A model generated the notes under the pieces. That model did not search any database, was not told where the DNA came from, and saw nothing but the letters and a program-made list of their open reading frames with translations. Positions 1 through 64,000 of a DNA stretch of 64,000 bases are shown here, one piece after another. How positions within the stretch are numbered: the stretch's first letter is position 1; each line of letters opens with the position of its first letter. Origin of the DNA: Candidatus Borrarchaeum weybense (GTDB taxonomy: Archaea > Asgardarchaeota > Sifarchaeia > Borrarchaeales > Borrarchaeaceae); NCBI GenBank assembly GCA_019057385.1, contig JAHQJS010000005.1, positions 1 through 64,000 on the forward strand, written 5' to 3'. Made by a program: the position numbers and the translations under genes.

Positions 1-707
1 ATAAGGAATACGGCATCGATCCCACCGGCTGCGTCTTCTGGGAACTCTACGCCAGCCCACCCAGCCTGGACGTCGATGAGTTCCTCACATACGTTTACCC
101 CCATATCTATGAGATGTATAAAAGCGTCAAGCGTTACCACCCGCTGGGCATCACCTATTACCCCGACAGCGTGGAACGCTGGAGAATTCTGTTCGACTAC
201 GCCGTCAATGATAAACAGTACCTACCCACCATCTCTCTACCCGCTGCCATTACCTTCCCCATCAACGCCAACGGTGACCTGGAATGCGATCACCAGGCCA
301 TGATCCGGCTATGCAAGGAATACAACCAACCCTACACCGCTACCATCCTGCCCTACTTCATGCGGGACGCTACAAAAGAAGAAATCTACCAAAAGGTCAA
401 AGAAATCGCAGAAGCCAGCGTCCAAGCAAATCTACCAGTTATGATCTCGCCGGCGGCGCTGACCAACGACACCGACCCCGAAAAAGTCGATATCTTCTTC
501 CAAGCAGTCTGTGAGCATGGCAACTACACGTTCCCCGCCTATCGGAAACTCAGCAAGCAGCAACTAAAAGAATGCCCCGTCTGCCAACAGGTCACCGATG
601 TGTGCTACGAGGACCGGACAATTGTCTGCCCCTCCTGCCACTACAAAGCACGGTTTGCCGGTGACGAACACATGGACTACGCCGTCATCATCCAAGAACA
701 CAACTAG
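1..707 (+). CDS. Uroporphyrinogen decarboxylase / methylcobamide methyltransferase-like protein (C-terminal part) with C-terminal Zn ribbon; 5'-truncated by window edge
   Basis: The frame of ORF 114..707 is open back to the window edge (KEYGIDPTGCVFWELYASPPSLDVDEFLTYVYP...). URO-D-family-like motifs: 'SP..F..Y..P', 'T.EEI...V.EI', 'T.PEKV..F..AV.E.G.Y'. C-terminal CPVC..CPSC. Visibly more GC-rich than the rest of the window. Confidence 0.55.
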   Translation, partial: KEYGIDPTGCVFWELYASPPSLDVDEFLTYVYPHIYEMYKSVKRYHPLGITYYPDSVERWRILFDYAVNDKQYLPTISLPAAITFPINANGDLECDHQAMIRLCKEYNQPYTATILPYFMRDATKEEIYQKVKEIAEASVQANLPVMISPAALTNDTDPEKVDIFFQAVCEHGNYTFPAYRKLSKQQLKECPVCQQVTDVCYEDRTIVCPSCHYKARFAGDEHMDYAVIIQEHN

Positions 708-886
708 TTGTCAGTTAGTCACTGACATATCAAAATTTTTTATTATAATCTAATTTTAGTTGGCAGATTAAATAAAAACAGTGCAGTATACCTCTTGTTT
801 TAGGTTTGATCGTTCTTATAATGCGCAATGAAAATACTTTTCAGTACAAATAGTTCTTACAGAGAGATAGAAAGGGAATTCTTATT

Positions 887-2245
887 TTGGTGGTCTCTCT
901 GGAGTTATATTTCAATCTCGCTAGTCTTGCATTAAAGGAAATTGAAAATGGATTATCAGCAAGATTAGCACTTAAGAAAATATCTTCTAGGTATAGTATT
1001 ACTAATACGAAACTAAGAAGCAAAGTCCATGCTTTAGTCATTGAAACAATTCGTCGTCTTAACTACATAGATTGGGTTACAAATATCTCACTAGAAGGCA
1101 CTTCTATTTCTCAACTTCCTCCATACATTCGATCCATACTAAGATTATCAGTATATCAGTTGAAGTTCTTATCAACTCAACCTTCACAGTTTTTTTCTGC
1201 ATTAATAGGGCTTATTGCGAAAAAATTTGGCAGAAAAGATGCAGGATTCGTCAAAGCAATTCTATACGAAATTGAAAAGAGAGATACAACTTATTACTTC
1301 ACAAGATTGTCTGAATACGAAAAAATAGGACTACAGCTATTTCATCCTACTTGGTTTGTAAGGTATTTGTTTCGAATTATGGGACGTTCTGAAGCATTAA
1401 AGGTAATGAGAAAGAATAATTCACAACCTACTCAATATATACGCGTAAATACTTTGAAAGTCCATCCTGAAATGCTCCAGAGGAAATTAGCGAAAGAAAA
1501 GACTATTGTGACTATTGATCCCGAATTATTTGATGTGCTGCATATTAAAAAGATGAAAAGACCTCTAATTCATAGTCCATATTATAAAAACGGCTTCTTT
1601 TACATTCAAAACAAAGCTTCTGCACTTGTCACTCATATCCTGAATCCTAAAGAAAATGATGTAGTTCTGGATGTGTGTGCTGCACCTGGAGGAAAAACTA
1701 CTCACATTGGACAGTTTATGAAAAATGAAGGGGAAATTGTTGCTCTTGATAGTTCTAGCAAGCGTATGTATGAACTTATAGAAACGTCTCAAAGGCAGTC
1801 TATCAATATTATTCAGCCATTACTTGCTGATTCTCGATCAATTTCATTTGCCTCTAAAAAGCAGTTTGATAAAGTTTTAGTAGACGCCCCCTGTAGTAGT
1901 ACAGGGGCTTTTTGGTCACGTCCAAGTAGAAAATGGTCTGTTAACAGGAGACTTATTAAGTGGCTAAGTCAAATTCAATGGTCTTTATTGGAACGAGCAG
2001 CAAGTTTAGTGCGCTCAAAAGGAATCTTGGTGTATTCGACTTGTTCACTTACTCTTGAAGAAAATGAAATGATAATAGAACGCTTCCTTAAATTGAATTC
2101 AGATTTTAAACTTACAGAAGCAACACCATTTATTGGAATACATGGTTTTAGGGGGTTAAATCTCTGTCAAAGATTATTTCCTCATATTAACAATACTGAT
2201 GGGGTCTTTATTGCTAAGTTAATTCGGCGTTCTCGTGAAGAATAA
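887..2245 (+). CDS. rsmB: RsmB/NOP2 (Sun/Fmu) family RNA m5C methyltransferase with N-terminal NusB-like domain
   Basis: Motifs DVCAAPGGKT, VLVDAPCSSTG, LVYSTCS, EENE. Confidence 0.92.
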   Translation: MVVSLELYFNLASLALKEIENGLSARLALKKISSRYSITNTKLRSKVHALVIETIRRLNYIDWVTNISLEGTSISQLPPYIRSILRLSVYQLKFLSTQPSQFFSALIGLIAKKFGRKDAGFVKAILYEIEKRDTTYYFTRLSEYEKIGLQLFHPTWFVRYLFRIMGRSEALKVMRKNNSQPTQYIRVNTLKVHPEMLQRKLAKEKTIVTIDPELFDVLHIKKMKRPLIHSPYYKNGFFYIQNKASALVTHILNPKENDVVLDVCAAPGGKTTHIGQFMKNEGEIVALDSSSKRMYELIETSQRQSINIIQPLLADSRSISFASKKQFDKVLVDAPCSSTGAFWSRPSRKWSVNRRLIKWLSQIQWSLLERAASLVRSKGILVYSTCSLTLEENEMIIERFLKLNSDFKLTEATPFIGIHGFRGLNLCQRLFPHINNTDGVFIAKLIRRSREE

Positions 2246-2323
2246 GAAAATCTAACTCTGATTACAATGGAGACGACTAAACCAAGACATCATATCTTGT
2301 CTCGTCTATAAAATCTTAATTAT

Positions 2324-3745
2324 TTACTCCCAAACTGAACTAAGAAATGACTTGTATTCTCTTGGTAACTCTGGCCTCTGAATTATTATTACAAGTCCAT
2401 TCACAAAGCCTCCCATACCCATGACAAAAATTAGTGAGAATAAATCTTTAATAAACCCTATTTCCTTCAAAAACACGACAAAAATCAATGTGATGACGGC
2501 CGCTATAATACAAAATGAATAGATATGAATTAAATTAAGTTTTAGGAGTTTTCTTATATAATTTGAAAGATAAATGGCAACTGCGCATGTTGTTATAGTC
2601 CAAAGAACACTTAATCCTATTACACCAAAATTCAAAATCACTGGTATGCTTAAGCCACCAAGTATTATGAGTTGAATCAAATTCAGCTTTATTAGAAGTT
2701 CTGGACGTCCCATTGCATTTAGTAAATCTCTGTATGAAACAGATATCGCACGAAATAGACCATAAATCGACAATATTTGCAATAAAATTACCATCGGTAA
2801 CCATTTTTCTGTATAGAAATAAAGTGTTATCTCCCAGGCTAAAGGAATAACGATTACGACAAAGGGAAGTATAAATAATAAAATGAGTTGTAAAAACCTT
2901 TCATATATCGATCGTAGCGTATTTTCCTGATTTAATGATTGTGATAAGGCGGGTAAGGATACTTTGCCTATAACTTCAGCGATCCCGTCGACTGGAATAC
3001 TTGCTAAAAGGAAGGCAATTGAATAAAACCCGAGTATTTCAGAACCAGCAAATTTTCCGATAATCCCTTTATCTACATTAATCAACAAGAAAAGTAGATA
3101 ACCAACCAAAGCATATCGTACACCTTTGTTTATCACATTTCTTACGATTTGTCCAGAAAAATTTAACTTTGGTAACCAGGGCGCAAGAATCCATACACAT
3201 ATAAGGCTAGCAATACATCCCACCAAAACACCATAAACAAGACTCAAAACCCCATAGCCTAACAAAGCTAATGGAATTGCTACTAAAGGAAATAGTATTT
3301 CACGAATTATTGCAGGTATCACTCTTTTCTCAAAAAGAAGTTCTTTCTCTAATTTTAAAGATGGAACGGCGCCAAAGGATGTAATAAGAAGCACTAAAGA
3401 AAGTATGGGCAATATTTCTGTTAGAAGTGCTGAATTAAAGAATGTACCAATAGGTGATGCTAAAAAATAAATAAACGTAATCGAAATTCCTGCAAGGATC
3501 GGTTCCAAGACGAATATTACAGTAAAAAGCATCGAGTTATCTTCATTTGATTGAATGATGCTGGTTCTAAATCCTAAGAATAGTGTTGTAAAAATGTTTA
3601 CAAATAGCCACGCAAGCGTCAGGATTCCAAAATCCGAAGGAAATAGTATCCTCGCCAAAATTATGTATGATATAAAACCTATGAATCGTGCAACTCCTGA
3701 ACTTAAGAAAATTGCTAATGTACTTCGAACTATTCGTTTTTGCAC
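2324..3745 (-). CDS. Oligosaccharide/polysaccharide flippase (Wzx/WzxC-like, MOP superfamily)
   Basis: Many TM helices; 'ILARILFPSDFG', 'D...IGKF.G...LGFYSIA' signatures. Confidence 0.88.
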   Translation of the reverse strand: MQKRIVRSTLAIFLSSGVARFIGFISYIILARILFPSDFGILTLAWLFVNIFTTLFLGFRTSIIQSNEDNSMLFTVIFVLEPILAGISITFIYFLASPIGTFFNSALLTEILPILSLVLLITSFGAVPSLKLEKELLFEKRVIPAIIREILFPLVAIPLALLGYGVLSLVYGVLVGCIASLICVWILAPWLPKLNFSGQIVRNVINKGVRYALVGYLLFLLINVDKGIIGKFAGSEILGFYSIAFLLASIPVDGIAEVIGKVSLPALSQSLNQENTLRSIYERFLQLILLFILPFVVIVIPLAWEITLYFYTEKWLPMVILLQILSIYGLFRAISVSYRDLLNAMGRPELLIKLNLIQLIILGGLSIPVILNFGVIGLSVLWTITTCAVAIYLSNYIRKLLKLNLIHIYSFCIIAAVITLIFVVFLKEIGFIKDLFSLIFVMGMGGFVNGLVIIIQRPELPREYKSFLSSVWE

Positions 3746-3984
3746 AAAAGGTTACCCCAGTGTTTCTTTTTGAAATATAAGATTCGTTCGTTCCTCTATA
3801 TTCGAAATTCAATTCTAATTTTAGTCTTCGTAAAGGGCAGATAACCTTTACTTTATTTTTATCTTTTGCATACAGAGCTATTTTTCATTTAGTTGTAATA
3901 TAAGCAAAAGATCATATCAATTGAATTGCATGGAGGATTGCAGAAGACTTTTATTGAATACTGGTTCTTGAAAACTGCTAAGTT

Positions 3985-5607
3985 TTGGTGTCATCTATGG
4001 TTAACTTTGCCGAATTTTTGAAACGAATGAGTTATGAACAATGGCTCTATCTTGTTGTAATTTTCTCTTTTATTCTTAGGCTTCTATGTTTACACCCTTA
4101 TGTTTTTGAAGGACCAAGTTTTTATGATGAAGCACATTGGGTTATCAATGCGAGAGCTTTCGCATCAGGATTAGGTTTTACAGATCTTGCAATCCCTGGT
4201 AATCCACCAGAAAGCATTATTCAATATTCACCAGGTTTACCTATTGTAATCGCTTTACTGTTTCACATACTTGGTATTGAAAGTATATTGCTAATAAAAG
4301 CCATTCCAATACTCGCAAGTATAGGGCTAATTATAGTTACTTATTCTGTTACAAAATTACTCTTTGGAAAGCGTATAGGGCTTGTTAGTAGTATATTCGT
4401 CTCATTTCAATACCAATTATTTGTTTTTTCTCACATACTTCAGCCAGAAATTATCTTAAGTTTTCTTCTGGTTTTGCTTATCTATATCACTATTTTATGG
4501 TCAGAAACAAAGAAATCTAAATTTCTTTTCATTGCAATGCTAATTTCAATTACACTTATTGTTGTTAGAGTCGTAGGTTTTCTGATAGTTCCCTTACTTT
4601 TCATATACATTCTTTTAACGGGAGCAAATTGGAAAGAACGTATACTATTTAACATCTTCTTATATATTGGCGCTCTCTCTTTCTTCGCTCTCTTAATCTA
4701 TGAATACTTCCTAACTGGAACTTTCTTAACATCTTATCAGAAGGAATTATTTTATTATAACCCTCATGATTGGAGTGGAAGCGCTGTCAGTAGTACAGAT
4801 ATTGGTTACATTTCAGCAAGAATCAGTACAGGTATAATATTCTATTTACTTGAAACACCATCAATATTATTATTTGAAATTATTCCGCAATTAGGCATAC
4901 GCCTTATTTTAGGTTATTTCTTTCTAGGACTTGGTTTTTTTCTTGGTATGAAAAGAAGGCGAAAAGAAGTGATTATTCTTCTTTTGTTTGCAGCGCTTAA
5001 TATGATCTTCTTCAGTTGGTGGTATTGGAAGCAAATTAGGTATATTTTACCCATTAGCCCGATATTACTCCCTTTCTGTGCAATATCGTTTGTTAAAATA
5101 GCTGACTGGACTAATAAGTTGCTTAGAACTAAAAAATCATATTTTCTTAAGTTTAATAGCAAGAATATGGCAATTATAATCTCCGCTATCATTGTTTTAG
5201 GCTTTATTATGCCTGATGCCATTCGTGCAGTTTTACACGTTGAAAAAGATAGAACGCATCCTTTAAGCGTAATTCAAGAAGAAACAGTTGATGCATATCA
5301 ATGGATACGAGATAATACACCAACCGATGCCATCATTATGTCAAGAAATCCTCATAGAGCCTTCTATCTCTGTGAACGGAAAGGAGTGTTCCTTCAATTC
5401 GCTCTGGAGGAACAAAATCAAATAGAGTTCATGAGAGACTGGGATGTTTCTTACATCATTCTAGAAGATACACCTGATATAAGACAAGCCTATGATTGGT
5501 TGATTGATCCATCTAATGCTCCTAAAGAATTTCAATTGATGTATTACGTAGAAGTGCCACAAGAAGCACAAGAACCATTTTTCATCATAATATATTCATT
5601 CAAATGA
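3985..5607 (+). CDS. GT-C fold glycosyltransferase (GT39/PMT/ArnT-like)
   Basis: N-terminal 'FYDEAHW', 'YSPGLP', 'RYILP', multiple TMs, extracellular C-terminal domain 'W.RDNTP.DA.I'. Confidence 0.8.
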   Translation: MVSSMVNFAEFLKRMSYEQWLYLVVIFSFILRLLCLHPYVFEGPSFYDEAHWVINARAFASGLGFTDLAIPGNPPESIIQYSPGLPIVIALLFHILGIESILLIKAIPILASIGLIIVTYSVTKLLFGKRIGLVSSIFVSFQYQLFVFSHILQPEIILSFLLVLLIYITILWSETKKSKFLFIAMLISITLIVVRVVGFLIVPLLFIYILLTGANWKERILFNIFLYIGALSFFALLIYEYFLTGTFLTSYQKELFYYNPHDWSGSAVSSTDIGYISARISTGIIFYLLETPSILLFEIIPQLGIRLILGYFFLGLGFFLGMKRRRKEVIILLLFAALNMIFFSWWYWKQIRYILPISPILLPFCAISFVKIADWTNKLLRTKKSYFLKFNSKNMAIIISAIIVLGFIMPDAIRAVLHVEKDRTHPLSVIQEETVDAYQWIRDNTPTDAIIMSRNPHRAFYLCERKGVFLQFALEEQNQIEFMRDWDVSYIILEDTPDIRQAYDWLIDPSNAPKEFQLMYYVEVPQEAQEPFFIIIYSFK

Positions 5608-5649
5608 AATCTTTTAAAAGAATAACTACTCGTCGCAGGTAAGAATGGA

Positions 5650-5946
5650 TTATACACTCCAATCCTCACCTAAATCGAAATTAGTTAATAAATTGAGGCA
5701 ATGATGGTATTTCTTGTTTATTGCAGTTACAAGATCTATATTCATAATGTTTGCGAGTGAAGCGGTCCAAGCGATAATATCAGCCAATTCTTCTTCAAGT
5801 TCTTCATAACTTCTATCTTTTACAATTGCACTCGCTAATTCACCTATTTCCTCAAAAAGCCAAAGAGTAGTCTTAAGAACACCACGTTCATAATCATTTT
5901 TGAAATATAATTGCCTCATTAATTGTTGAAATTCTTTTAGTCGCAA
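5650..5946 (-). CDS. MazG-like nucleotide pyrophosphohydrolase
   Basis: WLFEEIGELA...EEELADIIAW motif; likely TTG start at 5946 after GAGGTGA SD (ORF track extends to 6033). Confidence 0.88.
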   Translation of the reverse strand: MRLKEFQQLMRQLYFKNDYERGVLKTTLWLFEEIGELASAIVKDRSYEELEEELADIIAWTASLANIMNIDLVTAINKKYHHCLNLLTNFDLGEDWSV

Positions 5947-6371
5947 AAATTCACCTCTAATTGTTTTGAAGAATGTGTTCTGGTTAAAGAATTTAAAATC
6001 TTTGTAGTAATTATGTAAGTTTAACAATCCCATAACAATTAAACGAATTAATCAGGTTAAAATAATGATTAAAGGTCAACTTAATCAATTTTGGCGACAA
6101 CAAACCTCTTTTCATTAAGATATGTTAAAATTGATTTTAAGCACGTTTAATTCTTCAATTGAAGAAGGTGAATTTTTTAACCATAACATTTTTGTAAGAT
6201 CATTTCTACAACAATTGTAGAGGCGTCTATAAAGGCGTTTAAAAATGGTATTTGGACGGACACCTCTATTTAGGTACAGAAACAAAAAGAAGTTTTTTGC
6301 ATAAAAGTCAAAATCTATTGAGTTTAACAAATTAGATGAAAATTTCTATAAAAAGAAAAAGGGTGAAGACA

Positions 6372-6647
6372 ATGCGAAAATGCCCTAACTGTGGAAGCAC
6401 AAGTATTAAAGAAGAAATTGACCGAAGTAAGATTATTGGATATTTGCTTCACGACCCAATATATGAGAAAACGCTCGTTTGCAAGAACTGTACACATAGA
6501 TGGAAATCTGGAGAAGAAGCACAAAAGCCTGCAAGGCCATCACCAGAAGAACCTGAACCCCCATTAGAAGAACCTGAATCCTTAATAGAAGAATCTAAAC
6601 CCCTACCAGAGGAACCGGAAGCCCCACCAGAGGAACCACCCACTTAA
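6372..6647 (+). CDS. Small Zn-finger protein (CPNC..CKNC) with Pro/Glu-rich repeat tail
   Basis: GGGTGA SD before ATG 6372; two CxxC pairs; tail built of 7-aa repeats. Confidence 0.7.
   Translation: MRKCPNCGSTSIKEEIDRSKIIGYLLHDPIYEKTLVCKNCTHRWKSGEEAQKPARPSPEEPEPPLEEPESLIEESKPLPEEPEAPPEEPPT
6543..6644 (+). repeat. 21-bp imperfect coding tandem repeat, ~5 copies (PEEPEPP-like)
   Basis: ccagaagaacctgaaccccca / ttagaagaacctgaatcctta / atagaagaatctaaaccccta / ccagaggaaccggaagcccca / ccagaggaaccacccact. Confidence 0.85.
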
Positions 6648-6938
6648 GACTAAGGTGGTATTTAAAGTTACAGCATGACGTAGTAAAGACAAAAAGGCTA
6701 AAATTTCATAAAGACTCTTACTTTTTCACTATTTTTTGATATCTTTAGAGTTTCAAACTAAAATTAGGTTAAGCAAAAGAAAACATATTAAGAGAAAATG
6801 ATAAATTAAGGAAAATCTTCATTCTCGTTGCGAATAATCTTTATAGACAGAAAAGCAGGCAACGAACCAAAGTTCTTATCAGTCATCTTACATTGTGTTA
6901 ACTTTTCTCTCGATTTTCAGTCTTGGAGAGTGTCAAAC

Positions 6939-7139
6939 TTAGCCAAATGGTATGATACCCTCTTGCGACAACTGTGCTATAGTTACTGCAATTATGAAAA
7001 CAATGACCAAAATTATAACTGTTCCAGGGCCAACTTTAATTCCTGGAGCGTCATCTTGGTAAAATCTTATTAGTCCAGCACTCGCTGAAGGCATTGGTGC
7101 ATCTTTTTTCTTTTTAGATTTCTTAGTTCTGCGTGACAT
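6939..7139 (-). CDS. secG: Protein translocase subunit Sec61-beta
   Basis: 'MPSASAGLIRFYQDDAPGIKVGP' followed by a single TM helix. Confidence 0.95.
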   Translation of the reverse strand: MSRRTKKSKKKKDAPMPSASAGLIRFYQDDAPGIKVGPGTVIILVIVFIIAVTIAQLSQEGIIPFG

Positions 7140-7226
7140 AAAAACTCATCCTCATTTTTTAATAACCTGACTTTATAATGTTTTCCTCATTACAAGTTTC
7201 GTAAAGATTTATTTTATCTTTTCTCC

Positions 7227-7263
7227 GCAAGAAGACCCCTCAACTTGTTGGGTGGTAGTTCAC
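7227..7263 (+). mobile_element. Solo IS200/IS605 right-end remnant (PATE-like)
   Basis: GAAG + hairpin (acccctcaacttgttgggtgg) + TAGTTCAC, the same terminus as both tnpB elements in the window. Confidence 0.65.
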
Positions 7264-7513
7264 CTTAATAAATTCTTAAGAATGAAAAGAATAGCCTAAA
7301 AAATACCATATTAGTGTTTATAGAATTCTTTTAAAGGGTTTTGTCGAATTTTTACTGAGAGGGGTTTACGCGACGCTAAGTTTATATGTCTCTTAGGAAA
7401 ATACATTTTATAGAACTATTTTACTTATTTTCATGTTTTAACTCACTTTGTTATGAAATGTTCATCATTTCATTTGGATGGTGAGATGTGTAAAACAAGG
7501 ATAGGTATGATCC

Positions 7514-10500
7514 ATGAGTGATCCATTAAACAGTGAATATTTCAAAAATATTGAAGAAAATGTAGAAAAGTCATATGAACTTGCAAAAAAGGCAAGAGAA
7601 AAGAACTTAGATCCCTCACCACTTCCTGAAATAGCCTTAGCAAATGATCTTGCAGCGCGAGTTGAAGGATTGGTTGGGCCAAAAGGTGTTGCGCAGGCTA
7701 TTCGCCAACTTCAAGAGAAACTCGAACGCGAAGAGGTAGCTTTTCAAATAGCAAAAGACATTGTCTATGAGAAATTTGGAAAAATGAGCGATGAAGAAGG
7801 TGCCGAACAAGCAATCCGGACTGCCCTAGCCATTCTTTCTAGTGGAATCACGGCTGCTCCATTAGAAGGTATTGCAAAAGTTAAAATCAAGAAAGGAGCA
7901 GATTCAAAACGTTATTTGAGCATCTATTTTTCTGGACCTATAAGAGCTGCTGGAGGAACAGAGACAGCATTGACCGTACTAGTAGGGGATTTTGTACGAC
8001 GATTGCTGCATCTCGACAGATATAATCCTTCAAGTAATGAAGTCGAACGATATATCGAGGAAGTTGATCTTTACAAACGTGCAGTTCATCTACAATACCC
8101 TTCAATAGATGAAGAAATTCGAAAAGCAGTAGAGCACCTTCCAGTTGAAGTTACTGGTGAACCAACGGAGAAAATAGAAGTATCAGGTTATCGCGATATT
8201 CCTTCTATTGAAACAAATCGTGTCCGTGGAGGAGCTATTCTTGTACTTAATGATGGTATTTTAGGCAAAGCCCATAAACTCCCAAAAATAGTTAGAAAAA
8301 TAGGACTAGAGGGATGGGAATGGTTAAAGAATCTAAAAGAGTTAAAATCCAAAAAAGAAACTGATGCAAGTGATTCAAAACGGATGACAAGTGATAAATA
8401 CCTTGCAGATGTAATTGCAGGTCGTCCAGTATTTGCACATCCCTCTAGACCCGGTGGATTTCGTCCAAGATATGGAAGAGCTCGAAATACGGGACTTGCT
8501 GCTGTTGGAATAAATCCTGCAACAATGGAAATCTTAGACGAATTTCTCGCTACAGGAACTCATGTGGTTACTGAAAGACCAGGAAAGGGTGCGATCGTAG
8601 TTCCAGTAGATAGTATAGAAGGACCAACAGTGAGACTCAAAGGTGGTTCGGTGTGTTCATTCAATAACATCGAAGAAGCACGTTCACATATACATGACAC
8701 AGAAAAAATCCTCTATCTTGGGGATATGCTCATTGCGTATGGGGAATTCTTAGAGAATAATCATCCTCTCATTAATTCAGGATACTGTGAAGAATGGTGG
8801 GTTCTGGAATTAAAGAACGCCTTAATGAAATCATCCCTTACAAAGGAAGATCTTTGTGTGCGTCTCAATATTTCTCCTGAACTTCTAAATCAATATATTG
8901 AAAATCCTTTCAGTATCTATCCGAAACCAATTGAGGCAATTAAACTTTCTCAATTACTAAAAATACCGTTACATCCAAGATATACCTATCTATGGCATGA
9001 TATACTTCCTGAAGAACTTAATAACCTTTTAGAATGGCTTGTGCAAGCAAAGATGGAATATAATGGCGAATTTTGTGCTGAAATACGCGTAATTAATACA
9101 GATTTTACTTCAAAGAATATTCTTGAGAAACTTTGCATCCCACACAGCGTGGGGAAGGATGAGATCGTAATATCTCACCATGCTCCAACATTGGCATATT
9201 GCCTTGGGTTCCAAAAAGATATTACATTAGAGAAGATCCGTTCCAAATTTCAAACGACTCCTATGATGAGGGATGTACTCTTCATAATCAATACCCTTTC
9301 TGACATCGAAGTCAGATCCAAAGCACCCATATTTATTGGAGGGCGCCTAGGACGCCCTGAAAAATCAAAAGCACGTGCTACGTCTCCTCCTGTCCATGTA
9401 CTTTTTCCAGTTGGATTTAATGTAGGTCATAATAGAAATATCGTTGAAATAGCAAAAAAGGGAGATGTTTCTCTTGAGATCGTTCGTAAAGAATGCTCAT
9501 CCTGTCATTATACATCATTTATGAACTTATGTCCAAGATGCGGGCATCAAACTGCTACTGCACTTAAATGCCCTAAATGCCACACGGAGAGTCAAAAAAA
9601 TATCTGTCCTAATTGTAAAACGCCTATTCGAGGATTTGAAACACAAAAGGTTTCTCTTCAGCGAATTCTCGATGAAGCCTTGCGGAAAACTGGAGTTAGA
9701 AACATAGAAAAAGTAAAGGGAGTTAAAGGCTTAACTAGCAAATTTAAACAACCTGAAATACTTGAAAAAGGCATTCTTCGCTCTAAATACGGATTATATG
9801 TGTATAAAGATGGAACAACACGATTTGATGCAACTGATGCGCCCTTAAGTCATTTTAAGCCAAAAGAGATTAAAACATCAATTGAAAAACTCGTAAATCT
9901 TGGATATACTCATGATTATATGGGTAATCCGCTCATTGACGATGATCAAATTCTTGAGTTAAAAGTACAAGATATTGTCATTCACGACGAATGTGGCGAT
10001 TATCTTGTTAACGTTGCCAAATTCATTGATGAATTACTCGTCAAAGTATATGAGCAACCTCCTTTTTACAATATCGTTAAGAAGGAACAATTAATTGGAC
10101 ACCTTGCGATTGGATTAGCACCTCATACCTCTGCAGGTGTCATTGCTCGCATCATTGGATTCACTGAGGCATATGTGTGCTACGCGCACCATTACTTTCA
10201 TGCTGCAAAGCGCCGTAACTGCGACGGAGACGAAGATAGCATTCTCCTCCTTTTAGATGGTCTTCTTAATTTCTCTAAGAAACTACTTCCTGAAAAAAGA
10301 GGAGGAATGATGGATGCGCCCTTAGTTTTGACAGTGTGTTTGGATCCTCATGAAATTGATGATGAATCATACACTGTGGATCAAGTTGCGAATTACTCCT
10401 TAGAATTTTATCAAAAAACGCTTGATAATGTTGACCCAAAAGATATTGAAGATATAATAGATAATGTTGGGCATCGTTTGGATTCTCCAGCACTGTATGC

Positions 10501-10972
10501 AGGTTTCCGATTTTCACATCCTACATCCTCTATTGCGGCGGGACCAAGTTGTACAGCTTACAAGACACTTGACAGTATGGAGAAAAAGGTTATTGCCCAA
10601 CTCAATTTAGCAAAGAAAATCCGTGCAGTGAACGCTAAAGATGTTGCAGAACGTGTATTCTCACACCATCTCCTTCGTGATATTGTGGGGTGTTTAAGAA
10701 GATTTGGTAGGCAGAAAGTAAGATGTACGACTTGTAACAGGAAATATAGACGAATTCCACTCTCCGGAAAATGTCTAAATTGTGGAGGGAAACTAATACT
10801 AACGGTTTCAGAAGGCACTGTTATGAAATATCTTGACTTAGCGGAAAAAATTGTAAATGGCCAAGATCTGGATTTATATCACAAACAACGTATCATTTTG
10901 CTTAAGAAGGCTCTAGAATCTTTGTTTGAAGATGATGCACCAAAACAAGTGAAATTAGGTGAATATATTTAG
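7514..10972 (+). CDS. polC: DNA polymerase D large subunit DP2 (no intein evident)
   Basis: GPIRAAGGT, RYGRARNTG, KDGTTRFD, HAAKRRNCDGDED catalytic motif, Zn-finger modules. Confidence 0.98.
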   Translation: MSDPLNSEYFKNIEENVEKSYELAKKAREKNLDPSPLPEIALANDLAARVEGLVGPKGVAQAIRQLQEKLEREEVAFQIAKDIVYEKFGKMSDEEGAEQAIRTALAILSSGITAAPLEGIAKVKIKKGADSKRYLSIYFSGPIRAAGGTETALTVLVGDFVRRLLHLDRYNPSSNEVERYIEEVDLYKRAVHLQYPSIDEEIRKAVEHLPVEVTGEPTEKIEVSGYRDIPSIETNRVRGGAILVLNDGILGKAHKLPKIVRKIGLEGWEWLKNLKELKSKKETDASDSKRMTSDKYLADVIAGRPVFAHPSRPGGFRPRYGRARNTGLAAVGINPATMEILDEFLATGTHVVTERPGKGAIVVPVDSIEGPTVRLKGGSVCSFNNIEEARSHIHDTEKILYLGDMLIAYGEFLENNHPLINSGYCEEWWVLELKNALMKSSLTKEDLCVRLNISPELLNQYIENPFSIYPKPIEAIKLSQLLKIPLHPRYTYLWHDILPEELNNLLEWLVQAKMEYNGEFCAEIRVINTDFTSKNILEKLCIPHSVGKDEIVISHHAPTLAYCLGFQKDITLEKIRSKFQTTPMMRDVLFIINTLSDIEVRSKAPIFIGGRLGRPEKSKARATSPPVHVLFPVGFNVGHNRNIVEIAKKGDVSLEIVRKECSSCHYTSFMNLCPRCGHQTATALKCPKCHTESQKNICPNCKTPIRGFETQKVSLQRILDEALRKTGVRNIEKVKGVKGLTSKFKQPEILEKGILRSKYGLYVYKDGTTRFDATDAPLSHFKPKEIKTSIEKLVNLGYTHDYMGNPLIDDDQILELKVQDIVIHDECGDYLVNVAKFIDELLVKVYEQPPFYNIVKKEQLIGHLAIGLAPHTSAGVIARIIGFTEAYVCYAHHYFHAAKRRNCDGDEDSILLLLDGLLNFSKKLLPEKRGGMMDAPLVLTVCLDPHEIDDESYTVDQVANYSLEFYQKTLDNVDPKDIEDIIDNVGHRLDSPALYAGFRFSHPTSSIAAGPSCTAYKTLDSMEKKVIAQLNLAKKIRAVNAKDVAERVFSHHLLRDIVGCLRRFGRQKVRCTTCNRKYRRIPLSGKCLNCGGKLILTVSEGTVMKYLDLAEKIVNGQDLDLYHKQRIILLKKALESLFEDDAPKQVKLGEYI

Positions 10973-10994
10973 AAGATGCAAGTTTTTGTTTTAA

Positions 10995-11388
10995 AATTAC
11001 CACGATAAGGAGACCCCTCCAAGTTGTTTGGAGGAGGAATTGTGTGTTTTTGTTTTTAGACATACTACCCTTTCTGCGGACACAGGGGTATATGCCCACG
11101 GGTGTTTTAATGACGGGTACTCTCAAGTCCCGTCGCTCCCAACACCAGGGAGTTGGTTCTCTTCGCCAAAGTAATCAGTCAGTACTATACGATGATCACT
11201 GAGAGTTTCCTCTCTGTTTAAACCACCGTTTACAGAGCAAGGGACTAGAGAAGCATCCCTTAGTATGTTCTTTAACTCTCCGGATAACGTAGATACCGCC
11301 ATGCTTTACCACAGCCTCTCTTAGGCTAATCAACCAATTACTCTCGTTCCTCACGGAACAAGCCCCCACTTGTTAGGGGGTGATTGAC
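10995..11388. mobile_element. Non-autonomous IS200/IS605 (IscB-type) mini-element with internally deleted iscB
   Basis: Hairpin ends cccctccaagttgtttggaggagg (~11014-11037) and CAAG-cccccacttgttaggggg-tgatTGAC (to 11388). Residual ORF 10902..11126(-) starts MRVPVI (IscB-like start) and runs into QFLL..RGLL (IscB-like end) with no PLMP/HNH/RuvC. Left boundary approximate. Confidence 0.78.
11140..11388 (-). ncRNA. HEARO / IscB omega-RNA scaffold
   Basis: Minus strand: GTCAATCACCCCC..GGGGGCTTG..GGTTGATTAGCCTAAG..CTACGTT..GGGATGCTTCTCTAGTCCC..GCTCTG..TTTAAACAG..CAGTG..TTGGCGAAGAGAACC, the ordered conserved blocks of HEARO RNA. Confidence 0.85.
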
Positions 11389-11826
11389 CTCATCGCTAAT
11401 ATACCTCCTCTTGTGTAATAACAAAGATCTCCGTCCCTCAATGGACACTTGAGATCCAGCAGGAGCCCTCATCGGTACTGTTTCTTGTGTACGCCCTTCA
11501 CGCCAAGCCAGACACCTGGGATATCGCATATTGTTATTGTAGTTAACTGCTATTTATGTTGATGGAGAACTGTGTGAAAGTGAAACAAGAAAAAGACGAA
11601 TCTCATCCCCGAGTAAAATCCTATTACTCTAGAAGAGATGAGGATTTTAGGAAGAATCATATAACTATATAAGTTCAGATTTACAAATAAACTATGAATC
11701 TTGCTTGAAAACTGGTGTTTAGCAACTCATATGGAGTTTTTCCATAAAACTAACTTACGAGTTGAAGAAAGCCTTACTTTAGTAAGGATAACTATTATTG
11801 AAATTAAATCTTTTTGAGGGATTCTT

Positions 11827-12681
11827 TTGGAGAAAGCTAGTGACATTATGACTAAAAATGTGGTCTGTGTAACAGTTCCAGGTACACGTGAAGATGTTCT
11901 GCAATTAATCCATGAACACAAGCATTTTGGTTTTCCTGTTGTTAAGAAAGAAGAAAACACGCTTGCAGGAATCATTACTAGAACTGATTTAATGCGAAAA
12001 CCAGATGAAAACCAGATAGCGCTTCTTATGACGCGTGATGTAGTTTCATTAAATAAAGACGCTTCTTTGAAAGAGATTGCTTCAACCCTCTTATCTAACC
12101 GAATTCGTCGTATACCGATAGTTGAGGATGATCAAATAGTAGGTCTCATTACGACTGCCGATATCGTACATAAAACTATCCTACGTGCAAATATCAGTGA
12201 TCCTATTGAGAAACATATGAAGAAAGAAGTTGTTTCTATTTACGAAGGCACCCCATTACCTGTTGCATTGACCATAATGGAATTAGCAAATGTTGAACTT
12301 ATGCCGGTTCTTAATGATGCATCGGAACTTTCAGGTGTCCTTAGTAAGGCGGACCTCTTTTCATCATCTGAAATTATTTCTGAAAGAAGGATCTCCAGCA
12401 TGTCTGCAGAAAGTGAAGGAGACTCATGGTCATGGGATGCCATCCCACAATTAGTAGTCACCAAAAAAGAACTTAGACTTCCTTCAAAACCAGTCTCTGA
12501 AATAATGATAAAAAATGTAATCTCAACATTTGAACAAACTCCTATTAGTGAATGCGCAAAATTAATGAGGAAACATGATATAGACCAAATACCCGTTACA
12601 ACTTTGAATGGCGAACTTGTTGGGATTATACGAGATACTGATTTACTTCAAGCATACTTTGATAAGATCTCTGAAATGTAA
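11827..12681 (+). CDS. CBS domain-containing protein (4 CBS repeats)
   Basis: Repeated 'hPVV....GhhT..Dh' CBS motifs. Confidence 0.9.
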   Translation: MEKASDIMTKNVVCVTVPGTREDVLQLIHEHKHFGFPVVKKEENTLAGIITRTDLMRKPDENQIALLMTRDVVSLNKDASLKEIASTLLSNRIRRIPIVEDDQIVGLITTADIVHKTILRANISDPIEKHMKKEVVSIYEGTPLPVALTIMELANVELMPVLNDASELSGVLSKADLFSSSEIISERRISSMSAESEGDSWSWDAIPQLVVTKKELRLPSKPVSEIMIKNVISTFEQTPISECAKLMRKHDIDQIPVTTLNGELVGIIRDTDLLQAYFDKISEM

Positions 12682-12849
12682 ATCCCAAAACAGATTCAAT
12701 GTTTTTTAAAGATGATTGAGGACACATCCTTTATTTGACCTATTGCCTTGCAGGGACATTTCTAATCGAAAGATTAAATAATCAAAAAGGTCTACCGAAT
12801 TCAATCTCTCCATAAATGAATGGATGTTGTTTCCTGCGGTGAAATAATA

Positions 12850-13980
12850 ATGAGAAAAATTGCACAAAATAGGTCTATAGTGCTTTTCTTCATGCTTTCC
12901 ATTTTACTAATTCAACTTACTGGCACTTTCATGTCACAGGATGTGTATGCTGATGAAAAAACAATTATCCTTTTTGATCAAGTTCATTTACAGTTTTATA
13001 CGTCGGAACGAATGCAATCAGCGATAACATCATTAAATAATACTGAAGATTTCATAGTTTATTTCAATGATCAACGTTTTACTGAAACATCACTTCTTGG
13101 CGTGGATATCCTCGTTATAGAAAATCCAGAACGATCCTTTTCTTTGCAGGAACGTTTAGTTTTAGTCGAGTATCTAGACAATGGTGGAAATATTTTCTTA
13201 CTGGCCGACCCTCGTGGCACAATTTCTAATCTGAATAATATCATAGATGCTGTTCAATATACAGATGGACGCTTTTCTCAACACGTTATTTTTGACGAAG
13301 AGTTCAATCAAAATAATATTTCCACACAAATCAGTGTTTCTCGTGAAGAATTGCGAGAAAGTAGCCCACTCACAAACGGTGTCAAAGAAATTATTACACA
13401 TTCAATTTCGATCGAAGATGACGATCCTAACAAAGTTATTGCAACAGGAAGCAACTATTCACTCGCAGGACTAGAAGGAAAAAGCCAACCAGCTTGGCTT
13501 GTTGCATCTACGGTTGGACGATCTCGAATTGTCCTATGTGGTTCCACAAGGATGTTTAGTGATGTTAAACCAAGTAAATCTGAAGTTACATGGTATCAAA
13601 CAAAAGATAATGCACGTCTTTGGCAAAATATCTTCTCATGGCTAGCTCAAAAGGAAATACCGCCCTCATTTCTAGGCACAACACTTCCACCTCCACTTAC
13701 TTTAATTATATCAGCTTTTATTGCAGGGATCGTGTTCATCGGTGGGGGTTTTAGTCTCTATTATCTACTTCAACAAAAAGAACTGAAGCCAGTATCGGAA
13801 ATATTAAGACGAAAGAAGAAAGCGGAGAAGTTAGAACCAACCCCAGAGGAAGAAATTGCGCAAATTGAAGGTGAGAAGGCCATTTCAATAGATGATGAAG
13901 AAATAATAACTGAAGAGAAACCTGCTCCTCCGAAAAAGAAGAAAAAGAGAAAAAAGCGGACATATAGAGTTCGTCGATAG
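12850..13980 (+). CDS. Type I membrane protein with GldG/IFT52 (DUF4350, GATase-like) extracellular domain and charged cytoplasmic tail
   Basis: Signal peptide; 'ILFDQVH', 'DILVI..P...FS..E...L..Y..NGG', 'N.RL..NI..WL'; C-terminal TM; acidic then poly-Lys/Arg tail. ORF track start is 12820. Confidence 0.65.
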   Translation: MRKIAQNRSIVLFFMLSILLIQLTGTFMSQDVYADEKTIILFDQVHLQFYTSERMQSAITSLNNTEDFIVYFNDQRFTETSLLGVDILVIENPERSFSLQERLVLVEYLDNGGNIFLLADPRGTISNLNNIIDAVQYTDGRFSQHVIFDEEFNQNNISTQISVSREELRESSPLTNGVKEIITHSISIEDDDPNKVIATGSNYSLAGLEGKSQPAWLVASTVGRSRIVLCGSTRMFSDVKPSKSEVTWYQTKDNARLWQNIFSWLAQKEIPPSFLGTTLPPPLTLIISAFIAGIVFIGGGFSLYYLLQQKELKPVSEILRRKKKAEKLEPTPEEEIAQIEGEKAISIDDEEIITEEKPAPPKKKKKRKKRTYRVRR

Positions 13981-14034
13981 ATCTTAGACCTCGATAACTA
14001 TCGCTAGAACATTTTCATATCTATGTTAAAACAG

Positions 14035-15396
14035 TCATTTTAGGATCTCAAATGTTTCCGTGTAAATACTTTCAACCTCAGTTTTCCATGCTTCAAGTTT
14101 TTCAGGAGAAGGATAATTCTGGAATAGTCCTTTGATTTCTTTCATTTTTGACGATATTTTTCTAAGTCGATTGATAAGTCCTAGTTTTCCAATGCCACTA
14201 AAGAGACGTTTCACCTTTTCGGTAAGGTTTAACACCAGATCTTCTCCTAAACTGGCACTCAAAATGTCTTCCTCTTTTAACAAGCGATGTTTCATCCCAT
14301 AGTTCAATTCATCATCAGGAGTGTGTTGTAAAAATAGACGAAAGATGTCTAGTCCAGCTTGTTTCGCACCATATTCTTTCATATAATCTATATTATACTC
14401 CCAAAGACCTCTTTCTGATAGATCGCCTTTCTCAAGAGCACGATCCACGTTAGTGGCTGCTAAGTATCCACCCATCATTGAAGGACCGATCCCGCCTCCA
14501 TGGATTGGATTAACCTGACATGCAGCATCACCCACTATTAACAAACCATTTGTCACCTGAGACCAAATAGGTCGTCTTGTTGGGACGAAACCGCCACCTT
14601 TATGCACTATTGTGGATTCTTCAAAAAGAGCGTCCTGTAATACATATGCATAAAGTTGTTTTCGAGGATGTGGGTTATTTGGTATATTCTGTACCCCTAA
14701 GCCTACGTTAACCCTTGTTATACTTTCTGGAAACACCCATACATATCCTCCAGGTGATATACTTTGTGTCAAATAAATTTTACAGAAGTTCGGATCTTCA
14801 ATCTCGTGATTAAGATCTCTTATTTCTCTAAAACAAACAATTACATCTTCATTTTGAACAGTTCGTTCTACGCTACTGTTGCGTAATTTTCTACGAATTA
14901 CTGCATTAACTCCACTTGCATCAATTATCACCTTTCCTCGAATTTCTTTTTTTTCTCCACTTTCTAACGAGCGTGTTAGTACACCAGCAACGTATTCTCC
15001 TTCATAAACAGGTGATATAACGGAGGTGTTATCTAAGAATTCCACTCCCGTGTCTATTGTAGCATTCAGTAACCTCTGACCGAATTTAAGACGATTTATC
15101 ATATAGCCTTTGATGCCTTCTCCCTGAATTTTTAATATAGTCTCTTTATCTGGGGAAATCACATCAATTCCATCTATATTTGCCTCGCATTCATCTTTTG
15201 TAGGGTAACGTAATCCTATTAGTTTGTTTAAAGTATCAAAATAATGTTTCCCGATAGCATCTCCGCAAACTTTGTCTCCTACGACCTCTTTCTTCTTTCT
15301 ATCAATTATTAAAACTTTATAGCCCTTCAATGCCAGTGTTCTTGCGGCTGTAGTGCCTCCTGTCCCTGCACCAACAACAATACAATCATAACCCAT
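14035..15396 (-). CDS. Geranylgeranyl reductase family FAD oxidoreductase (digeranylgeranylglycerophospholipid reductase-like)
   Basis: YDCIVVGAGTGG, KVCGD, PGGYVWVFP, VGDAA..VNPIHGGGI; ATG at 15396 preferred over the track start 15465. Confidence 0.9.
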   Translation of the reverse strand: MGYDCIVVGAGTGGTTAARTLALKGYKVLIIDRKKKEVVGDKVCGDAIGKHYFDTLNKLIGLRYPTKDECEANIDGIDVISPDKETILKIQGEGIKGYMINRLKFGQRLLNATIDTGVEFLDNTSVISPVYEGEYVAGVLTRSLESGEKKEIRGKVIIDASGVNAVIRRKLRNSSVERTVQNEDVIVCFREIRDLNHEIEDPNFCKIYLTQSISPGGYVWVFPESITRVNVGLGVQNIPNNPHPRKQLYAYVLQDALFEESTIVHKGGGFVPTRRPIWSQVTNGLLIVGDAACQVNPIHGGGIGPSMMGGYLAATNVDRALEKGDLSERGLWEYNIDYMKEYGAKQAGLDIFRLFLQHTPDDELNYGMKHRLLKEEDILSASLGEDLVLNLTEKVKRLFSGIGKLGLINRLRKISSKMKEIKGLFQNYPSPEKLEAWKTEVESIYTETFEILK

Positions 15397-15668
15397 ATGT
15401 TTCACCAAAAAATATTCATTCTGAAATTTCTGAGAAGGTACTAAATTTAGGATAAATATCATCAATATTTGCTCTGAAATAACCTAGCGAAAGGAAGAGT
15501 TGAGTATTTTTTAAGATTTTTCTAACACTTCCGAAGGTGCAAATTATCTTTATTATTTATGGTTCTTTTTAAAACTGAGTAGTTTTGCAACGCACATAAT
15601 TTTTAGATAAAACTAAAAATACCTCCTGCACGTAAACATTATCAGTATTTTAAAGGGGTGAAGAGTTT

Positions 15669-16298
15669 TTGAATCTAGAAAAAATAATTGAAAAGATAAG
15701 AGCGCGATTAGATGAACTAGACAAATACCGTGAGAAAGCCATTAAACTCTCAAGAGCTACAGTAAGACTATGTGGAGAATCTATTCGGGCGGTTCACACA
15801 CGCAACTACAACAAAGCCATTGATAAGAATAACTCTGCCATGGAAAAATTAGAAGAATTAAAAATGCTGGCAACAAATGCACCCGATTTTTTAAACTCAT
15901 ATCTAACTATTGCCTTTCAAGAGTATGTTGAGTCGAATGTATTATTGAACTTGATACAAAAAAATGATTTTACTTCACCAGACGAACTTCAAGTACCATA
16001 TGTGCCCTATTTACTTGGACTTGGTGATGTAATCGGGGAGTTACGAAGATTTGCTTTAGATGCATTAAGATTTAATAAAATTGAAGAAATGCAACGCATG
16101 CTTTCTTTAATGGAAAAAATATACTCAGAATTAATGTTTTTTGACTATCCAAAGGCGATTATACCCGGTTTAAGAAGAAAAACAGATATTGCTAGAAGTC
16201 TCGTTGAAAAAACACGAGGTGATGCTGCTACGGCTGTTCAACAGGAAAAACTGCTCGCAGAACTAATGAAGTTTAAAAAAACTAGTGAAGAAAAGTGA
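15669..16298 (+). CDS. Translin/Trax (C3PO) family RNA-binding endonuclease
   Basis: 'RE..IKLSR', 'QEYVE', 'YLLGLGDVIGELRR', 'LRRKTD'. Confidence 0.88.
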   Translation: MNLEKIIEKIRARLDELDKYREKAIKLSRATVRLCGESIRAVHTRNYNKAIDKNNSAMEKLEELKMLATNAPDFLNSYLTIAFQEYVESNVLLNLIQKNDFTSPDELQVPYVPYLLGLGDVIGELRRFALDALRFNKIEEMQRMLSLMEKIYSELMFFDYPKAIIPGLRRKTDIARSLVEKTRGDAATAVQQEKLLAELMKFKKTSEEK

Positions 16299-16590
16299 TC
16301 CTTAATAAAATGTACAAATTTCTTATTAGTATATGAAAATCAATGAAAAGATGTTTTTTATTTAAACTGGTTTTTTAACAACCATTCTACAATCATATAT
16401 ACTTTAAACTGTTTTCTTTTGGCGAGTTATATCATTATGCAAAGAAATCGAATTAGGCGGTAATTTATCTTTTTAGAGAAATATGTGGTGTTTAAATAGT
16501 AATTATAATTCGTTTTATCGAGGAATAAACCGTTATTTGACTTTTTAGCATGAATTTAGTAAAGCAATTTCTAACAATGAGGCGACGTGT

Positions 16591-17877
16591 GTGAAGGTAA
16601 TAGAAAAGGGAAGATCTCTCGATTATGAAACATATGAATTTATAAGAGATTGTGGCATCACCGCCATTGTTTTACTTAAATTTGATCTTACTATGGGACC
16701 ATATATTGCTTTTAAGGGATTATATGACCATAATGTGCCTATTATAGAAGCTTTAGATAATCTAGAATATCTCACGCAATTTTATATAGGAATTGCAGGA
16801 ACAGAAATGGATTTCCTTGAAAAAAATGGTGAACGGATTATTATTGCACAACAAACACATAAAATAGATGTTACCGATATTACTGATGCCATGCTAATTT
16901 GTATCGATCACTGGGTCTCGAAAACCGCTGCCCTTAAACTTGCTAATGAATTATTAAAGAAATCACACGCTGAACCTCATCGCCTTGAAGAAGAAATCAC
17001 TCATCTTAAAGAAACATCACCAAATTTGAAAGTTGTTTTGAAAAATACTCCTAGAAAGTTGACTCTAAAGCGCCCCTTACCAAAAAAAGTGAAAAAAAAG
17101 CAGAAAATAACTAGTATGATTGGATTTAACACGACGCCTTTTGCCGACTTTCAACAAAGAGAGTTCAACGAGATTGAATTGAAGTTACGTGCTTTGAAAA
17201 AATCAATGTTTTTTCTTCAGGTAAACCTGGAAAACCTTAACATAGCCCATTTCCTCGATGTGTTCATTTCTCATATTGAGTTGAACAAAGATACAACATT
17301 CTCCATTAATATAAGCAAAACGCAATCGAAATACGATTTAAATCTCACATTAGTTTTGCCCCCTAATCAAAGGAATTTCGTGGAACGCTTAGCAGCTGCC
17401 CTGTCTATGGCAGGAATTTCAGTCTCGATCGTGCGAGAAACCGCTCTTGAAGATAGTTGGATACTTCCTTTGGGAATTACTCACGACACCTCACTTAGAA
17501 TCTCAAGAAAACATAAAGACTACATCCAAGTACTCAGTTCACCAGAAAATTTCATTTCACTATTTAGAAGTACATTTTTATCATCTCTCACTTTGGCTAC
17601 ATTTCTCAACGCTCTAGAGACGATGCAAGTTACTGTTATATGTCAAGGGATCAAAGAAAATAAGGTTGCCGTCGAAATAATATTAGTAAAACTACACCAA
17701 GAAAAAGCAGAACTTGACAAATTCTGTTTGCCGAAAGAATTTTCTGAACATTTTGTTAAAGTAAGAGGAAGACGTGCTTTAATCAATGTCGTAAAGAACC
17801 TATTATTAAGGCATTGTACGAAAGGTATTAAAATCTCTTTACAAGAATTGACAGAATTCTTAGTTGGAGACAGTTAA
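16591..17877 (+). CDS. Hypothetical protein: N-terminal uDENN/longin-like domain plus C-terminal domain resembling the N-terminal domain of the 19092..22706 ATPase
   Basis: 'IVLLKFDLTMGP' motif; collinear similarity blocks with the neighbouring ATPase (see findings). Confidence 0.5.
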   Translation: MKVIEKGRSLDYETYEFIRDCGITAIVLLKFDLTMGPYIAFKGLYDHNVPIIEALDNLEYLTQFYIGIAGTEMDFLEKNGERIIIAQQTHKIDVTDITDAMLICIDHWVSKTAALKLANELLKKSHAEPHRLEEEITHLKETSPNLKVVLKNTPRKLTLKRPLPKKVKKKQKITSMIGFNTTPFADFQQREFNEIELKLRALKKSMFFLQVNLENLNIAHFLDVFISHIELNKDTTFSINISKTQSKYDLNLTLVLPPNQRNFVERLAAALSMAGISVSIVRETALEDSWILPLGITHDTSLRISRKHKDYIQVLSSPENFISLFRSTFLSSLTLATFLNALETMQVTVICQGIKENKVAVEIILVKLHQEKAELDKFCLPKEFSEHFVKVRGRRALINVVKNLLLRHCTKGIKISLQELTEFLVGDS

Positions 17878-17937
17878 TGAAAATAGCTGAAATAGAATAC
17901 CCATTTGTAACTAATAAAAAGGCGCATACTAAAGGCT

Positions 17938-18480
17938 TTAGTGATCACGTACATGTTTAAGAATATGTCCTGCTTCAGGGAGTATTAATCTTTGCATGGC
18001 TATTTTTACTGCATTTGGAGAACCAGGAAGACAAAAAATCACCTTATTCATAAATACTCCAGCTAATGCTCGGCTCAATATGGCTGCAGACCCGATCTCA
18101 TCGAAACTGAGTTTTCGAAATAGTTCACCAAAACCAGGCAGCGTTTTTTTTAGAAGAGGGGAAATCGCCTCAATAGTTACATCTCGAGTTGTAAGACCAG
18201 TTCCGCCAGAAAAAATCAGCAAATCTACATCATCTTTATTTCCATATTGTTTTAGAATGTCTTTGATATAACTGATTTCGTCAGGAACATATACTATTTT
18301 CACTACAGAGTGCTTATATTCCTCTGCTAACATTTTTATTAGATTTCCAGAAACATCATCAGTTTCGCCAGATGCTGTAAATTGATCATACCTTGAATCA
18401 CTTACTACTATTACACAAATTCTTAATTGTATAGGCATATCTTTCTTATGGAGAGATGCCGTTGGTGATTGTCCAGTCAT
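17938..18480 (-). CDS. moaB: Molybdenum cofactor biosynthesis protein MoaB/Mog
   Basis: VSDS..D.SG, SGGTGLTTRDVTIEA, PGFGELFR, LPGSPNA. Confidence 0.95.
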   Translation of the reverse strand: MTGQSPTASLHKKDMPIQLRICVIVVSDSRYDQFTASGETDDVSGNLIKMLAEEYKHSVVKIVYVPDEISYIKDILKQYGNKDDVDLLIFSGGTGLTTRDVTIEAISPLLKKTLPGFGELFRKLSFDEIGSAAILSRALAGVFMNKVIFCLPGSPNAVKIAMQRLILPEAGHILKHVRDH

Positions 18481-18929
18481 TCAACAGCCATCTCCCTCTT
18501 TATCTTTCTTACAACACGAATATCTTTCACTCGTGTGAGGGGATACTGCCCGTCATCATCCTTTTCATATTTTTTCACCATGTCCCAAATATTCAATAAC
18601 GCCGTTGCAGTAGCCATAAGTGCCTCCATCTCAACCCCCGTACGCCCTATACTCTTAACACGTCCTCTCGCTGTTATGCTGCTGGCACCTACTTCATATT
18701 CAACCGATACATTTGTTATTGGGATGGGATGACAAAATGGGATTAGTTCTGGTGTTTTCTTTGCAGATATTATTGCTGCAATCTCAGAAACACTAAATAC
18801 ATCTCCTTTGTCCACTTTTCCATCCTTTATCAACTGAATCGTTTCAGGACTTAAAATAAGTTCTCCCTCTGCTAAAGCCTCTCGATAAACTTCCGATTTT
18901 CTACCAACATCAACCATATGACTGTGAAT
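18477..18929 (-). CDS. moaC: Cyclic pyranopterin monophosphate synthase MoaC
   Basis: MVDVG.K, KKTPELIPFCHPI, TGVEMEAL, IWDMVK; start ambiguous (ATT 18929 or ATG 18917; track TTG 18944). Confidence 0.95.
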   Translation of the reverse strand: MHSHMVDVGRKSEVYREALAEGELILSPETIQLIKDGKVDKGDVFSVSEIAAIISAKKTPELIPFCHPIPITNVSVEYEVGASSITARGRVKSIGRTGVEMEALMATATALLNIWDMVKKYEKDDDGQYPLTRVKDIRVVRKIKREMAVE

Positions 18930-19091
18930 TAAAATCACCTCCAAGGAGGTCTGATACCTAACATATCCTTGTCGCTAAACATTGTATTATTAAATACTAT
19001 TTAAAATTCAGTCTAAATGATATTTATGAAGTTTTTTTATACTTTTGATAGATTAATGAAAAATAAATCAGAAAATCATAAACATTGTCAA

Positions 19092-22000
19092 TTAAAGACC
19101 GTTAATTATGGGTGTATCGCGCAATATCACCAAAGATTCATGTGCACGGTTCAACACGAATTCTTGTAAAGTTCTTTTATCCATACCTTTTCTTTTTGCA
19201 TAGCCATACATCCCAGCACAAAAGAGACAAAAACCAAAATCGTAAGACTGTTGTTTGTTTGTTTCTTTAATGATTTTGTTTTTTTGAAAATAGTTTTCAG
19301 CTGTCTGAATGCTATATGCAAGAGCCTCTTGCATATTATCCTCAGCAAAACCTATAAACGCATCAAAATTGAAAAAATTGCTCAGGATAACGCGTCCAAG
19401 ATACTCTCTGTAAATACATTGAGACCGGCAAAGTTCACAATGCTCGAAGGGTAGTTTATCACTTAAACAATCCGTTTGGAGTATCTCATAGAGGTTAGGG
19501 GATGCAGTAGAAATATTTAATGAATCTGGTCTTTGTATTTTGTGAATAACATTAGACATTGTTCTCTGGGGGATATTAATTTCGTTATTAAAAAAAGAGG
19601 GAATCGTTTGTTCTTCTGATTGAAAGTTGACGAATGATGTATCCTTCTTTAAAATTTCTGTTTTAAGTGTCCTTGCTATCCTTTGATAAAAGTCCTCAGT
19701 CTGGTTAAGTTCTGATAGTACTTTATAATCACTGAAATAATATCGTAAAAGACAATATTTGATTCGAGAATGAACATCAAATTCTTTGAAATCATCTAGA
19801 AGACGTTCGGGGTTAGATTCATTTTCATAATATCTAGAGAGAAACTGATCCGCATCTGTTTTTGTCTTAATCTCCCATGCACTGTTTCTAAAATTTTTGC
19901 AATACTCAACTGCTCCTTCCAAAGGGCATTTTTCGCAGAAAATTAGTTTTACCGTTTTTGCAAGATCATTAATATGTTCAATTATATCTGAGGTTGCTAT
20001 TTCAGATGAATTCGAATACTTCAAAGTGATAGATGCCCGATTATTGTCCTCAATAACGTCGTTCTCCTCGAAATTGTTTGCACGTACACGTGTAGGATAT
20101 TTTAACGTCGGTGAAAAGACTAAACATTCCTGCCGCTGCATCCTCTTCATATAGTCTACCTGCATCTCATCTAAATTCATATACTTTTGAAGAATTTCAG
20201 CATCTTTTGTTAATTGAAATGCAACTATTGTATAACTATTAGCAAGACTGTTTTCCGCAAAAAGAGGCCGTGTCCCTACGAAGACAAATCCTATCCCATA
20301 TGCGCGCAAAAGTATACTCAAGTCTTCGGTCGGTGTTGCATCAATGCTTGTCTTTTTTCTGTACAATTCGGGAACAAGAAACTGGCATTCTTCTACAATA
20401 ATCAGATTTCGTAGAGTTTGTTGAAGCCCTCGTTTGATGGCATAATCTCCATATAATCTAACCAAAAAGTTCATCAGAAATCGGATATCATCTTTTGGTA
20501 CTCGCCGAAACTGCATATATCCCAGATCTACGATCACATTCTTTCGAAGAAGATCATCAAAAACGATGTTCGACCTATCCACATCAAAAATTTCTTTTAA
20601 AGCCCCTCGAATGAATTTCTCCAGTCTATTGTATAATGCAGTAATGGTCTTATCTAGGAATGAAAATTTGTCTTTCTGCGTTATGCCATAGTTTTCAAGG
20701 GCTTTGAAAAAGCCTTTGAATCCTTTCACTCGTGCCGTTGGATCTGCAATATATTCATCAAGAACATCTTTGAGTACACGCTCCATCTGTACTGAAAGAT
20801 CAATATCTTGTTGGAACATGGTTGAATATACCTCTCGTATAAGTGAGAAAACTCTATCAGCATGTTCTTCCGGTGGAAAACCACATGGATCAAAGAGATT
20901 GATTTTCAATGGTGCAAACTCAGAACCAGGTGCAAAAACTAACATTTCATTATGTAAATTAGTTTCTAGTTTAGAAAGCAATTGCCTATATTCTGACTTG
21001 TAATCAAACACAATCCAATTAACATTTGGCGCTTTTTGTGAGAGTTCCAATACCAAATTCTTTGTAAGGCAGGTTTTACCACTTCCTATTAAACCAAGAA
21101 CTGTCATACTCCGTCTTAAGTCCTCAGTTTTAAGTAAAAGAGGTTGCAATAATTTTTCTCCACGAACAACTCTTCCGATTTCAATTCCTTCCTTTACATT
21201 GATTGTTTCAAGAGGAATCTCGAATTCTGGAGTATACTCACTTTCGATCCCTAAGATAGGCTTTTCAGGAAGATGTGTAAAGGGTGAAAGGCGAAATACA
21301 CTCATCTCTGTTTCTTTTCCAATAGAAATCCGTAGTCCAGTTTTTTTATACGCTCTTTTAAGTTTTCGCCCTTTTAGTGTAGATGTTGTAACACAATAGT
21401 GAGTTCCCGAATATATTGTATTAAGAGAATTCTCTATGTCCAGAACTGCTCGTTTACATAACTCTTCATCTGGAGTTGTGATCAAAACATATGCACACAC
21501 CTTTGTTAAACCAGACCTTAATCCTGCGGCATAATCCGATGCTTCCTGTCTTTTTTGATCTTCCAGAAGAGCATGTCTAACAAGATTATTACTAAGGGCT
21601 CCATTCTCATCTTCTTTTGCAATTTCTTCTAATTTTCCTTTTCTAATTTTTGTATCCTTGAAATTCATCACAAAAGTAACCTCGATTTGAAGGCTAAGGC
21701 AGTGCCGGATAAATCGATCATGTTGTGTCAATTCTCCATAGGCTTTATGCTCAGGAAGACCTTCAATATGAATAATTGAAGCATATCTTTGGTTATAGGA
21801 AGAACCCTCCAAAAAATTTCGTTTAACTTTCAGTAATGACTTTTCACTTCCGTATCCTTCAATTTCTGGAAGTAAAGTTATTTTTCTCAAGCCTTCCTCA
21901 GAAATTGTATTATCATCAATTTCAAAAGAAAGAGATTCGAGTCCTCCTTTCATACGAAAAAGAGCAGTTTGAGCAGCCTCAATTGCTTTGTTTAATCTTC

Positions 22001-22706
22001 GATGTGTACCAAAGACATAACGTCGCACTTTTACAGTGCCATTTTCATCTATAAAAATTTCTTGTGTGCCTTGGTGGCATTTCCTTAAATACGCTGCAAT
22101 ATCTTCGTATTCATATTTCCGTATTCCAGTGCTTTGAAAATTTTCCTGTAAAATTATAGGGCGTTGCTCACGACGAATGATTTCTCTTGGAATATGGGTG
22201 ATTTCTAATGCTTTTATTACAAGATATCTATCCCCAAAAAGAAACAATGATACAAAACTGAAAAAATGTTCAACTTTATGTAAAAAATGAGGCAAAGGAA
22301 CTCTACGACGAAAAACAATATAATCTGAACCCAGAGAATGAAATTCAAATTCTGAAAAGATATATGTGACACAGCTACTTGAAAGAATCAGACTGGTGAA
22401 AAACAAAAGAAATGAGTTGCTTATTAAACTGTTGCTAGTATTAAATGGTATAGAAATTGATGTTAACAATACACTTTGGAGTAAGCTGTATTTTATGAAA
22501 TAAAGTATTAAACTTGAACAAATAGTAAAGATTAATGTATATATGACGATGGCCTCAAACTTCTCCTTGTAAGAGCCTTCTGAAAACCTTGAATGCTTTA
22601 ACACATAATAAATGGAGATACCGAAACAGAGAAGGATTATAAATAGTAAATTTGAAAAGCGGATGAAAATAGACCAAAGCAATTGCTCAATATTATTCTG
22701 ATTCAT
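19092..22706 (-). CDS. Membrane-anchored HerA/FtsK/VirB4-superfamily ATPase (DUF87-like) with Cys-rich C-terminal domains
   Basis: Three N-terminal TM segments; Walker A GLIGSGKT; 'VFDYKSEY'; 'LKINLF'; Walker B 'IIVEECQ'; 'LRAYGIG'; C-terminal CxxC clusters. Confidence 0.85.
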   Translation of the reverse strand: MNQNNIEQLLWSIFIRFSNLLFIILLCFGISIYYVLKHSRFSEGSYKEKFEAIVIYTLIFTICSSLILYFIKYSLLQSVLLTSISIPFNTSNSLISNSFLLFFTSLILSSSCVTYIFSEFEFHSLGSDYIVFRRRVPLPHFLHKVEHFFSFVSLFLFGDRYLVIKALEITHIPREIIRREQRPIILQENFQSTGIRKYEYEDIAAYLRKCHQGTQEIFIDENGTVKVRRYVFGTHRRLNKAIEAAQTALFRMKGGLESLSFEIDDNTISEEGLRKITLLPEIEGYGSEKSLLKVKRNFLEGSSYNQRYASIIHIEGLPEHKAYGELTQHDRFIRHCLSLQIEVTFVMNFKDTKIRKGKLEEIAKEDENGALSNNLVRHALLEDQKRQEASDYAAGLRSGLTKVCAYVLITTPDEELCKRAVLDIENSLNTIYSGTHYCVTTSTLKGRKLKRAYKKTGLRISIGKETEMSVFRLSPFTHLPEKPILGIESEYTPEFEIPLETINVKEGIEIGRVVRGEKLLQPLLLKTEDLRRSMTVLGLIGSGKTCLTKNLVLELSQKAPNVNWIVFDYKSEYRQLLSKLETNLHNEMLVFAPGSEFAPLKINLFDPCGFPPEEHADRVFSLIREVYSTMFQQDIDLSVQMERVLKDVLDEYIADPTARVKGFKGFFKALENYGITQKDKFSFLDKTITALYNRLEKFIRGALKEIFDVDRSNIVFDDLLRKNVIVDLGYMQFRRVPKDDIRFLMNFLVRLYGDYAIKRGLQQTLRNLIIVEECQFLVPELYRKKTSIDATPTEDLSILLRAYGIGFVFVGTRPLFAENSLANSYTIVAFQLTKDAEILQKYMNLDEMQVDYMKRMQRQECLVFSPTLKYPTRVRANNFEENDVIEDNNRASITLKYSNSSEIATSDIIEHINDLAKTVKLIFCEKCPLEGAVEYCKNFRNSAWEIKTKTDADQFLSRYYENESNPERLLDDFKEFDVHSRIKYCLLRYYFSDYKVLSELNQTEDFYQRIARTLKTEILKKDTSFVNFQSEEQTIPSFFNNEINIPQRTMSNVIHKIQRPDSLNISTASPNLYEILQTDCLSDKLPFEHCELCRSQCIYREYLGRVILSNFFNFDAFIGFAEDNMQEALAYSIQTAENYFQKNKIIKETNKQQSYDFGFCLFCAGMYGYAKRKGMDKRTLQEFVLNRAHESLVILRDTPIINGL

Positions 22707-22983
22707 TTTAAACCAATATCTTTCTAATGAATCTCAATAAAACCTCCACGATTTTTAGCTTAAATCAACAAAAATTACTGAATCTAAGCAAAAAAGCACT
22801 ACAGCTTTAGCGTGGTGATGAATTGCTGTAGTTTGTGTTCACTTGCATCACGTGCATTGAGGGGTCTCTCTAAAGTTATTTGAACAATAGCGGAGTTTAT
22901 TAATCACAAGTAATTAGAAAAGATGTATAGCGATTAGTTAGCTCATTAAGACTCTTCTGAACTGATTAACAAGGGATCACACA

Positions 22984-24282
22984 ATGCAACAATTGATTAC
23001 GGTATTGTCGATATCAACAACAAAAAACGAGACGATCAAAGCCACCTTGAAAGCTACTAAAGAAAGACGAAAACGTCAAACCTGTAGGGTGTTTGAGCTA
23101 AAAATCGACAGCTCCCATCTTAACCATCACACCAAAGAACATTTGAAACGCTTATTTCTGGAAGCCAAATGGTTGTATAACTATATTCTCTCGCAGCATA
23201 ACGTGTTTGATACGGATTATAAACTCTCTGAAGTGCCTGTCAAAGTCAAGGATAATTTTGAACTCCGCGAACTACGTCATCTCTCCTCACACATGAAACA
23301 GAGTCTCATTAAGCGAACTATGGACAATATCAAGGGATTGACACGCTTAAAAGCTAACGGACGCAAAATTGGCAGACTCACATTCAAGAGTTATGTTAAT
23401 TCAATCCCCTTGAAACAATCCGGAAATACCTACCGCATACTGAATGACAAATACATCAGGATACAAGGTATCTCACAACAACTACGTGTCAATGGCTTAA
23501 CTCAAATTCCTCGCGGCAGTGAACTGGCAAATGCGACCTTAATCCAGCGGCATGGCGACTACTTCGTAACAATCACCATCTACCAGACGCGGGAACACAC
23601 AACACCCCCTTCGAAAACGGTAGGCATAGATTTCGGAGTTAAAACACAGTTAACGCTTTCAGACGGCATTGCCATCCAGTATGTAATCCCCATTAGCAAC
23701 AAATTAAGAAAATTGCACCAGAAATTAAGTCGCTGTCAATTTCGCAGCAAGAATTGGTATAAAACCAAGTGTAAACTGGAAAAAGCCTATGCTAAGGTTA
23801 ACAATATCAAGAAAGACGTCAAGAACAAACTAGTCCATTATCTACACACTACTTATGGGATAGTGTGTTATCAGGATGAGAACATCAAGGCGTGGCAACG
23901 CTTATGGGGCAGAAAAATCGTATCCACCGCTATCGGAGGGATCATACGCACACTTGAAGTAAAGGTGCATACTCCGATCAAAGTCGATAGGTTTTTCCCC
24001 TCCACCAAAACCTGTTCGCGCTGTGGAAATATCCGTGACATCGGATTGGATGAACGAATCTATACCTGTCCAGTCTGTGGGTTAGTGATGGACAGAGATC
24101 ATAATGCAAGTGTTAACCTAGATAACGAAGGATTAAAACAACTTGTACCTACGGGACGTAGGGATGTTAAGCCTGTGGAGACTGAATCCTCTACTTTGGC
24201 ATCGCTGGAATACTTAAACGGTATTCCCTATGTGAAAGCAAGTTCGGTCTGCGAAGCAGGAAGCCTCATCGCTTCAGCGTGA
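22984..24282 (+). CDS. tnpB: RNA-guided endonuclease TnpB
   Basis: GIDFGVK (RuvC-I), FFPSTKTCSRCG..CPVCG Zn finger, DRDHNASVN (RuvC-III). Confidence 0.95.
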   Translation: MQQLITVLSISTTKNETIKATLKATKERRKRQTCRVFELKIDSSHLNHHTKEHLKRLFLEAKWLYNYILSQHNVFDTDYKLSEVPVKVKDNFELRELRHLSSHMKQSLIKRTMDNIKGLTRLKANGRKIGRLTFKSYVNSIPLKQSGNTYRILNDKYIRIQGISQQLRVNGLTQIPRGSELANATLIQRHGDYFVTITIYQTREHTTPPSKTVGIDFGVKTQLTLSDGIAIQYVIPISNKLRKLHQKLSRCQFRSKNWYKTKCKLEKAYAKVNNIKKDVKNKLVHYLHTTYGIVCYQDENIKAWQRLWGRKIVSTAIGGIIRTLEVKVHTPIKVDRFFPSTKTCSRCGNIRDIGLDERIYTCPVCGLVMDRDHNASVNLDNEGLKQLVPTGRRDVKPVETESSTLASLEYLNGIPYVKASSVCEAGSLIASA

Positions 24283-24292
24283 GGTAGTTCAC
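24142..24292 (+). ncRNA. TnpB omega-RNA (reRNA/sotRNA) scaffold overlapping the tnpB 3' end; guide expected from 24293
   Basis: gtacctacgggacgtaggga..aagcctgtggag..gaagcaggaagcc..tagttcac; conserved with the second element. Confidence 0.7.
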
Positions 24293-24609
24293 TAAGCAAA
24301 AAATAAATAGACGATTCTTTGTTTTTTTGGATAAATTATAAGAGAAATATAAAATATCAAAACAAATTATTCCTTGAATTCTCAACCCAAAACAATGAAT
24401 GTATAAGGTAAAAATTTGCTTTTATTACAATAGATAAAAGGTTCTTGAAATTCCAAAGATACAAGACATATGCTTTTAAACCTACAAGATCTAAATAGGC
24501 GACGATTCATAGAATTACAAATTTTAAAAATGAAAAAAAATGTTAGACATTAGTTAACAAAGAAAAGCATCATGGATAAGATAACAATTTGCAGAACAGA
24601 GGTTGGATC

Positions 24610-25155
24610 ATGGAGAACACTCTACGCGGTTTGTATATTGGAAGATTTCAACCTTTTCATAACGGACATCTTCAAGCCATAAAATATGTCTTAGAAAATG
24701 TAGACGAACTTATCATCGCAATAGGATCAATTCAAGACAGTCACGAGATTAAGAATCCTTTTACAGCAGGAGAACGTCATTATATGATACAAAGCGCTTT
24801 ACTTGAAGCAGGAATACCTCATGATAGATTTTACATTGTATCGATACCAGATATAGATCGAAATGCCGTATGGCTATCACATGTGCGAACATTATGTCCA
24901 CCTTTCGAGGTTGTTTATTCTAATAATTCTCTAGTAGCTCGACTTACAAAGGAATATGGAGGATCTACTAGATTGGCAACAATCCCTTTTTTTAATCGGA
25001 AATCATATACAGCAACCGAAGTACGCAGAAGAATCCTCGAAGGCGAAAACTGGGAAGAATTGGTTCCACAAGCAGTTACAAAAATTATACGCGAAATTAA
25101 TGGAATAAATCGTATCCTTGATGTAGATGCCAGTGAAGGAGATCTTTTCTATTAA
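24610..25155 (+). CDS. nadM: Nicotinamide-nucleotide adenylyltransferase
   Basis: GRFQPFHNGH, NPFTAGER, S.TATEVR. Confidence 0.95.
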   Translation: MENTLRGLYIGRFQPFHNGHLQAIKYVLENVDELIIAIGSIQDSHEIKNPFTAGERHYMIQSALLEAGIPHDRFYIVSIPDIDRNAVWLSHVRTLCPPFEVVYSNNSLVARLTKEYGGSTRLATIPFFNRKSYTATEVRRRILEGENWEELVPQAVTKIIREINGINRILDVDASEGDLFY

Positions 25156-25184
25156 TTGTAGAAGATATCTATCGAAGATTTGAC

Positions 25185-26585
25185 TTAAGAAGATATTTTT
25201 GCCTCTATTCCTTCCTTATTTAGTATTCCACGAGCTGCAATTATACCTGTAGCAGCAGCAGTGACAATACCTCCAGATAATCCAGCCCCATCACCTGCTA
25301 CAAAAAGATTTGAAACTGGTGTTTCAAGTTTTTGATCCACTTGAATCATGTTTGCATAAAATTTTATTTCAGGTGCATAAAGAAGGGTAGAACTGCTAGC
25401 AACTCCTGGTACAACATTATCTAGTTTGTCTAGGCCTTCTAAAATATCAGTTACTATTCGATGAGGAAAAGCCATAGCTATATCTCCTGGCGTAACATGC
25501 AATAAAGTTGGTTTTACATTACTACGTCTTATCCTCCCCCAGGTGCTTCTTCGCCATTGTTTTAAATCTCCTAGCCTTTGTAAAAGCGGTTTTCCTCCTC
25601 CTAATGTTGTTGTAATTGCCGCAAGACTCTGTCCGTATGCGGTGGTATCTTCTATAGGTTCGGTTAAGTTGACTCGAACCAAAAACGCAAAGTTTGTATT
25701 TTCACTTTTCTTAGAAAGCATTGCATGCCCATTGACACCTATTGTAGAATCATAAACTTCCTGAACGACAAATCCTCTAGCATTTGTACAAAACGTCCTT
25801 ACGAAATCATCATACGTTTTTGAATAAATATGAAACTTTGGATCATAGTTTACTTCAATCACCGGATCCATGACAATTGCAGGCACTTCGACACGGACAC
25901 CAATATCAATTGGTCCGTGTTTTATCGGGATGTTCAGTTTTCTGACCTGTTCTGCCAGCCAAGCGGCGCCGATTCTTCCTGGAGCAGCCAATATATAGTT
26001 GCATGAGATATCGGATCCGTCTTCTAACTTTAGTTTTCCCTGTTCAAGTTGAGTTACCTTTCTTTTAATCAGTAATTTGACTCCTTTCTTCATCAAATCC
26101 TCCTTAAAATTAGCAATAACACGTGGAGTATTATCGGTCCCCATATGTCTTTGAGGTATAGGAACAAAACGAATTCCTGACGCAGCTGCTTTTCGGGCAA
26201 GATCTCTTACTTGTTCATCATCTGCAGTATAAACATTTTGAGGAGCGCCATATCTAACAAATGCATCATCAACATGCCGTACCAAATCCCAACTCAATTC
26301 AGAACTATTAGTTAACTCCTCAAGGTTCCCACCAATATCTGGTCGCAGATTAAGAAGACCACTAGAAAGTGTACCTGCACCTCCTACACCACTCATTTGA
26401 GAACAAGGATTACATTTCTCACAAACGCCTGTTATAGTAGTAGCAGGACACCTTCTTTCATTAATGTCACGCCCCATATCTATTATGACTATTTTGAGAT
26501 TGCTTTTCTCTGCTAATTCCAATGCTGCAAACATTCCAGCAGGGCCAGCACCAATTATTACAACATCTGTCTGCAAAAACTTCAA
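25185..26585 (-). CDS. FAD-dependent oxidoreductase (COG2509-like)
   Basis: IIGAGPAG, GVGGAG..S.G, HMGTD, DIGVRVE, RTFC, APEIKFY, AGDGAG. Confidence 0.88.
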   Translation of the reverse strand: MKFLQTDVVIIGAGPAGMFAALELAEKSNLKIVIIDMGRDINERRCPATTITGVCEKCNPCSQMSGVGGAGTLSSGLLNLRPDIGGNLEELTNSSELSWDLVRHVDDAFVRYGAPQNVYTADDEQVRDLARKAAASGIRFVPIPQRHMGTDNTPRVIANFKEDLMKKGVKLLIKRKVTQLEQGKLKLEDGSDISCNYILAAPGRIGAAWLAEQVRKLNIPIKHGPIDIGVRVEVPAIVMDPVIEVNYDPKFHIYSKTYDDFVRTFCTNARGFVVQEVYDSTIGVNGHAMLSKKSENTNFAFLVRVNLTEPIEDTTAYGQSLAAITTTLGGGKPLLQRLGDLKQWRRSTWGRIRRSNVKPTLLHVTPGDIAMAFPHRIVTDILEGLDKLDNVVPGVASSSTLLYAPEIKFYANMIQVDQKLETPVSNLFVAGDGAGLSGGIVTAAATGIIAARGILNKEGIEAKISS

Positions 26586-26750
26586 CCCAAAATATCTTTA
26601 TTGAATTTTCAAATTTAATTCAAGAAGTCTAAAGTAAACCAGCGTATAAACAAGCTAACTAGATTTAAAGATTACGTTTTTGCAATATCTTTCTCGAAAA
26701 GTATCTCAATGTGCCAAAAATATCTATTCACGTTTGTTTGGAACGTACAA

Positions 26751-26918
26751 TGGCAGGGCGGTCGGGATTTTCCCTTTCTTAGTAGTCCTAAGCAAGATTT
26801 GAACCCGAGAGTCGACTGAGAACCAATTTAGAGGTTCTCTTTTCCGCTTATAATCACCTTATAGGCTATAACTTCGGTTCCGGAGACCGACGTCTTATCC
26901 TGGCTTGACCACCGCCCT
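26751..26918 (-). tRNA. tRNA-Arg(CCG) with non-canonical introns (~60 nt in variable region, 30 nt in T-loop); encoded CCA
   Basis: AGGGCGG/CCGCCCT acceptor stem, TCGGT-CTCCGGA-ACCGA anticodon arm, TCGGG-TTC[30 nt]AAAT-CCCGA T-arm, G-CCA end. Confidence 0.9.
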
Positions 26919-26973
26919 ATTTAATAACCTAAAGAGTTCTTTTTAACTCTTTAAAAAAATAGGTGTAGTGAAG

Positions 26974-27588
26974 TTATTGACTCAATACTTGACTCATGTC
27001 TTTAGCGGATACTAGTGATTTAATATGAGTTACTACTCCGATATCAGTATCCCATATACCATCTATCTCTCTTAATTCCATTATGAAGTCCCATGCACTT
27101 TGTACACCCATAGCAAAGAAATAAAATCCAATATCAAAGTCTGCTTGTTGAAAAGTGTAACCTAGGAATGCAGGTAAGACCGTGTCGCTCATTGTAATTT
27201 TAGACAGTTCTTGATAGACATCAATATCTTTTGTGGGTTCGATATCAAGTTTGACCGTGAAAAGGGGGAATTCAACAGTTGTATCTTGTCCCGAATATGA
27301 GCTTTGGAAGTCTGCAAGACTGAATTGAGCTAACCCTTTAAAAGAAGTAATTGGATAGACCATAATCTCGCGTATCTCTTTAATACTACGTATTCTCTTT
27401 AAAATGAAGTCATTTAGAGATTCTACATCTTTTGCCTGAATCATTATTTCAAGATCCGCTGTTTCAAAAATTTGTCCGATAAATAGTGGCATTACAGATT
27501 CCGTTCTATCTAAGTTTTCTAATAAACGTTCATAAGCCAGCTTATCAGAACCAGCTTCAATATCACACACTGCCATAAACAAGGTCAT
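26974..27588 (-). CDS. Tandem Lrp/AsnC ligand-binding (RAM)-like domain protein
   Basis: Two internal repeats of 'DIE...D...Y..L', 'Dh.h.h.A..V.S..DFI...hR.I..I'. Confidence 0.6.
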   Translation of the reverse strand: MTLFMAVCDIEAGSDKLAYERLLENLDRTESVMPLFIGQIFETADLEIMIQAKDVESLNDFILKRIRSIKEIREIMVYPITSFKGLAQFSLADFQSSYSGQDTTVEFPLFTVKLDIEPTKDIDVYQELSKITMSDTVLPAFLGYTFQQADFDIGFYFFAMGVQSAWDFIMELREIDGIWDTDIGVVTHIKSLVSAKDMSQVLSQ

Positions 27589-27922
27589 AGTTATCACCTT
27601 AAATCATCAATATTTCTTGTATCCTCCTAAAAATCATTCTACTTTTTCTCTGATAATGTTTAGTTATATAACCATATTCCACAAAGAATTGTTAGGTAGT
27701 AGTTCACTAAGGAAAACATCATTTAAAGGGAGAAAAGTGAAGCATATATATATTTTCTGCTAGTTTTTTGGTGATTTATCATCTATAGGTCTGAATAACG
27801 AGTATATCAAAAACACAAGTATAATAACCTAGAAAAACTAATATAGATAGATCACGTAAGAGAATAGTAAGGGAGCATTTCTTTTCTAAATTTTAAATGA
27901 TGCATTTGACGGAGTAAGATAA

Positions 27923-28510
27923 TTGATGCACTTGCCATCACCAAAAGACATTCGCCGAATGCGTAAGCGACTCAATCTTACACAAACAGATCTTGCTCAA
28001 CGTGCAAATGTATCTCAATCACTAATTGCGCGGATAGAATCCGGATCTGTTGATCCGAGGCTTTCAACCTTAAAAAGGATCTTAGAGGCATTAGAAGCAA
28101 CTACAAAGGAACAACGATACACAACTGCTGAGGATGTCATGTGTCAAACAATTGTTTCAATTGGACCAGAAGATCTCCTTGCACATGCAGCTGATCTTAT
28201 GAGGGAAAATGGAGTATCTCAACTCCCGGTAATTGAAAAAGGCAATCAAATTGGAGCGATTCTGGAGACAGAAATTGTAAGTGCAATAATAGAATCCCCA
28301 AAGGCTCTTAATAAAAAAGTAAAAGAAGTGATGTTGGATAAATTACCTTCAGTTGATCCAAAGGCGAACGTGGAAGAAGTCTACGAATTGATTAAAGAAG
28401 GAAAACCTGCAGTAGTAGTTGAACAGGAAGGAAATATTATAGGAATTATTACTAAGATTGATTTGATTAGTTATTATTTTAAATGGCCACCAGTCGGACC
28501 TACACAATGA
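27923..28510 (+). CDS. XRE-HTH + CBS-pair transcriptional regulator (COG3620-like)
   Basis: LTQTDLA.RANVSQSLIARIESG.VDPRLST plus CBS domains. Confidence 0.93.
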   Translation: MMHLPSPKDIRRMRKRLNLTQTDLAQRANVSQSLIARIESGSVDPRLSTLKRILEALEATTKEQRYTTAEDVMCQTIVSIGPEDLLAHAADLMRENGVSQLPVIEKGNQIGAILETEIVSAIIESPKALNKKVKEVMLDKLPSVDPKANVEEVYELIKEGKPAVVVEQEGNIIGIITKIDLISYYFKWPPVGPTQ

Positions 28511-28771
28511 TTGATGGTGCTAGCAAAAAATATGATTTAAAGCGCATGACTTTTTTGAAATCTTCTCTTTAACTCAAAATGAATACAAGTTAAGATTTTT
28601 CTTCACAATATTATGTCCATAAGAAATTAACCTCATTCATTATGTTAGTGCGAGCGCGTATGAATAGTGAAATATTGGAGTGAAATAGACGTTTTCTCCA
28701 TTGATGAAGAGGAATGCGCGCCAACCTAGAAAATTCACAAGTTAACAAGATGCGAAAAAAACTTCATTCAT

Positions 28772-28795
28772 TTCCATCGGAAAAGCTGCAGGGGG
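28772..28795 (+). promoter_or_regulatory. ORB-like Orc1/Cdc6 binding site
   Basis: TTCCATCGGAAAAGCTGCAGGGGG resembles TTCCA-N3-GAAA...G-string. Confidence 0.5.
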
Positions 28796-29057
28796 AGAGA
28801 TTACCAGGAAATTATATAAAACAATCAATTTAACATAATGAGTTCTATATTATAGGTTAAGTAATAGTACAAATAATCAGTTTAAAAGAACTTAATATCA
28901 GTTATCTTAACATGTTAAGTTGGTGAAAACAGCAACTGTGTGAAACATCCTAAAAAACAAAGGAGATACGTCAAAAGTACGAAATCAAGACTCTTAACCC
29001 ATTATGGTATTACCCACATAATAAACTAACTTTTATTGACGATGTTTACATATTCAC

Positions 29058-29537
29058 ATGTTAGTATCAAGAGGTATCAAATTGCCTAAAGTCACTTTCA
29101 ATGATCCAGTAACTGGAAAGCCTTTGATGACACTTGAAGACAAAACCGCAAATGGAATAAAAAAATTAATTGAGCAAATCGAAAACTCTAGTTTTAAAGA
29201 AATTTTAGATAAATATCGAGATAGCTCTAAAGTGGCAAAATCGAAGACTCAAGAAAATGTTACGCAGTTTTCTAATCTTACAGTAGTCGATAAAATTAAA
29301 ATGATTTTAAATGAATTAGTGATTGGCTGGCATACATCCACTGAGATTAAAGAAGAATATGAGCGGGTATTTAAAGAAGAAATTAAACAGCAAACTATTT
29401 CAACAAATCTTTTAAGACTTTCAAAACATGAAATCCTTGAAAGAAGACGTATTGGAAAAATGTACGAATATAGAGTTAATAAGGAGAGATTAAGAGAGTC
29501 TTTCTCCGACGAAATCCTACTTTTATCTGAACCTTGA
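29058..29537 (+). CDS. Winged-helix DNA-binding protein
   Basis: 'WHTSTEI...YE....E.IK..TIST.L.RL....ILERRR.GK.YEYRV'; probable TTG start at 29082 after GAGGT. Confidence 0.75.
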   Translation: MLVSRGIKLPKVTFNDPVTGKPLMTLEDKTANGIKKLIEQIENSSFKEILDKYRDSSKVAKSKTQENVTQFSNLTVVDKIKMILNELVIGWHTSTEIKEEYERVFKEEIKQQTISTNLLRLSKHEILERRRIGKMYEYRVNKERLRESFSDEILLLSEP

Positions 29538-29654
29538 ACCTCTAATTTTTGTCGTTTAGTTTTCCGATGAAATTCTAGATTTTCTGACAAAATAATTTAA
29601 TATTTTTTGTCGTTTTATTAGCATCTCCGTTAATTATATCGGATACGATGAAAT
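29505..29654. repeat. Cluster of six CGAYRAAAW-like repeats, direct and inverted
   Basis: tccgacgaaat 29505; atttttgtcg 29545 (inv); ccgatgaaat 29564; ctgacaaaat 29584; ttttgtcg 29605 (inv); acgatgaaat 29645. Confidence 0.6.
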
Positions 29655-29889
29655 CTTAAACTAACGAACCCCTTTAGTTCTTATCGAATTCCTAAAGGAA
29701 TATAAAACAGATTTTATTGGAGTTATAAGCACAATTCATTTTGCTTGAGGGGTGTGTCCGATTATATTTTGTTATGTTGAAAGTTATTTTGAATCGGGAT
29801 ATCGCTTTGGAACTATTGAAGACTTCATGATTTCCTAAGAAATCATTACTTCCTTAAATATATCCTGTTCATAGAAATAAGATTTTAGT

Positions 29890-30408
29890 GTGAAAATGAT
29901 GAAGATGATGATATCAAATGACTGGATAGCTGGCTTTGTTGATGGGGAAGGGTGTTTCTCTATATGTATTCAAAAAAGACGAAATTATCATACATATACC
30001 CCTAAAGATTTCATTCTATATCTCTGTTTTAAGATTAGGTTGCATAGTGATGACGTCCATGCATTAGAGGAAATTAATAGAGTGTTAGGTGTTGGTAATG
30101 TGAGTATTTCTTCAAAGGTTGCACAATACGCCGTTTACAATTTAGAGGATTGTATTTTTATCTCTGATTTCTTCAAGGATAAACTATTTACAAAAAAAAG
30201 AAAGGATTTCGAATTATGGTGTGAAGCACTTGAGATATTCAATACCAGGAAACATAGAACAAAGAATGGCTTTTTAGAGATCACTAAAATAAGGGATCTG
30301 ATGAATGTTGATTCAAGTAAGAAACATAAAAACTATCGATCTAGTGAATGGTTTATTAGTTATTTCAGAGCAAATCCTCAAATGCAAGTACATCGATTAA
30401 AAACATGA
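29890..30408 (+). CDS. Single-motif LAGLIDADG homing endonuclease, free-standing
   Basis: WIAGFVDGEGCF, 'L..I...LGVG.V', 'L.TKK..DF.LW', 'H.T..G...I..IR..MN'. Confidence 0.9.
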   Translation: MKMMKMMISNDWIAGFVDGEGCFSICIQKRRNYHTYTPKDFILYLCFKIRLHSDDVHALEEINRVLGVGNVSISSKVAQYAVYNLEDCIFISDFFKDKLFTKKRKDFELWCEALEIFNTRKHRTKNGFLEITKIRDLMNVDSSKKHKNYRSSEWFISYFRANPQMQVHRLKT

Positions 30409-30510
30409 AGCAATAGTATTATGGTTTTGATTAATGGTTTTATTCTTATAGATTTACTATTTTCTTTTTGCTTTTAATTTAAACTATGTACTCCAGTATG
30501 GTATATATTT

Positions 30511-30778
30511 GAACATATGTTCTAAATAATCTATAATCTAATCTAATCATGCTTCGACGAGAAAAAATGGGGTCTGAGGGGAAAACTAAGTGGAAATTTT
30601 GTCTTTCTCCTTTCCGACAAAATTTATTAAATCATTTCAGTCGGCAAACAAGCTAAAAAATTGATTTAAGGGAAACAACTAAATATTTACTCATAAATTA
30701 CTTGAACTATTTGCGATGTTGCAGAATAGAGTTGCGCCATAATTTTTTAGCAAAGTTCAAATATTAGAACATGTGTTC
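30511..30778. promoter_or_regulatory. Inverted pair of GAAC-N4-GTTC palindromes enclosing a 10-bp inverted repeat and ORB-like motifs (candidate origin core)
   Basis: GAACATATGTTC 30511-30522; GAACATGTGTTC 30767-30778; aaattttgtc/gacaaaattt 30594-30625; TTCGACGAGAAAAAATGGGGT 30553-30573. Confidence 0.5.
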
Positions 30779-30788
30779 CAATAGATAA

Positions 30789-30809
30789 GTCGACTCGAAA
30801 TCAAAGGGT
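30789..30809 (+). promoter_or_regulatory. ORB-like site
   Basis: GTCGACTCGAAATCAAAGGGT. Confidence 0.45.
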
Positions 30810-31071
30810 CACTGGTTTATAAATAACAAAAAAACTGACTCTTTCTTCTTTCTTATCTCCTTAGTGTTCTGTCTAAAATAGATATTTTAATGTAATTAAT
30901 TTCTATTAGAACATTCCATAATCCTTTTTTTACAAAACTGAGCTTTACTTTTCTCAAAAACCACAGTGCGCGCATTATTCAGTAGAAATCTATCCAAATG
31001 CTTATATCTCTGAATCAGATAATTCAAATTAACAATTAAAAACAGATACAGTTTAACTTAGGAGGTTGCTA

Positions 31072-31371
31072 ATGTTGACACAAGTTCCACTAAACAAAAA
31101 ACGTGGTTTGAGTCAAGAAACAGAAGGTGATTTCGAATATTTGGGTGGAGGAATAGTTAGTCCATCAATTTCTCTTGAAGAATATCTATTGAAAATATTA
31201 CAAGATGGGCCGATGACTCGGGGTGAACTTTCAGTTGCTACAGGTATACCAAGAACCACTCTCTATGATACTTTAGTAAAACTAATCATGCAAGACAGAG
31301 TGGAAAAGTTTTCGTCGAGTAAACGTAAACGAGGTCGTCCAAACGTCTATTATCGTTTAGTGTCTTACTGA
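31072..31371 (+). CDS. Small HTH (TrmB/ArsR-like) DNA-binding protein
   Basis: GGAGG SD; 'GPMTRGELS.ATGIPRTTLYDTL.KL', 'RGRP.VYY'. Confidence 0.85.
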   Translation: MLTQVPLNKKRGLSQETEGDFEYLGGGIVSPSISLEEYLLKILQDGPMTRGELSVATGIPRTTLYDTLVKLIMQDRVEKFSSSKRKRGRPNVYYRLVSY

Positions 31372-31385
31372 AATATTACCATTTG

Positions 31386-31718
31386 TCATAGGTCGACTTT
31401 GGTATCATAAAGGGGCACTTCTTGAGCGATTTTAAACGCTCTTGCATAAATAACATCTGAATAACTCTGGAAATATGCCATTAACTTTTCAAAATCTTTC
31501 TCTTGTATATTTTCTAGAAGAATTGTACTTTCTCCCACTTTGTCATACCATTTTAGGGAATCTAAGATCCCTGTTTTTCGTTTACGCATTCTCCCACTTT
31601 TGGTCTCCCATTCATAAAAATACCCATATAACCCCTTAGTAAATTGGATTCTCCGTGGATTCTGCTTCATTCCTTTTCTCATATCATAACTTATTAAAAT
31701 CGATTTCATTTGTAGCAA
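31386..31718 (-). CDS. Stand-alone Cas2/VapD-like ferredoxin-fold protein
   Basis: N-terminal 'ILISYD', 'F.K.LYGY', 'GIL', 'KVGESTILL'; no CRISPR array or other cas genes nearby. Confidence 0.5.
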   Translation of the reverse strand: MLQMKSILISYDMRKGMKQNPRRIQFTKGLYGYFYEWETKSGRMRKRKTGILDSLKWYDKVGESTILLENIQEKDFEKLMAYFQSYSDVIYARAFKIAQEVPLYDTKVDL

Positions 31719-32046
31719 CTCATTTAGAAGATAATTGACATATTTTTCATAGCATAAATACTAGATTATTAGGGAAACATTTAAACCATTTTCGAGCAAA
31801 CTTCATTCGTTCAAAAAATATACGAAACTACCGTTTGATAATTTTGTTTTCCAGCCATTTAAAATCCCATAATGATTCTTCAGTTTTTTTATCGGCTTTA
31901 AAATTTTACCTCAGTAACTTTTAAATAACCTAAAAAACAAAACCTGACACTACGCACTCATATTGCACCATCAGATACTTCTTGTGTCTTTTTAAATGGT
32001 AATACCATGATGACAGCTATCGCTTTTAAAATGGAAATGCCATAAT

Positions 32047-32066
32047 TTCCACAAGAAATAAAGGTT
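32047..32066 (+). promoter_or_regulatory. ORB-like site immediately upstream of cdc6
   Basis: TTCCACAAGAAATAAAGGTT, ending 18 nt before the cdc6 ATG. Confidence 0.6.
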
Positions 32067-32084
32067 CAGTCAGCCCATTAAAAT

Positions 32085-33344
32085 ATGGAGGCTAAAACAT
32101 TGGATACACCGTCCCCGAAAGTTGATGCGATGATTGACAAATATTTAGAAGCTCCACAGATATTTAAAAACAGAGAAGCGCTAAACCATTCTTTTGTGCC
32201 CGATGAACTCCCACATAGGGATAAACATCTTGATAGAATGGTTTCTATTCTTATATCAGCATTAAGAGGTGGTACACCCTCTAACATCTTCCTCTATGGC
32301 AAAACGGGAGCAGGAAAAACAGCAGTAGCTCGGTTGGTGTTAAGGGCAATAGCATCCAAGGGAAGAGGAACAAATATGCCCCTTATTCCTTCCTATATTA
32401 ATTGTAATCAGTTCAGCACAAACTATAGTATACTAAGAAAATTATGCAAGAAAATTGACATTGAAGTCCCCTTTACAGGATTGCCGACCGATGAAGTTTA
32501 TTCTAGATTTAGAGACGGTTTGGATTCAGCTGAGCAATTAATGATTATCATTCTTGATGAAGTAGACAAACTTGTCAATAAAAGCGGGAATGATGTCCTA
32601 TATGACCTTACTCGCATGAAGGTAGATTTGGAACGGGCACGGGTTAGTTTAATTGGTATTACTAATGATCTTAGATTTAAGAGCCAAATTGATCCTAGAG
32701 TTTTAAGCAGTTTAAGTGAAGAAGAATTATTTTTTGCACCATATAAAGCTACGGAACTACAAACTATTCTAGAACAGCGAGCTAAAATGGCATTTCATCC
32801 CGGAGTCTATGATTACGGTGTTATCACACTCTGCGCTGCAATTGGGGCTAGGGAACATGGTGATGCAAGAAGAGCATTACATTTGTTGAAGGTTAGTGGA
32901 GAGCTTGCCGAAACACAAAAACTCAACAAGGTTACAGAGGATCATGTGAAGCAGGCACGAAACCATATTGAACAAAAGACTATTAACACTTTCTTAGAGA
33001 CGCTTCCAATCCAATCGAAAACCGTTCTGCATAGTATTTATTTGTTAGAAGTCAACGGTAAAAAGGAAATCTTTAGTGGAGACGTTTATGATGTATATTC
33101 CGAAATTTGTGGGATTGTAGGTTTGGATAGATTAACCCTACGTCGAATCAGTGATTTTGTTAATGAACTTATTATGCATGGAATTATTTCCGCACAGGAG
33201 ATAAGCCGTGGAAGGTATGGGCGCACCAGACGAATGCAATTAAGCATCCCTCAAGAACAGGTGAAAAAAGTACTAGTCGAAGAAGATAAAACTGGCAGAT
33301 TAAAACAAGTAATTGACTTCGTACCTACTTTACTTCGCCCATAG
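32085..33344 (+). CDS. cdc6: Orc1/Cdc6 replication initiator
   Basis: LPHRD, YGKTGAGKT Walker A, ILDEVD Walker B, HGDARRA, wHTH 'SRGRYGRTR'. Confidence 0.97.
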   Translation: MEAKTLDTPSPKVDAMIDKYLEAPQIFKNREALNHSFVPDELPHRDKHLDRMVSILISALRGGTPSNIFLYGKTGAGKTAVARLVLRAIASKGRGTNMPLIPSYINCNQFSTNYSILRKLCKKIDIEVPFTGLPTDEVYSRFRDGLDSAEQLMIIILDEVDKLVNKSGNDVLYDLTRMKVDLERARVSLIGITNDLRFKSQIDPRVLSSLSEEELFFAPYKATELQTILEQRAKMAFHPGVYDYGVITLCAAIGAREHGDARRALHLLKVSGELAETQKLNKVTEDHVKQARNHIEQKTINTFLETLPIQSKTVLHSIYLLEVNGKKEIFSGDVYDVYSEICGIVGLDRLTLRRISDFVNELIMHGIISAQEISRGRYGRTRRMQLSIPQEQVKKVLVEEDKTGRLKQVIDFVPTLLRP

Positions 33345-33345
33345 T

Positions 33346-34920
33346 TTAGTTAAAATTTATTTCTGTTACCTTTTTTGTGTGTAAATTTATTATAGGGACT
33401 ATGCCTGGAGTTGGATTGATATTTAATTTCTTTTGATAATTCGTTTGTGCTTGGAAAGCCCCTGAATTAACGACTGTTACACCTCGATACATAGTGACTC
33501 CGTTCGTATGTGTATGTCCTGCATGAAATATGTCTGGTACATCTTCGATGACTAAGAAGTCATTAGATTCGTGTGCTAGTGTAGTTTTTCCACCCCAGCG
33601 CGGAGCTAAATGTCGTGCTTTCAATAATTCTACCATTGCTTTATCAGGAGATTCAGTGGCAACGGTTGGAATGCTTTCAACTACATCATCAAGAGATCTG
33701 CCATGATCAAGTAGGACTTTTACATTATGAATAGAAACGTATGTAGGACTTCCAAGAACTTGTACATTTGGCATTTCGTATAATTCCTCTGCAAATTCTT
33801 TAGGAATTGGTGGTTGAGGTAATGCTTGACGGGTTGCATCGTGGTTTCCAGGTATTATGATGATTTCGATATGTTGTGGTATTTGTTCAAGGAATTTACT
33901 AACCTCTTTATATTGCTGGTAGATATCTTTGATTAATAGTTCTTTTTCTTGGTTTGGAAAGATCCCTATCCCTTCAACAAGATCACCAGCAATGAGTAGA
34001 TACTTGACGCTTCGACCAAGCGTTTTCTCCTTTCTACCACCCACTTCCCCCTTTAACCATGAAATGAATTGCTCAAAAGCCCTATCTAAAAATTTCATAG
34101 ACCCTATATGTAAATCAGAAATCAGCGCAGCGCATATAGGAATCGGTGCACCCTTCCATGAATGTGTTGTTGGGATCTCAGGAAGCAGTATATCCTTTAC
34201 TAGAAACATTTTGTTACGCGTTGTGCCATGAATGCAAATAACTTGATCATCTAATAATCGTTCAGTTTTGTGTACTAAGTTTTCCTCATTTCTAGGAACA
34301 ATCACTTGGAGTGTCCCAGTAGGATCATCAATTTCTAAGGAGTATCCGCCTTTTTTAGTCTCGCGTCTTGAAACTAACATGCCTATAATATGGAAATCTT
34401 CCCATTCGTCAGAACTATGTAATTCAGCTATTGGAACATAATTTTGTGTATCACTTCGTTTAAGAAGGAGTTTTTTAAGTTTAACATATCTTGAATGAAA
34501 AAGGTTAGCTAAATGTTCAATTGGGTTTTTTACAGCAGTTTTTATTATGTTTGGTGTTTTTATTATCACGATTTCTGCTTCAACTTCCTTAGCATCTATT
34601 AAAGTTATTTCTTGGTCATTTGCGAGTATTGTATCCCTTTTAATTACAGGTGCCGCGATTTCGAAATCTTTCTTGAACATTTCTGTTCCTATCGAACGCA
34701 TCTTCCCTTTAGTCGATGGCTCTATGGAGGTTAAGAACTCTTTTGTGATTACTAAAGGACTCTTAGGTAATTCATTAGCTTTTTCAATGATTGTTTTAAT
34801 TAGATTTTCTGGATTCTCTTTTGACATTAGAAGTTCAAGAACATCCGAACCAATTTGATATCCCGAAAGAACAAACTCTTTCAAAAATTCCGTAGCTTTC
34901 GATTTAATATGATTAGTCAT
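33346..34920 (-). CDS. polB: DNA polymerase D small (proofreading exonuclease) subunit DP1
   Basis: OB fold; ISDLHIGS, AGDLVEG, PGNHD, HGRSLDD, RHLAP, HAGHTH. Confidence 0.96.
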   Translation of the reverse strand: MTNHIKSKATEFLKEFVLSGYQIGSDVLELLMSKENPENLIKTIIEKANELPKSPLVITKEFLTSIEPSTKGKMRSIGTEMFKKDFEIAAPVIKRDTILANDQEITLIDAKEVEAEIVIIKTPNIIKTAVKNPIEHLANLFHSRYVKLKKLLLKRSDTQNYVPIAELHSSDEWEDFHIIGMLVSRRETKKGGYSLEIDDPTGTLQVIVPRNEENLVHKTERLLDDQVICIHGTTRNKMFLVKDILLPEIPTTHSWKGAPIPICAALISDLHIGSMKFLDRAFEQFISWLKGEVGGRKEKTLGRSVKYLLIAGDLVEGIGIFPNQEKELLIKDIYQQYKEVSKFLEQIPQHIEIIIIPGNHDATRQALPQPPIPKEFAEELYEMPNVQVLGSPTYVSIHNVKVLLDHGRSLDDVVESIPTVATESPDKAMVELLKARHLAPRWGGKTTLAHESNDFLVIEDVPDIFHAGHTHTNGVTMYRGVTVVNSGAFQAQTNYQKKLNINPTPGIVPIINLHTKKVTEINFN

Positions 34921-35025
34921 ACTAACAAGTTGCTCCTGATTTCTTGATATTCTATAGTTTACTTAGAGTTATATTCTTTTCTTTATTTAAAAGATACCTC
35001 GACAAAATCCATCTACGAACCTATT

Positions 35026-36021
35026 TCACTCCGAAACTAAGTCCGCTATATCAAGAGCAATTTCGCTAATAATATCCTCAATTTCAAGTATATCTTTTAG
35101 ATCTAGAAATAAATCTATTGGCTGTTTAGGAGTTTGTTTTACCAGAACGGTCTCTACTTTTTCATATTGTTTTAAAAATTGTTTCCGCATTACAAGAATT
35201 TTATCTGCAAGGATTGGGTCTTTGTTTAAAACAGCATTAAATGCTTGTTGGTGCATCTTAACAACAAATTCATTCAATGATTTAAATGGTTCGAAGATTT
35301 GTTTATATTCGCCACGATCATAGGTTTCTAGTAACAAAACCTTTTCAGCAATTTCAACAGCACGATCTGCAAGACTTTCTAGACTTTTTGCTAGTACTCG
35401 ATAGTCTAGACATTCAACTGGGCTAACATTCATTCTTTCAGAAAGAGATGGCTTTTGAATTACTGCTCTAAGTTGTCTGACTGCTAAAAAATAAAAGCGA
35501 TCAACTTCATCATCTCGCTCGATCACATTTTGAGCAAGTTTGATATCATTCTCAAAGAACGCGACTAATGCATCTTTGTGCATTTTATTTGCGAGTAAAT
35601 AAATCCTCCTAAATGTTTGATCAATTTGTACACCAGTAGGTGCGATTAATGCCTGTAATAATATTTCAGAGGACGATTCTTCTACTATCTCCACGCCAAC
35701 CAATCGTCTTACGATTTTCTTAACATTTTCTCGTTCTTCGGGGGTAAGTCGGGTGTTAGAGGTTACTTTGATTTTATCAAAACCTAATAAATAGGCGCTT
35801 AAAATGCTTCGTCTAATATTTTGCTCAAGCGGGATTGTAGACTCGGTTAACTTATTAATGCTTTCAGCTTGAGGTGATAGAACTAGTGAGCCATCCCCTC
35901 GCTCAATGATATAGAGTACATCTCCACGTTTTAAATCACTTTTATTAACCCAATCTTTTGGTAATGAAATTAGGTACGTTCCATCAGCACCACCAGTTTG
36001 CTGTAATTTCCTTAGTTCCAT
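35026..36021 (-). CDS. Phosphate uptake regulator PhoU family with N-terminal AbrB-like domain
   Basis: RKLQ.TG..TY.ISLPK.W; DDEVDR; LE..AD. Confidence 0.9.
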   Translation of the reverse strand: MELRKLQQTGGADGTYLISLPKDWVNKSDLKRGDVLYIIERGDGSLVLSPQAESINKLTESTIPLEQNIRRSILSAYLLGFDKIKVTSNTRLTPEERENVKKIVRRLVGVEIVEESSSEILLQALIAPTGVQIDQTFRRIYLLANKMHKDALVAFFENDIKLAQNVIERDDEVDRFYFLAVRQLRAVIQKPSLSERMNVSPVECLDYRVLAKSLESLADRAVEIAEKVLLLETYDRGEYKQIFEPFKSLNEFVVKMHQQAFNAVLNKDPILADKILVMRKQFLKQYEKVETVLVKQTPKQPIDLFLDLKDILEIEDIISEIALDIADLVSE

Positions 36022-36213
36022 AGAGGTTCACCAACATTCCGTATTCAAAAATATTAGACAATTTGTGAGGATATATAAACTTTATACTTTTTTAGGTGGA
36101 ATACAAAGAATACCAACTTTATATAAAATGAATTTTCTACTAAGAAGTGACTTAAATCATTCAAAAAAGACGATTAGACGAAATGAGACTCATAATGACA
36201 TCTTAGAATATAT

Positions 36214-37164
36214 CTAAATTATCTTCATTCCTTGCATTAAATTGACCATCAATATAACCGATATAAGATCAGCTGTTGTGCCCGGGTTATATCTGTTCTC
36301 AGAGTCTCGTAAACTTCTGTCGAAGTGATGGAGAGCATCGGTCCCTTTTTGTGTCAGAAGCCCTCCCATTTCAAGTACTTCTTTTGCTTTGTAGGATACT
36401 TGCATCGCTGCTTCATTGCCTAATTTCCTTTGAATTAGTGTATCTGGTTTGCTTGAAAGTAGAAACAGAAATGTATGCACCGTTGTTATATTCACATCCT
36501 TTGTAGACACATATGTTTGCCTAAAAAACGGATATCCTTTCCCCAAAGAAAGTTCGAGTGCGGTAACAAATTCTTTGGAAATTGTATCCCATTCTTGAGA
36601 GATTTCCATTGTTCTAAAAAGTGTGATTTCCCTTTCCTTCAATATATTCCAAGTATTCTCATCAGTAACGTCTGCTTCATCATCAACTTTCCCCATACCT
36701 CCAGGAGACACCGTTGCTATTGCTTGGTAGAGGTCAAGAGCATCTTGAGGAGTTGTCGCCCGAACAATATGATTAAACTGTTTTCTTAATAACTCAATTT
36801 CGAATTCTCTTTTTTCAATTAACGTTCCCGCAGCAGTTGCTAATGGAACCATCAGTATTAGCATGCCAAGGTTTGTATTCGGTTCATTCCACTGCTTTAC
36901 GTCACGGATGCCCTGAAGAATCCATCTGCCTATGCCTACATCTGAAGTTTGAATCTCTCCTTTCTGTAATTTTACACCCTGAGATGCTGCTCTTGCAATT
37001 GCAGGACCTATAGCCACAGCACCAGCTAAATAGTGTTCATATCGAGTATCTGCGAAATCTGCAGTCCTATGTACATTCCCAGGCTTTGGCCAACCACTAA
37101 GTTCTAGTGCTGCAGCAAGTTGGGCGCAACATTGTATCTTATTGACCCATGTCTCCTTTTGCAT
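36214..37164 (-). CDS. citG: Triphosphoribosyl-dephospho-CoA synthase CitG-family protein
   Basis: KPGNVHR, NTNLG, PDTLI.RK, NPGTTADL. Confidence 0.88.
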   Translation of the reverse strand: MQKETWVNKIQCCAQLAAALELSGWPKPGNVHRTADFADTRYEHYLAGAVAIGPAIARAASQGVKLQKGEIQTSDVGIGRWILQGIRDVKQWNEPNTNLGMLILMVPLATAAGTLIEKREFEIELLRKQFNHIVRATTPQDALDLYQAIATVSPGGMGKVDDEADVTDENTWNILKEREITLFRTMEISQEWDTISKEFVTALELSLGKGYPFFRQTYVSTKDVNITTVHTFLFLLSSKPDTLIQRKLGNEAAMQVSYKAKEVLEMGGLLTQKGTDALHHFDRSLRDSENRYNPGTTADLISVILMVNLMQGMKII

Positions 37165-37203
37165 TTTCTTTTCATCCTTCTAACTTTAGGGTGCTCTAGG
37201 GTA

Positions 37204-40074
37204 CTATAAGTCATCCCAGAATGCCCTCGTACGTGCGAATTCTTTCTCGGCGTTCCATAATGCTTTATAAAAGTCATGTTCTGAATTAAATTTTCTTGCA
37301 AGAATACGAGATGCTGTTTGAGGACCAATTCCTCTACTAGCAAGTGCAATAATCGCTTTTTTGCCATATGCCTCTACAAGTACTGAACTCTTGCCTCCAC
37401 GCTTAATTTCTTTCTTATCCTCGATTGTCAATTTCATTTTCGCTTTTTGATGTCTTAATGCTGTCTTCAAGGCTGTATTTCTGGAAAAAACGACCGCTAT
37501 AAAAACACTTTTGCATTTTGGGCATTTTAATCTCTCATCAGGCAAATATTTAACCTGTCTAACACTTTCCCATTGTCCACAGTGCATACAGACGAGTTTA
37601 ATGCGCTTTTCATTTATCTTGTTTTTTACTGCCTCTATCAATACTGCTTCAGGTCGTGCTGACTTAACATAACTACCTGACTTTGCATTCCTAAGAGCTA
37701 GAAGAGAAAATGGAGATCCAAATTCAATAGAACCTTTTTGAACGATGTCAATAGTAGTGAGACCATTGGAAATTTGGGATAGAATCTTTTTTGTGTTCGG
37801 AATATCAAGTTTTTCTAACTTTATTTCTCTCAATGTCTCTATAACTGCCGTAGTATCTCTATATGCATGAACTATTTTTTCAATTAGAGTTGAATGGAAT
37901 TCAGCCCCCTTATCGATAATTCCGAAGCGTTGCGCAACTTGGCTAAACCTCCATAAAAACAGAGATGATCGACTTAGAGAGAGATCCAAGATATGATCCA
38001 CATGTTCCGGGTTTTTAAGTAACTCTGGAATTATTTTAGGATTTATTCGGGTTGGCAGTTGGAGTTGAATTGTATATGGTGACGAACGCATCACAACATT
38101 GGAACCCATTTCGGTAGTAAGCAATGCGGAAAGTAGTTCCCCTATTGTCTCATTGATTTTACTTCCGAAACAACAATGAATAATTATGTAGTCTCCAAAG
38201 GCTTCTATTACAATTCGCTTATGAGTTGGAATTGGAACATCACTTTCAATCTGTTGTATATTTGTATTCAAAATGATTTCTTTGACATTAGAAGAAAGCT
38301 GATATTCATCCAAGATGGCGTCAGTGTCCCCATTATTTTGATATGCTTGTTCTAATCTATGCCTTAATTCTCCCACTTCTTGTGCGACTTGATAAGGAAC
38401 AGGAATTAACTCTCCTACCCATCCAGGAATAGCACCAGTGGGATCTGGTGCGGGTGTAACTTCAATTTTGTTTTCATTAAGATTAAGAATTTTCCAAGGC
38501 CTACCCCTAACTATGAAAACAGTTCCCAGTTTCGCTTTAGTTGCAACGAATTCATTATCAAGAGTGCCAATTGGTCGATTTGTGGTTATATCAATAACTT
38601 GCCAACGCTGACCAACATCAGGAATCGTAGAAACTCTCTTATAATAAAATAGCAAAGTTTTACGACTTCTCTTCAGAATCCCATTATTTTCCCAGATAAG
38701 TTTTAGTTGGAGCATTAGATCAATTGTTTTGTTTAATAGTTCCTTGTCAAGATTTGCATAAGGATATGCTCTTCCTATAATCTGCTCTACCTCATTTATA
38801 GTTACTTCCCGCTTATCCATGACTATTCCAGCAATCTGATGCGATAATACATCTAGTGCGTTTTCATGAATTAAAATGTCTTCAAGCTCGTTTTTCAGTG
38901 CTTTTGAGACTATTACTATAGACTCTGCAATATCATCAAAGTCCATAGTAATGATCGTGCCCCTTGAAACCTCACCGATCTTGTGCCCTGCTCTCCCTAC
39001 TCGCTGAATTAGTTTTGATACCTGCCTTGGACTCATTAACTGAAGGACTTTATCGACGCTGCCTACGTCTATACCGAGTTCAAGAGATGATGTGCAAACA
39101 ATTGCTTTTAGTTCTTGTGACTTGAATTCCTCTTCTGCTTGGATTCTCACGTCTCTCGATAAAGAACCATGATGAATGGCATAATTAAAATCAGGGTCAA
39201 GTAGTCTTAAATGGCTAGAAAGCATTTCGGCATGGTCACGAGTATTTGTGAAACAAAGTACAGAGTTATTGTTTTCTATATGAGATGCAATCCTATTTAT
39301 CCTAGCAGCAGTTTCGGCAGTGGTATATAACTTTTTAGCGAGAGATCGATCTTCATCTGTAGCTAATGGATTTTCAATAGTAATTTCAAATTTCTTTTCT
39401 GTGTCAGTTTTAACCGTCTCAATTGATCTCCCTATTCCAGCCAAGAATCTTGCCACACGTTCTGGGTTACCGATAGTTGCAGAAAGTCCGAGAATTTGAA
39501 ATTCTCTTTCTGTACGATCTCTCAATCTTTCAAGTCCAACACTTAACTGAGTGGCACGCTTACTTTCAACAATTTCGTGGATCTCGTCTACGATAACGAC
39601 TTTTACATTTTTTAGGTGCATCCCCATCCTTTTCGCAGGTAAGATCGATTGAAGGGTCTCAGGCGTTGTAATAAGAATATGTGGAGGTTTTAATGCTTGC
39701 TTTCGTCTAGCATTAGAACTTGTATCTCCATGTCTTATCTGTATATCAAGCCCGAGATCTTGCCCCATTTCGATTAAGCGGCGGAAAATATCGCGATTGA
39801 GGGCTTTTAATGGCGTTATATAGAGAACTTGTATTCCTCTAATGAGTTTATTTCTGTTTTCTTGAAATAATGTTTCAAAAATAGGAAATATCGACGCTTC
39901 CGTCTTTCCTGTACCTGTGGGTGCAATTAATAATAGGTTTTTTCCCTCTAAAACTTTAGGTATGGCTTCATTTTGTATTGGGGTCGGCTGTACAAAGTTA
40001 TACTTCTGTATAGTTTTTTGTATTTCTTTGTGAAGCAGATTAAAACTATTTTGCGAGTTAACCGAGTCTTGCAA
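37204..40074 (-). CDS. lhr: Lhr-like DEAH-box SF2 helicase with C-terminal Zn finger
   Basis: APTGTGKT, RHGDT, TTPETL, DEIHE, LSAT, HHGSL, SSLELGID, QRVGRAGH. Confidence 0.93.
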   Translation of the reverse strand: MQDSVNSQNSFNLLHKEIQKTIQKYNFVQPTPIQNEAIPKVLEGKNLLLIAPTGTGKTEASIFPIFETLFQENRNKLIRGIQVLYITPLKALNRDIFRRLIEMGQDLGLDIQIRHGDTSSNARRKQALKPPHILITTPETLQSILPAKRMGMHLKNVKVVIVDEIHEIVESKRATQLSVGLERLRDRTEREFQILGLSATIGNPERVARFLAGIGRSIETVKTDTEKKFEITIENPLATDEDRSLAKKLYTTAETAARINRIASHIENNNSVLCFTNTRDHAEMLSSHLRLLDPDFNYAIHHGSLSRDVRIQAEEEFKSQELKAIVCTSSLELGIDVGSVDKVLQLMSPRQVSKLIQRVGRAGHKIGEVSRGTIITMDFDDIAESIVIVSKALKNELEDILIHENALDVLSHQIAGIVMDKREVTINEVEQIIGRAYPYANLDKELLNKTIDLMLQLKLIWENNGILKRSRKTLLFYYKRVSTIPDVGQRWQVIDITTNRPIGTLDNEFVATKAKLGTVFIVRGRPWKILNLNENKIEVTPAPDPTGAIPGWVGELIPVPYQVAQEVGELRHRLEQAYQNNGDTDAILDEYQLSSNVKEIILNTNIQQIESDVPIPTHKRIVIEAFGDYIIIHCCFGSKINETIGELLSALLTTEMGSNVVMRSSPYTIQLQLPTRINPKIIPELLKNPEHVDHILDLSLSRSSLFLWRFSQVAQRFGIIDKGAEFHSTLIEKIVHAYRDTTAVIETLREIKLEKLDIPNTKKILSQISNGLTTIDIVQKGSIEFGSPFSLLALRNAKSGSYVKSARPEAVLIEAVKNKINEKRIKLVCMHCGQWESVRQVKYLPDERLKCPKCKSVFIAVVFSRNTALKTALRHQKAKMKLTIEDKKEIKRGGKSSVLVEAYGKKAIIALASRGIGPQTASRILARKFNSEHDFYKALWNAEKEFARTRAFWDDL

Positions 40075-40476
40075 ATTCTACACACCAAAGTTTCAGAATC
40101 GAAATGATTTACCTAGTTTTTAGGCGTGAATTGTTAAGAAATGTAACGTCAAAAAATAGATAAATGCCACTAACCGTGCATAAAGTTGGAAAAACGCATA
40201 AAGAATTTGACAATGGATTATTTATAAATAAATTCATTTTTCCGCAGCTTCATCCTCTGAAAGTACTTGATACGCAAGAATAAGGATGACTGCTATAAAT
40301 CCAAACGAAAATACTAAAGTTCGGACAATAAAGGGGTCTACGCTCAAAGATTTTCCTCCACAAAAAAAACTGGTACATACAACGATGTGTAATGGATTTA
40401 AAAAGTTGTCTCATTATGTTAAATTTCTGCTTCCTTATCAAATTTTGATATATATCTTTGAAACCTACTTTCCATT

Positions 40477-41397
40477 CTATTTTCTATCTTTTAATGCAAT
40501 TTCCAAAAAATCATGTGCAATTATCGTATTTGGAAAAATCTTTGTAGCTTGCTCATAAAGAATCGAAGTATCTTTGTATCGTGTACTGATATGTGTTAAG
40601 ATTAACTGCTTGACCTTTGCATCTTTTGCTATCTTAGCGGCTTCCCCTGCTGTAGCATGTCCTGTCTGGATAGCCTTTTCTAAAAGAGAATCATCAAAAG
40701 TTGCCTCGTGAATCAAAACATCACTATTTTTGCTTAATAAGACAATAGATTTTGTTGGACGTGTGTCAACTGAGTAAGTGACTTTTCTCCCAGGTCTTGA
40801 AGGTCCAACAACTTCGGAGGAATTGATAACTCTCCCATCTGGTAATTGAATATTCTCTCCTGCCTTTAATTTTGCCCATAATTGTCCCTCAGGAATTCCA
40901 AGTTCTCTTGCTTTTTCTGGAAAAAACTTACCCGGATATGGTTTTTCAACAATAGAGAATGCAAATGTATCAATTCCATGATCTGCTAAAGTAGACTCAA
41001 CTACATACTCTTTCTCTTCAATTACAATCCCTTCTCCTATCTCACTTATGCTAAGTTCAAATTGTGTATCTAGCACACCTGCTATAGAATTCACAGCAGC
41101 CAGATATTGTTTTATACCAGGAGGACCATAAAGATGCAAAGGTTTTGTTCTTTGATACATTCTGAGAGTAAGAATCAACCCAGGCAGGCCGAATATATGA
41201 TCTCCATGAAGATGACTGATGAAAACTTTTGAGATTTTCATTATATTGAGTTGAGCATTAATGAGTTGGTACTGCATTCCCTCTCCAGCGTCAAATATGA
41301 GAATTTCGCCTGAATTTTTCCTTATAATGGCAATACTTGACAGTTTCCTCGTTTTCGAGGGGACGGCAGCACCAGTACCCAAGAAAACAATTTTCAT
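40477..41397 (-). CDS. rnz: Ribonuclease Z
   Basis: FLGTG, DAGEG, SHLHGDH, exosite GP-rich arm, HEATF, THISTRY. Confidence 0.96.
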   Translation of the reverse strand: MKIVFLGTGAAVPSKTRKLSSIAIIRKNSGEILIFDAGEGMQYQLINAQLNIMKISKVFISHLHGDHIFGLPGLILTLRMYQRTKPLHLYGPPGIKQYLAAVNSIAGVLDTQFELSISEIGEGIVIEEKEYVVESTLADHGIDTFAFSIVEKPYPGKFFPEKARELGIPEGQLWAKLKAGENIQLPDGRVINSSEVVGPSRPGRKVTYSVDTRPTKSIVLLSKNSDVLIHEATFDDSLLEKAIQTGHATAGEAAKIAKDAKVKQLILTHISTRYKDTSILYEQATKIFPNTIIAHDFLEIALKDRK

Positions 41398-41412
41398 TCT
41401 AGTTGCTCCAAT

Positions 41413-42471
41413 CTAATTCTGAAAAACGCCAATTATTCGTGTTAAACTTTTATGAACTCGCATCTTGTGGAGTTCTACAGTTTTAAGTCCAATCTCATTT
41501 GCTATCGTTTGAAGATTTATATGAGTAGGGGTACAGATACAAATATACCTCTTTTTTTGCAGAATATTCGTTGCAGATCCAAGAAAAGATTGAATTAACT
41601 TGTTTAATTCTATACCTTTTGTAGTAGATGATCTTCCGTAGGGAGGGTCCGTAGCAATTGCATAAATATCATCCTTAAAGGGAAGTTGACGTGCATCTGC
41701 GCAAATTAAGTTACCAGATAGATTAAACTGCTTTAAATTAACGGATGCGCCTTTTACCATCGTTTTTTGAACATCACATCCTAAGATGGTTGCTCCTATT
41801 AACCCCGCTTCGATGAGGATTCCACCACTACCGGAAAAAGGATCCAGAAACAACTTATCATCTTTTGCGCGTGAAAGATTAACCAATACCCTAGATAAAC
41901 GAGGTTCTAATGTACCTGGATGAAAAAACTCCCTCTTATGTCCCCTTCGTTTATCAAATCTCTGGAAATAAGTCTCTGATTTCCAAAGGTTTAATCCGAA
42001 GAAAAACTTATTTTCTGTAAATATTCCATAAAATGTGATATCGGGATTTTCAAGGTTAACCTTCATCACTTTGTTTACCTGTTCTAAGTGATTAAAAAGT
42101 ACTGCCCCAAGTTGTCGCTCAAGTTCTACTTTATCAATATGCGCTCCATAGTTCTTTATGCGTTTTATACGCACAGCAAAACTCTTTCCAAATATGAGCG
42201 AATTATCGACTATCATTTCTTTTGCGGTTTCAATGATCTCCTCAAAAGTATCATCTGATTCAAAAAAATAGGCACAGCAACGGTGCACAAGTGCACTTCT
42301 CCGAGCTATCACCTGGACACTATCCATTGAAGTAGAGATTTTCATGAGTTGATCAAATTTTGTGAAGTTTGAATATTGTCTTTCGGTAGCCTGTAGAATA
42401 GATATGGCTTCTGAAAAAGCTAATTTTGGATATTCTCCGTTTAATACAAAAAATAAATCTCTTGAGGCCAT
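41413..42471 (-). CDS. trm11: tRNA (guanine-N2, G10) methyltransferase with THUMP domain
   Basis: THUMP domain; DPFSGSGG; TDPPYG; VHKSLTR; start 42471 preferred over the track start 42522. Confidence 0.9.
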   Translation of the reverse strand: MASRDLFFVLNGEYPKLAFSEAISILQATERQYSNFTKFDQLMKISTSMDSVQVIARRSALVHRCCAYFFESDDTFEEIIETAKEMIVDNSLIFGKSFAVRIKRIKNYGAHIDKVELERQLGAVLFNHLEQVNKVMKVNLENPDITFYGIFTENKFFFGLNLWKSETYFQRFDKRRGHKREFFHPGTLEPRLSRVLVNLSRAKDDKLFLDPFSGSGGILIEAGLIGATILGCDVQKTMVKGASVNLKQFNLSGNLICADARQLPFKDDIYAIATDPPYGRSSTTKGIELNKLIQSFLGSATNILQKKRYICICTPTHINLQTIANEIGLKTVELHKMRVHKSLTRIIGVFQN

Positions 42472-42559
42472 TTGAGACCATTTCTTTATTAATTGTTTCA
42501 AATATCGCAACCTAATTTTCAAAGACAGTTAATGCTTCAGAATAATCTAAATAGAGTAT

Positions 42560-43426
42560 CTATGTAAGGGCATCTGCAATGAGTGATGCAACTGAAATTT
42601 TACTTACTTCACTTAGAACGGAGTCTGTTCCAATAATTTCTTCAACTTGTGCTTGCATGATACGCGTTCGTGCATTTTGGATAAGTAAAGCATGTGTTGC
42701 CCCTACAAAAACCCTTCTCGCCCCTTGTGCCTTTAGCATTTTCGCAGCATTTACAATTGTACCGCCTGTTGAAATAATATCATCTATTATAACCGTATCA
42801 CGCCCTTTAACATTAAGTTTCACTACTTCTGTTTCAATTTCTCCAGTAATAAGATCTCTTTTTTTGAAGCAGCTACTAACATCTGCATGGAGCGTTTCTG
42901 CTACTTCTTTTGCCAAGAATTCTGCTCCTTGATCAGGAGATACAATATATGGGTCTTTCAAATCATACTTTTTTAGATAAGTTCCAATAGCATTCATAGC
43001 GCTTAGATTGATTATGGGCATTTTAAATTCACTCAATACCGCATCTTCGTGAATATTAATCGTATAAAGTTCGTCCACGCCAATATTTTCAATCAAACGG
43101 ATAATTGTCTTTATACTTATTGCCTCTCCAGGTCTGAATCTTTTATCTTGTCGTGCATAGGCAAGATATGGAACGATCGCAGTTATTTTGGACGCAGCTA
43201 ATTCCTTTACTGTATCTAGAAGCAAAAAAAGTTCAATAAGATGCGGATCAGTAGGAAATGTAGATTGAACAACCGCTACATGTTCACCTTGAATATCTCC
43301 ATCGATTCTTATGTAAGCTTCCCCATCTGGAAACCGCTTATAGTCCAAAGGCACTACTTTTGCTTTTAGCAAATTTCCTATTTTAAATCCTAAAATCTGT
43401 GACGCAGGGCCAGGTATTACAATCAT
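42560..43426 (-). CDS. prs: Ribose-phosphate pyrophosphokinase
   Basis: FPDGE, PYLAYARQD, PDQG, IIDDIISTGGT. Confidence 0.96.
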   Translation of the reverse strand: MIVIPGPASQILGFKIGNLLKAKVVPLDYKRFPDGEAYIRIDGDIQGEHVAVVQSTFPTDPHLIELFLLLDTVKELAASKITAIVPYLAYARQDKRFRPGEAISIKTIIRLIENIGVDELYTINIHEDAVLSEFKMPIINLSAMNAIGTYLKKYDLKDPYIVSPDQGAEFLAKEVAETLHADVSSCFKKRDLITGEIETEVVKLNVKGRDTVIIDDIISTGGTIVNAAKMLKAQGARRVFVGATHALLIQNARTRIMQAQVEEIIGTDSVLSEVSKISVASLIADALT

Positions 43427-43690
43427 ATTGTAACCTCATTAGTTGATCGTATTATTCTTGATGAATTTTGTCTCTTTCTAGAAAGAATTCCTTCTAAAAT
43501 CGTTGTCATTGTCTATCTTTATTATTTCTAATTTTTTAATTAGATGTATCTGCATAACAACTATGTTTAAAAACAAAACTCTGAAGCCAAAGGGATTAAA
43601 TCAAATGGACTATTGTAGCTTATAAAAGAGTGATAACACGCCCCCCATTTCTTTAAGGGATTAGTATTTCTCTCTAGTTATAGGTTTCTG

Positions 43691-44254
43691 TTAACTTTTT
43701 TTTCGGGCGATAATAACTACTCCAATGAATAAACCTATTACAGGCAAAATATATACTCCTAAAAATATTGCTGATGGATTTTCAATTGACCCCTGAGGAG
43801 GAGTCCATAATTTCGTTTCAATACTAATTTCAACCGTGTTTGAACTCACAGTAAAACTTTCTCCAGTTAATTCGAAATTGATTTCAGCAGCTTCTAGCGT
43901 ATGATTGCCTGAACTTCGTGCTTCAAGGATGTATGTGTGGTTAATGCTTTCAAGTGCATCAATACTAGACCAAAATTCAATTAAAGAACCCGAAACTACA
44001 AGAAATGCGTCTGGAACGGTATCAATTAACTCTACGTTTCGTATTGGTAATGAGTTTTCATTGTTTATAGTTACCGTTACATTTAATCTGTCGCCTGTTC
44101 CTATGATTTCTTCACTAACAGTTTTCTCAACATTAACTCCATTATTTTGTTGATATTGGAGTGCGGTGGTTGTATTTACAGAAAGAATTGCCCCACATAG
44201 CAACACAACAGTCAACAGTGCTAATTTCTTAGGATTAATAATTTCTCTCACCAT
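43691..44254 (-). CDS. TRAP-beta (SSR2)/BatD-like Ig-fold type I membrane protein
   Basis: Signal peptide; 'V.K....GD.L.V...I.N......VEL.D..P..F.VVSG....W..I......HT.IL....G'; C-terminal TM. Confidence 0.65.
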   Translation of the reverse strand: MVREIINPKKLALLTVVLLCGAILSVNTTTALQYQQNNGVNVEKTVSEEIIGTGDRLNVTVTINNENSLPIRNVELIDTVPDAFLVVSGSLIEFWSSIDALESINHTYILEARSSGNHTLEAAEINFELTGESFTVSSNTVEISIETKLWTPPQGSIENPSAIFLGVYILPVIGLFIGVVIIARKKS

Positions 44255-44560
44255 TTGTGAAATTTATTGTTTATTTTTATCATTACAATCTAAATGGTGG
44301 TACCATATTGGAAGGGACTGAAAATCTATCCCTATTTAACTTTATCGGCGAGGAGACCTCGTTTTCTAAAACAACTAAATTATGATTTTATCATACATTT
44401 TTTTTATGGACAGATGGACGTGATTGCAAATAGATTAGCAAGTTAGGAAAAAGTAGCGAGGTTTTTATATCTACTTGTTCTTTGCAAGTGAAGACTTTGA
44501 TAATGAAAACCTTCCCAAAGTACTGTTTAAAAGCCAAAATAAAATAAAGAAGGAAAGAAA

Positions 44561-44746
44561 ATGCTAAAAAAGTTTTTAAGAAACAAAAAAGGCTCGCCTT
44601 TGATTGAAGAGGTTATGTTAATTGGGATGGCAATTCTTATGTTTGCCTTGGTGATTAGTTTAATATTTGACATCTTTAATTGGACTGGAGCATCAACGTC
44701 GGAACTATACCAAGAATTGGCCAATCTTTGGAGCGAATTTCGTTGA
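44561..44746 (+). CDS. Small pilin-like protein with class III signal peptide
   Basis: MLKKFLRNKKG|SPLIEE followed by a hydrophobic helix. Confidence 0.7.
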   Translation: MLKKFLRNKKGSPLIEEVMLIGMAILMFALVISLIFDIFNWTGASTSELYQELANLWSEFR

Positions 44747-45276
44747 TGAAATAAGATCAAGTTTTTAAACATTATGGAGCCTTAGATCATTGTTTGAAAT
44801 ATATTGATAACAATTAGCAATCAATAAAGTTTTTTCTCCTCCCTAGAAAACTAGGAGAACCATTGTACTTGTTATAATATTTTTTAACACTTAGATACAA
44901 GTTGAAGACAAAAGATATTTATGTAATCAATGTAGTTTACGCACATGGAGGATTATACGTGGCTCAGGTGTACATAGATGCATTAACGAAATGGAAGGCT
45001 ATGATAAAATTACTAGAAGGAGAGAGTGATGCTTCCCGAGATAGGGGTCTCATAGCCGCAATATTAGTTATGACGGCAGAATTCATAAAATATAGAAAAG
45101 GTAGTAACGAGTAGGAAATGAATATACTTTTTAGGAAGGACGCAACTAACCGCCTTTCCATTTTCTGTCAATACCCTTATGAATCTTGTTAGTAGCGCTC
45201 ATCTCTTAATTGAAATAAAGATTGTTCCAAATATATTATTTCAATTAAATATGGAATAACTTCTAACTAACTAGAA

Positions 45277-45867
45277 TTAACTCTTTTGAATCCACTTAAG
45301 GTATTTCTCGATATATTTCTCTTTGATATTCGTTCGCATCAGTTCTTTTTTAATAATATCTAAAGGCATATTTTCGTCCTTTAACGACATATAGAGTTTT
45401 GTGATAGTTTCTCTACGTTCCCAAGGAAAAACTATCCACTTATCGGTTTCAAGGATCCAGTAATCCGGGTTGCATTTGCTCCAAGGCTTCATATAGAGGG
45501 CCGCTACACGTACATCTGATGCACCAGATTCTTTTATATGGTCAATGGCTGCCAGTAGACTCTCGCCAGTATCAGCTACATCATCACATAATAGTACCTT
45601 TTTCTTTTCAACTGATACAGAGATGGGTTGAACAATTCTTGGTTTTTCTTCAGTTTGATTAATATCAGCGTAGAATTCAATCTTTATATTCGCCGTTAGA
45701 TTATTTTCTGAAAAATCGGAAAGCAGTCGAGCAGGAATCCAACCTCCTCTTGCTACCCCTACAATAATATCAGGAAAGAACCCATCTTGTAATAGGTTTT
45801 CATATAATTCGATAGTTATATCATATATTTCGTCCCATGAAGGTGTAACGAACTCCACCAAATACAT
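45277..45867 (-). CDS. Purine phosphoribosyltransferase (type I PRTase)
   Basis: GVARGG, LLCDDVADTGESL, WIVFPWE. Confidence 0.92.
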   Translation of the reverse strand: MYLVEFVTPSWDEIYDITIELYENLLQDGFFPDIIVGVARGGWIPARLLSDFSENNLTANIKIEFYADINQTEEKPRIVQPISVSVEKKKVLLCDDVADTGESLLAAIDHIKESGASDVRVAALYMKPWSKCNPDYWILETDKWIVFPWERRETITKLYMSLKDENMPLDIIKKELMRTNIKEKYIEKYLKWIQKS

Positions 45868-45941
45868 TCCTCCAGAATTCCTAATGTATCTTCTGATGTA
45901 ACTCTTTTAATTCGGGCATACTAAGTGTTTTCAAATTAATA

Positions 45942-46553
45942 ATGTGGTCTCTAATGAATTCTAAAAATGTCTTGATCAAGTCTCTAGAGGTTAATTATTT
46001 ACATTTTAAATTTGTTGGAGTGACTGGCTTTCGAGGTATAAAGCCTTTCAATATAGACAAATTATTAGGAAAGATAACAAGGCTGGGGAATGAAAAAAAT
46101 GTCACAATCCAACTTTTTGATAGTGATTTGATTGCCACATGGGAACATCTATTTTTTGCAACTCTCCACGGAGTCAAAGCATTCTTGTATTCTCGAAATA
46201 TCTCAAAATCGTTAGCAATTGAATCTCTCATATATGCATCTGGTCAAAGACAGATAAAACTTGCAGTAAAAGTTCTAGGACTTAAGCCAAAGACTAAGAA
46301 TTGTGCTTTATTACTAGTAGGAACTTCTCCAGAGAATATTGAATCCGTTGCAGAGGAGGTTTATAGATATTTAGGCGGTAAATTAGACTTGAGTGTTTTG
46401 GACATTGATGAATCAAAGTTCAATAGAATAAAGACGACTTTCGATGTATCTGATACCGAAATTGACACACTCATTTCAAACAATACATGGGACGATCAAA
46501 AAAATGCTTTAGTAAAACTTATACTCGAACGACTTGCATTTCTTCATTTCTAA
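45942..46553 (+). CDS. cgi121: KEOPS complex subunit Cgi121
   Basis: 'Q.FD..LIA..EHL', 'NISKSL.IE.L.YASGQRQI..A...LG'. Confidence 0.88.
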   Translation: MWSLMNSKNVLIKSLEVNYLHFKFVGVTGFRGIKPFNIDKLLGKITRLGNEKNVTIQLFDSDLIATWEHLFFATLHGVKAFLYSRNISKSLAIESLIYASGQRQIKLAVKVLGLKPKTKNCALLLVGTSPENIESVAEEVYRYLGGKLDLSVLDIDESKFNRIKTTFDVSDTEIDTLISNNTWDDQKNALVKLILERLAFLHF

Positions 46554-46587
46554 TTTATAAATCTAAACAGTCCCTCATTTAGGAGAA

Positions 46588-46735
46588 GTGAACTACCTCA
46601 CGCTAAAGCGGTGAGGCTTCCTGTTTCTGCGACCATACTTGCCTCAACGTAGGCTATCTGATTCAGATACTCCAACATTAAGGTAGAGGTATTAGTCTCC
46701 ACAGGCGTGACTTCGGTAGGTCCCCTACCTAGTAA
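46588..46735 (-). ncRNA. TnpB omega-RNA scaffold; guide expected to begin TTCTCCTAAATGAGGG
   Basis: Same scaffold blocks as 24142-24292 (cgcctgtggag..gaaacaggaagcc..tagttcac). Confidence 0.7.
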
Positions 46736-47887
46736 CCTACGCCCTTCGTGTTCTAGCACACAACTGCTGTTATAATCACGGTCTATCACTAGACCACAGT
46801 GGTGACATGCATAGGTGCGTTCGGCTAAACTCATGGGGCGCTGATGACCGCAACGCGAACAAGTCTTTGTGGAGGGGAAGAAACGGTCAATTTCCACCGG
46901 TGTATGCACCTTTATTTCAAGCATGCGAATGATTCCACCGAGGCTGGTTGACAGCATTCTTCTACCCCACAGGCGTTGCCAGGCGCCTAAATTCTCATTT
47001 TGATAACATACTACTTGAAAATTGGTGTAGAGGTAATGAACGAGTTTATTGCGGATGTCTCGTTTAATATTGGTGGTTTTGGCGTAGGCTTTGAGCAACT
47101 TATATAACGTTTTCCACCAGTTCTTACTACGATACTGTTTACGACTAAATTGCTTACACAACTGCTTTATCCGGCGTGTAACTGGTATCTTGTATCGTAT
47201 ACGTATCCCATTCGACAGCGATAACTGATTCTTTACCCCAAAATCAATGCCAATTGATTTGACTGGCGCTACCACCACCGGTCTGCTTTCTCGCGGAGTA
47301 TAGGTGGTTATTGCTATGTAATACTCGCCATTCTGGTGAAGTAAGGTGGCATTAGCATATTCACAATTGGATGGTAGTTGTTCTAAACCGTTGACACGCA
47401 GTTTTTGCGGCATCTTTTGAAGCTGCAAGTATTTGCTATTGATGAGCTTGTAGGTATTGCCGTACTGCTTGAGTGGGGTGGACTTCACATACGACTTAAA
47501 TTTCAACCACCCAATCTTGTGACCCTTGGCTTTCAGACGTGCTAAGCCACGGATATTCTGCTGGGTGCGCTTAATGATGCTCTGACGTACTTGCGCCGGT
47601 AAATGCCTTAATTGGCGCAGCTCAAACCGGTCTTTCACCTTCATCGGGACGGCTGTTATTGTATCATCGATAGAGAACACGTTAGGATGCCCAACACAGT
47701 AATTATAAAGCCATTTAGCTTCCAAGAATAATCGATTTAAGTGAGTTAATGAGTCTTGGTTTAAATGTGAGCGGTCTAGCTTCACGGTATACACCCGGCA
47801 CACCATGTGTTTACGCCGCTCCTTAGTGTCCTTCAAGGTAGCTTTGATCCGCTGGTTCTTTGTTGACATGACACAAGTGCTCCGCAC
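46598..47887 (-). CDS. tnpB: RNA-guided endonuclease TnpB
   Basis: GIDFGVK, FFPSTKTCSRCG..CHHCG, DRDYNS; clear paralog of 22984..24282. Confidence 0.95.
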   Translation of the reverse strand: MRSTCVMSTKNQRIKATLKDTKERRKHMVCRVYTVKLDRSHLNQDSLTHLNRLFLEAKWLYNYCVGHPNVFSIDDTITAVPMKVKDRFELRQLRHLPAQVRQSIIKRTQQNIRGLARLKAKGHKIGWLKFKSYVKSTPLKQYGNTYKLINSKYLQLQKMPQKLRVNGLEQLPSNCEYANATLLHQNGEYYIAITTYTPRESRPVVVAPVKSIGIDFGVKNQLSLSNGIRIRYKIPVTRRIKQLCKQFSRKQYRSKNWWKTLYKLLKAYAKTTNIKRDIRNKLVHYLYTNFQVVCYQNENLGAWQRLWGRRMLSTSLGGIIRMLEIKVHTPVEIDRFFPSTKTCSRCGHQRPMSLAERTYACHHCGLVIDRDYNSSCVLEHEGRRLLGRGPTEVTPVETNTSTLMLEYLNQIAYVEASMVAETGSLTALA

Positions 47888-48101
47888 AACTTACAATAAC
47901 TCGTTAATAATGTACACTACAATTTCTCACTGTTTGTACTCCATCCTTGTTTATAAACTCAGCAAAAAGTAGCACAAAGTTAAAAAATGTACTATCCTGA
48001 CACCATTCATCCCCAAACTCAAGCAATGGGGCTTTCTTGCGTCGTAACATGTAAGATTGCGGAAAAAAAGAAAAAAGGTATCAAAGAACCTTCAAATTTA
48101 G

Positions 48102-48371
48102 TTATTTTCCAATGATTATTTCCATTGCACTTACGTTCCTTGTGCCTTCAGATGTGTTTATTTGTTCTGTGCTAATCCTTATATCTTTGACGCCCACTTC
48201 TGGCATGAAACGTTTTCTTAAGATTTCAGCTACATCAACTGCTCTGCTAATTGCACGGCCTCTAGCCTTTATGGTAATATCGCCTGCGCCTCGGTTTAAC
48301 TGAGTAACACATGCAAGGACATAGTTCATCACTGGTTTATGACCTACGAACACAGTGTTTTCATCTGCCAT
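48102..48371 (-). CDS. albA: DNA/RNA-binding chromatin protein Alba
   Basis: [35 protein letters not shown]. Confidence 0.97.
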
Positions 48372-48462
48372 ACTTACACCCCTTGAATTGGTTTCTGTCA
48401 TATCTGATACCTAAGCTCGAAAGGCTCTATAGATAAGAAATTCGGGTCGTTATAGATATACT

Positions 48463-50799
48463 TCATTTAAATGCTTTGTCTTTAGTCAGTTTTGATGCTC
48501 CAGCAATTGCTTGTCCTATAGAGATACCTCCATCTCCTGGAGGAATACGCTTATGTTGTACAAATCTAAGATTGCCTTGAGTGACATTTTCCTTAATAGT
48601 TCTCACTATAAAATCGTTATAAGCGACTCCTCCGCTAACACCAATCACATCAATTCCTGTTTCCTTTGCAATCTCAACCGCTATGTCAGATAGACCTTTT
48701 GCGATAGCATATTGTGCAGTGCTGGCTATGCTTTTTGTTGCGATCCCTTTTTCTTTCAGTTTCAGTAAATCTAGAAGAATTGTTGAGGTATCTAAAAAGG
48801 TTCTTCCCTTCCTATGTTGAATATAATCTTCGATAGAGAGTTTTATTGGTTTCCCTTCCCGTGCAATGGCTTCTAATCTAATAGCAGGTTCTCCTTCATA
48901 AGATCGAAATTGACAAATGTCTAAAAGCGCAGAAACTGCATCAAGAAAACGCCCTGCGCTAGTAGTCATAGGTGTATTAATATTTTGTTCCAATTGTTTC
49001 AACATAACATCTATTTCTTGTTCTCCATGTTTAAATCCTTGAATGCAATACGTTTTCAGAAGATTTCGAACACCATCTTCACCAATTTCACTGTATAAAG
49101 AACCTCCTAGCATTCTGCACGGATAGTATGTGGATATATCCCCTCCTGGCATCGGTTGCGGCATTAGACTTCCAGGTCTTGTAAATGATCTTAGATCACC
49201 TTCAAGAATTTCTCCTCCCCAAGACTGTTCATCAAAGGCTCCATACCCAAATCCATCAATTGCAATAAGAATTATAGGTTCAGATATTTTCATATCTACC
49301 ATAAGTGCCTTAAGATGGGCATCATGATGCTGAACTGGAATTAATTCACAATTAAATTCAGATGATAGTTCTTTTGCATATCTAGTTGTTAGAAAATTAG
49401 GATGCAGATCACAACATACGACATCTATGTTCTCAGGAATAAGCAGATTCAAAAAGTGATTAGTCGTCTTTCTTAAAGCGTTTAATGTTGTTAGATTGTC
49501 TACATCCCCTATATGCTGAGATATGAATGCTTTGTCGGACTTAATGATTGTTGCTGTAACATTCGTTTCAGGTCCTACACCAATAGCGTTTATGTCCTTA
49601 AAGGGGAGAGATATATATTCCGGGACATATCCTCTGCTTCTTCTAAGAAATGTTTCATTCTGTGCAACAATTTTCACAACAGAATCATCGTTTCTTTGAA
49701 AGATCTGTCTATTATGAAGTAAAAAGTAGTCAACAATATTCCCTAATTTACCAATGGCCTTTTCATTTTGAATGAACATCGGCTCGCTAGGCTGATTTGC
49801 ACTTGTCATAACGAGAGCCAATTCATCTAAATGTTTGAAGAGCAAATAATGAATCCCTGAATAAGGTAGCATTACACCAATTGTATCAAGACCAGGGGAT
49901 ATTTCTTCAGGTAAAACAGAAGGTGTTCTTTTCTTAAGCACTACTATAGGTCTCTGATAAGATGAAAGTAATTTCCGTTCTAGAGATGTTGGAATAGTAA
50001 ATTTCTCAAGGGTAGTCAGATTGGCGCTCATAACGGCAAAAGGTTTATTTGATTTTTTTCTACGTTTTCTGAGTTTAAGAACAGGCTCATCTTCGCTTGT
50101 TTTAACTGCAAGATGAATACCACCAATTCCTTTGATAGCTAGAACATATCCTTCAGAAATAAGACGAGCAGCAACTTCTATTGAATCTTTAACTTCTATT
50201 AATGTACCATTCTTACCATATAAACTAACACGCGGTCCGCAGATTGGACATGCCATTGTCTGTGCATTTAGCCATCTCGTTGTAGGATCTGTGAATTCTT
50301 TAACACAAGATTTGCAAAGAGGGAACTCCTTCATTGAAGTTCTTTCTCTATCATAGGGTAAACTCTCAATAACACTAAATCTAGGGCCGCAATTTGTACA
50401 ACTAATTAAAGGATAATTATAGCGACGCGAATTTTTGTCAAAAATATCCTTTCGACAGTCATTACACATCGCAATATCTGGTGGAAAGACAGCACCCTTT
50501 GGTGATCCTTTCTTCTTACTGCTTCTCCTTATAATAAATGAATCAAAATCTCCAACAAAAGACGTCCATTTTATTTTGAGACTTTCAATTCTCGAAAGAG
50601 CAGGTTTTTCTTTTTCTACTGCATCACAGAAAAAGTCAATTCTTTCTTTTTCTCCCTCAACAACGATTTCAACCCCTGCATCACCTAGGTTCAAAACATA
50701 TCCCTTCAAACCTAATCTGTGTGCTAATCGATAAATAAATGGTCGAAACCCAATTCCCTGCACAACGCCTGTAACGTGTAATTTTGCTCTTTTCTTCAA
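48463..50799 (-). CDS. hypF: [NiFe]-hydrogenase maturation carbamoyltransferase HypF
   Basis: GVVQGIGFRPF acylphosphatase domain, CTNCGPR Zn fingers, KGIGG, QHH.AH, PPGDGGISIGQ. Confidence 0.97.
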   Translation of the reverse strand: MKKRAKLHVTGVVQGIGFRPFIYRLAHRLGLKGYVLNLGDAGVEIVVEGEKERIDFFCDAVEKEKPALSRIESLKIKWTSFVGDFDSFIIRRSSKKKGSPKGAVFPPDIAMCNDCRKDIFDKNSRRYNYPLISCTNCGPRFSVIESLPYDRERTSMKEFPLCKSCVKEFTDPTTRWLNAQTMACPICGPRVSLYGKNGTLIEVKDSIEVAARLISEGYVLAIKGIGGIHLAVKTSEDEPVLKLRKRRKKSNKPFAVMSANLTTLEKFTIPTSLERKLLSSYQRPIVVLKKRTPSVLPEEISPGLDTIGVMLPYSGIHYLLFKHLDELALVMTSANQPSEPMFIQNEKAIGKLGNIVDYFLLHNRQIFQRNDDSVVKIVAQNETFLRRSRGYVPEYISLPFKDINAIGVGPETNVTATIIKSDKAFISQHIGDVDNLTTLNALRKTTNHFLNLLIPENIDVVCCDLHPNFLTTRYAKELSSEFNCELIPVQHHDAHLKALMVDMKISEPIILIAIDGFGYGAFDEQSWGGEILEGDLRSFTRPGSLMPQPMPGGDISTYYPCRMLGGSLYSEIGEDGVRNLLKTYCIQGFKHGEQEIDVMLKQLEQNINTPMTTSAGRFLDAVSALLDICQFRSYEGEPAIRLEAIAREGKPIKLSIEDYIQHRKGRTFLDTSTILLDLLKLKEKGIATKSIASTAQYAIAKGLSDIAVEIAKETGIDVIGVSGGVAYNDFIVRTIKENVTQGNLRFVQHKRIPPGDGGISIGQAIAGASKLTKDKAFK

Positions 50800-51112
50800 T
50801 GAATTCTCCTCAATCGCAGACTTTCTTAGATATTCTTGAAATCCATTATTACTCAGAGAAGTAAATGCCTTTTTTGAACTATTACAAAAAGGAATTCATA
50901 AAGAAATTGATTTGGACATGATTTCAGCATACAACTAAAATTTCTTTGAATTAAAAACAGATTAGAATGAAAGCAATTTAAATAATTATTCAATTTCAAG
51001 GGATTCCATCTTGAAGAAGAACGGAATATTGCTTATTTTTTCATTAGAAACCTATGGTTCTGTCATCTCGTAAATAGAAAATTAAGTGACAAAAATCAGA
51101 AGACCTACAAGA

Positions 51113-51850
51113 CTATGTTGTTTTAATAGAAAGACGTGAAACTTTTTCAGAGATGTCTCGCATCTCCTCTTTGATTTCTTCTATTCTGCCAGTTTCAATA
51201 TATGGCTCGGTCATCCAAACAACCCACAAGTAAGTTGAAAGCACACTTATAGGAGGAAGAGGGGCATTTATTTCATTACAGATCGTTTCCTTGACGAAAA
51301 GTTCATTTTCATACATCTGTACGATCTCTCGGGCATGGATAGAAAGCTCATCGACAAGTTTACTTACGTTAAAATGCTCCTCTGTATTAGTAATAAATTC
51401 TACAATTAGTTGACAGAATTCCACATACTCTTTGAATATTTCTCCATTTGTTAGAAGGTGTTTTACAGTTCCATTATAGATCTTAATAAATTCTTCTCCA
51501 ATTCTATTGCTCTTTTCTAACATTGACAATATAGTTGCTTCGAACTCACCTAATTCTTTTTCTAATTCCTTAAACTCCTTTACTATTGTTTTAAATCTAG
51601 GGAGGCTCTTTTTCAATTTGAGCATCGCATCTTCCATATTTTTTACAAGTTTTTGCCCTACTTTTTCACCAATATTTTCAAAATTCTTTAATTTACCAAG
51701 CGATCCCTTCTTTAGGTGCACCAATTTTGCCGCTATATTTTGTAGCTGGCTAATTACTTTCCAAGATTGTGATTGGATGTGATTCCAATGCCTTATCGAA
51801 TTTTCAAGTGTATTAAGAAGTATTGTTGGAAAGCTGTTTATATCTTCCAT
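51113..51850 (-). CDS. CINP / C1orf109-like helical protein
   Basis: C-terminal 'MYENELFVKETICNEI...LSTYLWVVWMTEPYIE' parallels the recalled CINP motif 'MY.KEL.LK..V..EL...LSYLSMWLHQPYVE'. Confidence 0.65.
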   Translation of the reverse strand: MEDINSFPTILLNTLENSIRHWNHIQSQSWKVISQLQNIAAKLVHLKKGSLGKLKNFENIGEKVGQKLVKNMEDAMLKLKKSLPRFKTIVKEFKELEKELGEFEATILSMLEKSNRIGEEFIKIYNGTVKHLLTNGEIFKEYVEFCQLIVEFITNTEEHFNVSKLVDELSIHAREIVQMYENELFVKETICNEINAPLPPISVLSTYLWVVWMTEPYIETGRIEEIKEEMRDISEKVSRLSIKTT

Positions 51851-51985
51851 TCTACCACTACATAAGATATATGGATGTAATTCCTAAAAAAGATTTTGTT
51901 GAATGTATAGCGTTATATGATATGGTAGTGTAACGTAATAAACCAAACCTTAAGAATTAGTGATTTTGAACAATTCTTCAGATCT

Positions 51986-53056
51986 TTAAAGAAGTTCATT
52001 ATTAAAACCAATTCCATTGCAAGTTATCTCAACTTGACGATTACTTCCCTCCTTTACTGAAAAAGATGCGCTTGTTAATTGTTTGCATATCTCTATCGCA
52101 GTTTTTGTATGCAATGTAAATTTATTGGTAATGATTTTGGATGATCCTTCTGCAAGTGCCATATAAATTATTAGTTGGTCTGCGAGGAAAGGATCTACTG
52201 GACTGTCTGCGTTAACTATTTCTAACAATTTTCGTGCTGCTTCACGTCCCACAACTTCAGCAGGTTTTCCTTTCTCTCCGATTGCATCTGAACCGATAAT
52301 TGCACCAGCACTTGTCTTTGCCCATAGTGTAATACCACTTCCTGGGGAGAGACTGTCCATTATCTGTTTTGCAGTTATTTCTATGTTTTGATAACCTGCA
52401 TCTTTCACTTCTGAAATAGCAGCCTTCTTTTGGCGTATTGCAACATGTTCTGGTAATTTTGCACAGTAGGATGTTCCGCCAATATTTTCGATTTTTCCAA
52501 TATTGTCTAGTATGATTGGTTTTAGCTTCTTGCTGGGATCTATTTTAGCCTCGATTATTCCTCCACCTTTTGGATAAAATCCGTGCTTTTTTATTTCAAT
52601 TTGTGTACGAATGCCTGTCTTTTTGAGGATAGGTAATAAAACATTCTGAATAGATGGTGTTGGTGGTGACCATCTTACAGTTGTACCGCCTATCAACTTA
52701 AGATTCACTTGTTCCGAAGTAAAAATTGCAACTGGCATTAATACTTGCAGTAAGAGTGTCACACTTCCTGCTGTTCTTACATCTACTGTATAATATCCCC
52801 CTTTTCGTGTTGTAGGTAAAAATTCAATTTCCTTAGATCCAATATTTAAGCCTCTTACAGAGGCATTAGTCAAGTCTGCTAGTGCTTTTAGCCCGGTTAA
52901 ATGTTGTGCTTTTAAACCTGGCGTTGATCTTTTTCCCCTGATATTGATAATCTCAACAGGAATCCCTGTTATTCCTGAAAGAGCGGCAGCAATTCGTAAA
53001 ATCTGGCCTCCTCCTTCGAGGATTTCGCCGTCGATTTTTACAAACCCTTGAGTCAA
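51986..53056 (-). CDS. rtcA: RNA 3'-terminal phosphate cyclase
   Basis: EGGGQILR, IR..R..PGL..QH, GFYPKGGG, DQLI, TLHT. Confidence 0.95.
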   Translation of the reverse strand: MTQGFVKIDGEILEGGGQILRIAAALSGITGIPVEIINIRGKRSTPGLKAQHLTGLKALADLTNASVRGLNIGSKEIEFLPTTRKGGYYTVDVRTAGSVTLLLQVLMPVAIFTSEQVNLKLIGGTTVRWSPPTPSIQNVLLPILKKTGIRTQIEIKKHGFYPKGGGIIEAKIDPSKKLKPIILDNIGKIENIGGTSYCAKLPEHVAIRQKKAAISEVKDAGYQNIEITAKQIMDSLSPGSGITLWAKTSAGAIIGSDAIGEKGKPAEVVGREAARKLLEIVNADSPVDPFLADQLIIYMALAEGSSKIITNKFTLHTKTAIEICKQLTSASFSVKEGSNRQVEITCNGIGFNNELL

Positions 53057-53259
53057 GTGATTCGCCCTTCATTTCATTCAGTTTGGTTTTATTGAGTTTT
53101 GTTCAGAACATTCAAAGAATAAATAAAGTACTCAATTGAATCTTAGATCTTTTAAGATAAAAGTAAGCCTCTAAGAACCATTTCGCCTCTTTAATCTGAG
53201 TATTTGTACGTTATTTTTTTGAATTAAATAAATAAATCTTCACAAATCTCCCATCTAAA

Positions 53260-53631
53260 TCAAATCAAGAATATTAAAAATTGAAATAATGTTCCTAAAA
53301 CGAAGACCAATATGCTTAGTATTAGATATGGGAAAATCCAAGGTGAGACCTGGCTAATGACGAGGCCTATGACTATACTGAAAGCAAATGAGCAGATTGG
53401 TAATATTATAACGGAGGAAGGGGTTATAGACAACAACAGTTCGTTGAGGATAATAATCAAGAAAAGAATAACTACGCTATAAGTATTATCAATTCCTAAT
53501 TTAATACAATGAGTGAATAGCGGAACATACACAATAAAAATAAGCAGGCCGTGGAGCAACATCCCTAGCAGTGAGTTAAGATACCTAATAAACTGCCAAC
53601 CTCCAAATATTAACCATTGCTTCTTCTTCAC
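53260..53631 (-). CDS. Hypothetical membrane protein (about 4 TMs)
   Basis: Hydrophobic 123-aa ORF; start uncertain. Confidence 0.4.
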   Translation of the reverse strand: MKKKQWLIFGGWQFIRYLNSLLGMLLHGLLIFIVYVPLFTHCIKLGIDNTYSVVILFLIIILNELLLSITPSSVIILPICSFAFSIVIGLVISQVSPWIFPYLILSILVFVLGTLFQFLIFLI

Positions 53632-54245
53632 CTTGGTTCATAAACTCCGCGCAAAAATACAATATTTGTGACTAAAAGCTAATGCATCTGATATACAGCA
53701 TCTTAGAGAGTTTATGGATGTGCCCCATCCCCCATAACGATAGTACACTACTGGATGGATATTTTTTTTCTTATATAAGAAATAAATCTTGATAATTTTT
53801 AGAAACAGTTCTCACAAATGTTTCCATTTCTCTTTTTCTACTGTTTTCTACTTGACTTTAAATACTTTCGATAGAGTCTCCAATAATTGATATCGTCTTT
53901 AAAGAAAGAACTTTTTCACTTAAAAATAACTTTTGTGGCAAAAAATTGCGTGGTCTTAATATATTTTTCTTATCAAAGAAAGAAGCTAAATAAGTTCTCC
54001 TAAAAGTACTTTCGCGGCTTTTTTAAATTATAATAAATCGTGGTCCTTAAATATTTCTTTTGAAACCTGTTAACAGCTTAATAGAACAATGATAAAAAAA
54101 CAGGAGGACATATTAATGGATCCAGGTGGAAATTGGCCTTGGTAGTTACCTCTAAGAATCCCTTCTCAAATTCTTTTTTTCAAACATCAATTTTTAACAG
54201 ATTCTCTGTTGAAACGATAAGGTAAAGAGTATTTTAACACAATCA

Positions 54246-57200
54246 TCAGACTAGTTTTTTTGCTGCTTTCTCAAACATATCCACATTATTTAGATCTATT
54301 TGGAGATTGGATTGCACAATTTTTTCTAGTCTTTTATCAGCACATTTCTTATCGTTTTTTAACGTATATGGCATACGAGATATTTGCCTCCTTGTCAAAG
54401 GAACATCTGCAGCTATCTCCAGTGCTTTTGAAACACATTTTTCCCCATAATTATCTTCTATTTGTTGGAACAAATCATATCCTAATTCATAAGGATTGAT
54501 TGATTGCCCATATTTTAGGGTGAAATATTCATGATCAACATTCAGGTTTTTAGTATCAGATATTCTGTTTTTAATCGACTTTATTTCATTTAAAACCTGC
54601 TGAGAGAATTCTTGATTTTTTTTAGGAGTTCTTTCGAGTATTTTTTCGAGAGTTTTCAATACAAGCCATACTGCAAAACCCTCATTGACTATCAATGTAG
54701 AAACGCTAAACCATTGAACTCCAATTGCATATTTATCTGATATTTTCTCCAATTCTTTCGTTAACAATCCAATTCCTTTACGATGATATTCCAGTTCAAG
54801 AAGTTTTCTCCCTAATATTGTATTTTGATAAAAGAAACCATGACCGAACTTCTCATGGATGATAATGTTCAGAAGGCCGGCAATTGAGTCAGGATAAATA
54901 TATTTATTCATATCATAGAGGATATTCACGTCACCTAAAGGATCTACAAACGCCATTTGTTGTATTGGAATTCTTGAGACGTGTAATCTAGTTGATCGTC
55001 TTTTGTTTTTGTGCCCTTTATTATCATTAAAATTAAAATATTCTGAAAGAGTTTCACGAAACGAATTAAGGTTATGATAAACAATAGGAAATTTTCCTAC
55101 ATGAATTCCTAATTCATCCATAATATCCCATATTGTTTCGACTTTTTCTCTTATCTCATTTACGACACCAACTTTCAGTAAATTTTTAGGGAATACTTGT
55201 AGAGTGATTGGTGTAGCAAAAGCCCGATATTTCTCGTTTTTCATGGTGAAATAAAACAATTGTGGATGTTTTTTACTATAGAGTGGTTCAGTTACTCGAA
55301 CAAGGACTTCAATATTCATTGATTGCCCAGGAGAAAATAAACGATCAATTTTCATACCGCCGTTCTTTGCCATACGTATTCCTGAGATTATTTTTATGCC
55401 CTTTTTAGGAAATATGCCCTCAATATTGTTTACATGGACTGAAGTGTCGGAAGTGATTTGTATTTTATAAATGATTTTTTCATTTACCTCCACTTGTGTT
55501 TTGTCGACTGATACAACAAAATCTAAACCCCTTGGCTCCACCTTATTGGTAGTATCAAAAACCGGCGTATATGGAGTAAATGGTATTTCAACGAGTTTGA
55601 ATATATTTTCAGGTAATTCTTCTAGATGAGGGAGATTATTAAGTAAATCTCTTGTAAAACCATAACGTTCCATATCTTCGGCATCCTTGAAATAGTTGAG
55701 TGCACCAGTTAGTTCTTCTACCATATTATCCTTAAACTTGTCCTTTTCTATGGGATTATCATTTTTTTGAAATAATAGAGAATTGTAAATGTAACTAACT
55801 AACTTTTCGAACCCAAGAACGCTGCTATATGTTTTTTTAAACATTTTTAGCATTCTTGTTGCATCTATGAGTGATTGATGAGCGAGTTCATATTTCTTAT
55901 TTAATTCAGACAAATTAAGATCCACGCCACGACGCATTATTTCTAATGCGTACATCCATCCTTGACAAAAGGATTTCAATCCTTCACACAAATTCTTTAA
56001 TGCTTCATCAGACGATAAAACCTGTGATGCGGTTTCAAATTGATCGGTTGCACTCGCAAGATAAGATGCCGCATTCTTATACTCACTGTCTTTGAGTGCA
56101 ACTTCAGATTGTTCAAGTCCAAACAATCCATTAATAAAAGAATAATAACCTTCGATATGAATATCTCGATCTCTGAATTGCGACAAGAGTGTGTTTGCTT
56201 CTTTAAGTAGTTCAATTGCCTCTTGACTCTCACCAATATTACGACAGATTAATGATTGCAACATAAAAGATTGTGCAATGCAAAATGCTTTTGCTGCTTC
56301 AAAAAAAAGTTGTTGTAGATCATAGGCTCTCCTGTCAATGAAATATTGGAATTGTGTTTTGTAATATTCAATTTGATGTTCTAAGGTCTCTTCAAATAAA
56401 CGAGTGATCTTAGAAAGAATTTCAAGCGTTTTGTTATACTCTTCCTCTATAAATCGCATAGATGCCTCTTCAAAGAATGCATATGCATTATATAACAGTC
56501 CTTCATAGGAAAAAAATTCATTTAATTGCAAGAGTGAACTCGTTTTTTGATATAACTTCATAGCGTGTTCATAGTTTCCTTGAAGGTGTGATTCCTTAGC
56601 CTTCACACCCAATAATCGTGCTTGTAGGTATTTTTTTAGATCATGATAGTATGGATAATCCTTTCCAGCAAGAATTATCTTATCAGTGAGATTGTACCCT
56701 AATTCATAATGCTTTATGGACAAAGAATACTTCTGATAATCTTCTGCAATAATAGCGATTTTATATGCCTCAAAAAGCGCATCTTTGAACTCATCTGTTT
56801 CCAATGCAGATTTATAAGATTTAGTTGCGTATTTCACGCATTTTTTAAAATATGTCTGGTTTCGTTCCACTTTAGATAAATCAAAATAAATCGAAGAAAG
56901 ATCACGCCAAGTATAATATATGTGTGGTGACCACGTTACAGAAATTTTTTCATCCTCAAGTAGCAATTCTTCGGATTTCTTTAAAAATTCCAACTTCTGT
57001 GAACGTGAAGTCGCGAATGTAGCATTCATTTTGTATATTTCGTTAAGATAATGGTGCATTTCAACCTTATCGCGAGTACTTTCCATATTTGAAGACTCAT
57101 AAATATATTTCATTCTTTCTGCGGATTTCATCGCTTTATTTATGTAATTTTTGAACTTATCTTCTTTCACAACCTCAAAATAGACGATAGAGGTGTATAC

Positions 57201-58157
57201 TTTGGTTTTCAGTTCATATTTATAGAAATGCAGATGTGGCAGAAAGATTAGTTTTTCATATTTGTCTAGGTTATAGCAATCTTCTAAAATTTCATCAAAC
57301 ATTTCTTTTTTTCGTTCGCTTACTCCTGCAGCATAGATTATACGTAGTAGTTTCAATCTGGACTTATTTAGTAAAGCCAAATAATCAAATTCAAATGATC
57401 CATGAGCTTCAGCGATTTCGGCCAGAATATCATAAAGGTACATGAAACCGATAAAATCTTCTTCTGTGGTAGCCTTATCTCCTCTTAACATTATTTGTGG
57501 CAATTGTTCAGCATAAGCAAAAATATATGCTGATAAAATATGTGCATCTCTATTTCTTGTATTCTTACTTAATTTTACCGCCTTATGTGCTAGTTTTATT
57601 ACATTCTCAACTATGTTATGCCGTTGTTCAAAGTTCATTTCTCTAGATTTAGAAATAAGCTGAAAAATTAGGCCCTGAGTATACCAAACACACCCTAAAG
57701 AATGATAGTCATCATATTCAACAGATGATTCAAGTTTTTGAAACTTAGTTACGTTATCGATAATGATCTCACCTAAGTTTAAGATATCGTTAATAGAAGC
57801 GTCTTCCTCTTTGTATTTCATCGTATGATATTTTATAAAACACTCTAGATGATATGATCGCAAAATTTGTCTTATCAAGTACTCTTTTTCTGCGAGACTT
57901 CTCGCTTTATAGACTAGTTCAAGTGCTCGATCGTATTGTTGCATACGACTGTTATTATTTTCAATCAATAAACAGTATTCCATAATTACTTCAGCTAAAT
58001 TCAAAACAATGACAGGATCTTTCATTTTTTGAAGTTTTTCTAATTGCACCACGATTTCATCTATTTTCTCTATTCTTTCATTCAAAGTCTTTAGTTTGAA
58101 ATAAATCTCCATCTCATCTTCAAAGTTCATTTCTTTTCGCCTGAAAAGATCTATCAT
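54246..58157 (-). CDS. Large cytoplasmic alpha-solenoid (TPR-like) protein with Ig-like domain and C-terminal zincin metallopeptidase-like domain
   Basis: About 850 aa of helical repeats; beta-rich 'VSVDKTQVEVNE.I.Y.I.I' domain; HEKFGH, VNEGFA and NPYELG motifs. Confidence 0.65.
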   Translation of the reverse strand: MIDLFRRKEMNFEDEMEIYFKLKTLNERIEKIDEIVVQLEKLQKMKDPVIVLNLAEVIMEYCLLIENNNSRMQQYDRALELVYKARSLAEKEYLIRQILRSYHLECFIKYHTMKYKEEDASINDILNLGEIIIDNVTKFQKLESSVEYDDYHSLGCVWYTQGLIFQLISKSREMNFEQRHNIVENVIKLAHKAVKLSKNTRNRDAHILSAYIFAYAEQLPQIMLRGDKATTEEDFIGFMYLYDILAEIAEAHGSFEFDYLALLNKSRLKLLRIIYAAGVSERKKEMFDEILEDCYNLDKYEKLIFLPHLHFYKYELKTKVYTSIVYFEVVKEDKFKNYINKAMKSAERMKYIYESSNMESTRDKVEMHHYLNEIYKMNATFATSRSQKLEFLKKSEELLLEDEKISVTWSPHIYYTWRDLSSIYFDLSKVERNQTYFKKCVKYATKSYKSALETDEFKDALFEAYKIAIIAEDYQKYSLSIKHYELGYNLTDKIILAGKDYPYYHDLKKYLQARLLGVKAKESHLQGNYEHAMKLYQKTSSLLQLNEFFSYEGLLYNAYAFFEEASMRFIEEEYNKTLEILSKITRLFEETLEHQIEYYKTQFQYFIDRRAYDLQQLFFEAAKAFCIAQSFMLQSLICRNIGESQEAIELLKEANTLLSQFRDRDIHIEGYYSFINGLFGLEQSEVALKDSEYKNAASYLASATDQFETASQVLSSDEALKNLCEGLKSFCQGWMYALEIMRRGVDLNLSELNKKYELAHQSLIDATRMLKMFKKTYSSVLGFEKLVSYIYNSLLFQKNDNPIEKDKFKDNMVEELTGALNYFKDAEDMERYGFTRDLLNNLPHLEELPENIFKLVEIPFTPYTPVFDTTNKVEPRGLDFVVSVDKTQVEVNEKIIYKIQITSDTSVHVNNIEGIFPKKGIKIISGIRMAKNGGMKIDRLFSPGQSMNIEVLVRVTEPLYSKKHPQLFYFTMKNEKYRAFATPITLQVFPKNLLKVGVVNEIREKVETIWDIMDELGIHVGKFPIVYHNLNSFRETLSEYFNFNDNKGHKNKRRSTRLHVSRIPIQQMAFVDPLGDVNILYDMNKYIYPDSIAGLLNIIIHEKFGHGFFYQNTILGRKLLELEYHRKGIGLLTKELEKISDKYAIGVQWFSVSTLIVNEGFAVWLVLKTLEKILERTPKKNQEFSQQVLNEIKSIKNRISDTKNLNVDHEYFTLKYGQSINPYELGYDLFQQIEDNYGEKCVSKALEIAADVPLTRRQISRMPYTLKNDKKCADKRLEKIVQSNLQIDLNNVDMFEKAAKKLV

Positions 58158-58555
58158 TAATCAATCTTTGAAATTAGGTTGATATTATCAAATTCGATAT
58201 CACAATAACAAACAAAAAATTGAAATGTCTGAAAATTTAAATGTATAGTTAAAAATACTAATTCTAATCGAATCTTTGCTCTAAATTCTATTAAAAAAAC
58301 GTTTTTTTTCATAAAAAATGAAATTAAATAAACAGGTTTCTGTTGTTTTATCGAAATCATTAAAACACAGTACTTGAAATTGAGATCTAATTCCAGATTT
58401 GAAGACTTATATACATGCAGCTATAGATAACCCTAATGTGCCTTGACCTTAACCTCAATAAGAATCCATTTTGGAGTTCAATGATCTTGAGGGAGTTACA
58501 AGGCGCACATTTTTGTTTTACTTCACAATTAAATAGTTCCAAGAAAAATGTAAAA

Positions 58556-58592
58556 TAAGTAATTAAAGTATAAGTAATTAAAGTTTAAGTAA
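58556..58592 (+). repeat. 15-bp AT-rich tandem repeat, ~2.5 copies
   Basis: taagtaattaaagta / taagtaattaaagtt / taagtaa. Confidence 0.6.
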
Positions 58593-58636
58593 GAAATCAA
58601 AGAATAAAAACTCTAGTTAAAAAAGAGAGAAGAATA

Positions 58637-59581
58637 TTAAAGTGGTACTTCAAGGTTCATTTTAAGAACAAGTTCTTTATAGCGATTTCGGACTGTTACT
58701 TCTGTCACTCGTGCTACTTCAGCTACATCTCTTTGAGTTCTTCGTTCGTTCATTATAACTGAGGCAATGTAAATTGCCGCGGCAGCAACGCCAGTAGGTC
58801 CGCGACCCGATGTGAGCCCATTTTCGCTAGCCTTTTTTAGTATCTCGATGGCCTTAGCTTGTACCTCCCCAGGTAGTTTCAATGAACTAGTGAACCTTGG
58901 AACATAGTCTATTGGGTTTGTTGGAGGGATAGATATTTTTAATTCTCTTGCAATAAATCGATATGACCTGCCGATCTCTTTTTTACTTACTTTCGACACT
59001 TCTGCAATCTCATCAAGAGTACGACTCACTTTACATTGCCTACATGCTGCATATAACGCCGCAGCAGCAACACCTTCAATACTTCTCCCCCGTATTAGCC
59101 TTTGTTCTACTGCTTTACGATAGAGGCATGCAGCAATCTCTCGTACATTACGAGGAAGACCGAGATGAGACGACATTCGATCAAGTTCAGATAGTGCAAA
59201 AGCAAGATTTCGTTCAGTTGCATCTGATACGCGGATTCTTCGTTGCCATTTTCTTAAGCGGTAAATTTGGGCACGTTTTCCGGGAGCAAGATGTTTTCCG
59301 TAACTGTCTCTGTTTCTCCAATCGATCATCGTCGATAGTCCTTTGTCATGAATCGTATAAGTCATCGGGGCGCCTACTCTTGCGCGCTTTTCTTTTTGTT
59401 CGTGATCAAATGCACGCCATTCAGGCCCTGTATCCATAATTTTATCGCGAATGACCAAACCGCACTCTATACAAATCACTTCAGCTCTTTCATAATCCTT
59501 TATAAGTTTATGATTTCCACAATCTGGGCAACAACTAGAAGAAACAAAAAGATCACTTTCATCTTTTTCCGATAAGTGAAT
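58637..59581 (-). CDS. tfb: Transcription initiation factor IIB (probable ATT start)
   Basis: Zn ribbon CPDC...CIEC, GPEWRAF, HDKGLST, cyclin repeats 'RGRSIE', 'GRGP.G.AAA', '[10 protein letters not shown]'; frame open upstream of the track start 59479. Confidence 0.96.
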
Positions 59582-59616
59582 AGATAAACACCTCCAATGG
59601 ATGTTAACTTATTTTT

Positions 59617-59904
59617 TCACTTATTTCGTTTGCGCTTTCCTCTGGTATACATAAATAAGTCTGAAGATAAAAGTTCTTCTACTTTTGAGGGATTAGAAAC
59701 TGTGATAGATAGATAAGGTTGTTTTACTGGACCAAAGACATCTTTCACAGAACCAATAATTTTCTTGTCTTTAGTACATACCCTCGTTTGTAATTTTGGA
59801 ATAAAATTAGGATTACCTTGAACAATAAGTTTACCATGAGGCGAGATATGTAAGATTGTTCCAATATGTTTCAAAAAGTCTCCTCCAGACCGGAAACTCT
59901 GCAA
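59617..59904 (-). CDS. gar1: H/ACA RNP subunit Gar1/Naf1
   Basis: 'IG.V.DVFGPV..PY.S'; adjacent to tfb as is common in archaea; true start may be the TTG near 59874. Confidence 0.88.
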   Translation of the reverse strand: MQSFRSGGDFLKHIGTILHISPHGKLIVQGNPNFIPKLQTRVCTKDKKIIGSVKDVFGPVKQPYLSITVSNPSKVEELLSSDLFMYTRGKRKRNK

Positions 59905-60049
59905 AGAGAAGCGCGCACGAAAAGTGAAAACCGGTATATAAACTTTTGGGTATTTAAAGTTTACGATTAGTGTAGGAGTCGGAATTTATAAAGGTTCCTT
60001 TTATATCTCTACTTTAACTAAGAATACATTTAAACTTCAGGAAGAATGA

Positions 60050-61327
60050 ATGGGTAATTATTTCAATATGATGGCGGAAATGATGAAGGATTGGCTCGCG
60101 TTAACAAAGGAAATTGTAAAAAAGCATTATATATTGATTATTGGCTTCTGCCTAGCGTTTGCAGTACGACTGTTGATTGCTACAATTGGTGCAAATCGTC
60201 ATTGGGATTTTCGTGATTTAACTGCAACTGGACTGTTGCTTCTTGAGGGTAAGGTACCTTACCGAGATATTCCTGTTGGAAAAACGGATTATCCTCCACT
60301 AATTTCATACACTATGATGGTTACAGTTTTTCTTTGCGGAGATTTTGTATTTCTTTGTAAACTCCCGTTTATTATTGGCGATCTCTTAATTGGTTATGTT
60401 CTCTATATCTTTGCGAAAGAATGGCAAGTTGATAGCGATAACTCTTCTCATCGGAGTTATATAATAACGCTCATTTATTTGTTTTTACCTTATCCAATAT
60501 TTGAAAGTTCGTACATTGGACGTTTTGATTCAATACCGACTCTATTTCTTTTGCTTACAATTTATTTTCTTCATAAGGAACATCACAATTATGCAGGGTT
60601 ATGTTGGGGCATAGGAATAATGTACAAATGGTTCCCCGTGATCGTTGCACCTATAATCTTCCTATACTTTTTCAAGACTAATAAAATGAAAGACCTTGCA
60701 CGATTTCTTTTTATAACATGTGCTGTATGTTTCTTAATTTCTCTTCCCTTTCTTATTCTCGCACCAAATCAATATATCTCAACATATCTATTCCATCTTA
60801 CCGGAAGGGAAGTTTCAACAGATTTATCGATTTACTCTCTCTATAGCTATCTTACTAATGATTATTCCATGATTGTAAGAATTATTAGCACAACTATTCA
60901 AATAATTGTACTTTTAGGTTTATTTTTGAGTTTTTCTGTAGCAAAAAAAGTCTTTGAGACGCCTTACGTTCTAATTATACTCAGCGCCTTATTTCTGAAT
61001 GCTTTTGTACTTTTTAATCGGATCATCAACCCTCAATATTTCTTCTGGTATTATCCGATCCTACTCTTCTTACTTTTTCTTCAAAAGACTGCAAGAAGAC
61101 AACTTTTTCTTGTAATATTTCTGATAATTAATCTTGATGTTATTGCTTTTGCTCAGTTCTGGTTACAATGGGGGTATCGTAGAACGATCTTAACCATAAC
61201 TCTTCCTTTCGAGTCCATGATCCTTTATGTTGTAGTCTTTCATGTGTTATCTTATGTTCTTTTTATCTACCTTCTTAGATTCTATACATTGAACCATCCT
61301 TCTGTTCCTCTTCAGGTAAAAGACTGA
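60050..61327 (+). CDS. GT-C membrane glycosyltransferase (GT87/PIG-M/DUF2029-like)
   Basis: 'G..PY', 'DYPP', 'GRFDSIP', 'K.FP', 'NPQY..WY'; many TMs. Confidence 0.78.
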   Translation: MGNYFNMMAEMMKDWLALTKEIVKKHYILIIGFCLAFAVRLLIATIGANRHWDFRDLTATGLLLLEGKVPYRDIPVGKTDYPPLISYTMMVTVFLCGDFVFLCKLPFIIGDLLIGYVLYIFAKEWQVDSDNSSHRSYIITLIYLFLPYPIFESSYIGRFDSIPTLFLLLTIYFLHKEHHNYAGLCWGIGIMYKWFPVIVAPIIFLYFFKTNKMKDLARFLFITCAVCFLISLPFLILAPNQYISTYLFHLTGREVSTDLSIYSLYSYLTNDYSMIVRIISTTIQIIVLLGLFLSFSVAKKVFETPYVLIILSALFLNAFVLFNRIINPQYFFWYYPILLFLLFLQKTARRQLFLVIFLIINLDVIAFAQFWLQWGYRRTILTITLPFESMILYVVVFHVLSYVLFIYLLRFYTLNHPSVPLQVKD

Positions 61328-61392
61328 GATACACAAAACTAAAAATTCCTCTTAAAATCAGACCTAAGTAAGTTTGTATAAGGAAAAATTGA

Positions 61393-61507
61393 CGCCGGGG
61401 GAGGGATTTGAACCCTCGCGTTCACAATGGAACACTGACTTTCTTCCGTTTGACTCAAGGCCAGCGCCTTTAGACCACGGAGTTAGTCCGGGCTTGGCTA
61501 CCCCGGC
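61393..61507 (-). tRNA. tRNA-Ser(TGA) with a D-loop intron and a short anticodon-loop (37/38) intron
   Basis: GCCGGGG/CCCCGGC acceptor; oversized D-loop; CTGGC-CTTGAG[~13 nt]A-GTCAG; long variable arm; GAGGG-TTCAAAT-CCCTC; G discriminator. Confidence 0.88.
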
Positions 61508-61823
61508 TTTAAGAACGATTTAAATTCGGAAGAGGTGATGAAGATCGCACTTCACAATAAGAGATGTAGAAACTTGTTAATTTAACACGTGTATAAACAT
61601 TTTTGTAAGGACTATTTCATGAATTCATAAGATTTACTGTTTTCTAATTACAATTATTCTCAAAAGATATCATTTGTATTACCTTTTACAATAGTAGACT
61701 AGTTTGATATAATTAATTGCCTTCATGTAAAGTTTAAAAGAAAAAGTAGAGAATAAAAGAAAAAGAAGTTTTTAAAAGAAAACTTAGGATGATTATATTA
61801 ATTGAATAAATGGAGGATATCTG

Positions 61824-62507
61824 ATGAATAGAGATTTATTTCCAGATCAACGTGATATTTATCAACCAGAAGCTCAACACGGTGGCTATCTACCCGGAGC
61901 TACCGCAATAGGTGTTGTATGCAAAGACGGTGTTGTTTTAGCAGCAGAGAAGAGAGTATCGTATCCTGGGTCAACATTGGTTTTAAGTAAACTCGGAAAA
62001 AAAGTCTTTAAAATTACAGATAACATAGGTGCAGCGTGTGCAGGATTTATGGCAGATATGGACTCTTTGATAAGAACAATTGAAGCACATTCGCGGCTCT
62101 ATAATTTAGAATCTAGAAAGCCAATGTCAGTTCGTGCGGCCGCAAAACTTATGTCTAATATATTATTTGGTAGACGGTTTGCACCGTTATTGACAGAAAC
62201 ATTAGTAGCTGGTATGGATTCTGACGGAATTCCAAGTTTATTTGTTCTTGATCCCGCTGGTTCCGTACTTGATGATAAGTTCGCTTGTGCGGGAACTGGT
62301 GCTTCGATTGCGATTGGTGTCCTTGAAAGTGGTTATCGAGATGATCTTTCAGCAGAGGAAGGAAAGAAACTGGTTCTTAGTGCTATGAAATCCGCAATCG
62401 CGAGAGATGCTGCTAGTGGCGATGGTTGTGATCTGCTAGTAATAACAAAAGATGGTACAGAAGAAACTTTCATGCAAGTCTCACAAATTGAACAAATGTC
62501 TCAGTAA
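61824..62507 (+). CDS. psmB: Proteasome subunit beta
   Basis: PG|ATAIG, AAEKR, AG..AD, D..SGDG; the usual catalytic Thr1 position reads Ala. Confidence 0.93.
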   Translation: MNRDLFPDQRDIYQPEAQHGGYLPGATAIGVVCKDGVVLAAEKRVSYPGSTLVLSKLGKKVFKITDNIGAACAGFMADMDSLIRTIEAHSRLYNLESRKPMSVRAAAKLMSNILFGRRFAPLLTETLVAGMDSDGIPSLFVLDPAGSVLDDKFACAGTGASIAIGVLESGYRDDLSAEEGKKLVLSAMKSAIARDAASGDGCDLLVITKDGTEETFMQVSQIEQMSQ

Positions 62508-62657
62508 AACAAATTTAATTATTTTCCTATCAGTTTATACTGTGCCAACACTTTTACTATTGGTTTTATCAACCAGAAGACGGAATTCTTGAGCTAAATT
62601 TGAATATTAGAAACCAATTATTCTTTTATTTATCAAAAACAAGAAGTATCTTAGGAA

Positions 62658-63170
62658 TTGCAAATGTCAGAAGAAACCTTATGGAGAGACTACTGGAAGA
62701 ATGTAGCATCCTGTTTCAATAATGAAATAGCGAACCAATTAAATATTGAGCCTTTAACTTTAAAAGAATTTAAGCTTATATCACTAAAGAAACTTGCACG
62801 AAAACTTTATGAGGCGTGTAAAAATCACCAAGACAAACTAGATGCCATTATTTCTCTCTGTACAAAAGCCAAATTCTCTCAAAATGTATTGAGAAACGTA
62901 AGTAGGGTTCCATGGGGCTATGTAGTCACATATAGTCAGATTGCAAAATCAACTGAAAACCCAAAGGCTGCACGAGCTGTTGGTAATATTATGAGAAGAA
63001 ACCCATTCCCATTTATTGTACCATGTCATCGTGTGGTTCGTAATGATGGATCTATTGGTGGATTCATGGGTGGATTCCAAAATAGCACAAAAGTAAAGGA
63101 AAAACTACTTGAGATGGAAGGTATTACATTTGAGAATAAACGCATAAATTTAAAGAAATATGGCTTTTAA
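62658..63170 (+). CDS. ogt: Methylated-DNA--protein-cysteine methyltransferase
   Basis: VTYSQIA, AARAVG, NP....PCHRVV. Confidence 0.93.
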   Translation: MQMSEETLWRDYWKNVASCFNNEIANQLNIEPLTLKEFKLISLKKLARKLYEACKNHQDKLDAIISLCTKAKFSQNVLRNVSRVPWGYVVTYSQIAKSTENPKAARAVGNIMRRNPFPFIVPCHRVVRNDGSIGGFMGGFQNSTKVKEKLLEMEGITFENKRINLKKYGF

Positions 63171-63179
63171 TCGAATGAT

Positions 63180-63557
63180 TTGAGAATTAGGAGGGACAAA
63201 TTGCAGCCGTACAGAATCTTTACTGATCGTTTAGAGAAAGGTGAACTTAAGATAGATTGTATCGTATTAGAATTAGAGAACGCTTTGTTTTTAATAATCT
63301 CCGAAAAAGGTTATCGTGTTTCTACAATGGCTGGAGGTGTGCCTTCACCATCAGGAGTCTCTGATATGCGAGCAACATCTTTTAGAATTCTTGGGCATAA
63401 AAACCTACTTCTTGCAAGCGCTCTTGCTGAAAGAATCGCCCATTCGTTAAAAAAACTTGCTTTTGTAAGTGTAGCCACTAGAGAGGATGACCCTATTCAA
63501 AAATTAGTGCTTGAACTCGCCAATAAAGCTTTAGAAAAAGTGGGTGACTCCTCATGA
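63180..63557 (+). CDS. Proteasome assembly chaperone PAC4 (PSMG4)-like protein
   Basis: '.MA..VP......TS..ILG.....LA..LAERIA..L.K..FVSV' pattern; lies near psmB. Confidence 0.6.
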   Translation: MRIRRDKLQPYRIFTDRLEKGELKIDCIVLELENALFLIISEKGYRVSTMAGGVPSPSGVSDMRATSFRILGHKNLLLASALAERIAHSLKKLAFVSVATREDDPIQKLVLELANKALEKVGDSS

Positions 63558-64000
63558 AATTAGTTGTCGGAGTAACCGGCGCTAGCGGCGTAATTTATGC
63601 GTTAAAACTATTGAAATTCTTACAGGAACAAACTAGTTCCGAAGTTCATCTTGTTATCTCGAATCCCGCTGAAATTGTTATTGAACATGAACTAGAAATG
63701 GATAAAAAGGAATTTCAAAAATTTGCAGCTTATTCTTATGAAATTGACGATTTTCTATCACCCATTGCAAGTGGATCTCAGCAATTTGATGCTATGATAA
63801 TCATACCGTGTTCTATGTCTTCCCTTGCCGCGATTGCACAGGGATACACAACAAATCTTTTGTTACGGGCAGCAGATATTAGCATAAAAGAAAAAAGAAC
63901 TCTCATTATAATGCCGAGAGAACTCCCTTTCAGTCCAATTCATTTAGAAAACATGCTTAAATTAGCTAATTTAGGTGTGCATATAGTACCCGCAGCACCT
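63554..64000 (+). CDS. ubiX: Flavin prenyltransferase UbiX (3'-truncated by window edge)
   Basis: ATG 63554: MKLVVGVTGASGVIYA...IASGS...PCSMSSLAAIA.G...NLLLRAADISIKEKR.LI..PRELP. Confidence 0.95.
   Translation, partial: MKLVVGVTGASGVIYALKLLKFLQEQTSSEVHLVISNPAEIVIEHELEMDKKEFQKFAAYSYEIDDFLSPIASGSQQFDAMIIIPCSMSSLAAIAQGYTTNLLLRAADISIKEKRTLIIMPRELPFSPIHLENMLKLANLGVHIVPAAP

Follow-up and report, generated by a model that had tools for sequence, protein, structure and literature searches.

Stand-alone IscB omega RNAs that work with IscB have been described in the passages of Hirano et al. (2022, PMC9581776, citing Altae-Tran et al. 2021) that deal with them, and protein-less derivatives of IS200/IS605 elements, known as PATEs and often encoding omega RNAs, have been reported by Meers et al. 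(bioRxiv 10.1101/2023.03.14.532601). According to the latter work, an element is excised only when its target motif is cognate and pairs with the left-end DNA guide, and it can be regained by what was described in 2023 as 'restorative homing'. In ISC transposons, target sites N/ATGA and GT/GA have been found, including those of the archaeon Methanosarcina, and the termini are shared with TnpB elements (Kapitonov, Makarova and Koonin 2016, PMC4810608). Picinato et al. (2025, PMC12558985) reported that omega RNAs of TnpB-type elements occur in circular form in Halobacteria and Sulfolobales; we found no report in the literature of a circular omega RNA of the IscB type. Here we compare with these systems an insertion in the genome of an Asgard archaeon (4.18 Mb, 8 contigs), which lies within a stretch of 64 kb (the window, whose numbering is used throughout unless a contig is named).

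The only Rfam match in the window was HEARO (RF02033), the IscB omega-RNA scaffold, at 11152-11388 on the minus strand. In the covariance-model search it reached 116 bits (E 3e-23), the gathering score being 83, and the match took in model positions 1-211 of 211, and no RNA family besides HEARO was found in 10900-11850 at E<=1. An earlier note on this DNA had recognised here an IscB-type omega RNA on a mini-element of about 390 bp without iscB, and had proposed this covariance check; both the full-length match and the borders described next, 394 bp apart and enclosing no protein gene, agree with it. BLAST of the region against the host genome disclosed 8 sibling copies of about 400 bp that were 80-89% identical and had a common 3' end and unrelated 5' flanks, so that at least nine copies share this architecture when the one studied here is included. 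The sibling alignment and an empty orthologous site placed the whole mini-element at 10995-11388 (minus strand). At the border at 11388 the similarity to the 8 siblings breaks off sharply at GTCAATCACC (GTCAAT), beyond which the 5' flank is unrelated in every copy, while in the alignment the other border falls about 22-26 nt past a C-rich hairpin. The limits given in the earlier note, 10995 and 11410, correspond to the exact element end and to a point that takes in the guide.

If the element is read as a transposon, its top strand is the plus strand of the window and its left and right ends fall at 10995 and 11388, respectively. Sub-terminal hairpins are present at both element ends and inverted terminal repeats are absent. 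The right-end hairpin (CCCCC/GGGGG, 11363-11380, minus strand) lies inside the HEARO outer stem, and the left-end one was placed at 11014-11036 (minus strand) by the hairpin reading of the mini copies; both are present, in line with the earlier note. The omega scaffold abuts the transposon right end and the guide is the flank immediately 5' of it; in omega-RNA orientation, the scaffold plus two further hairpins fill element positions 1-273. On the minus strand, the right-end hairpin is flanked by CTTG (11359-11362; CAAG on the top strand) and GTCA (11385-11388; TGAC on the top strand). Such tetranucleotides follow in IS608 a guide-cleavage pairing rule. The earlier remark that CAAG and TGAC fit this rule was backed by covariation between element types, since the IscB type displays CAAG...TGAC and both the TnpB-type protein-less family described below and the tnpA-bearing IS605 display GAAG...TCAC.

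We found no protein gene in the element, the longest frame (10902-11126, 74 aa) being without a Pfam match. Similarly, there was no RRXRR match within 400 nt of the scaffold and hence no iscB directly downstream, which makes the element an orphan and leaves its membership of the RNA family unaffected. The neighbouring gene, for the large subunit DP2 of PolD (7514-10972, plus strand; Pfam PF24846, PF24844 and PF03833), runs towards the omega RNA and stops 22 nt short of the element; this is the gene whose 3' end had been noted earlier under the name polC. We believe, with good confidence in the explanation as a whole, that 10995-11388 is a non-autonomous element of the IS200/IS605 family and of the IscB ('ISC') type, which has both ends and a complete omega-RNA gene and from which the nuclease gene is absent.

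The history of the insertion can be read from related genomes. The polD-CBS intergenic site carries no element in three genomes of the same genus (G004, G001 and G003). In omega-RNA orientation the empty site of G004 reads ...GGAT/ATCACGCAGGAGTGAGGTATATTAGCGATGAG/ATGAAACTAAG, i.e. guide/ATGAAAC, and its comparison with the filled site revealed no target duplication. The guide region in the native flank, 5'-(AGG)TATATTAGCGATGAG-3' (15-18 nt; 11389-11406, minus strand), was delimited with the help of this empty site and of the RNA contigs considered below. Since the 19 nt that immediately precede the scaffold on its 5' side recur unchanged in the G004 empty site, the guide is native DNA, in agreement with the earlier proposal that it is taken from the flank. 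The insertion happened after the split from the sequenced congeners, between the native guide sequence and an ATGA-type target motif. When the guide was searched against the host genome, which is one part of the search that had been suggested, it was unique at 16 nt and at 20 nt, with no second match.

The earlier note had also proposed that the first and last codons of iscB remain in the element, and here the two ends fared differently. At 11109-11126 (minus strand) the sequence TTG AGA GTA CCC GTC ATT resembles the first six iscB codons: the element frame begins TTG-RVPVI and the iscB of full-length copies begins (TTG) LRVPIYV. The same letters lie in a hairpin (GACGGG/CCCGTC), the second of the two that follow the scaffold, whose stem is GACGGG/CCCGTC in orphans versus GATAGG/CCTATC in iscB-linked loci. 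Because orphan and iscB-linked stems differ by paired changes, the segment is RNA structure as much as coding remnant. The supposed C-terminus (QFLL..RGLL) was rejected, as full-length iscB stops before the end hairpin and QFLL..RGLL falls within that non-coding hairpin; indeed, the homology of the last 50 nt or so of the element is with the non-coding end of three full-length copies, beyond the stop codon of iscB. An iscB 3' remnant in the middle segment of about 75 nt was likewise rejected, local alignment to iscB interiors being within shuffled controls and global alignment amounting to noise.

We then compared the left end with those of other copies. The target motif of 19 other elements, read in omega-RNA orientation, was ATGA in 10, ATAA in 6 and GTGA in 3, with A or G at position 1 in all 19 (19/19). 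In the 10995-11388 copy this position is T, and the target-adjacent site (10991-10994, minus strand) reads TTAA, the cognate motif being the ATGA of the G004 empty site. A first reading of the left border as .../GTAA had made TTAC the target motif, as in IS608; it was rejected because the G004 border lies 4-6 nt further out and the motif there is ATGA. The motif covaries with the 4-mer that follows the left-end hairpin (TCTC with ATGA, TCTT with ATAA and CTTC with GTGA), and on this basis we presume that TCTC at 11010-11013 (minus strand; top-strand GAGA) serves as DNA guide to the target motif. In this copy, TCTC predicts ATGA but TTAA stands at the motif, and the cognate pairing is lost. With TTAA in place of ATGA, both excision by TnpA and re-cleavage of the joint by IscB are doubtful, and the mismatch argues for the immobilisation of this copy and not for its exclusion from the family. 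Moreover, two private substitutions (11282 and 11173) break pairs in one long-range helix of the scaffold, 9 nt present in the variable hairpin of most siblings are missing, and the HEARO score of 116 is the third-lowest of the nine sibling copies. The copy has thus probably been immobilised, its motif decayed and two of its scaffold pairs broken, and it may be inert as a transposon, with a guide that has no other match in the genome.

These observations could be taken further, to mean that the insertion is a decaying transposon fossil whose RNA, if made, is an inconsequential by-product that is not loaded into IscB. The mutation of the target motif to TTAA, the two broken pairs with their lower bit score and the match of the guide to its own flank only are all in line with this, as is a truncated element next door, which shows that the locus accumulates junk. 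On the other hand, the scaffold is still a full-length and high-scoring HEARO, and further evidence on this point comes from the orphan class as a whole and from RNA libraries (below).

The neighbouring truncated element is a second insertion of 198 bp (11420-11617, minus strand), identified by alignment with five full copies as a member, cut short on either side, of a protein-less IS605-type family of about 335 bp, and absent from the same three congeners. It is on the same strand as the omega RNA, ends 31 nt upstream of the scaffold and meets native DNA through an 11-nt filler (agatctttgtt). The five full copies in the host genome are at C4:1217950-1218128, C7:366737-366917, C7:236407-236587, C4:85602-85781 and C8:187459-187639, each continuing for about 150 nt on the element's 3' side. 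In this family TTTAT precedes the left-end hairpin, and the right-end hairpin is followed by TAGTTCAC up to the border. Its left end is similar to the one found in IscB elements, and the sole tnpA-bearing IS605 (C7:194149-195880) has the identical right-end tail. The family may encode an omega RNA of the TnpB type. Within the insert, a 37-nt stretch (11574-11610) recurs with about 84% identity at seven other sites, or at about a dozen when partial matches are counted in; at least five of the recurrences are roughly 600 nt upstream of a tnpB OrfB_IS605 domain, at what is presumably the left end of a TnpB element. Elsewhere in the window there are two tnpB genes, at about 23584-24120 (plus strand) and 46760-47281 (minus strand), with open frames of 438 and 430 aa. 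We also observed at 12820-13980 (plus strand) a gene whose 386-aa product weakly matches ABC_transp_aux, IFT52 GIFT and OST48_N, among which IFT52 GIFT alone passes the curated cut-off; the product may be a eukaryote-like signature protein.

To place the element in its genomic population, HEARO, RRXRR/IscB and Y1 transposase matches were counted in the host genome, with totals of 36, 16 and 1, respectively. An iscB gene lies 28-75 nt downstream of 16 of the 36 HEARO matches, and the other 20 have no iscB within 400 nt. Orphan scaffolds, at 94.6-134 bits, were on a par with the iscB-linked ones, at 116.8-134.9. The search for iscB and for sibling mini-elements advised in the earlier note was therefore productive on both counts, with 16 RRXRR/IscB matches and at least 8 siblings. 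At least 11-12 of the 16 IscB genes are close relatives whose omega scaffolds are 84-91% identical to 11152-11388. The representative IscB that was analysed combines an RRXRR with an HNH domain, can be aligned with solved IscB structures and keeps the GVDIG, CxxCG...VEHIxP and NDA motifs intact; its nearest relatives, at 76-85% identity, come from Candidatus Borrarchaeum/Borrarchaeota and from Promethearchaeota MAGs, which fits an Asgard host. The sole Y1_Tnp gene (C7:194149-194619) stands beside a tnpB and has a right-end tail similar to the one given above for the second family, and the single tnpA is to be set against about 40 TnpB matches in the genome. In four congeners the numbers of HEARO/RRXRR matches were 37/26, 5/2, 12/4 and 9/6, and both are sporadic elsewhere in the phylum. 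Separately, we noted a full-length element at C6:787599-788402 (minus strand) whose scaffold is the closest to those of the minis (90.6% identity) and whose iscB has an in-frame TGA, which suggests that the nearest full-length relative of the minis is probably defective too.

The orphans have in common a feature that iscB-linked loci lack. In the element studied here it is a two-tier hairpin at 11060-11090 (minus strand), which we call the 3' module, with the motif CCUGUGUCCGCAGAAAGGG at 11068-11086 and with the RNA 3' end, as deduced below, at 11069-11072. Its motif CCUGUnnnCGCAGAAAGGG was present in 18/20 orphans versus 0/16 iscB-linked loci, 65-88 nt past the HEARO end, and all 14 near-exact matches in the host genome (14/14) were in orphans, for example at C7:124292-124310, C6:391957-391975 and C4:705662-705680. 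The hairpin depicted some compensatory change (e.g. AU/UA 10:5 and CG/UA 15:2), and the orphans bearing the motif span at least three HEARO subfamilies. Among other genomes, the module motif was found in 4/4 congeners and occurred two times in G030, a more distant genome without any HEARO match. A common orphan-only module across subfamilies makes the orphans look like an established non-autonomous lineage and not like recent independent deletions. The wording of the earlier note, by which iscB had been deleted, does not hold in the sense of a simple recent deletion, as the element is one of a lineage that has a 3' module of its own. That the orphan class as a whole keeps both its scaffold quality and this conserved module also speaks against the reading of 10995-11388 as a fossil with an inconsequential RNA.

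Evidence at the RNA level was sought in public sequencing runs. Parts of the stretch were found in 20 of them, including six wetland metatranscriptomes, and two DNA runs (X1 and X7) were compared with two RNA runs from among the latter (X15 and X17); uncovered stretches were not counted as evidence on their own, and only covered or bridged parts were relied on. The sediment DNA of X1 covered the whole stretch, without differences in the unique flanks and with very high depth over the repeat, and the marine-sediment DNA of X7 covered the repeat and the polD side, with gaps elsewhere. In X15 and X17 contig depth was confined to 11069-11406, polD and the CBS gene having none. The RNA contigs keep the guide letters of 11389-11406 unchanged, as well as the 3' extension proper to this copy with its 9-nt shorter form. 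In both RNA runs, position 11403 (or 11406, 3 nt being ambiguous) is joined back to 11069 (or 11072). This joint was absent from the DNA runs X1 and X7, and the junction sequence was absent from the host genome. X15 contains a second junction, in which another guide (AAGTACATTAAG) meets this same 3' position, the X15 contig being chimeric between the two guides; since AAGTACATTAAG adjoins no scaffold in the host genome, it stems from another organism's copy.

The simplest reading of these contigs is a discrete RNA of about 335 nt, with a guide of 15-18 nt and a 3' end ...GCAGAAAGG in the orphan module, which is circular or head-to-tail in cDNA. They are assembled contigs, strandless and without read counts, from two runs that may belong to one sampling campaign. 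At the four private scaffold positions of this copy, 11173, 11262, 11265 and 11282, and at its 2-nt loop deletion they show the family-consensus letters, from which it follows that the RNA may come from a close relative's copy of the same insertion or that variants were collapsed in assembly. By eye, there was no TATA-like box at about -26 from 11403-11406 and no archaeal promoter was identified. The back-joints could be artefacts of assembly cycles or of template switching by reverse transcriptase, no circular RNA existing, and to this we give almost as much credit as to its contrary. Only two contigs, both from short-read graph assemblies, carry the joint; its 3-nt microhomology (CCT) is typical of template switching, and one of the contigs is a chimera. 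Nevertheless, the same joint occurs in two runs and is missing from the DNA runs, a second guide shares its 3' position, and other archaea are known to have circular omega RNAs from TnpB-type elements (PMC12558985). Template switching from end to end, too, would still report the true RNA ends.

The discrete, end-defined RNA from the insertion, in libraries where the flanking genes give no signal, is also at odds with a mere fossil. A HEARO match and IscB genes have been found, and strandless RNA contigs, with consensus letters at the private sites of this copy, point to a transcript, so that none of the absences which the earlier note would have taken as refuting applies. Taking both sides together, we consider it unlikely that the element is just a decaying fossil with an inconsequential RNA. 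As to the orphan lineage, we put forward only tentatively, as something possible but not probable, that the protein-less IscB elements of the genus are more than deletion products and form a specialised lineage in which the common 3' module, acquired across at least three omega-RNA subfamilies, sets the RNA 3' end, and whose guide RNAs of about 335 nt are circularised.

A different proposal would be that the host has domesticated the guide RNA for its own use, for instance in regulation through guided IscB or in defence against viruses or plasmids bearing the target. It could draw on the excess of orphans over iscB genes (20 versus 16), on the conserved orphan-only module and on the presence of the RNA in the environment. 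Yet the guide is the native intergenic flank, identical in the congener's empty site, and as such it reflects the landing place and not a selected target; besides, it has no second match in the genome, and the insertion is species-specific and not conserved. We judge a domesticated guide to be very improbable.

Returning to a mobile but non-autonomous element, the following scheme is suggested for the family. The single TnpA would mobilise these elements in trans, reading their ends through the pairing of DNA guide and motif. IscB from the 12-16 intact loci would bind the orphan omega RNA, which could be loaded into the nuclease and direct cutting in trans. After excision, the guide would make IscB cut the empty donor joint (guide plus ATGA), and recombination would then restore the element, in the manner of the restorative homing of Meers et al. 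The 10995-11388 copy, with its motif now TTAA and two scaffold pairs broken, is probably locked in place and drifting, though apparently still transcribed.

Stand-alone omega RNAs are a natural intermediate between a guide and a nuclease that travel together and a guide and a nuclease that are separate, as in CRISPR, and a genome in which 20 orphans exceed 16 nucleases with scaffold quality kept is a good natural case of that separation. The known mechanism of IscB is left unchanged by this copy. Should the specialised lineage with circular guides be real, it would amount to a stable pool of trans-acting guides outnumbering the nuclease genes, and it would be the first case of a circular omega RNA of the IscB type as well as of OMEGA activity in Asgard archaea supported at the RNA level.

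Compared with the stand-alone omega RNAs as presented in the relevant passages of PMC9581776, the locus has the same HEARO-type scaffold, a 5' guide derived from the flank and no adjacent iscB, with IscB encoded elsewhere in the genome; it differs from what those passages describe in that the host is an Asgard archaeon, the orphans form a lineage with their own 3' module and the role with IscB is putative. With the PATEs of Meers et al. (2023) it shares both hairpin ends, the lack of a gene, multiple copies, the pairing of target motif and DNA guide and a transposase that would act in trans, and, like the IscB elements of that work, it has an omega RNA whose limit is the right end; whereas those PATEs are mostly of the TnpB type and from Geobacillus, the present element is an archaeal one of the IscB type, in a copy whose motif is non-cognate. 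It belongs to the same family of IscB-bearing IS605-like elements as the ISC transposons, but iscB is absent here and the copies catalogued in PMC4810608 were protein-coding. As with the circular omega RNAs of Picinato et al. (2025, PMC12558985), the contigs point to a junction of 3' to 5' end at the RNA level, which takes in part of the guide and lacks an evident bulge-helix-bulge; those RNAs are of the TnpB type and were validated by RNase R and RT-PCR, in contrast to an IscB-type orphan known from two assembled metatranscriptome contigs. The earlier note had considered such an element poorly documented in Asgard archaea, which is fair for the host group, but the kind as such had been described (PMC9581776 and bioRxiv 10.1101/2023.03.14.532601). 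The kind of element is already known and its Asgard archaeal member is newly described; what is new here is the proof by an empty site, the decay of the target motif, the orphan-only 3' module and a locus-specific, possibly circular RNA.

Follow-up and report, generated by a model that had tools for sequence, protein, structure and literature searches.

A probable Orc1-Cdc6-type replication origin locus in Candidatus Borrarchaeum weybense with three companion genes and a LAGLIDADG insertion

Within a 64,000-nt stretch of the Candidatus Borrarchaeum weybense genome (the window), the region upstream of cdc6 is probably the Sif/Borrarchaeum-type orthologue of an origin locus, of the oriC1/Orc1-Cdc6 type, that is conserved on Asgard chromosomes. 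The locus would comprise a core of inverted ORBs, three small resident companion genes (A1, A2 and A3) and a LAGLIDADG cassette in the core spacer (Table 1). An earlier note on this DNA had suggested an oriC with accessory regulators, a view that was supported by degenerate ORBs of a phylum-wide type, a collinear inverted pair and three syntenic genes.

Table 1. Features of the putative origin locus in window coordinates
Feature	Position	Strand	Remarks
HTH_3 + tandem CBS gene	27923-28510	+	left border of locus; Pfam CBS 2.2e-22, HTH_3 2.1e-14
(T)GTGAA(A) box array	28600-29063		upstream of A1, on both sides of ORB1
TGTGAA boxes	28607, 28739, 28939, 29058	-, -, +, -
GTGAAA boxes	28667, 28680, 28923, 28940	+
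ORB1	28769-28798	+	TTCCATCGGAAA dyad and GGGGG string; ~285 bp upstream of A1 start; PWM 8.5 bits
A1, winged-helix protein	29082-29537	+	151 aa from TTG aligned with congeners' start; ORF opens at 29058
Conserved non-coding block after A1	29538-29717		TTTTGTCG and CGATGAAAT (mini-ORB-like) repeats D18, I2, I4; ends in ORB-L
ORB-L, left inverted ORB of putative core	29662-29691	-	PWM 13.2 bits at 29691, among genome's 10 best
LAGLIDADG cassette	29718-30497	+	780-bp insertion; boundaries good to a few bp; TGGAGT/ACTCCA at the two ends
Homing-endonuclease gene, free-standing, single-motif	29890-30408	+	172 aa; Pfam LAGLIDADG_1 4e-20
Palindrome 1 (TTTGAACATATGTTCTAA)	30502-30525		within inter-ORB spacer
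ORB2, right inverted ORB of putative core	30550-30579	+	PWM 17.7 bits, best site in 4.18-Mb genome
Palindrome 2 + ORB3	30764-30815	+	palindrome 2 GAACATGTGTTC at 30767-30778 (inverted repeat I3), then ORB3 at 30786-30815, 10.3 bits
A3, TrmB/Lrs14-like winged-helix protein	31066-31371	+	101 aa, basic; Pfam TrmB 1.7e-6
A2, basic ferredoxin-fold protein	31386-31718	-	110 aa, pI 9.5
ORB4, promoter-proximal ORB-like box	32044-32073	+	ends 12 nt before cdc6 ATG; PWM 7.7 bits
Orc1/Cdc6	32085-33344	+	Pfam Cdc6_lid 3.9e-27, Cdc6_C 1.2e-26
DP1, PolD small subunit	33346-34920	-	Pfam DNA_pol_E_B 3.4e-18

The tail-to-tail arrangement of cdc6 and DP1 that had been described was borne out by ORF coordinates and Pfam matches. 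A single orthologue of this cdc6 was present in 182 of 201 Asgard genomes (E ≤ 1e-85), and the protein encoded here is intact and 78-79% identical to the Cdc6 of its congeners. The gene order of the locus was maintained in all four congeners (4/4), in which the flanking genes (NMNAT, FAD enzyme, HTH-CBS, DP1 and PhoU) were collinear. Homologues of the HTH_3-CBS gene were identified by tblastn ~2-9 kb from cdc6 in most of the relatives checked (L034-L044; 10 of 15 cdc6-linked loci). The GC content was 0.30 at 29-31 kb compared to 0.37 for the genome. Three distant Orc1/Cdc6 paralogues are encoded elsewhere in the genome, and a search of the 1.5 kb around each of these three genes revealed no ORB-like repeats.

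A 30-nt ORB matrix (PWM) was trained on 104 ORBs from non-congeneric Asgard loci only. The 4.18-Mb genome contained 10 sites scoring above 12 bits and 47 above 7.5 bits; five of the 47 fell within a 3.5-kb interval starting at 28769 (28769-32073), which was the genome maximum, the runner-up interval containing two. The four ORB-like boxes of the earlier note, ORB1 to ORB4, proved to be real. They had been called co-oriented, but a fifth box missing from that list, ORB-L, lies on the opposite strand and forms an inverted pair with ORB2. A strict regular expression (TCCA-N2-4-GGAAA-N4-12-GGGG) had two matches in 4.18 Mb, one of them at 28773. The low PWM score of ORB1 is explained by its longer spacer between dyad and G-string. 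ORB1 was kept at the same position in the related loci L034 and L035, and in L036 and L037 a canonical ORB (35.6 and 23.6 bits) adjoins an inverted A1 gene. Orthologues of ORB-L scored 8.1 bits in L034 and 14.1 bits in L036, at 81 and 73 bp from ORB2, respectively, and those of ORB2 scored 11.9-16.8 bits in L034-L037. ORB3 was not seen in the congeners, where palindrome 2 directly follows ORB2. Related to ORB4 is a GAAAT...ATTTC...AGAAAT arrangement carried by the congeners, and proximal boxes are found 20-140 nt upstream of cdc6 in several other families. The ORBs of this genome are degenerate, the best reaching 17.7 bits versus 35-40 bits for canonical boxes of relatives.

The ORB/AT-rich spacer/ORB core was collinear in Odin, Hod and Frey relatives as well as in the four congeners, and in many families canonical ORBs (TTCCAGTGGAAATAAAGGGGTGGG) precede the orthologous cdc6 by 0.02-2.3 kb. 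In a closed Odin-type relative (1.418 Mb), no ORB hit exceeded 14 bits except the inverted pair beside A2-A3-A1-cdc6. The cumulative GC skew of this chromosome reaches its global maximum (620 kb) and the cumulative gene-strand bias its global minimum (580-620 kb) at the orthologous locus, with the strand-bias maximum at 1300 kb and the antipode of the locus at 1331 kb. The bacterial rule for an origin predicts a GC-skew polarity opposite to this maximum. A second closed relative (43% sampled) has turning points of gene-strand bias and AT skew at the locus, but its GC skew is most extreme elsewhere, at 0 and 1206 kb. The check on GC skew suggested in the earlier note gave no support in B. weybense itself: the cumulative minimum of the contig was at 200 kb rather than 30 kb, and genes at 30-70 kb point towards the locus and not away from it, although the test is weak, as the assembly consists of 8 contigs and the window lies at the end of one of them.

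The core would consist of ORB-L and ORB2, their dyads facing an AT-rich spacer with a lineage-specific palindrome. Palindrome 1 was found between the inverted ORBs in 4/4 congeners, and two of the ~8 sites of this type in the genome are at the locus. The non-coding block that follows A1 could be aligned in all five congeners. Upstream of A1, the 547-bp spacer contained four TGTGAA and four GTGAAA boxes compared to 0.34 and 0.46 expected from their genome-wide rates, and these boxes were conserved in part in L034 and L035. We infer that Cdc6 binds the ORBs and would load MCM onto the core spacer; when bound at ORB1 and ORB4, it probably also modulates how A1 and cdc6 are transcribed. The products of A1, A2 and A3 are predicted to be sequence-specific DNA binders acting on non-ORB motifs, i.e. 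the TGTGAA boxes and the palindrome. They may serve the origin as accessory factors, or their genes may be under origin control.

The earlier note proposed synteny of its four small genes with cdc6 across Asgard genomes as a check. Such linkage, to the ORBs as well as to cdc6, was clear for A1, A2 and A3, which are syntenic across Asgard classes, but not for the LAGLIDADG gene, which within the genus was found only here. The A1 family occurs in 157 of 201 Asgard genomes, almost always in single copy, and its named members are all hypothetical proteins without a Pfam domain. The A1 ORF of this genome (29058-29537) matched a Penicillinase_R-type winged helix (9.4e-6). An AlphaFold model contained a C-terminal winged helix (pLDDT >90) and an N-terminal half of low confidence, and structure comparison gave PadR/ArsR/RosR-type winged helices as the best folds. 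WhiP, encoded beside oriC3 of Sulfolobus, is a winged-helix initiator related to Cdt1. A1 is likewise a winged-helix protein encoded next to an ORB cluster, the basis of the earlier note's analogy, but it has one PadR/ArsR-type winged helix and a poorly modelled N-terminal part, and neither Pfam nor the fold comparison gave a match of Cdt1/WhiP type. A3 matched NCBIfam Lrs14 under the cut-off (3e-5), and its homologues adjoin the origin locus within the genus as well as in Hod-, Odin- and other Asgard loci. A2 is the gene that had been called Cas2-like. This assignment could not be established, as the fold is generic, the resemblance to Cas2 was tied with that to ribosomal protein S6, and no sequence match was found, including in a Pfam search.

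By a hand tally, the distance between A1 and cdc6 is no more than 6.2 kb in ~60 of the 201 Asgard genomes sampled, these ~60 representing ~14 families, and the spacing between A1 and A2 was at most ~3 kb in 61 of 73 loci. In Thorarchaeota cdc6 is ~60 kb away, yet A1 and A2 adjoin each other with full ORBs; Thor-type cdc6 loci contained no full ORBs. Altogether, 38 full-length A1-A2 loci without cdc6 within 6 kb, the named ones mostly from Thorarchaeota, contained 122 full ORBs, of which all except 3 lay immediately 5' of A1 or 3' of A2. From this synteny we regard A1, A2 and A3 as ancient resident companions of the origin across the phylum. We found no published description of this pattern.

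Homology with L034 and L035 breaks at 29717 and restarts at 30498, the edges of the LAGLIDADG cassette. The endonuclease gene is single copy in the genome and had no match in the four congeners; the IAGFVDGEGCF motif was invariant among its relatives. The ORB-L and ORB2 boxes flanking the cassette are ~860 bp apart, versus 73-100 bp in the congeners. Judging from these alignments, the cassette is a selfish insertion in the putative origin core, present only here among the genus genomes compared, and it would have pushed the core ORBs apart. No described case of a homing-endonuclease gene within an origin core was found in the literature. The earlier note had also offered a second reading, in which the homing endonuclease spreads a mobile origin cassette. 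Such a cassette, or an integrated plasmid or virus origin, could account for the whole 3.5 kb, and the endonuclease gene itself and WhiP/oriC3 of Sulfolobus, a precedent for a captured origin, favour it. The A1 gene of L036 and L037 is a divergent (46-50% identical), inverted copy next to a remnant of the old 3' end, indicating that part of the locus was exchanged there. We rejected this reading as highly improbable because the LAGLIDADG insertion is clean and in one genome, while the origin and three genes are vertically inherited. The endonuclease gene is limited to its 780-bp insertion, which has the same GC content as its flanks; the origin and A1-A3 occur once per genome, are almost universal and keep their synteny across Asgard classes; the flanking genes are collinear in the congeners; and the 3.5-kb block contains no integrase or viral genes.

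The boxes could instead be Cdc6-responsive operators providing cell-cycle control of the small genes and cdc6, at a site that never served initiation. The position of ORB1 relative to A1, with a like offset in Thor loci (~280-350 bp) and L036, the placement of ORB4 within the cdc6 promoter, and transcriptional regulation by Orc1-type proteins (Orc1-2 of Saccharolobus, PMC12490963) are consistent with this explanation. We nevertheless consider it improbable: two inverted ORBs with an AT-rich spacer between them make up the classical origin core, an arrangement conserved here across classes, and the sole pair of the closed Odin-type genome coincides with the turning points of skew and gene orientation. 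A somewhat more serious alternative, though still unlikely, is that an ancestral Asgard oriC has been disabled by the LAGLIDADG insertion and ORB decay, with replication starting elsewhere or by recombination and the boxes retained solely as operators through which Cdc6 acts on A1, A3 and cdc6. The widened ORB pair, the modest score of the best ORB, the absence of a turning point at 30 kb and the three other Orc1/Cdc6 paralogues fit this scenario, and origin-less growth in some archaea is a precedent (Hawkins et al. 2013, as cited in PMC12993045). However, ORB-L and ORB2 are still the genome's best ORB matches and are intact, as is the palindrome; the orthologous Cdc6 is likewise intact and conserved; and the other paralogues lack adjoining ORB-like repeats. 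In addition, this genome has ORB3 and a second palindrome as features of its own, and these might be parts of a core that was rebuilt.

The conserved origin locus that we favour resembles oriC1 of Sulfolobus/Saccharolobus in its inverted ORBs with dyad and G-string, short AT-rich spacer and position next to orc1/cdc6 (PMC12141716). In Sulfolobus, ORB3-DUE-ORB2 is bound by Orc1-1 and the ucm motif by UBP, and disruption of the ORB3-DUE-ORB2 sequences is reported to abolish oriC1 activity (PMC12141716), which weighs against an active origin here, where the cassette interrupts the core. Like ucm, the GAACATATGTTC palindrome is a non-ORB motif in mid-spacer, and both systems have candidate accessory factors among small, basic proteins that bind DNA. 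UBP, however, is a nucleoid protein of genome-wide occurrence whose gene lies away from the origin (PMC12141716), whereas A1, A2 and A3 are encoded at the origin and travel with it; UBP was absent among the structural matches listed for A2. The B. weybense locus also differs in its degenerate ORBs and in the gene cassette that splits its spacer.

In Pyrococcus/Thermococcales the origin likewise lies upstream of cdc6 with the DP1 gene adjoining, and the ORB/mini-ORB repeats share a TTCCAGTGGAAA...GGGG consensus (PMC1904270, PMC4640148). There cdc6 and DP1 are co-oriented, in contrast to their arrangement here, and the Asgard-specific A1-A3 stand among the boxes only in the present locus. The main haloarchaeal origin, oriC1, also has a conserved cluster of three genes beside it, oapABC/ArvABC, whose function was at first unknown and which lies opposite the origin-specific Orc gene (PMC7002104, PMC10927574). 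Unlike A1-A3, its products are a small GTPase (OapA/ArvA), a DUF2073 protein (OapB) and a DUF2072 zinc ribbon (OapC), and they act in vesicle formation (PMC7002104, PMC10927574). Origin-linked genes therefore need not act in replication, which calls for caution in deducing function from position. The endonuclease resembles I-CreI-type single-motif homodimeric LAGLIDADG enzymes in having one LAGLIDADG_1 domain in ~170 aa and an intact acidic motif (GFVDGEG). Its cassette shares with free-standing and intron- or intein-borne LAGLIDADG homing endonucleases a sporadic distribution and clean presence/absence polymorphism, but it resides in non-coding DNA of the putative origin, and its site is neither an rRNA intron nor an intein or conserved coding target.

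In the window, which covers the opening 64 kb of contig C5 (JAHQJS010000005.1) of a 4.18 Mb genome in 8 contigs, the HTH-CBS gene and orc1/cdc6 are separated by four small ORFs together with about 2 kb of non-coding sequence. We refer to the winged-helix gene as A1 (29082-29537), the TrmB/Lrs14-like gene as A3, the ferredoxin-fold gene as A2 and the 780-bp insertion carrying the LAGLIDADG gene as the cassette. Pfam searches supported the wHTH, LAGLIDADG and HTH gene calls of the earlier note as well as the tail-to-tail arrangement of cdc6 and DP1. The AT-rich intergenic tracts described there are also present, as the non-coding DNA has 30% GC compared to 37% for the genome. The cdc6 gene of this locus is the single-copy orthologue found throughout the phylum, and the locus has the initiator-gene adjacency of an oriC1-type origin. 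An Rfam search of 26500-33000 identified zero RNA families at E<=0.1; over 26500-27000, where a 168-nt multi-intron tRNA-Arg (26751-26918) had been marked, tRNA was absent from the matches at this threshold.

Features of the candidate origin locus (ORB scores are from the 30-nt matrix)
Feature	Position	Strand	Assignment or score
HTH-CBS gene	27923-28510		
ORB1	28769	+	8.5 bits
A1 ORF	29058-29537	+	Pfam: winged helix, Penicillinase_R type
ORB-L	29662-29691	-	13.2 bits
LAGLIDADG cassette	29718-30497		780-bp insertion
LAGLIDADG ORF	29890-30408		Pfam: LAGLIDADG_1, 4e-20
Palindrome 1	30502-30525		
ORB2	30550-30579	+	17.7 bits
Palindrome 2	30767-30778		
ORB3	30786-30815	+	10.3 bits
A3 ORF	31066-31371	+	Pfam: TrmB-type winged helix
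A2 ORF	31386-31718	-	Pfam: no family
ORB4	32044-32073	+	7.7 bits
orc1/cdc6	32085-33344		Pfam: Cdc6_lid, Cdc6_C, AAA; tail to tail with DP1
DP1 (PolD small subunit)	33346-34920		Tail to tail with cdc6

The element tested as an ORB was the dyad TTCCAnnGGAAA together with a G-string, which occurs at the locus in more than chance numbers. A strict regular expression (TCCA-N2-4-GGAAA-N4-12-GGGG) had just two matches genome-wide, one of them at 28773. As a looser expression (TT[CG]CA-N3-GAAA) had 2 matches in the region without genome-wide enrichment, an independent matrix was built from other lineages. Canonical ORBs (TTCCAGTGGAAATAAAGGGGTGGG) are found upstream of orthologous cdc6 in other Asgard families, and the whole genome was scanned with a 30-nt matrix derived from 104 ORBs of such families and zero from the window's genus. 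The best match in 4.18 Mb was ORB2 (box '30553' of the earlier note). ORB-L, which was missing from that note, was one of ten genome sites above 12 bits. Five of the 47 sites above 7.5 bits fell within the 3.3 kb from 28769 to 32073, and no other 3.5-kb window held more than 2. The boxes of the locus are degenerate, scoring at most 17.7 bits versus 35-40 bits for canonical boxes in relatives. As an independent matrix placed both the best site and the densest cluster of the genome here, we conclude that the four ORB-like boxes noted earlier are real and far from chance. The five boxes of the locus are not all co-oriented, because ORB-L lies on the opposite strand from the four that had been noted.

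The arrangement of the two best boxes is shared with relatives. The congeners carry orthologues of ORB-L and ORB2 as an inverted pair, with the dyads facing inward at a spacing of 73-100 bp, and the AT-rich DNA between them holds the palindrome TAGAACATATGTTCTAA. The loci of Odin, Hod and Frey type are arranged alike, with a G-string and dyad, a 150-190 bp AT-rich spacer, and a dyad and G-string. Spacers between inverted ORBs in the four congeners and these three types span 73-190 bp and are roughly 64-72% AT. The inverted pair is kept in the window, but the cassette separates ORB-L from ORB2; when the cassette is left out of the comparison, the window lines up collinearly with the cores of the congeners and of the Odin, Hod and Frey types. 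Besides ORBs, the sequence motifs of the locus are a TGTGAA array, the palindrome GAACATATGTTC and a CGATGAAAT block. TGTGAA was observed 4 times in the spacer upstream of A1 versus 0.34 expected. The core palindrome has about 8 sites in the genome, 2 of them at the locus. Elsewhere in the genome, the TWGAACATRTGTTCWA palindrome occurs only at C7:346720, C7:367610, C7:646026, C7:650971, C8:71947 and C4:1071904; some of these sites are intergenic and one lies within a gene of 1007 aa. The neighbours of the other GAACATRTGTTC palindrome sites had no obvious theme in common and none of replication or cell cycle, and no regulon could be proposed.

Linkage of the small genes to cdc6 was followed across Asgard archaea. 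The order HTH-CBS, A1, A3, A2, cdc6, DP1, PhoU is retained in all four congeners, and distant Asgard families also have homologues of the small genes adjoining cdc6. Of the 201 Asgard genomes sampled, 157 contained a member of the A1 family by profile search, in almost every case as one copy. By hand tally, A1 lies within 6.2 kb of orthologous cdc6 in about 60 genomes from about 14 families, mostly at a distance of 0.14-0.6 kb. In the synteny check suggested by the earlier note, A1, A2 and A3, unlike the LAGLIDADG gene, are thus linked to cdc6 and/or ORBs across these genomes. In one large Asgard family (f7), A1 and cdc6 are on one contig in 14 genomes, at a near-constant distance of 54-66 kb; this family is probably Thorarchaeota, judging by A1 frames of about 210 aa in both. 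A scan with an A2 pattern, in which each species was represented by a single genome, yielded 73 loci. Two oddly labelled contigs aside, all were Asgard (Thor, Odin, Hod, Hermod, Frey, Jord and Sif/Borr), and A1 was within about 3 kb of A2 in 61 of the 73. About 45 of the A1-A2 loci, mostly named Thorarchaeota, were without cdc6 within 6 kb. Among these, 38 full-length loci contained 122 ORB matches above 14 bits, 38 of which were just upstream of A1, 81 within 1 kb downstream of A2 and 3 elsewhere. Full ORBs were not found at the Thor-type cdc6 loci. As full ORBs are present at A1 and A2 and absent at Thor-type cdc6, we conclude that ORBs follow the A1/A2 pair and not cdc6.

Several loci depart from the common gene order. 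Two congeners have an inverted A1 that has diverged to 46-50% identity (L036:7575-8033 and L037:4650-5111), adjoining a canonical ORB of 35.6 and 23.6 bits, respectively. Beside the divergent A1 of L037 is a 43-codon remnant of the 3' end of a window-type A1 (5761-5889), and thus the ORB1-plus-A1 module was replaced or inverted within the genus. In one Thorarchaeota locus (L069:3232-5888), two large convergent ORFs of 440 and 443 aa lie between A1 and A2, with ORBs on both outer sides. Equivalents of this ORF pair are present in about 45 loci, mostly Thorarchaeota, and the pair looks like a second, older gene insertion into an Asgard origin locus.

Compositional signals of replication were examined in the window's genome and in two closed relatives. 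Neither cumulative GC skew, a check suggested with the original proposal, nor gene orientation had a turning point at 30 kb of C5. This test of skew and gene orientation is weak because the genome is fragmented and the window lies at a contig end. The closed Odin-type chromosome (G006; 1,418,269 bp, rebuilt from 71 pieces) has ORB matches above 14 bits only as an inverted pair at 622,675 and 622,861, beside A2-A3-A1-cdc6. Its cumulative GC skew has a global maximum at 620 kb, and its cumulative gene-strand bias is globally lowest at 580-620 kb and highest at 1300 kb; the point diametrically opposite the locus is at 1331 kb. Genes thus diverge from the locus, as expected for an origin. The GC skew at this locus has a polarity opposite to that usual in bacteria. 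In the publication of the closed Odinarchaeum genome, a skew minimum was chosen as the putative origin (PMC9246712); should G006 be this assembly, our data suggest that the origin is instead at the ORB pair near 622 kb. Two further Orc1/Cdc6 paralogues of G006 are at 605.6 kb and 502.5 kb. In the second relative (G026, 43% sampled), the locus is a turning point of gene-strand bias and of AT skew but not of GC skew. As the window's genome was negative, G006 positive with reversed polarity and G026 mixed, the compositional evidence for an origin is suggestive and not decisive.

Alignment of the window with the four congener loci (L034-L037) gave homology over 28451-29717, a break, and resumption at 30498. 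The 780 bp between these blocks contain the LAGLIDADG gene as their sole content and are a clean insertion relative to L034 and L035, i.e. a presence/absence polymorphism at a fixed site. The LAGLIDADG gene is single copy in the window's genome and had no match in any of the four congeners searched. Since the window is collinear with the relatives' cores once the cassette is removed, we conclude that a homing-endonuclease gene landed inside the core spacer. The match of its product to PF00961 covers profile positions 1-101 of 102; the motif IAGFVDGEGCF is intact and invariant in an alignment with four relatives, and the conserved acidic residue is present. The closest relatives are on two short metagenome contigs (P0122 and P0123; 82-83% identity), followed by Micrarchaeota at 40%. 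A metagenome scan with the LAGLIDADG protein returned no matches. Contigs from two independent sediment metagenome studies (runs X5 and X7) are 95-99% identical to both flanks and have zero depth over 29711-30514; because no metagenome contig bridges this interval, they give a hint of cassette-free alleles in nature and nothing firmer. A 6-bp inverted repeat at the cassette ends (TGGAGT at 29713-29718 and ACTCCA at 30489-30494) may be due to chance.

The earlier note had offered, as one of two readings, a mobile origin cassette spread by the homing endonuclease. We reject this reading, as the endonuclease gene is limited to a 780-bp insertion that is absent from four congeners. The cassette may either have disabled the core or be tolerated by the origin, and ORB3 and the second palindrome, which are unique to the window's genome, might be a repair of the core. 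The cassette is a natural experiment, as one origin core occurs both uninterrupted and with 780 bp of foreign DNA in its spacer, and it could bear on the spacing tolerance of the core. About 180 bp between ORB2 and palindrome 2 (30586-30763) have no counterpart in the congeners, in which palindrome 2 directly follows ORB2; this segment holds CGACAAAAT, which is the TTTTGTCG repeat of positions 29547 and 29605 in inverted form.

Known families were considered for the products of the companion genes. The predicted structure of A2 (pLDDT 92) has a ferredoxin-like beta-alpha-beta-beta-alpha-beta domain and two hairpins, and the protein is basic (pI 9.5; family median 9.1). Among the Foldseek matches listed, the good superpositions were with Cas2 proteins only, at a probability of about 1 but an E-value of about 0.02. 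In a profile search of PDB sequences, Cas2 (7cr6_E) appeared only at E=0.95, and Cas2 Pfam models had zero matches at E<=1 among 62 A2-family members. Within the genus, A2 is flanked by A3, ORBs and cdc6; in 61 of 73 loci its neighbours are A1 and ORBs, and no cas gene was among the conserved neighbours. The earlier description of this gene as Cas2-like thus points to a resemblance of the modelled fold, a generic one, and not to membership of the Cas2 family. Sulfolobus UBP was not among the best 50 structural matches listed for A2, and the Thor homologue of A2 matched only unnamed archaeal clusters in a protein atlas. For A1, the C-terminal winged helix was modelled confidently and the N-terminal half poorly. 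Its fold matches were PadR, ArsR, MarR and RosR, with ORC/Cdc6 chains far down the list. WhiP and Cdt1 have tandem winged helices; A1 has one confidently modelled winged helix and weak, generic repressor-type winged-helix matches in Pfam and NCBIfam. A3 is a small basic winged-helix protein of TrmB/Lrs14 type. We also considered the winged-helix and Cas2-like genes as a toxin-antitoxin pair. This reading was set aside because these single-copy genes are present in nearly all of the phylum and do not form an operon; they are convergent in the window, and elsewhere ORBs or other genes intervene. Among 5.8 billion proteins, A1 had 441 relatives and A2 had 240, all of which are 'hypothetical proteins' without Pfam domains.

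By analogy with Sulfolobus oriC1, Cdc6 would bind the ORBs and MCM would be loaded onto the spacer. ORB1 and ORB4 may double as operators of A1 and cdc6, the TGTGAA boxes and the palindrome could be targets of A1 and A3, and A2 is perhaps an additional small basic DNA binder. The three proteins would jointly modulate origin use, or would themselves be controlled by the origin or the cell cycle. Among known accessory factors that act at a motif in the spacer, the nearest parallel is UBP, which binds ucm in Sulfolobus oriC1 (PMC12141716). In haloarchaea, the oapABC genes next to oriC1 proved to have a role in vesicle formation (PMC7002104, PMC10927574), and position by itself therefore does not give function. 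OapABC/ArvABC consist of a small GTPase, DUF2073 and DUF2072 (PMC10927574), whereas A1-A3 match winged-helix families or none in Pfam. Our boldest proposal, which we hold tentatively and consider rather doubtful, is that A1-A3 are Asgard-specific origin factors encoded at their own origin, with A1 and A3 acting on the TGTGAA boxes and palindrome and A2 binding DNA with Cdc6 and MCM, and that the window also contains the first homing-endonuclease gene to colonise the unwinding region of a cellular origin that must still fire.

An ORB/Cdc6 origin is of a known kind. What is unusual is the presence of Asgard-specific genes resident at the origin, ORBs that track these genes and not cdc6, and a homing-endonuclease gene inside the core. 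In our literature searches, we found neither Asgard origins nor the A1-A3 genes described, and a 2026 review of Asgard archaea treats origins solely via Sulfolobus and haloarchaea (PMC12993045). Asgard archaea are the closest known relatives of eukaryotes. This locus and its relatives provide a concrete, sequence-defined candidate origin with an inverted ORB pair, a lineage-specific palindrome and TGTGAA boxes, together with three uncharacterised proteins that track ORBs even where cdc6 is 60 kb away.

Further observations concern sequences outside the locus. A TnpB-like ORF of 432 aa at 22984-24282, 4 kb to the left of the origin locus, was unmatched in L034 and L035; these are the two congener loci extending as far as NMNAT, and both stop shortly beyond that gene. 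No ORB-like repeats were found within 1.5 kb of the other three Orc1/Cdc6 paralogues of the window's genome. Three of the ten best ORB-matrix sites (C7:297472, 317416 and 322957) lie within 26 kb of one another; the Orc1/Cdc6 paralogue at C7:222251 is about 75-100 kb away.
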